The notes under the pieces: generated by a model | Told to the model about the DNA's origin: nothing | The model's database searches: none | What the model saw: only the letters and a program-made list of their open reading frames with translations | Virus record (IMG/VR): IMGVR_UViG_2541047680_000007 | DNA length: 21,502 nucleotides | Strand: one strand, 5' to 3' | Source of the DNA: a virus | Taxonomy: Duplodnaviria; Heunggongvirae; Uroviricota; Caudoviricetes | Shown here: positions 1-21,502 of the stretch, one piece after another | Numbering within the stretch: the first letter of the stretch is position 1 | How the letters are laid out: the number at the start of each line of letters is the position of its first letter | Translations under genes and position numbers: made by a program

Positions 1-368
1 CTGTTTCCGTTGACGAAGTTCACCGCATCCAGAAAACGGGCGTAAACCTTACGCCTGACCACCGTTCCGCCGACCAGACTCTGCAGATCTTCCGCCATCC
101 CGGTGACCATACCGTACAGGTTAGAAACCGTCAGCGTGGGGCGCGTACTGGTGCCTTTGCCATTCAGTTCAAAACCGCTCCCCTGAATGGGATACGCCTG
201 ATACTGCCGCCCCTGCCAGGTGACCGGCTCACCTTTTTCGTTCTGCTCATTACAGAAAAAATAACGTTCTCCACCGACCTCTGTCAGATCGATCTCCCAG
301 AGCACCACGCTGGCCGACTGCTCCGCACGGGTGCATTCATTCAGTGTTTCCTGCCGGATATCCTGCAT
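1..368 (-). CDS. L: Minor tail protein L, N-terminal part only (gene continues beyond the window start)
   Basis: Minus-strand frame starts at ATG 368..366, overlapping the M stop codon in an ATGA arrangement. Translation begins MQDIRQETLNECTRAEQSASVVLWEIDL..., matching remembered lambda gpL. Lies in the expected lambda gene order after M. Confidence 0.85.
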   Translation of the reverse strand, partial: MQDIRQETLNECTRAEQSASVVLWEIDLTEVGGERYFFCNEQNEKGEPVTWQGRQYQAYPIQGSGFELNGKGTSTRPTLTVSNLYGMVTGMAEDLQSLVGGTVVRRKVYARFLDAVNFVNGN

Positions 369-697
369 CAGTTCACCACCTGTTCAAACTCTGCGCTGAA
401 CTCAACACGCAGCATACTGACCCGCGACGACCATTTTGCGCAGGTCACCTTTATCTGCCGCCACTCATAAGGCGGCGTCCACAGAAAGGCCTTCCAGCCC
501 CCGTGCTCAGCCAGAAACGACTCCAGCGCCGTGGCCTCCTCACGGGAGACAGACAGCGTCACGCTGTACGTTTTCAGGTCAGCGTTCAGCCCGGCAGGCG
601 CACGCTGGGAATAGCCATCACCAAAGCGCACCTCCCTGACGGAAGGAGCCGATGTCACATCCATCCCGGGTTTCACTTTCCAGCGGAAGGTTTTCAT
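368..697 (-). CDS. M: Tail tip assembly protein M
   Basis: 109-aa ORF MKTFRWKVKPGMDV...RVEFSAEFEQVVN, near-identical to remembered lambda gpM in sequence and length. Overlaps the H stop and the L start. Confidence 0.9.
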   Translation of the reverse strand: MKTFRWKVKPGMDVTSAPSVREVRFGDGYSQRAPAGLNADLKTYSVTLSVSREEATALESFLAEHGGWKAFLWTPPYEWRQIKVTCAKWSSRVSMLRVEFSAEFEQVVN

Positions 698-3255
698 CGT
701 CCACCTCCGGAGAACAGGCCACCATCACGCATCTGTGTCTGAATTTCATCACGGGCACCCTTGCGGGCCATGTCATACACCGCCTTCATCATCTGTGGAC
801 CTGGCAGACCATTCGTACCGTCGTTCTGAATCACCACGTGATTGTTCTGATTAAAATTAATGCCTTCAGCCCGCCGCATCTGCGCCGGACTTCCGGCACC
901 GCCCACATAACCACCTTCCGCATAGCCCCGCATTAGGCGGTACAGGTTGCCGACACCAATCCGGCTGGTTGCCTCCTTCGTGAAGACAAACTCACCACGG
1001 TGAACAATCCCCGCTGGCTCATATTTGCCGCCGGTTCCCGTAAATCCTCCGGTTGCAAAATGGAATTTCGCCGCAGCGGCCTGAATGGCTGTACCGCCTG
1101 ACGCGGATGCGCCGCCACCAACAGCCCCGCCAATGGCGCTGCCGATACTCCCGACAATCCCCACCATTGCCTGCTTAAGCAGAATTTCTGTCATCATGGA
1201 CAGCACGGAACGGGTGAAGCTTCGCCAGTTCTGCTCACTGCCGGTCAGCATCGCCGCCATATTATGCGCAATACCATCAAAGGTCTGCGTGGCAGCACTT
1301 TTAACCTGCGACATACTGTCCGTGGCGCTCTCTTCCCACTCACTCCAGCCGGACTTCAGGCCTGCCATCCAGCTCCCGCGAAGCTGGTCTTCAGCCGCCC
1401 AGGTCTTTTTCTGCTCTGACATGACGTTATTCAGCGCCAGCGGATTATCGCCATACTGTTCCTTCAGACGCTGTTCCGTAGCTTCCCACGCTGCCTGCCG
1501 CTCAGTCAGCCCCCGGCTTTTCGCATCAATGGCGGCCCGTTTTGCCCGTTGCTGCTGTGCGAATTTATCCGCCTGCTGTACCAGTTCGTTCAGCCGTTTC
1601 TGGTGTTCAATCTTATCGCCAAGTTCAGCCAGCTGGCGTTTGTACTCCAGCGTCTCATCTTTATGCGCCAGCAGGGATTTCTCCTGTGCAGACAGCTGGC
1701 GACGTTGCGCCGCCTCCTCCAGTACCGCGAACTGACTCTCCGCCTTCCACAAATCCCGGCGCTGCTGGCTGATTTTCTCATTTGCTCCGGCATGCTTCTC
1801 CAGCGTCCGGAGTTCTGCCTGAAGCGTCAGCAGGGCAGCATGAGCACTGTCTTCCTGACGATCGCCCGCAGACACCTTCACGCCGGACTGTTTCGGCTTT
1901 TTCAGCGTCGCTTCATAATCCTTTTTCGCTGCCGCCATCAGCGTGTTGTAATCCGCCTGCAGGATTTTCCCGTCTTTCAGTGCCTTGTTCAGTTCTTCCT
2001 GACGGACGGTATATTTCTCCAGCGGCGTCTGCAGCCGTTCGTAAGCCTTCTGCGCCTCTTCGGTATATTTCAGCCGTGACGCTTCGGTATCGCTCTGCTG
2101 CTGCGCATTTTTGTCCTGTTGAGTCTGCTGCTCAGTCTTCTTTCGGGCGGCTTCAAGCGCAAGACGGGCCTTTTCACGATCATCCCAGTAACGCGCCCGC
2201 GCTTCATCGTTAACAAAATAATCATCCTTGCGCAGATTCCAGATGTCGTCTGCTTTCTTAAACGCAGCCTCTGCCTTAATCAGCATCTCCTGCGCGGTAT
2301 CAGGACGACCAATATCCAGCACCGCATCCCACATGGATTTGAATGCCCGCGCAGTCCTGTCTGCCCAGGTCTCCAGCGTGCCCATGTTCTCTTTCAGGCG
2401 GCGGGTCTGGTCATCAAACCCTTTCGTTGCGGCCTCGTTCGCCGCCTGCAATGCCCCGGCTTCATCGCCGGAACGCTGCAACTGAGCAACATACGCAATC
2501 TGCTCCGCCGTCACGTTATGGAACTGGCGCGCCATCGCCGTCAGCCCCGACGTCGGGTCAGTGGTCAGCTTCCCGAAGGCTTCAGCGACCTTGTCCACCT
2601 CCACACCGGATGCAGAGGAGAAACGCGCCACACTCTGGCTGATGGACGCAATCTGAGCCTCACCGCTTACCCCCGCCTTAACCAGTGCACTGAGTGACTC
2701 GCTGGTCTGGTTAAACGTCAGCCCTGCCGCCTGCCCGGCTCTGGACAGGACCAGCATACGATCTGCCGTCAGACCCGACTGATTACCGGAAAGGACCAGC
2801 GTTTTGTTGAAATCGGACAGGGTTGAGTTACCCTGATACCAGGCATACGCCAGCGCACCGGTCGCCACCGCCAGCGAGGTGGCCCCGACCATCGGCAGGG
2901 TGATCGCACCGGCAAGCCCCCGGAACATGGGGATCATCCCGCCGAAGGAGTCCTTAACCTGACCACCCTGTTGCAGCAGGATCAGCCACGGGCTTTGCCC
3001 GCCTGCAAGCTGCGTGGCCACGTCGGTGAACTGTGCAGGCAGCATACGCATGGCGGCTTTATACTGCCCGACGGAAATCCCCGCTTTCTGTGCAGCCAGC
3101 GCCTGTCGGCTCAGCGACTGTTCAACGACTGCCGCTGTTTTTTTCGCATCAGTTTCCGTACCGGAAAAATGACGCCTGACTCTGGCCATCTGCTCGTCAA
3201 ATCTGGCCGCATCCAGACTCAAATCAACGACCAGATCGCCTACCGGTTCAGCCAT
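694..3255 (-). CDS. H: Tail tape measure protein
   Basis: 853-aa ORF, the same length as lambda gpH. Long coiled-coil Q/A/E/K-rich centre and glycine-rich C-terminal region; N-terminus MAEPVGDLVVDLSLDAARFDEQ matches remembered lambda H. Confidence 0.93.
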   Translation of the reverse strand: MAEPVGDLVVDLSLDAARFDEQMARVRRHFSGTETDAKKTAAVVEQSLSRQALAAQKAGISVGQYKAAMRMLPAQFTDVATQLAGGQSPWLILLQQGGQVKDSFGGMIPMFRGLAGAITLPMVGATSLAVATGALAYAWYQGNSTLSDFNKTLVLSGNQSGLTADRMLVLSRAGQAAGLTFNQTSESLSALVKAGVSGEAQIASISQSVARFSSASGVEVDKVAEAFGKLTTDPTSGLTAMARQFHNVTAEQIAYVAQLQRSGDEAGALQAANEAATKGFDDQTRRLKENMGTLETWADRTARAFKSMWDAVLDIGRPDTAQEMLIKAEAAFKKADDIWNLRKDDYFVNDEARARYWDDREKARLALEAARKKTEQQTQQDKNAQQQSDTEASRLKYTEEAQKAYERLQTPLEKYTVRQEELNKALKDGKILQADYNTLMAAAKKDYEATLKKPKQSGVKVSAGDRQEDSAHAALLTLQAELRTLEKHAGANEKISQQRRDLWKAESQFAVLEEAAQRRQLSAQEKSLLAHKDETLEYKRQLAELGDKIEHQKRLNELVQQADKFAQQQRAKRAAIDAKSRGLTERQAAWEATEQRLKEQYGDNPLALNNVMSEQKKTWAAEDQLRGSWMAGLKSGWSEWEESATDSMSQVKSAATQTFDGIAHNMAAMLTGSEQNWRSFTRSVLSMMTEILLKQAMVGIVGSIGSAIGGAVGGGASASGGTAIQAAAAKFHFATGGFTGTGGKYEPAGIVHRGEFVFTKEATSRIGVGNLYRLMRGYAEGGYVGGAGSPAQMRRAEGINFNQNNHVVIQNDGTNGLPGPQMMKAVYDMARKGARDEIQTQMRDGGLFSGGGR

Positions 3256-4086
3256 ACCGGACTCCTCCTGCGATCCCTTCTGATACTGTCATCAGCATTA
3301 CGTCATCCTCCGTCATGTCCGCCACATCCGGGGAAACGGGGATAACTTCATTCCCGTCCGGGCCAAAACGAACGCCTCCGGCAAGCCCTGCCGCTTTCTG
3401 CATCAGCACATCATCTTCAGGCTCTTCGTCAGCCTCGCGCCGGTTCAGCAGACTGAAATCCAGCGGATGCATATCCGGATCGCTGAAAAACAGGCTGAGT
3501 ACGGTGTACGTCAGCCCGGAAAAGTGCATATCCAGCAGAACATCATGAAAATAATGGGTACTGTAAAAGCGGTGCCAGTCGGCATACTCCGTGGATGACA
3601 TCCCGGCAAGCATGGCGCGCCAGTCGGGTCGCCCCATCTCACGCGCCAGTTTCAGGGCAAAACTCAGCTCACCGTCGAACACTTTCCCGCAGAAACAGGC
3701 TCTGCAGGCCCGGCGTCATCTGCCTGTTCAGGGGCATTATTCACCACAAACTCAGACATTCCGGACAGACGTAACACCACGTTTTCAGCCTGAGCAATTG
3801 CCTCCGTGGGCCAGGTGGTAAGCACTTCCTGCTCAATCTGTTTAACGGCTTCATTCATGGAAGGCTGCTTTGTCTTCTGCGGATGGTTATGCCACAGGGA
3901 CATCGCCACCACAAAAGCACCGGTTCTGATGGCGTCTTCCACAGTAACCTGCCGGTTGCTGTCTGACTCCGCCTGTTCTGCCTGCTGTTTCATCAGGGCG
4001 AGATGCTCAATACGCTGCAGGGCTGACAGTTCAGAAAGCGTGACGGTCACGCCGTTATGTTCAAATGATTCGGTTTTCAGGAACAT
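3248..4086 (-). CDS. T: Tail assembly protein G-T fusion, made by programmed -1 ribosomal frameshift from G into the T frame
   Basis: The T frame (3248..3682, MFDGELSFALKLAREMG...) has no independent start context and overlaps the G 3' end. Minus-strand sequence ...CTGCGGGAAAGTGTTCGAC... contains the canonical slippery heptamer G GGA AAG exactly where the -1 frame continues as VFDGELSF. Confidence 0.8.
3664..4086 (-). CDS. G: Tail assembly chaperone G
   Basis: 140-aa ORF ending ...SAGKCSTVS, located between V and the T frame. A slippery heptamer lies near its 3' end. Confidence 0.88.
   Translation of the reverse strand: MFLKTESFEHNGVTVTLSELSALQRIEHLALMKQQAEQAESDSNRQVTVEDAIRTGAFVVAMSLWHNHPQKTKQPSMNEAVKQIEQEVLTTWPTEAIAQAENVVLRLSGMSEFVVNNAPEQADDAGPAEPVSAGKCSTVS
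3682..3688 (-). other. Slippery heptamer GGGAAAG (programmed -1 frameshift site for G-T)
   Basis: Plus strand 3682..3688 is CTTTCCC, i.e. GGGAAAG on the coding strand, in the G/T overlap. Confidence 0.75.
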
Positions 4087-4101
4087 CGCTGACTCTCCGG
4101 A

Positions 4102-4872
4102 TTAACTGGCGGTGACGGTGATTTCTGCAACCGCAGCAAGTTCACCATTACCGGATACAACCGGAATGTTGACCTTGCCTGCAGCAACGCCGTTCACGGT
4201 GATGGTCATACCACTGACCGACACGGTGGCTTTTGTTTTATCCGCAGACACCGCACGGAAGCTCTTGTCAGTTGCGCCCTCCGGCTGGAAGGCCACGGTC
4301 AGCGTGGTGCTCTGCCCTTTCACCACCGAGGAGCTGGCAGGCGTCACGGTCATACCGGTTGCCGCCGTCACCGTACTGCGATCTTCTGCCATTGACGGAC
4401 GGCCCACATTGGTGACCTTCACCGTACGGGTGATCACTTCCTTCGCCGTCACCGCCTTACCGATACTGCTGACCCAGCCACGGAACACATCGACCGTGCC
4501 GTTCGGAAAGCGGATTTTATAGGCACGGGTATCACCTTCATTAAACCACGCCAGCAGCGCCTGCTGCCCCTGCTCTCCGGGCATCCACGCCAGCGTGAAG
4601 CTGGTATCTCCGGCTGACTTCTGCCCCTGTCCGGTCGCGGTCCAGTCCGCATCTTCATCATCGAGATAACTGTCGTCATAGGACTCAGCGGTCAGTTCGC
4701 CGGGCGTCAGGTCTTTAACTTTAGCCAGACGCGACCAGTCAACGTCTGAAAGCGGGTTCGCATAAGGGTCACCGTTCCCCTTATAAACCCACAGAGTGGT
4801 TCCGGCACCTTTCACCGGCATTGTTGGATTTGGTACAGGCATAGCGTCCTCACATTTCATAGGTAATGACAT
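4102..4872 (-). CDS. V: Major tail tube protein V (with C-terminal Ig-like extension)
   Basis: 256-aa ORF in the lambda V position between U and G. C-terminal part ...[70 protein letters not shown]... has an Ig-like (Big_2-type) pattern. Confidence 0.88.
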
Positions 4873-5245
4873 AAGTCAGATCGGCTGAACTCCACAGGCC
4901 CGCATCATCGTCGCGCCGGTAGTCATAGCCACTGGCCACCATACTGGTGATCAAATCTGACAGTGCCGGGATATCGCTCATCACCGGATAAATCCGGGAC
5001 TCCATCCACGAATCCAGCTCTGAATCCGGCACCTGAGCAGGCAGGAAAACTTCAATATGCAGCTCCGCCTGCCAGGTATCGCTGTCCAGCTCTTCGCCCG
5101 TGTATTCAGCGCCAGTGAGATAAACGGCAATTGCCGGAAAATCTTCCTCATCAAAAACAGCGGGGCGACCATCAAAAAGCGTCGCCCCGGTGTCATGCTT
5201 CTCCAGTGCATCCAGTACGGCTGCACGGAGTTCAGTATGTTTCAT
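4850..5245 (-). CDS. U: Tail terminator protein U
   Basis: 131-aa [70 protein letters not shown]..., near-identical to remembered lambda gpU and the same length. Confidence 0.9.
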
Positions 5246-5820
5246 CGCTTTATTACCATTCTCAGTTGATGCTGCAGCGCATAGTCCAGCTCTTTCGGAA
5301 GACGTTCACGCCGTATCCGCTCAATATTCTGTTTAAACGCCGTGGTCAGCGGCACCGCCATCGGGATTTTCACCACATCAATGGGGTAACGGTTTTTCCC
5401 GGCCACACGCTGCATGACATGCCACCGGCCATTTTTCAGTTGCTGAATAAACGCGCCGGGAATACGACGGTTTCCCGCCACAAGCACGCTGCCGCCACCT
5501 TTCAGGGATGAACGCTGCCCCTTTTTACGACGCCTGCGTCGGGACAGGACAACCCGCGCGTTACCCAGCTTGATTACGGGCAAATCCCCCCGGTTAACTT
5601 TGATTCTGGCCTGCGGATTTTTGACCGTGGCCCTTTTCAGCCTGGCCCTTTCCTTTACCAGTTTCCGGCGTACCTTTGTCTCACGGGCAACCTGTGACGC
5701 AGACTGCGATATCGCGGATGACGCAACGCGGTTAATGGCCATTGCGGCGGCACCAGGCACTGCCGTTTTGCTGATACGGCTGAGGTTTTCAACGGCCTGC
5801 TCAAGACCTTTTATGGCCAT
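5242..5820 (-). CDS. Z: Tail completion protein Z
   Basis: Track ORF 5242..5886 trimmed to the internal ATG at 5820..5818 (MAIKGLEQAVENLSRISK...), giving 192 aa like lambda gpZ. The 22 codons upstream overlap FII and are probably not translated. Confidence 0.85.
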   Translation of the reverse strand: MAIKGLEQAVENLSRISKTAVPGAAAMAINRVASSAISQSASQVARETKVRRKLVKERARLKRATVKNPQARIKVNRGDLPVIKLGNARVVLSRRRRRKKGQRSSLKGGGSVLVAGNRRIPGAFIQQLKNGRWHVMQRVAGKNRYPIDVVKIPMAVPLTTAFKQNIERIRRERLPKELDYALQHQLRMVIKR

Positions 5821-5831
5821 ACATCCCCCTT

Positions 5832-6185
5832 TCAGCGGCGACGGCTGGCGGCAGGTGGTTGCCCCCGGTTGAGCCAGAGATAACAACTCCCTCCGTCATC
5901 CGGAGAAACACGGTCCACCCAGAACATCTCGCCGTTAATGGTCAGCGTGTCACCACGCCGTACAGCACAAACCGTATCCGTAAGCACAAATAATGACGGG
6001 TTACTTCCTTCAATACGGATCCCACTACTGGCAAAACCCAGCGACTCCGGATCGTCAAAAACGCCATGAACCTCGCCGCCACGCTGTGCACCGGAGGTGA
6101 ACTGCGCACTGATGCCCATCACTTCAACAATCGTACTGTCCACCCCGGCAAGGGCGGCATCAAAGGCATTCTGAAAATCACGCAT
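5832..6185 (-). CDS. FII: Head-tail joining protein FII
   Basis: Trimmed to ATG 6185..6183 (MRDFQNAFDAAL...), 117 aa as in lambda FII. C-terminal motif FWVDRVSPDDGGSC...RRR is shared with lambda FII while the N-terminal part diverges. Confidence 0.8.
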   Translation of the reverse strand: MRDFQNAFDAALAGVDSTIVEVMGISAQFTSGAQRGGEVHGVFDDPESLGFASSGIRIEGSNPSLFVLTDTVCAVRRGDTLTINGEMFWVDRVSPDDGGSCYLWLNRGQPPAASRRR

Positions 6186-6552
6186 AAACAGCCATTCCAC
6201 CATCAACGTGTGTTTTTGCATCTGAGGACATAATCAGAATCACCCGACCAACATCCGCAAGCTCAACGGATTCCCCCGTTTCACCATCAACGCCACAGAG
6301 ATGGAGGCAGGTCAGAACTCTGATGCGCGTTAACGCGCCGGATGTTTCCTCACGAACATCATGAGCCGCGGTTTCCCGCTCCCGGATATCCATATTCATA
6401 ACCTGTACATCATCGCCGGATGACTGCATTTCCTCTTCCCATTCTGCCACCCGCTGCGCTATCTCTGCGGCACTCCCGGATATATCCGGCTCACGCCCCA
6501 GAATCAGGGCCAGTTCATCAAGCCGTTTCAGATTTTGCTCTTTCGTTGCCAT
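6178..6552 (-). CDS. FI: DNA packaging accessory protein FI-like
   Basis: Positional homolog between E and FII. Start chosen at ATG 6552..6550 (MATKEQNLKRLDELALIL...), preceded by the Shine-Dalgarno-like AGGGGGC; acidic central region as in lambda FI. Sequence similarity to lambda FI is weak, so the call is mainly by position. Confidence 0.65.
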   Translation of the reverse strand: MATKEQNLKRLDELALILGREPDISGSAAEIAQRVAEWEEEMQSSGDDVQVMNMDIRERETAAHDVREETSGALTRIRVLTCLHLCGVDGETGESVELADVGRVILIMSSDAKTHVDGGMAVYA

Positions 6553-6603
6553 ATCAGCCCCCTGTGAAAAAAGACACGGGGGCATTTCGCCCCCGCTCAC
6601 GGA

Positions 6604-7632
6604 TTATTTCACCTGTACCACCACAAACTCATCCGGGTCCGGCAACACCATCAGCGGCGCGGACTGCGTCATGGTAAATTCACGGGCGGGATCCCCTACC
6701 GTCAGCCAGTGTTTCGGATAACGGGAAGAGGCCACCACACCTTCGGACAACGCCTGAGCATCCTGAATGGCACCGTAACAACGGATCCCATCTGCAGCAG
6801 TATTCCCCAGAACCAGCATGCCATCTGGAAGATAACGTTTTTCGATACCGTCTTCTGCTATATAAGACGTTTTCGCCACCACAATGGCCAGATCGCCGTA
6901 ATACCCCTTGAAGGACACCACTGCGCCCAGATCTTTCACTGCCGTTTCGAGTTGAGAATTTGAACCGCGACGGGTATCCAGTTTTTCGCGGAACAGCTTA
7001 AAACCATTCAGAAGACGCCAGACGGTACCGTCCATAATGGCAATATTCACAAGACCGCTGGCCAGGTCGCAGTAGAGGTCAATATCATGTGTAGGATCGA
7101 ACGTGTCACGATCCTGTTTTGACCACTCCTTACCACTACCCTGAGTGATGTTATTCTTCGTCGACCTGCCAAAATCGACCTCAATTTTCTCGAACTGGTC
7201 TCCTTCCATGGTGTATTTGCCATACAACACAGCATTTACCGCCTGCATTTCTTCCACCTGGACAATCGCGTGCTCTTCCTGTTTGAGGTTATCGGTAATG
7301 ATACGCAGACGGCGGTAAGCCGGATCATTCAGTTGAGATGGATCTTCACCAGGAAGGCGCTCAACCGCCTGCTGGTAATTAAATTCGTGTTTCGGCTTGA
7401 CGTAGCCCGGACGCAACACGCGGGTTTCACCACCACGATGACGCAGCACTTTTCCTTCAACAACCGGGGAGACATAGGCCGCCACCGGCGTTTTTCCGGT
7501 AATTTTGTCCAGCATCACCTCTTCGGTATGGAAATTCACCGTACGGCGGAAAAACAGCTCCAGAAACAGCGCACGAAATTTAACTTTTTGTTCGGTATAA
7601 CCGAGTAACTGGCGGGTCGTAAACAATCCCAT
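6604..7632 (-). CDS. E: Major capsid protein
   Basis: 342-aa ORF (lambda gpE is 341 aa). Conserved blocks RGG, PGYVKPKHE, DPAYRR, VEEMQAV, GKYTM, NNITQ, EWSK, LDTRRGSNS, LETAVKDLG, TGDPAREFTM, QSAPLM, ADPDEFV match remembered lambda gpE, roughly 55-60% identity by eye. Confidence 0.92.
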   Translation of the reverse strand: MGLFTTRQLLGYTEQKVKFRALFLELFFRRTVNFHTEEVMLDKITGKTPVAAYVSPVVEGKVLRHRGGETRVLRPGYVKPKHEFNYQQAVERLPGEDPSQLNDPAYRRLRIITDNLKQEEHAIVQVEEMQAVNAVLYGKYTMEGDQFEKIEVDFGRSTKNNITQGSGKEWSKQDRDTFDPTHDIDLYCDLASGLVNIAIMDGTVWRLLNGFKLFREKLDTRRGSNSQLETAVKDLGAVVSFKGYYGDLAIVVAKTSYIAEDGIEKRYLPDGMLVLGNTAADGIRCYGAIQDAQALSEGVVASSRYPKHWLTVGDPAREFTMTQSAPLMVLPDPDEFVVVQVK

Positions 7633-7656
7633 AAATCAGTTCCTTTCATTCAGAAA

Positions 7657-7674
7657 TCAGTCAGGCCACCGCGG
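7657..7674. repeat. Perfect 18-bp palindrome AGGCCACCGCGGTGGCCT in the D-E intergenic region (potential RNA hairpin)
   Basis: Read directly from the sequence; self-complementary across its full length. Sits between the D stop (7690) and the E start (7632). Confidence 0.6.
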
Positions 7675-7689
7675 TGGCCTGATAACGTG

Positions 7690-8037
7690 TTACGGCAGCG
7701 CCGCGTGACTCAGGGCACTGCCAGCAAAGGCGTTGGCCTTTTTGTGTTCATCCACACTTTCAGGCCAGTGGATTGCCTCCGTCGCAAAGGTTCCCGACTT
7801 GTAATACGTCAGCGCCGTCTCTGTGCCTTCAAGCGGCAGTACCAGTATGCCAACCGCACTACCGGCTTTCTGTCCGTCCCAGACCACCAGTTTCCCGGTG
7901 GCTTCATCCAGCATCAGGGGCGTCAGTGCCGGTGTTGGCGAGGAAATCCCGCTGCTGCCTGTGGCGGTATGAGCCGGATCATTACCGGCAAAAATACGTA
8001 CTTCCGCACGCTGTTCAGTGATGGTTTTCGTCACCAT
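7690..8037 (-). CDS. D: Capsid decoration protein D
   Basis: 115-aa ORF with motifs DPAHTAT, TPLMLD, KLV.WDG, AVGIL, YKSGTF, WPE, AFAG matching remembered lambda gpD, in the lambda D position. Confidence 0.85.
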   Translation of the reverse strand: MVTKTITEQRAEVRIFAGNDPAHTATGSSGISSPTPALTPLMLDEATGKLVVWDGQKAGSAVGILVLPLEGTETALTYYKSGTFATEAIHWPESVDEHKKANAFAGSALSHAALP

Positions 8038-8073
8038 ATTGTAAAAACCTCCTATTGATGGTCAGCACTGACT

Positions 8074-8676
8074 TCATGGCATGGCCATGAGCATTTTCAC
8101 GTCCGCATCACCGTCTGCTGACGTCTGTGCCACGCCACCCTGTACCGCTGCCGGTGAATGGTTCGCCATGAAATGTTCAAACATGGCGGTTGTGGATGCA
8201 GAGACCGGTTCTGCCTTACCTGATCCCGCAGCCAGCACAGCCCGGGCGCTCTCCACTGTCATTCCCGGGCAGGCAGCCAGCTGTTCAGCCTGCGCCTCAG
8301 CCCCTTTTGCCTCATCCAGTGCCATGATCTGATCACGGAGTGATGGTCCGGCATCCGCCTGCGGTGAAGCAGCCAGGATCGGGCGGGCTTTTTCCACCGT
8401 CATCTCCGGCATCGCCGCCAGCGTTGCCGCCAGTTGTTCACGACCGTTCGCTTCTTCACACACCATAATGCGATCGGCTTCACTCTGCGTGGATGCCACC
8501 GGCTGCTGCGGTGCCGCCGCGGCCAGAATCGCCCGGGCCTGTTCAACGCTCATGCCCTGTTGTCCTGCCAGCATCGTGGCAAGCTGTTCACGTCCTTTCG
8601 CTTCCTGGCATGTCAGGATCCCCATCACTCGCTGGTTCTCCTGCGCGGCGGCTTCCGTTGCAGTTAATTGCGGCAT
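8074..8676 (-). CDS. Nu3: Scaffolding protein Nu3-like, in-frame nested gene within the 3' part of C
   Basis: Internal ATG at 8676..8674 is preceded by a strong Shine-Dalgarno GAGGAGG at 5-nt spacing (minus strand AGAGGAGGCACTATGCCGCAA...). This gives a 200-aa in-frame product, about the size of lambda Nu3, which is likewise nested in C. Confidence 0.65.
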   Translation of the reverse strand: MPQLTATEAAAQENQRVMGILTCQEAKGREQLATMLAGQQGMSVEQARAILAAAAPQQPVASTQSEADRIMVCEEANGREQLAATLAAMPEMTVEKARPILAASPQADAGPSLRDQIMALDEAKGAEAQAEQLAACPGMTVESARAVLAAGSGKAEPVSASTTAMFEHFMANHSPAAVQGGVAQTSADGDADVKMLMAMP

Positions 8677-17781: not shown

Positions 17782-18261
17782 TTTTATTCCTACGGGTCTT
17801 ATTCTGACAATATATCCTGTGTTCCAGACTGCCACATCACCACATCCTGTGCCATTATCTGACTCACATTACATACATCGCATCGGGATACAGTAGTAGC
17901 ACTTTCTGTAATACAGCTTCCTGTTTCTTCCACCATCGCACCGGGATAAACCCGCGAATCATTAACGCGGTAAAAACCCGGTGTGCATCGTTTTTAATTA
18001 TTCCCGCACACTCACGCAGAAGGAATTCCCCGTCGGGCTACGGTCATGGTTAATGCGGGAATACGGCGACGATACAGCGCAGCTAAAAGGGTAATGGACG
18101 GATAGACCGGTTTATTTCATTCCACAGGATTCTGAGTGTCCCCAACTTCCTCCAATAGTCTGAGCCCACCTGTGTAGTTTTAATTTTCATCAATCCATTT
18201 AACTATCGTTTAATTGTTGTCACATAGGATTCTGCCGTTTTTAACAATGCAGGATAATAAG

Positions 18262-18555
18262 ATGAAAAAAATGTTGTTTTCTGCCGCTCTGGCAATGCTT
18301 ATTACAGGATGTGCTCAACAGACGTTTACTGTTGGAAACAAACCTACAGCAGTAACACCAAAGGAAACCATCACCCATCATTTCTTCGTTTCGGGAATTG
18401 GGCAGAAGAAAACTGTCGATGCAGCAAAAATTTGTGGTGGTGCAGAAAATGTTGTTAAAACAGAAACCCAGCAAACATTCGTAAATGGATTGCTCGGTTT
18501 TATTACTTTAGGCATTTATACTCCGCTGGAAGCGCGTGTGTATTGCTCACAATAA
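18262..18555 (+). CDS. bor: Bor outer-membrane lipoprotein (serum-resistance moron)
   Basis: 97-aa product from ATG 18262 (MKKMLFSAALAMLITGC AQQTFTV...), near-identical to remembered lambda Bor, with lipobox LITGC. Oriented opposite to the late operon, as in lambda. Confidence 0.9.
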   Translation: MKKMLFSAALAMLITGCAQQTFTVGNKPTAVTPKETITHHFFVSGIGQKKTVDAAKICGGAENVVKTETQQTFVNGLLGFITLGIYTPLEARVYCSQ

Positions 18556-18586
18556 TTGCATGAGTTGCCCATCGATATGGGCAGCT

Positions 18587-19048
18587 CTATCTGCACTGCT
18601 CATTAATATACTTCTGGGTTCCTTCCAGTTGTTTTTGCATAGTGATCAGCCTCTCTCTGAGGGTGAAATAATCCCGTTCAGCGGTGTCTGCCAGTCGGGG
18701 GGAGGCTGCATTATCCACGCCGGAGGCGGTGGTGGCTTCACGCACTGACTGACAGACTGCTTTGATGTGCAACCGACGACGACCAGCGGCAACATCATCA
18801 CGCAGAGCATCATTTTCAGCTTTCGCATCAGCTAACTCCTTCGTGTATTTTGCATCGAGCGCAGCAACATCACGCTGACGCATCTGTATGTCAGTAATTA
18901 CCGCGTTCGCCAGCGTCAGTTCTCTGGCATTTTTGTCGCGCTGGGCTTTGTAGGTAATGGCGTTATCACGGTAATGATTAACAGCCCATGACAGGCAGAC
19001 GATGATGCAGATAACCAGAGCGGAGATAATCGCGGTTACTCTGTTCAT
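18587..19048 (-). CDS. Rz: Inner-membrane spanin Rz
   Basis: Trimmed to ATG 19048 ([44 protein letters not shown]...), 153 aa, near-identical to remembered lambda Rz. Start overlaps the R stop (ATGA). Confidence 0.92.
18646..18828 (-). CDS. Rz1: Outer-membrane lipoprotein spanin Rz1, embedded in the +1 frame of Rz
   Basis: 60-aa [63 protein letters not shown] with lipobox and proline-rich body, near-identical to remembered lambda Rz1; wholly inside Rz. Confidence 0.9.
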
Positions 19049-19542
19049 TGCTGACCCCACAAACAGATTTCACGCTCAATCTCACGACGAGTCATGAGAC
19101 CTTTCCATTGCTTACCGCCAGCATATGTCCAGCGACGTAGCTGATCACATGCGCCTTTGATATCGCCCTGGTTTATTTTGCGAAGAAGCGTCGATGTTCT
19201 GAAATTGCCAGCACCCACGTTGTAAACGAATGAGTAAAGAGCGCCGCGCATTGTTTCCGGTATATCGACTTTGATGTACGGGTTAATTTGTCTGGCGACC
19301 GTGGCAAGGTCTTTATTCAGGAGGGCTTTGCATTCTGCTTTGGTATACGTTTTACCGAGCATGATGTCTTTTCCTGTATGCCCGTGACATACAGTCCATA
19401 CACCAACAATATCTTTGTATGGTATGTAGCTGACACCTTCCAGACCATCGTTACCACTTGGGCCAGTGATTAACACTGATGCTATAGCAATTGCTCCGCC
19501 ACCAATAGCAGCAGCAACGGCTTTTCGTAATGATGGAGGCAT
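19045..19542 (-). CDS. R: SAR (signal-arrest-release) endolysin, phage-21 R-type lysozyme
   Basis: 165-aa ORF. N-terminal [27 protein letters not shown] is a weakly hydrophobic Gly/Ala-rich SAR domain, followed by a T4-lysozyme-like catalytic region (E...D...T). Matches remembered phage 21 R. Confidence 0.9.
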
Positions 19543-19757
19543 TATTCACCTCTCGCAGCCTTGCGCTTATCTTCTTTAATCTTGAAATAAAGGTTTGTCA
19601 GGTACGTCAGCAGGCCAAATACCAGGCTACCCAGCACACCTATTGCCGCCCACTGTGAGGGCGTGACTTTATCGAGCAACTGTAAAAACCAGTACCCGGC
19701 ACTACCTGCTGAGGTACCATAGGCGACACCCGTTGTTAACTTATCCATGGATTTCAT
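19542..19757 (-). CDS. S: Pinholin (S21-type holin) with dual-start motif (Met1 antiholin / Met4 holin)
   Basis: 71-aa [74 protein letters not shown] with two transmembrane segments and a charged C-terminus. ATG codons at positions 1 and 4; Shine-Dalgarno GAGGTGGGG upstream. Confidence 0.9.
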
Positions 19758-19883
19758 AACCCCACCTCGCAGACAAAGCGGGTGTAAATTAAGGGGATAC
19801 TACGTATCGCAATAAAGGCAGAAACGTAACAGATTCGGAGTCAGTGAATAACTCAGGTATTGGGTTATCAGCTAATATCGAGA

Positions 19884-19919
19884 CTCAAAAAATGGAAAAA
19901 CCCGCTCGACGGCGGGTTT
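19884..19919 (-). terminator. Intrinsic terminator-like hairpin with U-tract on the minus strand, upstream of S (candidate tR'-type late-leader terminator)
   Basis: Plus 19898..19919 AAACCCGC-TCGACG-GCGGGTTT forms an 8-bp stem with 6-nt loop. On the minus strand it is followed by UUUUUCCAUUUUUU (reverse complement of 19884..19897). Confidence 0.5.
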
Positions 19920-20345
19920 AAGCTGTGTGACGAAGTAACCACTCTTAACAGCATAACCAATTTTTTACGTACGTAAACTACTAAATGATATTTGTGAGAA
20001 TGCCACCGAGTGTTCAAAACACCACCACAAATGCATAAGAAAACTTCAACAAATAACCAGTTAATAATTTCCGATGTTATTTTTAGTTTGTTTAAATTAA
20101 GCTAAAGAATTATAGAGCACTTATAAATAAGTGCCATTAATATAAATTAGCTAATAGATTTATTTTTGTTCAGACAAGAGCCATGAATAGGATTAGATAG
20201 AAAAGGTTCAGATAAAAATAGAGATCTACTTCACAAATTAAATGAGAAACTAAAACTTACATCTTGAAATAATCACATTGATTAGATGAATATTTATCGC
20301 GCAGTGACATCATTTTTTAATAATAGTTCAAAAAAAGGGCGTACA

Positions 20346-21317
20346 ATGAAAAAATTAACAGTGGCAATTTCTGCTGTAGCTGCATCAGTACTGATGGCGA
20401 TGTCTGCTCAGGCAGCTGAAATTTATAATAAAGACAGTAACAAGCTGGATCTATACGGGAAAGTTAATGCCAAGCACTACTTCTCCTCTAATGATGCAGA
20501 TGATGGTGATACTACTTATGCCCGTCTTGGCTTCAAAGGTGAAACCCAAATCAACGATCAACTGACTGGTTTCGGTCAGTGGGAATATGAATTCAAAGGC
20601 AACCGTGCTGAATCTCAAGGTTCTTCCAAAGACAAAACCCGTCTTGCATTTGCAGGCCTGAAATTTGGTGATTACGGCTCAATCGATTACGGCCGTAACT
20701 ACGGTGTAGCATACGACATCGGTGCGTGGACTGACGTTCTGCCAGAATTCGGTGGTGATACCTGGACCCAAACAGATGTGTTCATGACTGGTCGCACTAC
20801 TGGTGTTGCAACTTATCGTAACAACGACTTCTTTGGTCTGGTCGATGGCCTGAACTTTGCTGCTCAGTATCAGGGTAAAAATGACCGCACTGACGTAACT
20901 GAAGCCAATGGTGATGGTTTCGGTTTCTCCACTACTTATGAGTATGAAGGATTCGGCGTGGGTGCAACCTATGCTAAATCAGATCGCACTGACGGTCAGG
21001 TCGCCTATGGTAAGAGCAAATTCAATGCCTCCGGCAAAAATGCGGAAGTATGGGCTGCAGGCCTGAAATATGATGCGAACAATATCTATCTGGCTACCAC
21101 ATATTCTGAAACTCAGAATATGACCGTTTTTGGTAATAACCATATTGCAAACAAAGCACAAAACTTTGAAGCAGTAGCACAATATCAGTTTGACTTCGGT
21201 CTGCGTCCATCTGTTGCTTACCTTCAGTCAAAAGGTAAAGACCTTGGTGTTCATGGTGACCGAGACTTAGTCCTGAGAGATCCCCTCATAATTTCCCCAA
21301 AGCGTAACCATGTGTGA
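20346..21317 (+). pseudogene. nmpC: NmpC/Lc/OmpD-type general porin gene (prophage moron), 3'-truncated by IS10 insertion
   Basis: From ATG 20346: signal peptide [23 protein letters not shown], then the classical porin start [16 protein letters not shown] and porin blocks ([79 protein letters not shown]). After ...GDRDLV (about 21272) the frame enters IS10 and ends [14 protein letters not shown], lacking the roughly 40 C-terminal residues and terminal Phe of OmpC-family porins. Confidence 0.85.
21264..21272. repeat. Candidate 9-bp IS10 target site (GACTTAGTC) abutting the IS10 inside end
   Basis: The symmetric 9-mer GACT-T-AGTC immediately precedes the IS10 terminus and resembles the IS10 target consensus NGCTNAGCN. 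The second copy would lie beyond the window and cannot be checked. Confidence 0.45.
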
Positions 21318-21502
21318 ATAAATTTTGAGCTAGTAGGGTTGCAGCCACGAGTAAGTCTTCCCTTGTTATTGTGTAGCCAGAATGCCGCAAAACTTCCATG
21401 CCTAAGCGAACTGTTGAGAGTACGTTTCGATTTCTGACTGTGTTAGCCTGGAAGTGCTTGTCCCAACCTTGTTTCTGAGCATGAACGCCCGCAAGCCAAC
21501 AT
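21273..21502 (-). mobile_element. IS10 (IS4 family), inside-end 230 bp; the element continues beyond the window end
   Basis: Sequence from 21273 (CTGAGAGATCCCCTCATAATTTCCCCAAAGCGTAACCATGTGTGAATAAATTTTGAGC...) matches the remembered IS10 inside end. The minus strand encodes the transposase C-terminus up to a stop inside the terminal repeat. Confidence 0.85.
21286..21501 (-). CDS. IS10 transposase, C-terminal fragment (5' part outside the window)
   Basis: Minus-strand frame reads ...[70 protein letters not shown], with the stop at 21288..21286 inside the IS10 inside end. Confidence 0.8.

Follow-up and report, generated by a model that had tools for sequence, protein, structure and literature searches.

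Recent ISCro1 and IS10 insertions in the late region of a phage-21-like Escherichia coli prophage: probable early neutral decay

The window analysed here (the whole stretch of DNA, 21,502 bp) is identified from its genes as the late-gene half, carried on the minus strand, of a phage-21-like lambdoid prophage of Escherichia coli. ISCro1 splits its gene A for the terminase large subunit behind codon 69, so that the greater part of the ATPase domain lies past the insertion, and a full-length large subunit cannot be encoded from this copy of A. An ompC-like porin moron is truncated by IS10. We consider it likely that neutral prophage decay has taken its first step here, within a single clonal lineage, and that the state is not a selected, domesticated one. 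Two mobile elements abundant in such genomes would have landed very recently and independently, A receiving ISCro1 and the porin gene receiving IS10 at its 3' end. IS-driven prophage decay of this kind is ordinary.

Gene content of the late region

The window runs from an incomplete L to Nu1, followed by cos, the moron block, the S21-R-Rz/Rz1 lysis cassette and the ompC-like porin gene. The order Nu1-A-W-B-C-D-E-FI-FII-Z-U-V-G/T-H-M-L is collinear, as judged from the list of ORFs, the alignment to annotated genes of UTI89 and PhiR63_2, and Pfam matches for Nu1 and gpA. The lambda-type cos, the gene order and the phage-21-type lysis cassette place the window in a lambdoid late region. The features outside the two insertion sites are as follows (percentages are relative to the UTI89 counterpart).

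1-368, minus: minor tail protein L, first 122 codons of 232, the rest beyond the window edge; 98.1%, no stops
368-697, minus: tail gene M; ORF open, UTI89 length
694-3255, minus: tail gene H; ORF open, UTI89 length
3248-3682, minus: tail gene T; ORF open, UTI89 length
3664-4086, minus: tail gene G with GGGAAAG slip site; ORF open, UTI89 length
4102-4842, minus: tail gene V; ORF open, UTI89 length
4850-5245, minus: tail gene U; ORF open, UTI89 length
5242-5820, minus: tail gene Z; ORF open, UTI89 length
5832-6185, minus: head gene FII; 100%
6178-6552, minus: head gene FI; 100%
6604-7632, minus: head gene E; 100%
7690-8037, minus: head gene D; 100%
8074-9579, minus: head gene C/Nu3; 100%
9569-11161, minus: portal gene B; identical save two synonymous changes
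11158-11364, minus: head gene W; 100%
15955-16503, minus: terminase small subunit Nu1, 182 aa, intact; Pfam Phage_Nu1 (E = 1.9e-81), 100%
16504-16691, minus: cos region, with cosN GGGCGGCGACCT at 16680-16691 (exact match to the lambda cohesive end) and cosB between cosN and Nu1
17455-17781, minus: TonB_C-domain lipoprotein moron, 108 aa, N-terminus MKRRLLLLFLLSVLAVGC; Pfam TonB_C (E = 7e-13), 100%
18262-18555, plus: iss/bor lipoprotein moron, 97 aa; Pfam Lambda_Bor (E = 1e-30), identical to RefSeq Iss WP_001298464.1
18587-19757, minus: whole lysis cassette (Rz/Rz1, R, S)
18587-19048, minus: Rz; Pfam Phage_lysis, 100%
18646-18828, minus: Rz1, embedded in Rz; Pfam Rz1, 100%
19045-19542, minus: endolysin R; Pfam Phage_lysozyme, 100%
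19542-19757, minus: phage-21-type holin S; Pfam Phage_holin_2_1 "P21 holin S" (E = 2e-35), 100%

The 12-nt cohesive end lies upstream of Nu1, and the genome record of phage 21 starts exactly at window position 16691. The assignment of Bor/Iss follows from its Lambda_Bor domain and from the lipoprotein's length of about 97 aa. For the small ORFs that lie between cos and the TonB_C gene, neither PHROGs nor Pfam gave a function. The sequence-only reading had described the head, tail and lysis ORFs other than A as full-length, and this holds, for L up to the window edge: apart from A and the porin gene, the ORFs contain no internal stops and equal their UTI89 counterparts in length. The set checked comprised L (N-terminal 122 codons), M, H, T, G, V, U, Z, FII, FI, E, D, C, B, W, Nu1, S, R, Rz, Rz1, iss and the TonB_C lipoprotein gene. 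Open frames and disruptions alike are deterministic features of the sequence and involve no statistics.

In the relatives UTI89, BEN2908 and strain 729 the prophage is flanked by an icd fragment and int/xis; the same region lies beyond the window here. The relatives' prophage is sited at icd, with iss/bor, the TonB_C lipoprotein gene, the ompC-like porin gene and sitABCD as its cargo. This prophage type is widespread and mostly intact in complete E. coli genomes, including those of uropathogenic (UTI89, NU14) and avian pathogenic (APEC) isolates. Phage 21 itself shares the cos end, Nu1-A, and the head and tail modules with the window (98.8% identity over positions 1-16691). Two deposited phage genomes, PhiR63_2 (PV340574) and PhiR57_1 (PV340572), are 99.1% identical to it. 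The PhiR63_2 match covers about 86% of the window, that is, all but ISCro1, and ends at 21272, leaving the IS10 tail unmatched; the shared part includes the S21-type holin gene, R, Rz, bor/iss, the TonB_C gene and the porin gene. PhiR63_2 also has sitABCD and the icd-type integrase end, as in the UTI89 prophage. We found no paper on PhiR63_2 or PhiR57_1, and the status of PhiR63_2 as an active phage rests on its GenBank record. Compared with these three phages, the window copy adds ISCro1 in A, IS10 in the porin gene and a tail segment diverged by about 2.7%.

The two insertions

The features at the insertion sites are as follows.

11348-13077, minus: A, C-terminal part (nt 200-1929, including the 8-bp duplication); 100% vs UTI89 A
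13078-15776, minus: ISCro1 (IS66 family), 2,699 bp; named after the near-identical L003 element in RefSeq, with one mismatch across the IS
13108-14679, minus: ISCro1 tnpC, 523 aa, intact ORF
14699-15046, minus: ISCro1 tnpB, 115 aa, intact ORF
15046-15723, minus: ISCro1 tnpA, 225 aa, intact ORF
15777-15983, minus: A, N-terminal codons 1-69; 100% vs UTI89 A nt 1-207
20346-21272, plus: ompC-like porin moron, codons 1-309 of 360; 100% vs the intact allele, Pfam Porin_1 positions 1-287 of 337
21273-21502, no strand assigned: IS10/ISVsa5 (IS4 family), terminal 230 bp, starting CTGAGAGATCCCCTCATAATTTCCCC; the remainder lies beyond the window

With the uninterrupted UTI89 prophage as the reference, the alignment breaks at window positions 13077/15777 with an 8-bp overlap. 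This overlap is the target duplication AATCAGAT, present as direct copies at 13070-13077 and 15777-15784. The terminal inverted repeats are imperfect and start with GTAA (GTAAGCGACTCG... and GTAACCGGCTCA...). Three ORFs in the order tnpA-tnpB-tnpC, the length of about 2.7 kb, the GTAA termini and the 8-bp duplication identify an IS66-family element. In the largest ORF of the C-terminal fragment of A, Pfam GpA_ATPase is matched only from profile position 44 of 247, together with GpA_nuclease. The disruption of A by an IS, as claimed from the sequence alone, is therefore borne out.

So is the truncation of the porin moron. Its C-terminal 51 residues are gone, and the frame runs 14 codons into IS10 to a stop at 21315-21317. 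The sequence from 21273 to the window end matches the end of copies of "IS4-like element ISVsa5" (IS10) in 1,835 genomes, with an identity of 97-99.6% to annotated copies. The window stops before the transposase ORF, the opposite end of the element and the 9-bp duplication. The 9 bp preceding the junction, GACTTAGTC, resemble the target consensus of IS10, NGCTNAGCN. The junction carries what looks like the inside end of IS10, and a solo element is therefore expected.

That the assembler misplaced IS elements in a prophage that is really intact is scarcely credible: IS elements are classic sites of misassembly and the window stops 230 bp into IS10, as a contig end might, but a perfect 8-bp duplication surrounds a complete 2,699-bp ISCro1, the identical A::ISCro1 junction occurs in five independently sequenced complete genomes, and the IS10 junction falls at the exact IS10 terminus beside a 9-mer close to the target consensus.

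Age of the insertions and state of the relatives

From 5832 to 21272 the window differs from the uninterrupted UTI89 prophage by only two synonymous changes and one single-base T-run indel. The UTI89/NU14-type icd prophage with chromosomal iss has the gene order and morons of the window and is identical from FII to porin codon 309; unlike the window copy, it has uninterrupted A and porin genes. The indel, at 16601 in cosB, was considered as an additional lesion and rejected, given that the window state is common to the deposited phage PhiR63_2 and strain 729, UTI89 being the outlier. The two halves of A are identical to the intact UTI89 allele in all 1,929 of 1,929 nt. Both insertions are evidently very recent and independent. 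This dating rests on identity to the sister allele, and divergence could in principle have been erased through gene conversion by a further prophage copy.

The A::ISCro1 junction was found in 5 of 5,426 complete genomes, all five being poultry isolates; isolates bearing the allele come from several countries. The porin::IS10 junction occurred in none of the 5,426 and is seen in the window copy alone. At least 80% of the UTI89 late region is carried by 381 genomes, and 52 of the 60 best matches to this region are uninterrupted; in those of the remainder that were sampled, the IS elements occupy cosB or non-coding stretches of the moron block. The defective state is thus not conserved across a substantial clade. 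The persistence of the A::ISCro1 allele in these isolates shows that it is tolerated at the least, and would be compatible with a benefit as well.

The tail segment (approximately 1-5900) is about 2.7% diverged from every complete genome, with the best match in the collection at 97.6%; the best match to the window as a whole among complete E. coli genomes is about 99%. Decay after inactivation was rejected as the cause of this divergence, since the ORFs are open, indels are compensated in frame, and codon changes relative to UTI89 are more often synonymous (84) than non-synonymous (56). The segment is best read as a recombinational mosaic.

Explanations and consequences of the defective state

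A different account of the A lesion is that the cosB-Nu1-5'A region of lambdoid prophages is struck repeatedly, owing to a target preference of ISCro1 or to parallel selection against packaging. We hold this to be unlikely. Packaging and head genes of lambdoid prophages yielded eight independent ISCro1 insertions, each with a different target duplication. Those in A lie at approximately nt 118 (23CRST047), 207 (the window type), 229 (BEN2908), 732 (TUM9757) and 906 (602354); those outside A are in Nu1 (MFDS1016424), cosB (DE17, and probably VTB96815v, site not located) and C (AUSMDU00014361). However, the search covered A with 1 kb on either side and linked pieces only when they lay on the same strand, so that ascertainment is biased; the target duplications have no obvious common motif; elsewhere ISCro1, present at about eight places per genome in the relatives, adjoins capsid, tail-fibre-assembly and HK97-gp10 genes; and, set against the lambdoid prophages of the collection, which number in the thousands, these events are very few. 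A tight hotspot within A (three of the five insertions within 111 bp, rough scan probability about 0.1) is not claimed, as the wider search spread the insertions over A, Nu1 and C and the design is biased. That ISCro1 recurrently and independently disables the packaging initiation module (cosB, Nu1, 5' A) in unrelated E. coli lineages, through a structural hotspot near cos or through convergent selection, is in our view very improbable; if true, convergent selection for lysing, non-exporting prophages would be a first, reproducible step to host capture of a lysis module.

The sequence-only reading had proposed domestication. On such an account the host would have been selected to stop making particles and to retain the lysis cassette together with the morons (iss, TonB_C and porin), which would provide serum resistance, exclusion, or lysis-mediated release of vesicles or toxins. 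This is quite improbable. It could draw on the combination of a dead A with intact S, R, Rz/Rz1, iss and TonB_C genes, on the persistence of the A::ISCro1 allele in a poultry-associated lineage, and on the role of iss as an established serum-survival factor (PMC8148099, in a passage citing Johnson 2008). It could also draw on strain 729 (L003), where the prophage with the same A lesion shows frameshifts of 2 nt in both K and I as well as a bet-exo deletion of 1,047 bp; every one of these affects phage function and the lysis and moron genes are spared, although the numbers are too small to carry meaning. Decay continues in that lineage.

The dating of the insertions deprives the retained genes of their weight. 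Post-inactivation substitutions number zero in the retained genes and zero in both dead halves of A, so that no signal of selection is measurable. Intact neighbours are uninformative on selection because the insertions are too recent and the dead gene is equally undiverged; neither domestication nor retention for host benefit follows from them. The claim that the lysis cassette and morons are retained stands for S-R-Rz/Rz1, iss/bor and the TonB_C gene and fails for the porin gene, one of the three morons, which is itself the second IS victim. Nor does this second hit speak for relaxed selection on phage function, as had been suggested, since IS10 sits in a moron.

The close relative BEN2908, which has its own independent A::ISCro1 insertion, also carries IS1 in the lysozyme gene R. 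Of the roughly 10 lesions in coding or cis sequences seen in the prophage family, porin::IS10 in the window and R::IS1 in BEN2908 account for about 2, the target share of lysis and moron genes being about 13%; these genes are not visibly protected. The same morons occur, identical, in intact phage-producing versions (deposited phage genomes; PMC6969025), and bor/iss and sitABCD are no sign of domestication because they are normal cargo of active lambda-like coliphages (PMC6969025). Among incomplete prophages, surveys find genes for release and lysis to be lost by preference rather than kept (PMC7744054). Finally, an A-null, lysis-competent prophage still kills the induced cell, the opposite of the first gain expected from host-level selection.

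Genes of the relatives bear DLP12 names in RefSeq (quuD, essD, rrrD, rzpD). DLP12, a cryptic prophage of E. coli K-12, appears to share the arrangement of Q, an opposite-strand porin gene and an S21-type lysis cassette (quuD - nmpC::IS5 - essD rrrD rzpD), with its porin gene nmpC also IS-interrupted near the 3' end. DLP12 decayed long ago to a remnant in which no head or tail genes are left, and host phenotypes of its lysis genes have been investigated. In contrast, the window has the whole late operon, essentially undiverged, and IS10 rather than IS5.

Because the break in gpA precedes the greater part of its ATPase domain, packaging should be lost in cis; to this extent the earlier conclusion that packaging is knocked out is supported. 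Terminase-null A-amber mutants of lambda make proheads and tails and lyse the cell, with neither cos cleavage nor packaged DNA. We expect the same phenotype here, with the difference that the lesion is an IS insertion instead of a point mutation and may also be polar on W to L. The A and porin lesions are read from the late region; Q, immunity, replication, int/xis, K-I-J, sitABCD and the rest of the genome lie beyond the window. By analogy with lambda, excision, replication and late expression could still follow induction if Q-modified polymerase reads through IS10 and ISCro1, although expression of the lysis cassette is not guaranteed because IS10 sits between the late promoter region and S. 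The induced prophage would then build proheads and tails and lyse the cell, and cos DNA would be neither cut nor packaged. From the split gpA, infective particles with this genome are not expected unless a co-resident 21-type terminase complements; the terminase of another prophage or excision of the IS may rescue their production.

The prophage type, with its iss and sit genes, is common, but the present copy can probably not package its own DNA. Spread of these virulence-associated genes by lysogenic conversion from this element is therefore unlikely in the lineage. The case has little importance beyond annotation, apart from a general caution: intact genes beside an IS-disrupted gene point to domestication only if enough time has passed since the disruption for genes not under selection to decay. 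As a separate observation, the repeated insertions of ISCro1 in lambdoid terminase genes possibly deserve a systematic census.

Gene map and identity of the element

The map was based on alignment to annotated relatives and on Pfam scans. In the list of window ORFs, all long ORFs follow the order of the lambda late operon on the minus strand.

Features of the window (coordinates, strand where assigned, feature)
1–368, minus, L, first 122 codons
368–697, minus, M
694–3255, minus, H
3248–3682, minus, T
3664–4086, minus, G
4102–4842, minus, V
4850–5245, minus, U
5242–5820, minus, Z
5832–6185, minus, FII
6178–6552, minus, FI
6604–7632, minus, E
7690–8037, minus, D
8074–9579, minus, C
9569–11161, minus, B (portal)
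11158–11364, minus, W
11348–13077, minus, A, distal part
13078–15776, insert in A
15777–15983, minus, A, codons 1–69
15955–16503, minus, Nu1
16680–16691, cosN, GGGCGGCGACCT
16771–17332, region of conflicting annotations
17455–17781, minus, TonB_C-domain lipoprotein
18262–18555, plus, iss/bor
18587–19048, minus, Rz, with Rz1 inside
19045–19542, minus, lysozyme R
19542–19757, minus, phage-21-type holin S
from 20346, plus, ompC-like porin

Phage 21 matches window 1–16691 at 98.8% in a search of the phage collection, and the cos end is fixed by its record, which begins exactly at 16691. The deposited phage genomes PhiR63_2 and PhiR57_1 both match at 99.0–99.1% over about 86% of the window; the unmatched part is the insert in A, and their alignment stops at 21272, leaving the IS10 tail of the window without a match too. 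Complete E. coli genomes carry this element as a prophage bordered by an icd fragment and int/xis (strains UTI89, BEN2908 and 729), with sitABCD past the tail fibres, and PhiR63_2 has the same cargo.

Between cos and the TonB_C gene, a minus-strand 60-aa ORF of RefSeq (17066–17248, phrog_3744) conflicts with the PhiR63_2 annotation of the overlapping region, a 117-aa plus-strand ORF (16979–17332, phrog_4843). An unannotated plus-strand ORF of 83 aa (16840–17091), whose N-terminus resembles a signal peptide, gave no family match. The TonB_C-domain lipoprotein matches PHROG 1267, labelled 'Rz-like spanin'; this label looks wrong, given that the real Rz/Rz1 pair is encoded at 18587–19048.

Insertions in terminase A and in the porin gene

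The alignment of the window with the UTI89 prophage is interrupted at 13077/15777 with an 8-bp overlap. The 2,699-bp insert has terminal repeats GTAAGCG.../GTAACCG..., intact tnpA, tnpB and tnpC, and a perfect target duplication AATCAGAT (13070–15784 including the duplications). In strain 729 a nearly identical copy, with one mismatch over the IS, is named ISCro1, IS66 family, by RefSeq. The element parts codons 1–69 of A from the remainder. The Pfam GpA_ATPase match of the largest remaining A ORF starts only at profile position 44 of 247, and, by analogy with lambda gpA, the Walker A loop falls shortly after the insertion point but ahead of the first Met of this ORF. Full-length gpA cannot come from this copy.

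Over 309 codons the porin does not differ from the intact allele of 360 codons; it matches positions 1–287 of 337 of the Pfam Porin_1 profile and lacks the final 51 residues. The sequence past the break corresponds to the ends of ISVsa5/IS10 copies present in 1,835 genomes. At the junction the element has what looks like the 'inside' end of IS10, which would point to a solo IS10 and not to Tn10. In the relatives, Q and a strong terminator are located just past the porin stop. The IS10 (window 21273–21502; relatives, L002 33722–33911) thus stands between holin S and the Q/late-promoter-terminator region beyond the window. Besides the porin gene, it interrupts the antisense-porin leader of the late operon, which is approximately 2 kb long. 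The remaining head, tail, lysis and moron ORFs are all open and have the same lengths as in UTI89, so the sequence-only reading was correct about the disrupted A, the truncated porin and the otherwise full-length ORFs.

ISCro1 was found at eight independent sites in lambdoid packaging and head genes of unrelated E. coli strains, each with a different 8-bp duplication: window 13070–15784, BEN2908 (L001 26954–29634), and further loci L004 15427–18125, L006 12130–14828 and L008–L011. Five insertions hit A (at about nt 118, 207, 229, 732 and 906) and one each in Nu1, cosB and C. No common motif was found among the eight target duplications. Three hits in A fall within 111 bp (rough scan probability about 0.1). 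The search had A at its centre and was biased towards one orientation; the clustering may reflect a regional preference or just ascertainment bias, and is a lead rather than a result.

Divergence and distribution of lesions

Relative to uninterrupted UTI89, B carries two synonymous substitutions and the T-run of cosB (16601, between cosN and Nu1) differs by one base; these are the only differences from 5832 (FII) to 21272 (the porin break). One state of this one-base length polymorphism in the T-run is common to the window, strain 729 and PhiR63_2, the other state being found in UTI89 and BEN2908; as PhiR63_2 has the state of the window, UTI89 is the outlier. A mosaic junction is located near Z/FII. 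The tail module beyond it (1–5900, L' to Z) differs by about 2.7% from all 5,426 complete genomes, the best of which matches at 97.6%. All its ORFs are open, indels are compensated in frame, and 84 synonymous changes stand against 56 non-synonymous ones, which speaks for a recombinational mosaic derived from another functional lambdoid phage and not for decay. In G, two changes are synonymous and ten non-synonymous.

The exact A::ISCro1 junction is present in five of the 5,426 complete genomes, all poultry isolates, and the porin::IS10 junction in none of them. At least 80% of the uninterrupted UTI89 late region, used as query, was present in 381 genomes, and among the best 60 of these 381 matches the region was uninterrupted in 52. 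Intact copies are thus the norm in this prophage family, of which the window is a rare variant. The IS elements found in the rest of the best 60 sit in the moron block outside coding sequence (ISEc52 between the TonB_C gene and a small ORF; members of the IS3 family ahead of iss), with a further insertion in cosB. The IS3-family elements lie about 70–230 bp upstream of iss (L013 15692–16920 in AH21I008, likewise in ESBLEC_HM50 and OZ547099; L005 16928–18141 in APEC E12053); at least one carrier, AH21I008, is a human blood isolate. These insertions could alter iss expression; PMC8148099 summarizes iss alleles and how they relate to serum survival.

Domestication or recent inactivation

According to the sequence-only reading, the prophage appears domesticated, its lysis genes, Bor and the TonB-C-like lipoprotein possibly being kept for host benefit. 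Nothing measurable here supports this. The two halves of the dead A are identical to the live allele at 1,929 of 1,929 positions; as no time has elapsed, intact neighbours cannot count as selective retention. Nor are the allegedly retained classes visibly protected. The second IS victim in the window is one of its three morons, and in BEN2908, where an ISCro1 entered A independently (22 bp from the site in the window, duplication ATTTAATC), the lysozyme gene R contains IS1 (L001 33241–33938). Lysis and moron genes bear about 2 of about 10 coding or cis lesions seen in the family against a target share of about 13%, i.e. without depletion. The BEN2908 annotation also has an internal stop in L and a portal-gene frameshift, which may be assembly errors.

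Strain 729, carrying the same A lesion, has further lesions in phage-function genes only: 2-nt frameshifts in K and I (L003 12357–13665) and a 1,047-bp bet-exo deletion (L003 46343–46349; UTI89 L002 44643–45690). These fit ongoing decay of a dead phage, in numbers far too small to indicate sparing of lysis or moron genes. Its head genes (window-equivalent 7500–12908) represent a different allele, with a recombination breakpoint at most 169 bp from the IS.

Actively produced lambda-like coliphages from infant guts have bor and sitABCD as their commonest morons (PMC6969025). Carrying these genes is a property of the live phage. Among 1,384 surveyed prophages, genes for replication, packaging and release were all preferentially lost from incomplete ones (PMC7744054), so having the lysis cassette intact is not what usually marks a host-adapted remnant.

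Judging from lambda genetics, induction would still lead to replication, prohead and tail assembly and cell lysis, the DNA of the element being left uncut and unpackaged. ISCro1 is located upstream of W to L, and late expression would hinge on read-through of both IS10 and ISCro1 by Q-modified polymerase. A co-resident 21-type terminase could complement the loss of A. With S-R-Rz intact, knocking out the terminase does not save an induced cell and hence is not expected to bring any advantage at the cell level. The window is a recent IS inactivation of a common, otherwise active temperate phage, an event of a known kind. The simplest account is that it was fixed neutrally in a clone that has numerous copies of ISCro1; in the relatives this element occupies about eight places per genome.

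What the first reader, a model, noticed from the sequence alone, without database searches (positions are those of the whole stretch)
5820..6221. Mosaic junction between 21-like head module and lambda-like tail module near the FII/Z boundary
Proteins from Z through M (Z, U, V, G, T, H, M) look nearly identical to lambda, whereas Nu1, A, B, C, D, E, FI and FII are clearly homologous but much more diverged. FII itself is diverged at its N-terminus and lambda-like at its C-terminus (FWVDRVSPDDGGSC...RRR), which places a recombination breakpoint inside or just downstream of FII. Together with the phage-21-type lysis cassette, this is a classic lambdoid module exchange.
Basis: partly seen in the sequence, partly recalled or inferred. 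Interest (0 to 1): 0.4.

Follow-up and report, generated by a model that had tools for sequence, protein, structure and literature searches.

The report
Phage 21 head–lambda tail recombination joint
The window is a phage-21-type prophage whose head genes are only about 60% identical to phage lambda and whose tail genes are about 97% identical, with the switch in the last four codons of the head-tail joining gene FII; this joint is real but ordinary, because it is already present in the published phage 21 genome and in hundreds of E. coli prophages.

Summary
Against lambda, Nu1 to FII are 52-67% identical in nucleotides (24-65% in amino acids). Z to M are 93-99% identical (91-99% in amino acids). 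The step is abrupt. The last mismatch of the diverged side is at window 5845, and the maximum-likelihood changepoint is 5845/5844, at FII codon 113/114, 9-13 nt before the FII stop codon.

The lambda-like FII C-terminus (FWVDRVSPDDGGSC) lies in a 115-nt stretch of 76% identity whose synonymous sites are heavily diverged (pS 0.55, against 0.075 in Z). That similarity is protein conservation, not exchanged DNA. The same motif occurs in PhiR12_1, which has a non-lambda tail.

The joint is not specific to this window. The head, cos and lysis parts are 98-100% identical to phage 21 (OL657228), which carries the same joint. So do 18 phage records and about 424 E. coli genome records. PhiR12_1 pairs a 21-type head with a different tail and switches at the same point.

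Best explanation: one old head/tail module exchange, probably by homeologous recombination in the conserved FII 3' end.

Verdict: already known, low interest. Also seen: an IS66-family element splits the terminase gene.

The parts
5840..5845 (-). Recombination joint: the switch from 21-type to lambda-type sequence, at FII codons 113/114 (...PPAAS|RRR*).
   Evidence: The last window/lambda mismatch is at 5845. The first site where the window equals lambda but differs from PhiR12_1 is 5841. The ML changepoint is 5845/5844, with support interval 5844-5840.
5832..6185 (-). FII (phage 21 gene 8), the head-tail joining or stopper protein, 117 aa. It is 64% identical in aa to lambda gpFII and 100% identical to phage 21.
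   Evidence: Pfam PF05354 Phage_attach, E 1e-15. PDB 1k0h gpFII, E 2e-47 over the full length. Gene identities are and the phage 21 annotation.
5846..5960 (-). A 115-nt 'shoulder' at the FII 3' end, of intermediate identity: 76% to lambda against 56% for the rest of FII. It encodes the conserved beta-sandwich and C-loop of gpFII.
   Evidence: Segment identities are. pS is 0.55 here, 0.80 in codons 1-75 and 0.075 in Z. Megablast matches of all lambda-head phages start at this point, query position 1041.
5821..5831 (-). FII-Z intergenic spacer with the Z ribosome-binding site (AAGGGGGATGT). It is identical to lambda and different in PhiR12_1.
   Evidence: The phage 21 record annotates an RBS here.
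5242..5820 (-). Z, the tail completion protein and first gene of the lambda-type tail block (98% nt, 99% aa to lambda).
   Evidence: Pfam PF06763 Minor_tail_Z, E 7e-81.
1..5844 (-). Lambda-type tail block within the window (Z, U, V, G, T, H, M and the start of L), 95.8% identical to lambda 7837-13796. In phage 21 the block continues to lambda 18002, inside J.
5846..16691 (-). 21-type head and packaging block (FII, FI, E, D, C/Nu3, B, W, A, Nu1, cos), 52-67% identical to lambda. It differs from phage 21 at 1 base (9605). It is interrupted by an IS at 13078-15776.

Best explanation
The window is the late region of a phage-21-type (Jouyvirus-like) prophage of E. coli. The finding is the fixed product of one old exchange between two homologous but long-diverged lambdoid virion gene sets. 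Everything from cos through FII codon 113 is the 21-type head and packaging module. Everything from FII codon 114 onward (RRR, stop, the Z ribosome-binding site, then Z to M, and in phage 21 on into J) is the lambda-type tail module.

Shown:
- The step itself and its position.
- The more than seven-fold drop in synonymous divergence across it.
- Its presence in phage 21 and in many prophages.
- The existence of a 21-type head joined to a different tail, which switches at the same point.

Inferred:
- The crossover happened by homeologous recombination (lambda Red/Rad52-type or RecA) within the FII 3' end. That stretch stays about 76% identical between the two head types because the gpFII beta-sandwich and C-terminal loop are under purifying selection.
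- The hybrid is viable because gpFII is the only head-module protein that must dock on the tail. According to the lambda virion structure, its N-terminal helix holds gpW on the head side, and its beta-hairpin and C-terminal loop contact the gpU ring. A joint at the FII/Z border therefore keeps every head-head and tail-tail contact within one module and leaves a single conserved interface to bridge.
For: Step and position:
- Searches give 39% mismatches on the FII side against 2.9% on the Z side, a changepoint at 5845/5844 and an LRT of 814.

Divergence time differs across the step, not only constraint:
- pS is 0.80 (FII codons 1-75) and 0.55 (codons 76-113), against 0.075 (Z) and 0.055 (U).

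Same joint elsewhere:
- Phage 21 is identical to the window across it.
- 18 phage records cover at least 80% of a 2.2-kb probe across the joint.
- 424 E. coli records are at least 95% identical to a 291-nt junction probe, including the type strain ATCC 11775.

Third parent type:
- Upstream of about 5850, PhiR12_1 is 88-97% identical to the window in most 200-column windows, but only 44-79% across FI and the FI/FII border (window about 6570-6050). Downstream of 5850 it is mostly 65-90%, with local dips to 46%, to both the window and lambda.
- At base level, the window follows PhiR12_1 to 5846 and follows lambda from 5844.

All lambda-head phages examined (lambda, 434, PhiR46_1, Stx1 phage, 2B8) show the same last mismatch.

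Mechanism:
- The >95% block flanked by a 115-nt stretch of 76% identity, over a 52-67% background, matches the 'hit plus shoulder' signature of homeologous recombination. Red recombines 22%-diverged DNA efficiently (PMC2327257).
- The gpFII domain contacts come from PMC10721106.
Against: - The direction of the exchange and its parents are not determined. PhiR12_1 may itself be the recombinant.
- The shoulder can be explained by protein constraint alone, so it does not prove a homology-driven crossover. Illegitimate recombination followed by selection for a joint at a gene border would leave the same picture.
- The tail-facing gpFII hairpin is not especially conserved (8/17 residues). The 'conserved docking face' argument therefore holds only for the beta-sandwich (35/45) and the C-loop (7/10).
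- pS in the shoulder (0.55) is lower than in the FII 5' part (0.80). This could instead mark an older, separate exchange tract.
Confidence: 0.9

Rival explanations
1. The breakpoint lies in mid-FII, at about window 5960. The whole lambda-like C-terminal third of FII came in with the lambda tail.
For: Identity to lambda rises from 56% to 76% at about 5960. BLAST alignments of all lambda-head phages start there. pS falls from 0.80 to 0.55.
Against: - 28 differences in 114 nt and a pS of 0.55 are far from the 0.075 of Z.
- The changepoint analysis puts the step at 5845/5844.
- PhiR12_1 has a non-lambda tail yet carries the same conserved C-terminal protein sequence and a similar pS to lambda of 0.60.
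- At most, this would be an older, separate exchange that predates the 21/PhiR12 split.
Confidence: 0.07
2. There was no recombination. Head and tail genes of one vertically inherited genome simply evolve at different rates, with tail genes under much stronger constraint.
For: Tail proteins are highly conserved among many lambdoid phages.
Against: - Synonymous divergence differs more than seven-fold across a boundary no wider than about 5 nt.
- The non-coding FII-Z spacer is identical to lambda.
- PhiR12_1 combines the same head type with a tail that is mostly 65-90% identical.
Confidence: 0.01
3. The FII/Z border is a recurrent exchange point, a conserved 'linker' in the Susskind-Botstein sense, used repeatedly and independently rather than in one ancestral event.
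For: - Divergence between the window and phage 21 begins only downstream of the border: the first mismatch is at 5722, with 163 mismatches in the tail against 1 in the head.
- Phage 2B8 has a variant-Z patch that starts about 100 nt into Z.
- PhiR12_1 switches at the same place.
Against: - The window/lambda step and the window/PhiR12_1 step are two views of a single event.
- All 21-head phages examined share the same base-level joint, which is what common descent predicts.
- The patchy tail divergence is expected wherever many near-identical partners exist, and it needs no special site.
- No Chi site was found in window 1-8000.
Confidence: 0.25
4. The joint is an assembly chimera of two prophages in the source genome.
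For: None. This is considered only because E. coli genomes often carry several lambdoid prophages (median 1, up to 5 places per genome).
Against: The identical joint is in phage 21 sequenced from purified virions by two methods (PMC9119081). It is also in induced phages PhiR63_2 and PhiR57_1 and in hundreds of complete genomes.
Confidence: 0.005

Closest known systems
Escherichia phage 21 (OL657228; Jouyvirus), left arm and lysis region
   Same: - Window 1-13077 matches phage 21 13984-908 at 98.7%, and window 15777-16691 matches 915-1 at 100%.
- The head genes give identical proteins.
- The FII/Z joint is identical to the base.
- The S21/R21/Rz/bor/cos region is 98.2% identical.
   Different: - The window carries a 2699-bp IS66-family insertion in the terminase large-subunit gene.
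- The tail block differs from phage 21 at 163 positions, in patches.
- Upstream of S, the window has a porin gene instead of phage 21's tRNA genes.
Escherichia phage lambda (NC_001416), genes Z to M
   Same: Lambda 7837-13796 matches window 5960-1 at 95.8%. Gene order and lengths are identical from Nu1 to M.
   Different: All genes from Nu1 to FII codon 113 are only 52-67% identical in nucleotides.
Escherichia phage PhiR12_1 (PV340549) and relatives (PhiR5_1, phage 204576)
   Same: A 21-type head module, 88-97% identical to the window from W to FII in most 200-column windows, except FI and the FI/FII border at 44-79%.
   Different: Its tail module is mostly 65-90% identical to both the window and lambda, with local dips to 46%. 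Z is shorter (534 nt), and the FII-Z spacer differs. This shows that the 21-type head is not tied to the lambda-type tail.
'Hit plus shoulder' homeologous-recombination junctions in lambdoid phages (Martinsohn, Radman and Petit 2008, PMC2327257)
   Same: A block of more than 90% identity is bordered by a short stretch of intermediate identity over a lower background. The paper reports a median shoulder of 200 bp at 64% identity. Here the shoulder is 115 nt at 76%.
   Different: Here the shoulder coincides with a strongly conserved protein segment, so constraint alone could produce it.

Membership tests
Phage 21-type late region (Jouyvirus-like prophage) | Near-identity of the head and packaging genes and cos to phage 21 | tested here: met
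   Window 5846-16691, excluding the IS, differs from OL657228 at 1 base. The proteins Nu1 to FII are 100% identical.
Phage 21-type late region (Jouyvirus-like prophage) | S21 pinholin, R21 SAR endolysin and Rz/Rz1 lysis cassette | tested here: met
   Window 16692-19758 is 98.2% identical to phage 21 39866-42931. The R and Rz proteins are identical, and S is 71 aa with several substitutions.
Phage 21-type late region (Jouyvirus-like prophage) | An intact, functional virion gene set | tested here: not met
   The terminase large-subunit gene is split by an IS66-family element at 13078-15776. The prophage is a 21-type relative but probably cannot package DNA.
Lambdoid mosaic (module-exchange) junction | An abrupt step in pairwise nucleotide identity between two otherwise collinear genomes | tested here: met
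   The mismatch rate falls from 39% to 2.9% at 5845/5844, with an LRT of 814.
Lambdoid mosaic (module-exchange) junction | The step is also seen at synonymous and non-coding sites, so it reflects different ancestry and not different constraint | tested here: met
   pS is 0.80 and 0.55 in FII against 0.075 in Z. The FII-Z spacer is identical to lambda.
Lambdoid mosaic (module-exchange) junction | Alternative module combinations exist in other genomes | tested here: met
   A lambda head with a lambda tail occurs in many phages. A 21 head with a lambda tail occurs in phage 21 and 17 other phage records. A 21 head with a different tail occurs in the PhiR12_1 group.
Lambdoid mosaic (module-exchange) junction | The junction lies at or next to a gene or domain border | tested here: met
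   The joint is 9-13 nt upstream of the FII stop codon, within the gpFII C-terminal loop (residues 108-117).
Homeologous (Red/Rad52-type) recombination product | A shoulder of intermediate identity flanks the high-identity block | tested here: inconclusive
   A 115-nt shoulder at 76% is present, but it coincides with a conserved protein segment. The other end of the block lies outside the window; in phage 21 it is inside J.
gpFII / Phage_attach head-tail joining proteins (PF05354) | Profile match above the curated threshold and full-length similarity to lambda gpFII | tested here: met
   PF05354 scores 58.6 bits against a cut-off of 26. PDB 1k0h matches at E 2e-47 over residues 1-117.
gpFII / Phage_attach head-tail joining proteins (PF05354) | Binds gpW-loaded heads and gpU-terminated tails | not testable with these tools
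   This is inferred from the lambda virion structure (PMC10721106) and from the fact that phage 21 is a viable phage with this gene set (PMC9119081).

The most novel reading that the evidence does not exclude
The last about 120 nt of FII plus the FII-Z spacer may act as a preferred crossover site for swapping head and tail modules among E. coli lambdoid prophages. On this reading, the site is kept similar between head types by constraint on the gpFII tail-docking fold. 21-type heads stay clonal (1 difference from a 1950s Paris isolate) while the attached lambda-type tails are continually re-patched from the much larger pool of lambda-type tails.
Probability: 0.25. Interest if true: 0.3.

Novelty: already known. 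Interest (0 to 1): 0.1.

Why it matters
It matters little beyond correct annotation. The joint is a textbook example of lambdoid modular mosaicism. It is carried unchanged by phage 21, whose complete genome is public (OL657228, PMC9119081). From my own knowledge, the lambda/21 pattern of diverged heads and homologous tails has been known since the heteroduplex maps of the 1970s.

Three small points of value:
- The joint is placed to within 5 nt, at FII codon 113/114. The older phage 21 head-operon sequence M81255 stops at window 6017, before the joint.
- The lambda-like FII C-terminus is shown to be protein conservation and not exchanged DNA. This is a caution for anyone inferring breakpoints from protein similarity.
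- The PhiR12_1 group provides the alternative pairing of a 21-type head with a different tail.

Tried and rejected
- I tested phage 2B8 as a fourth combination (lambda head with a PhiR12-type tail). It has only a variant patch inside Z, at about window 5760-5360, and returns to lambda-type from U onward. I therefore dropped the claim of a full 2x2 reassortment.
- I looked for a second changepoint marking the shoulder. The best second split fell at 6578, the very diverged FI gene, and not at 5960. The shoulder rests on the segment identities and the pS values only.
- I looked for Chi sites (GCTGGTGG, either strand) in window 1-8000. None were found.
- Literature searches for an explicit published description of the lambda/21 FII joint found nothing in the searchable library. 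The 2022 genome announcement does not discuss it. The 1993 Smith and Feiss papers are not held.
- I tested whether the tail-facing parts of gpFII are more conserved than the head-facing helix. The results are mixed: N-helix 12/21, hairpin 8/17, C-loop 7/10, beta-sandwich 35/45.

Full report
**What the window is**

The virion genes lie on the minus strand. The tail genes M to Z occupy 368-5820. FII is at 5832-6185. FI to Nu1 occupy 6178-16503. The cos end is at about 16691, and the lysis genes are at 18587-19757.

A megablast of the whole window against phage records gives its best matches to induced E. coli phages PhiR63_2 and PhiR57_1 (99%) and to phage 21 (OL657228, 98.8%). Pairwise BLAST shows that window 1-13077 matches phage 21 13984-908 at 98.7%. 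Window 15777-16691 matches phage 21 915-1 at 100%. The 2699 bases in between are absent from phage 21.

**Check of the observation**

I aligned the window, with the insertion removed and in phage orientation, to lambda 1-13796 and phage 21 1-13984.

- From cos to FII, identity to lambda in 200-column windows is mostly 0.5-0.74, with local dips to 0.28.
- From window about 5800 downward it is 0.94-1.0, except for a variable patch near the 3' end of H.
- Per gene, Nu1, A, W, B, C, D, E, FI and FII are 52-67% identical in nucleotides and 24-65% in amino acids.
- Z, U, V, G, T, H and M are 93-99% identical in nucleotides and 91-99% in amino acids.

At base level, the last differences from lambda are at 5848, 5847 and 5845. 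From 5844 the sequences are identical through CGT CGC CGC TGA, the 11-nt spacer with the Z ribosome-binding site, and into Z. The next difference is at 5761.

A single-changepoint likelihood scan over 7600-4000 places the step between 5845 and 5844, with a support interval of 5844-5840. The mismatch rate is 39% on one side and 2.9% on the other, and the likelihood-ratio statistic is 814. There are 128 mismatches in 340 nt on the FII side against 7 in 340 nt on the Z side (Fisher p about 1e-35).

That region, window 5960-5846 or FII codons 76-113, is 76% identical to lambda in DNA, against 56% for the rest of FII. This is why all BLAST alignments to lambda-head phages start at 5960.

Its synonymous sites are heavily diverged, however. 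pS is 0.55 (dS about 1.0), compared with 0.80 in codons 1-75, 0.075 in Z and 0.055 in U. PhiR12_1 has a tail that is not lambda-like, yet it has the same FWVDRVSPDDGGSC motif and a pS of 0.60 to lambda in this segment.

The protein similarity is therefore conservation of gpFII and not imported lambda DNA. The imported DNA starts at codon 114. A weaker possibility remains open: the lower pS of this segment could record an older, separate exchange that predates the 21/PhiR12 split.

**The joint belongs to phage 21, not to this window**

Phage 21 is identical to the window across the joint. From 5723 to cos, the window differs from phage 21 at a single base (9605). The tail part carries 163 differences in patches. 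In some patches the window equals lambda and phage 21 differs (for example 4844-4719). In others lambda equals phage 21 and the window differs (1625-1222). This is the picture expected from repeated homologous exchange among the many near-identical lambda-type tails.

A 2.2-kb probe across the joint is covered at 80% or more by 18 phage records. About 90 further records with lambda-type heads match only from position 1041 of the probe, which is window 5960. A 291-nt probe centred on the joint is at least 95% identical in 424 E. coli records, including the type strain ATCC 11775. About 3200 records match at 80-90% from probe position 31, which is the lambda-type FII/Z arrangement.

In phage 21, the lambda-like block runs from 8025 to 18189 (lambda 7837-18002). 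It covers the whole tail module from the FII 3' end into J. The older phage 21 head-operon sequence M81255 ends at window 6017, inside gene 8 (FII) and before the joint. The 2022 announcement of the complete genome does not comment on the joint.

**A third genome type fixes the interpretation**

PhiR12_1 (PV340549) has a 21-type head module. It is 88-97% identical to the window from W to FII in most windows, though FI and the FI/FII border are only 44-79%. Its tail module is mostly 65-90% identical to both the window and lambda, with local dips to 46%.

In the three-way alignment, the window follows PhiR12_1 down to 5846 and follows lambda from 5844. The first site where the window equals lambda and differs from PhiR12_1 is 5841. 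The window and phage 21 are thus a 21-type head joined to a lambda-type tail. The 21-type head is not obligatorily linked to that tail. Which lineage is the recombinant cannot be decided from these data.

Phage 2B8 first looked like a lambda head on a PhiR12-type tail. It has only a variant patch inside Z.

**How it most likely arose and why it works**

Shown:
- An abrupt change of ancestry lies 9-13 nt before the FII stop.
- It is flanked on the head side by a 115-nt stretch of intermediate identity.

Inferred: the crossover took place by homeologous recombination in that stretch. Martinsohn et al. found that lambda Red recombines 22%-diverged sequences efficiently. They also found that about half of the >90% blocks shared between lambdoid genomes are bordered by such 'shoulders', far more than expected by chance (PMC2327257). 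Illegitimate recombination followed by selection for a functional joint at a gene border cannot be excluded.

The position of the joint makes functional sense:
- FII matches Pfam Phage_attach and lambda gpFII over its full length (PDB 1k0h, E 2e-47).
- In the lambda virion, the gpFII N-terminal helix (residues 4-24) holds the gpW barrel on the head side.
- Its beta-hairpin (residues 46-62) and C-terminal loop (residues 108-117) contact the gpU ring on the tail side (PMC10721106).
- A joint at the FII/Z border therefore keeps all intra-head and intra-tail contacts within co-evolved modules and leaves one interface to bridge.

Conservation between 21-type and lambda gpFII is 12/21 in the N-helix, 8/17 in the hairpin, 35/45 in the second half of the beta-sandwich and 7/10 in the C-loop. 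The claim that the tail-facing surface is specially conserved is therefore only partly supported. The hairpin binds by backbone beta-augmentation, which tolerates side-chain change; this last point is my inference.

**Comparison with what is known, and verdict**

This is a standard lambdoid module junction, and it is the joint of a classical phage whose genome is public. From my own knowledge, which I could not retrieve with these tools, heteroduplex mapping in the 1970s already showed that lambda and 21 are homologous in the tail genes and diverged in the head genes.

The only additions here are the base-level position, the demonstration that the FII C-terminal similarity is constraint and not exchange, and the PhiR12-type alternative pairing. 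Novelty: already known. Interest: low.

**Other things seen**

- An IS66-family (ISCro1-like) element of 2699 bp lies at 13078-15776. It has an 8-bp target duplication (AATCAGAT) and GTAAGCG-type ends, and it interrupts the terminase large-subunit gene. The same insertion occurs in 11 complete E. coli genomes. This prophage probably cannot package DNA.
- Similarity to phage 21 stops at the start of S. Upstream lies a porin gene, as in PhiR63_2.

Noticed in passing
window 13078-15776 (target duplication at 13070-13077 and 15777-15784): A 2699-bp IS66-family (ISCro1-like) element sits inside the terminase large-subunit gene (A / phage 21 gene 2). Its genes are tnpA 15046-15723, tnpB 14699-15046 and tnpC 13108-14679, all on the minus strand. 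It has an 8-bp target duplication (AATCAGAT) and GTAAGCG-type ends. The prophage is therefore probably defective for packaging. The same insertion is present in 11 complete E. coli genomes.
   Followed up: partly
window 1-5722 versus 5723-16691: Relative to phage 21, isolated in Paris in the 1950s, the head, packaging and cos part has 1 difference (at 9605). The tail part has 163 differences clustered in patches. Examples: at 4844-4719 the window equals lambda and phage 21 differs; at 1625-1222 lambda equals phage 21 and the window differs. The head module looks clonal and the tail module repeatedly re-patched.
   Followed up: partly
window about 789-1000 (3' end of H, just before M): A short hypervariable stretch in the tape-measure gene where the window, lambda and phage 21 all differ. 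Identity is 0.72 to lambda and 0.845 to phage 21 in that 200-column window.
   Followed up: no
window 16692-19758 and 20286-21317: cos, bor, Rz/Rz1, the R21 SAR endolysin and an S21-type pinholin are 98.2% identical to phage 21. Similarity ends exactly at the start of S. Upstream, the window has an OmpD-like porin gene (343 aa, plus strand), as in PhiR63_2, where phage 21 has tRNA genes. This is a second mosaic joint.
   Followed up: partly
L009 (phage 2B8, NC_049952), corresponding to window about 5760-5360: 2B8 has lambda-type head genes, FII and the FII-Z spacer, but a variant Z gene (534 nt, partly 99% like PhiR12_1). The variant starts about 100 nt into Z, and the sequence returns to lambda-type from U. 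This is another junction close to the FII/Z border.
   Followed up: partly
window 6178-6185: In the 21-type module FI and FII overlap by 8 nt (ATGCGTGA), whereas in lambda they are separated by 11 nt. FI is the most diverged gene of the set, at 24% aa identity to lambda.
   Followed up: no

Follow-up and report, generated by a model that had tools for sequence, protein, structure and literature searches.

Judged by its sequence, the region at positions 8074 to 8676 of a 21,502-nt stretch of viral DNA (the whole of which is called the window here) is gene 6 of a phage 21 prophage, a Nu3-type internal scaffold of the lambda-type head. Its product, gp6, is quite probably a scaffold of three protein-binding beads on flexible linkers that is made from an internal translation start within the protease gene. 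Neither the nested gene nor its three repeats are new, as annotation of gene 6 with its Tri boxes goes back to the 1990s; the original prediction, made from the letters alone, is thus a correct rediscovery of annotated features.

The gene 5/gene 6 locus and its internal start

A 501-aa open reading frame was found at 8074..9579 on the minus strand, with an upstream GTG start at 9579. A megablast search of phage genomes matched all 1506 nt of it to coliphage 21 (M81255.1 and OL657228.1) at 100% identity, and many other E. coli phages matched it at 95–100%. Similarly, a query of viral contigs with gp5 returned copies that were 97–100% identical and nothing more distant. Gene 5 of M81255.1 is exactly this ORF, and the nested, in-frame Nu3-like gene that had been proposed inside the protease gene agrees base for base with phage 21 gene 6. 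In fact, the sequence, the nested CDS coordinates, and the three repeats are the same in M81255.1 and OL657228.1, with no difference in the gene. The M81255.1 record dates from the 1990s, and its annotation presumably comes from Smith & Feiss, Gene 1993. It gives both gp5 and gp6 the product name "head-tail preconnector" and places three repeat_region features in gene 6, the "Tri1 box", "Tri box", and "Tri3 box", described as "function unknown; putative". The complete genome of 2021, OL657228.1, names the two products "capsid protease/scaffolding protein" and "scaffolding protein". No paper on the Tri boxes or on the head genes of phage 21 came up in the literature collection that was searched. 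The features of the locus are:

9569..11161, minus strand: gene 4, portal protein, lambda B homologue, adjoining gene 5 upstream and overlapping it (annotation of M81255.1 and OL657228.1)
8074..9579, minus strand: gene 5, S49 head maturation protease with a C-terminal scaffolding region, lambda gpC homologue (phrog_53, E 1.7e-228)
8701..9144 (gp5 residues 146–293), minus strand: Peptidase_S49 catalytic domain (Pfam PF01343, E 3.7e-35)
8681..8687, minus strand: internal Shine-Dalgarno sequence GAGGAGG, 4 bases upstream of the gene 6 ATG (RBS in M81255.1, as putative, and in OL657228.1)
8074..8676, minus strand: gene 6, nested in-frame 200-aa Nu3-type scaffolding protein, co-C-terminal with gp5 (CDS 5475..6077 of M81255.1)
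7690..8037, minus strand: shp, head decoration protein, lambda D homologue, directly downstream of gene 5 (ORF list, M81255.1, OL657228.1)
6604..7632, minus strand: gene 7, major capsid protein, lambda E homologue and presumed scaffold partner (ORF list, M81255.1, OL657228.1)

Gene 5 sits between the portal gene and the decoration and major capsid genes, as is the case for lambda C/Nu3-type nested genes. The NCBIfam model SppA_dom also matches the S49 region of gp5, with a score under its cut-off, and Pfam finds nothing significant in gp5 past the S49 domain (residues 146–293). From the PHROG collection, phrog_8399 (head scaffolding protein) matches the gene 6 region three times; "head scaffolding protein" and "capsid assembly protein" families likewise match the box region three times.

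Unlike phage 21 itself, this prophage copy has a large-terminase gene that is interrupted by an IS66-family element. The 2699-bp insertion (13078–15776) encodes a 523-aa transposase with DDE_Tnp_IS66, zf-IS66, and LZ_Tnp_IS66 domains, alongside an HTH_Tnp_1 ORF. Its target duplications, at 13070–13077 and 15777–15784, represent an 8-bp duplication of phage 21 nt 908–915, and the sequence on either side matches phage 21 at 100% identity. With its terminase interrupted in this way, the prophage is expected to have lost DNA packaging. Window position 16691 corresponds to nt 1 of phage 21, its left cohesive end, and the sequence runs 4.8 kb further, so the window comes from a prophage or circular form rather than from virion DNA. 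The best overall matches to the window are the prophage-derived PhiR63_2 and PhiR57_1 (99% identity, 86% coverage).

Both parts of the proposed internal start are present as they were originally read, with GAGGAGG at 8687..8681 and the in-frame ATG at 8676..8674, opening a 200-aa product that begins MPQLTA. On comparison, the arrangement GGAGG-4nt-ATG was found to be kept in lambda, N15, phi80, Gifsy-1, and phage 21. The residues around this conserved start differ (SGGRM, IGGTM, TGGTM, and RGGTM), and the first Gly codon is always GGA, which is a rare codon in E. coli. A four-box E. coli prophage lineage, described below, has a different Shine-Dalgarno sequence, AAGGAG, ahead of its ATG. These features speak against the idea that gp6 is a proteolytic fragment of gp5, or is never made, and that the SD-like sequence is a by-product of Gly-Gly codons. 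The fixed 4-nt spacing has held in five phages despite the differing neighbour residues, the rare GGA serves as the first Gly codon in all four of the Gly-Gly cases, and the four-box lineage reaches its internal ATG through AAGGAG, not GGAGG. Moreover, lambda is known to start Nu3 internally within C, so that the two genes overlap (Shaw & Murialdo 1980, cited in PMC8508860), and the by-product idea is accordingly very improbable. Considering the lambda homology and the conserved start signal together, we infer that gp6 is expressed from the internal start in phage 21.

Lambda records disagree on where C and Nu3 start. In the lambda isolate OR974322.1 (locus L083, 1147–1752), nu3 is annotated at 201 aa and the C gene at 426 aa; the SD-preceded lambda ATG that matches the phage 21, N15, and Gifsy-1 starts would give a product of 131 aa.

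The Tri box as a repeated protein module

The region shared by gp5 and gp6 consists of three boxes, each detected with a profile HMM, and a tail:

8506..8640 (gp5 314–358), minus strand: Tri box 1, of ancestral type, with a 3-residue "VMG" extension (69 bits; overlaps the GenBank "Tri1 box")
8359..8481 (gp5 367–407), minus strand: Tri box 2 (73 bits; overlaps the GenBank "Tri box")
8224..8340 (gp5 414–452), minus strand: Tri box 3 (66 bits; overlaps the GenBank "Tri3 box")
8077..8223, minus strand: shared gp5/gp6 C-terminal tail of 49 aa (AlphaFold2 model of gp6)

The boxes annotated in GenBank map to 8506–8609, 8359–8469, and 8215–8328 of the window. At the protein level, the three tandem repeats of about 40 aa are clearly real. 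Repeat pairs gave BLOSUM62 local scores of 85–101, against a shuffled mean of 25 (sd 5), with z values of 11.6–16.2, and none of 2000 shuffles attained the observed score. The self dot-plot that had been suggested as a check tells the same story, with protein diagonals scoring 77–89 at offsets of 47, 50, and 97, against 48 for the best shuffled diagonal. Since these composition-preserving shuffles never match the observed scores, the objection that the repeats are Ala-rich low-complexity sequence falls away.

The accompanying claim, that the repeats can also be seen in the DNA, holds only weakly. Codon-aligned DNA identity between boxes is 59–66%, compared with 28 ± 5% for random in-frame pairs, and to that extent the claim stands. 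However, Tandem Repeats Finder reported no array in the DNA, and a DNA repeat search gave solely 15-nt imperfect seeds at a spacing of 150 and 153 nt. Third codon positions are 35–41% identical between boxes, and the longest exact run common to any two phage 21 boxes is 8–9 nt. Such a faint DNA signal shows that the duplication is old and has been maintained by selection on the protein.

It is scarcely credible, then, that the periodicity reflects an Ala/Glu-rich composition, or a DNA signal such as the CII-type TTGY-N6-TTGY, with no protein domain behind it; the gene 6 region is indeed Ala-rich, and the only two TTGYN6TTGY matches of the window both fall inside gene 6, where OL657228.1 annotates them as CII sites, but the shuffling result, the near-randomised third codon positions beside kept residues (which indicate selection at the protein level), a motif count below the chance expectation, and a confidently predicted fold with invariant core positions in 18 diverse units and 1307 profile matches refute it as far as sequence analysis allows.

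The two CII-type matches themselves lie on the plus strand, antisense to gene 6, at 8424–8437 and 8658–8671, and they are the sole two in the 21.5-kb window. One of them is a perfect TTGC-N6-TTGC across codons 2–6 of gene 6. Since 2 were found and 4.7 would be expected by chance, their occurrence inside gene 6 is probably a coincidence.

The consensus of 18 diverse boxes, ExDRILAxxEAKGRExLAxxLAAxPGMTVExAxxILAAAP, has invariant small and hydrophobic core positions. From the corresponding 18-box alignment, AlphaFold2 built a single-box model, representing Tri box 1, with a pLDDT of 90.6, a pTM of 0.68, and helices at residues 2–10, 18–25, and 32–41; each Tri box is predicted with confidence to be a three-helix bundle of about 40 residues. 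The AlphaFold2 model of whole gp6 also has three helices in each box, where blocks reach a pLDDT of about 77–83 (about 77–81 in box 2). Linker and tail blocks have a pLDDT of about 42–65, with inter-box residues and much of the tail below 50; confidence is low for most of the final 45 residues. The linkers between boxes are 6–8 residues long and rich in Pro, Ala, and Gln, and the tail has a short, amphipathic predicted helix at gp6 161–172 (AMFEHFMANH), followed by a predicted disordered, acidic and Gly-rich end. With a shallow alignment of 16 sequences, the whole-gp6 model has a pTM of 0.27 and leaves the placement of the boxes relative to each other undefined. This pattern of confident boxes, poorly predicted linkers, and low pTM would fit beads on a string.

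No model in Pfam or NCBIfam covers the Tri box. A helix-hairpin-helix assignment (PF00633) was rejected, as it scored 13–15 bits against a cut-off of 24 and did so in box 3 alone. A PDB sequence search with gp6 gave a chance match only (E 1.7), and Foldseek searches of the PDB with the whole-gp6 and single-box models gave no significant match. The top structural matches to the single box were staphylococcal protein A domains, GA modules, UBA/CUE domains, and RuvA domain III. Several such three-helix modules also form beads-on-a-string arrays that bind their partners multivalently.

Copy number and stability of the box

When a box profile was searched against 1.84 billion representative proteins (E <= 0.001), it matched 1307 of them. 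Re-scanning the best 151 of these 1307 found one box in 137 proteins, two boxes in 10, and three boxes in 4. By lineage, the number of boxes is:

one box: lambda, N15, phi80
three boxes: phage 21, Gifsy-1
four boxes: E. coli prophage lineage with the 538-aa peptidase WP_096934546.1

The comparison of repeat number among C/Nu3 homologues that the original prediction had proposed shows lineages with one, two, three, and four boxes. The single box of lambda scores 65 bits with the box HMM, close to the 66–73 bits of the phage 21 boxes. In full-length single-box S49 proteins, the distance from the end of the box to the C-terminus has a median of 50–51 residues, and a "hydrophobic-x-x-x-hydrophobic-M" motif just past the last box recurs in these proteins together with the tail of about 50 aa. 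The spacer between the protease and the first box has a median of 53 residues in single-box proteins, compared with 14–15 in multi-box proteins.

Four distant box-bearing loci have a constant gene order, namely GpA terminase, Phage_portal_2 portal, S49 protease with box, decoration protein, and Phage_cap_E, followed by downstream tail genes that differ among them. The lambda genes for gpC and gpNu3 have the S49 protease, the co-C-terminal in-frame scaffold start, the order B-C/Nu3-D-E, the box, and the tail of about 50 aa in common with phage 21. Lambda differs in having one box, preceded by about 48 Nu3 residues that are absent from phage 21, in a 131-aa product, whereas phage 21 has three boxes, 12 residues ahead of the first, and a 200-aa product. 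The lambda gpC homologue of the Salmonella prophage Gifsy-1, STM2605 (498 aa), shares the three boxes, their positions, and the start signal with phage 21, although its identity in the scaffold region is about 60%.

The box has been duplicated independently in several lineages. In the distant S49 protease P0143, the two boxes match each other at 68% identity and the phage 21 boxes at no more than 49%, which marks this duplication as independent. Prophages with WP_096934546.1 have the same architecture and head module as phage 21, and their major capsid protein shares 82% identity with the phage 21 one, but they carry four boxes, of which boxes 2–4 are 79–87% identical with exact DNA runs of up to 21 nt. 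These three boxes appear by sequence to be a recent expansion. In E. coli O8:H28 BMH-17-0027, where this protein lies at 1598–3214 of locus L089, the internal ATG would open a scaffold of 236 aa. Of 5426 complete E. coli genomes, about 105 carry the four-box lineage, which had no record in the phage collection.

Throughout the phage 21 lineage, box 1 has retained the "VMG" extension, which the single box of lambda also has. Orthologous copies of box 1 are 61–92% identical across homologues, and a box mostly resembles its orthologues in other phages more closely than the paralogous boxes of its own phage. The triplication is therefore older than the split between the scaffold genes of phage 21 and Gifsy-1.

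The original prediction also held that the tandem repeats are recombination-prone, and this was not borne out. RecA-dependent exchange requires roughly 20–25 bp of identity. The phage 21 boxes have no common exact run above 9 nt, which argues against a recombination-prone gene, and three boxes are present in all 80 close viral contigs. Among 5426 complete E. coli genomes, 1870 carry the 603-nt region, and 1864 of these carriers have a place that spans 80% or more of it. Rare variants do occur, including an exact loss of box 2 in P0018, partial deletions of box 2 in P0009 and P0011, and a copy in H134 that is 57 nt shorter. Neither the long exact repeats nor the copy-number polymorphism among close relatives that mark a hypervariable tandem repeat were found. 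By this evidence from sequence comparison, the phage 21 triplication is old and stable rather than recombination-prone.

A stand-alone protein of 223 aa with two boxes, WP_143201794.1, occurs in Bradyrhizobium sp. NAS96.2 (locus L091, 5001–5672). A stop codon 12 codons 5′ of its start excludes nesting in a protease gene. Its neighbours are integrase-side small genes on one side and a tape-measure gene on the other, with nothing recognisable as a portal, protease, or capsid gene close by; the protein could belong to a degraded prophage or a satellite-like element. Two other candidates were rejected, P0106 as a remnant adjoining an IS element and P0177 because it is open upstream to the contig end and is probably nested. 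P0122, P0123, and P0129, S49 proteins fused to tail proteins, were likewise rejected as new box contexts. In these and in P0099, the S49-and-box protein is joined to minor tail L, tail U, or the tape measure, or is altered by a deletion from the protease C-terminus to box 2. All four probably arose by deletion in decaying prophages or as artefactual chimeras of assembly.

Possible partners of the box and their bearing on head assembly

A mechanism can be proposed in which ribosomes starting at the GTG at 9579 would make the 501-aa protease gp5, and those starting at the internal SD/ATG (8687–8674) would make the 200-aa gp6, equivalent to the last 200 residues of gp5. The region that the two proteins share would consist of three independently folding three-helix bundles and then a tail of about 50 residues with one amphipathic helix. 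As the conserved folded core of the scaffold family, the boxes may contact gp7, and possibly each other or the portal, and these contacts would nucleate and shape the procapsid. The shared C-terminal region would also bring the protease gp5 into the shell. In lambda, the protease removes the scaffold; the phage 21 protease would similarly degrade it, and it would exit before DNA packaging. With three boxes per chain, the scaffold would be covalently trivalent, and in the phage 21 lineage the boxes would replace most of the long disordered protease-box spacer of single-box proteins.

Work with lambda has shown that Nu3 is essential (PMC10695390), that its two-hybrid partners are E, C, and Nu3 itself, and that it has been described as forming dimers (PMC3224144). 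The capsid protein is the partner that we infer for the box, in preference to another scaffold molecule or the portal. In its fullest form, the proposal would be that the Tri box is an autonomous three-helix module binding the lambda-type major capsid protein, with copy number (1–4) setting the valency of the scaffold, and in this form it is tentative. That repeat number tunes valency, as originally suggested, is plausible on sequence grounds, given that one-, two-, three-, and four-box lineages exist.

A serious alternative is that the single-copy conserved tail, instead of the boxes, serves as the capsid-binding site. In P22 and 80alpha, the capsid-binding element is a helical motif at the extreme C-terminus (summarised in PMC11922011), and the analogy therefore points to the tail rather than to the boxes. 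The scaffolds of P22 (gp8), 80alpha, and phi29 resemble the Tri-box scaffold functionally, in that a small helical binding element is set in an extended or disordered protein. The P22-type helix-turn-helix coat-binding domain had no sequence or fold match to the Tri box, however, and P22 differs further in having a single two-helix motif at the extreme C-terminus, no protease fusion, and a scaffold that is recycled rather than degraded (see also PMC11922011).

If the tail binds the capsid, the boxes could conceivably act as self-association modules through which scaffold molecules dimerize or form a network, and three boxes would then yield a cross-linked core with no added capsid sites. The reported Nu3–Nu3 and Nu3–C two-hybrid interactions and the Nu3 dimers (PMC3224144) would accommodate this arrangement, as would the C-terminal location of the P22 and 80alpha elements (PMC11922011, in summary) and the conserved, always single-copy tail of about 50 aa with its short amphipathic motif past the last box. 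Against it, the boxes are much better conserved than the tail across the family, and the AlphaFold2 model of gp6 (pTM 0.27) has no confident contacts between boxes, so that box self-association is not supported by this model, whose alignment is shallow at 16 sequences. A self-association role for the boxes is possible but doubtful.

It is unlikely that the boxes instead bind the portal protein gp4 and, in the sense of the old "preconnector", recruit portal and protease to an initiation complex rather than shape the shell. Such a role would recall the GenBank name of gp5 and gp6, "head-tail preconnector", and the requirement for Nu3 in the incorporation of B into the lambda procapsid (Ray & Murialdo 1975, as tabulated in PMC3224144), and the Phage_portal_2 portal gene does lie directly upstream of the box gene in all four of the distant loci. 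Yet the box co-occurs just as strictly with Phage_cap_E in those loci, the two-hybrid screen found an interaction of Nu3 with E and none with B (PMC3224144), and in lambda the capsid and scaffold proteins suffice to form shells with no portal present (PMC9295703).

The finding itself adds nothing new, as it concerns annotated features of a classical phage. What is added is modest, namely a predicted fold for the box, the lack of a curated domain model for it, a single copy as the norm, variants of one to four boxes with independent duplications, and the stability of the repeats. The lambda-type head scaffold is, however, mechanistically far less understood than the scaffolds of P22 or phi29. 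The Tri box provides three handles on its function, as it is a discrete predicted mini-domain, the universal core of S49-linked scaffolds, and naturally present in one to four copies. These handles permit experiments on scaffold–capsid recognition and valency and could justify a curated domain model. If the box does bind the capsid protein and its copies set the valency, the natural series of one to four boxes would provide a test of nucleation and size control of the T=7 shell.

Follow-up and report, generated by a model that had tools for sequence, protein, structure and literature searches.

In Escherichia coli K-12, the nmpC porin gene of the DLP12 prophage is described as unexpressed owing to an insertion element (PMC3333887; PMC11148124). 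The MG1655 gene consists of a 1040-nt fragment, an IS5B element (1195 bp, with CTAA duplicated), and a 58-nt fragment, and the reconstituted reading frame has 365 codons; IS5 follows nt 1040, in codon 347 of the 365, 19 codons from the end. Independent insertions at other positions of the same porin gene are found in two further laboratory lineages. In E. coli B strain REL606, IS1A divides nmpC into fragments of 579 nt (5′) and 513 nt (3′) (positions 11420 to 13279 of the REL606 locus, L007), and in the K-12 derivative BM28, which has an expanded Tn10-derived IS10R population, IS10R is reported to sit at codon 44 (PMC10044804, Table 1). With IS5 in K-12, IS1 in B, and IS10R in BM28, the recurrent silencing of this porin by insertion sequences (IS) is thus already known.

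The porin gene occupies a well-defined cargo slot. The order Q-porin-S is the same in UTI89, phage PhiR63_2, and K-12 DLP12. Shiga-toxin phages carry stx in this slot, between Q and the lysis cassette, and there it has the orientation of the late operon and depends on pR′ for its expression, whereas the porin gene described here is antiparallel to the late genes. Lc of phage PA-2 and OmpD of Salmonella are grouped here with the same porin type by name rather than by direct sequence comparison. The K-12 prophage also gives rise to IpeX, a 167-nt DLP12 RNA that lowers OmpC and OmpF and that is made from the porin promoter within the porin transcript and then processed (PMC12197685).

The DNA that we analyzed is a stretch of 21,502 nt (the window) held as IMG/VR virus record IMGVR_UViG_2541047680_000007 (Caudoviricetes). 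It comes from scaffold KE698805.1 (2.05 Mb) of assembly GCA_000456045.1, on which we followed the locus past the end of the window; positions on this extended locus carry the prefix L003 (window position 20346 is L003 10001), and all other positions are those of the window. The initial annotation had placed a porin gene between the late regulatory region and the holin gene S, and the gene does lie between Q (L003 12654-13037, minus strand) and S, antiparallel to both. Reading from Q (−), the order is porin (+), S, R, and Rz (−), iss/bor (+), an open reading frame (ORF) for a TonB C-terminal domain, Nu1, and the terminase gene. The S gene, which is transcribed divergently from the porin gene, is annotated as essD in UTI89 and in 729_xx_1_3_yolk. 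In inducible lambdoid phages such as PhiR63_2, ev017, and ev207, the porin gene in the Q-S slot is intact, whereas here it is interrupted close to the end of the window. The coordinates of the features are collected in Table 1.

Table 1. Features of the porin region of the window
Feature	Position	Strand	Remarks
Holin gene S (essD)	19542-19757	−	First gene of the lysis cassette; Pfam Phage_holin_2_1
Divergent S-porin intergenic region	19758-20345		588 bp, AT-rich; identical to UTI89
Interrupted ORF	20346-21317	+	309 porin residues plus 14 IS10 residues; TGA at 21315-21317
Prophage porin gene, 5′ part (NmpC/Lc/OmpD type)	20346-21272	+	Codons 1 to 309 of 360
Porin signal peptide	20346-20414
GACTTAGTC, left copy of the 9-bp target-site duplication	21264-21272		Native porin nt 919 to 927
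IS10-right, first 230 bp from the inside end	21273-21502	−	Terminal repeat CTGAGAGATCCCCTCATAATTTCCCC
IS10 transposase gene, 3′ end	21286-21502	−	Last 71 codons plus stop codon (21286-21501); runs off the end of the window

The 5′ part of the porin gene shows no difference (927 of 927 positions identical) from the corresponding part of the UTI89 gene, which is intact and 1083 nt long (360 codons; product WP_000737271.1). Going back from position 21273, the identity between the window and UTI89 is unbroken for 4,672 bases, and the two sequences part exactly at 21273. The segment from 20000 to 21272 (1273 bases) is 100% identical in UTI89, NU14, IHE3034, APEC O18, ABU 83972, and many other genomes, and it is 99 to 100% identical to the porin of PhiR63_2, ev017, and ev207, whose copies are annotated as OmpD, NmpC, or porin. 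The RefSeq name of the prophage gene, "ompC: porin OmpC," is misleading, the chromosomal ompC being another gene. When the porin was aligned with the reconstituted NmpC of K-12, 331 of the 365 aligned positions were identical (90.7% at the amino acid level and 84.9% at the nucleotide level), with the differences clustering in the presumed external loops. Together with the exact match to UTI89, this agrees with the NmpC/Lc type proposed in the initial annotation.

The 309-amino-acid fragment matched the NCBIfam models of PhoE, OmpC, and OmpF with E values of 1e-121 to 1e-127. The alignments ran from model position 1 to approximately position 303 to 314 of 351 to 368, which means that the C-terminal seventh of the porin is missing, and the scores lay below the equivalog cut-offs, as expected of a truncated nonequivalog. 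Pfam Porin_1 is recorded for the ORF, which has the signal peptide and mature N terminus usual in porins as well as the L3 constriction-loop motif PEFGG (in VLPEFGGDT). Residues 24 to 360 of the intact homologue align with solved OmpC chains (E value, ~6e-137) as far as the terminal YQF. Judged from its sequence, the interrupted gene thus belongs to the porin family by descent, though in disrupted form. RefSeq places the start at the ATG at 20346, where the signal peptide begins; an in-frame upstream ATG at 20286 would give an ORF of 343 amino acids, and the PhiR63_2 record annotates the equivalent upstream start.

From position 21273 to the end of the window, the sequence is that of IS10. These 230 bp gave a 100% match to IS10 in hundreds of plasmids, including R100 (PGAP names the element "IS4-like element ISVsa5"). 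Because R100 carries Tn10, both of its IS10 copies could be compared directly, IS10-right being the copy that adjoins tetC/tetD and IS10-left the copy that adjoins a gltS-like gene. The window was identical to IS10-right at 230 of 230 positions and differed from IS10-left at 6. The terminal repeat at the break identifies it as the inside end, as the initial annotation had it, which places the transposase gene on the minus strand; the piece of it in the window corresponds in position to the annotated ISVsa5 transposase coding sequence of R100. The break between porin and IS10 falls exactly at 21272/21273. Since the matches to both the porin and IS10 are exact over hundreds of bases, chance is of no concern.

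The sequenced contig ends at the end of the window, and the scaffold continues with 930 N (L003 11158-12087). Beyond this gap, the scaffold resumes with 213 bases of the IS10 outside end (L003 12088-12300), which finish with ...AATCATTAGGGGATTCATCAG and match R100 IS10-right at 212 of 213 positions. They are followed immediately by a second copy of GACTTAGTC (L003 12301-12309), after which the porin gene resumes at the exact nucleotide of the break, with the sequence AAGTATGTCGATG... (AAGTATGTCGATGTCGGTGCTACTTAC...). Beyond IS10, the remaining 51 codons are intact, as are the stop codon and a conserved 3′ untranslated region (UTR), and the Q gene follows; the whole of this sequence, from the porin 3′ fragment to Q, is 100% identical to that of UTI89 with its intact gene. 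The second GACTTAGTC and the resumed porin sequence past the outside end show that this is a simple insertion of IS10R with a 9-bp duplication and no deletion. Two details of the initial annotation change as a result: the part of the gene cut off amounts to 51 codons rather than approximately 40 (the intact gene has 360, and the break follows codon 309), and these codons have been displaced, not replaced.

The initial annotation had also put forward GACTTAGTC as a symmetric target, and the duplicated sequence is indeed a perfect dyad. It occurs once in the intact porin gene, at the position given in Table 1, and it matches four of the six specified positions of the IS10 consensus NGCTNAGCN; four sites in the porin gene match five of the six, and all of these are asymmetric.

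Taken together, these results lead us to conclude, with high confidence, that a lone IS10R has inserted in the porin gene of a DLP12-like lambdoid prophage, that the 9-bp GACTTAGTC was duplicated and nothing was deleted, and that the gene is very probably null. Of the other readings, the one that holds up best is that more than a lone IS10 has been inserted, such as a composite or rearranged element with its interior in the scaffold gap. This reading draws on the fact that 930 bases of the scaffold are N and on the role of IS10 as the flanking element of Tn10. Insertion of Tn10, though, places two outside ends against the target. Here, the junctions are formed by one inside end and one outside end, oriented to each other as the two ends of a single IS10 are, and the length with the estimated gap comes to 1373 bp (starting from the inside end at L003 10928), compared with 1329 bp for IS10, which argues for a lone IS10 and not Tn10. 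The 9-bp duplication, furthermore, indicates a single transposition event with precisely these two ends. We regard a larger insertion as quite improbable. The statement that the IS10 copy is complete and unrearranged should be read as resting on the two ends and the estimated size of the gap, in which approximately 886 bp of its middle would lie. The 930 N are themselves an estimate, against 886 bases expected for a 1329-bp IS10.

Still less probable, in our judgment, is a scaffolding artifact in which two contigs that end in a repeated IS10 were misjoined and the porin gene is not interrupted in one place. Short-read assemblies do break within repeats, and both contigs end in one; the break inside IS10 suggests that the genome holds more than one IS10 copy. 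A random misjoin, however, would not make the porin gene stop and resume at the same nucleotide with a 9-bp duplication, and each flank is collinear with its counterpart in UTI89 and other strains in which the prophage is intact. An IS10-mediated deletion or replacement, in which the 3′ end of the gene is gone and IS10 abuts what remains of the 5′ part, would fit the window, which shows only the porin 5′ part and an IS end, but it has next to no chance of being right given that the 51 missing codons follow the second GACTTAGTC past the outside end and are 100% identical to those of UTI89.

The simple IS10R insertion leaves an ORF whose porin residues end in ...GDRDLV and whose tail is encoded by IS10. 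The 51 residues split off by the element (KYVDVGATYYF...VGLVYQF) include the C-terminal strand and the terminal Phe, as had been proposed, and the ORF in the window does not encode a complete 16-strand barrel with a C-terminal aromatic residue (the YQF β-signal). Alignment with OmpC structures, read with the established OmpF/OmpC topology, would put the break at the end of external loop L7, and the product would accordingly lack strands β14 to β16, loop L8, and the C-terminal ...VYQF. Work on PhoE and on the BAM pathway shows that the assembly machinery recognizes a porin, and the barrel closes, only when the last strand and a C-terminal Phe or other aromatic residue are present. With three strands and the terminal Phe missing, the truncated product is very probably nonfunctional: a 13-strand protein with a foreign tail should fail to assemble and would be expected to be degraded in the periplasm. 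On these general grounds of porin assembly, the allele is very probably null, and the ORF would be better annotated as a pseudogene (nmpC-type porin::IS10R) than as a porin of 323 or 343 amino acids.

The closest counterpart of this allele is nmpC::IS5 of K-12. Both genes belong to the same porin family and lie between quuD (Q) and essD (S) in the opposite orientation to the late genes, and in both, the element lies in the 3′ part of the gene and leaves a 3′ fragment and a conserved 3′ UTR behind. The parallel drawn in the initial annotation, that IS5 interrupts K-12 nmpC in the equivalent region, holds in that both are 3′ interruptions of the same region but not at the level of the site, since the IS10 site maps to codon 314 of K-12 nmpC, 32 codons upstream of IS5. 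The elements also differ (IS10R with a 9-bp duplication here and IS5 with the 4-bp CTAA duplication in K-12), as does the extent of the loss, which is 51 codons here, from what would be the L7/β14 border, and 19 codons in K-12, from what would be the interior of L8. K-12 nmpC carries GACTTAGTC at the homologous position (3880-3889 of the K-12 locus, L004), showing that the IS10 target is conserved between the alleles. Because the elements, the sites, and the alleles are all different, the IS10 and IS5 events are independent, as had been suggested for this moron. Unlike REL606 and BM28, which are laboratory lineages, the strain described here appears to be a natural isolate, with a prophage identical to that of UTI89 over 4.7 kb.

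The insertion also bears on the sequence downstream of the porin gene. The conserved 3′ UTR (L003 12466-12630, outside the window) is 100% identical to that of UTI89 and ~95% identical to that of K-12 nmpC, and a GGGGCG...CGCCCC hairpin with a T-run, as in a Rho-independent terminator, lies on the porin strand ~160 nt past the porin stop codon. From its position and from the published account of the K-12 RNA, this UTR would correspond to the IpeX region of DLP12. An Rfam search of L003 9000-13200 for the IpeX family or any other RNA returned a single passing match, to RNA-OUT, and none in the 3′ UTR; a match to sau-19 in the same interval was noise (23 bits; gathering score, 80). A second strong hairpin, ATATGTTGCGGGAGGC TTTG CCTCCGCAACATAT, lies directly past the porin stop codon; its T-run is on the opposite strand, and it may therefore terminate transcription arriving from the Q side.

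Transcripts from the porin promoter should now enter IS10 after the premature stop codon. Since IS10 separates the 3′ UTR from that promoter, an IpeX-type RNA would probably be silenced along with the porin, through polarity on the 3′ UTR. The RNA-OUT match (RF00240; 98.8 bits, with a gathering score of 41; L003 12186-12255) lies 115 to 46 nt in from the outside end. As RNA-OUT lies on the porin-sense strand and starts 115 bp inside the outside end, the pOUT promoter faces the porin 3′ fragment and the 3′ UTR. Read-through from pOUT could thus express an IpeX-type RNA without the phage porin, which, if true, would uncouple the two halves of a prophage porin-replacement module. We consider this unlikely; silencing of both halves together by polarity is the more likely outcome.

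We then turned to the occurrence of the allele. The porin-IS10 junction was not covered by any match in 5,426 complete RefSeq E. coli genomes, in which each match was confined to one side of it, either IS10 or porin, and the exact 323-amino-acid fusion protein is on record on one contig only, KE698805.1 of GCA_000456045.1. The S-porin-Q segment is matched in 4,633 complete-genome records, and for the porin gene itself, we drew from these a spread sample of 60, which is not a census. The porin is covered in approximately 31 of the sampled rows, and among these, it is split by an IS only in three K-12 derivatives, which argues that silencing of the porin is not widespread. The IS10 hit has turned a known cargo gene of prophages into a pseudogene in a single draft genome; as an event it is ordinary, and its significance beyond annotation is slight. 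It adds one example from a natural isolate to the IS hits already recorded in this porin gene, and their recurrence fits a porin that is dispensable or counter-selected under some conditions.

Being antiparallel to the late operon, the porin gene needs a promoter of its own in the interval between S and the porin start (Table 1), which presumably holds it. A scan of this S-porin region for the σ70 consensus gave no plus-strand match and one hit, below the shuffle expectation. On the late strand, between S and the start of the porin gene, lies a hairpin that resembles a terminator (AAACCCGCCGTCGAGCGGGTTT, then a T-run; 19919-19898, minus strand). Transcription of the late genes, arriving from Q/pR′, must cross this hairpin, the porin gene (1.1 kb, antisense), and now also IS10 before it reaches the lysis genes.

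The porin gene is not the only gene of this prophage to have been hit. An IS66-family element, ISCro1 (tnpA, tnpB, and transposase), occupies approximately 13073-15770, borders that we took from the annotation of a relative, with its transposase genes at 13108-15723 on the minus strand. A search for inverted and direct repeats of ISCro1 found nothing clear. The element splits the gene for the large terminase subunit, and the prophage is consequently unable to package DNA. This insertion is shared with APEC strains such as BEN2908 and 729_xx_1_3_yolk (100% query coverage), and other close relatives are without it (87% coverage). IS10 in the porin gene and ISCro1 in the terminase gene mark the prophage as decaying. 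No tRNA genes were found in the window.

A second cargo gene, which is intact, lies just past Rz at 18262-18555 (plus strand). It encodes an iss/bor-type serum-survival lipoprotein (Pfam Lambda_Bor) and is named "increased serum survival lipoprotein Iss" in relatives. Between iss and Nu1, an ORF of 108 residues ("TonB family protein"; 17455-17781, minus strand) encodes a TonB C-terminal domain. In one phage record, this ORF appears as a partial tonB-like membrane protein, and a longer version of 126 amino acids starts at a GTG codon.
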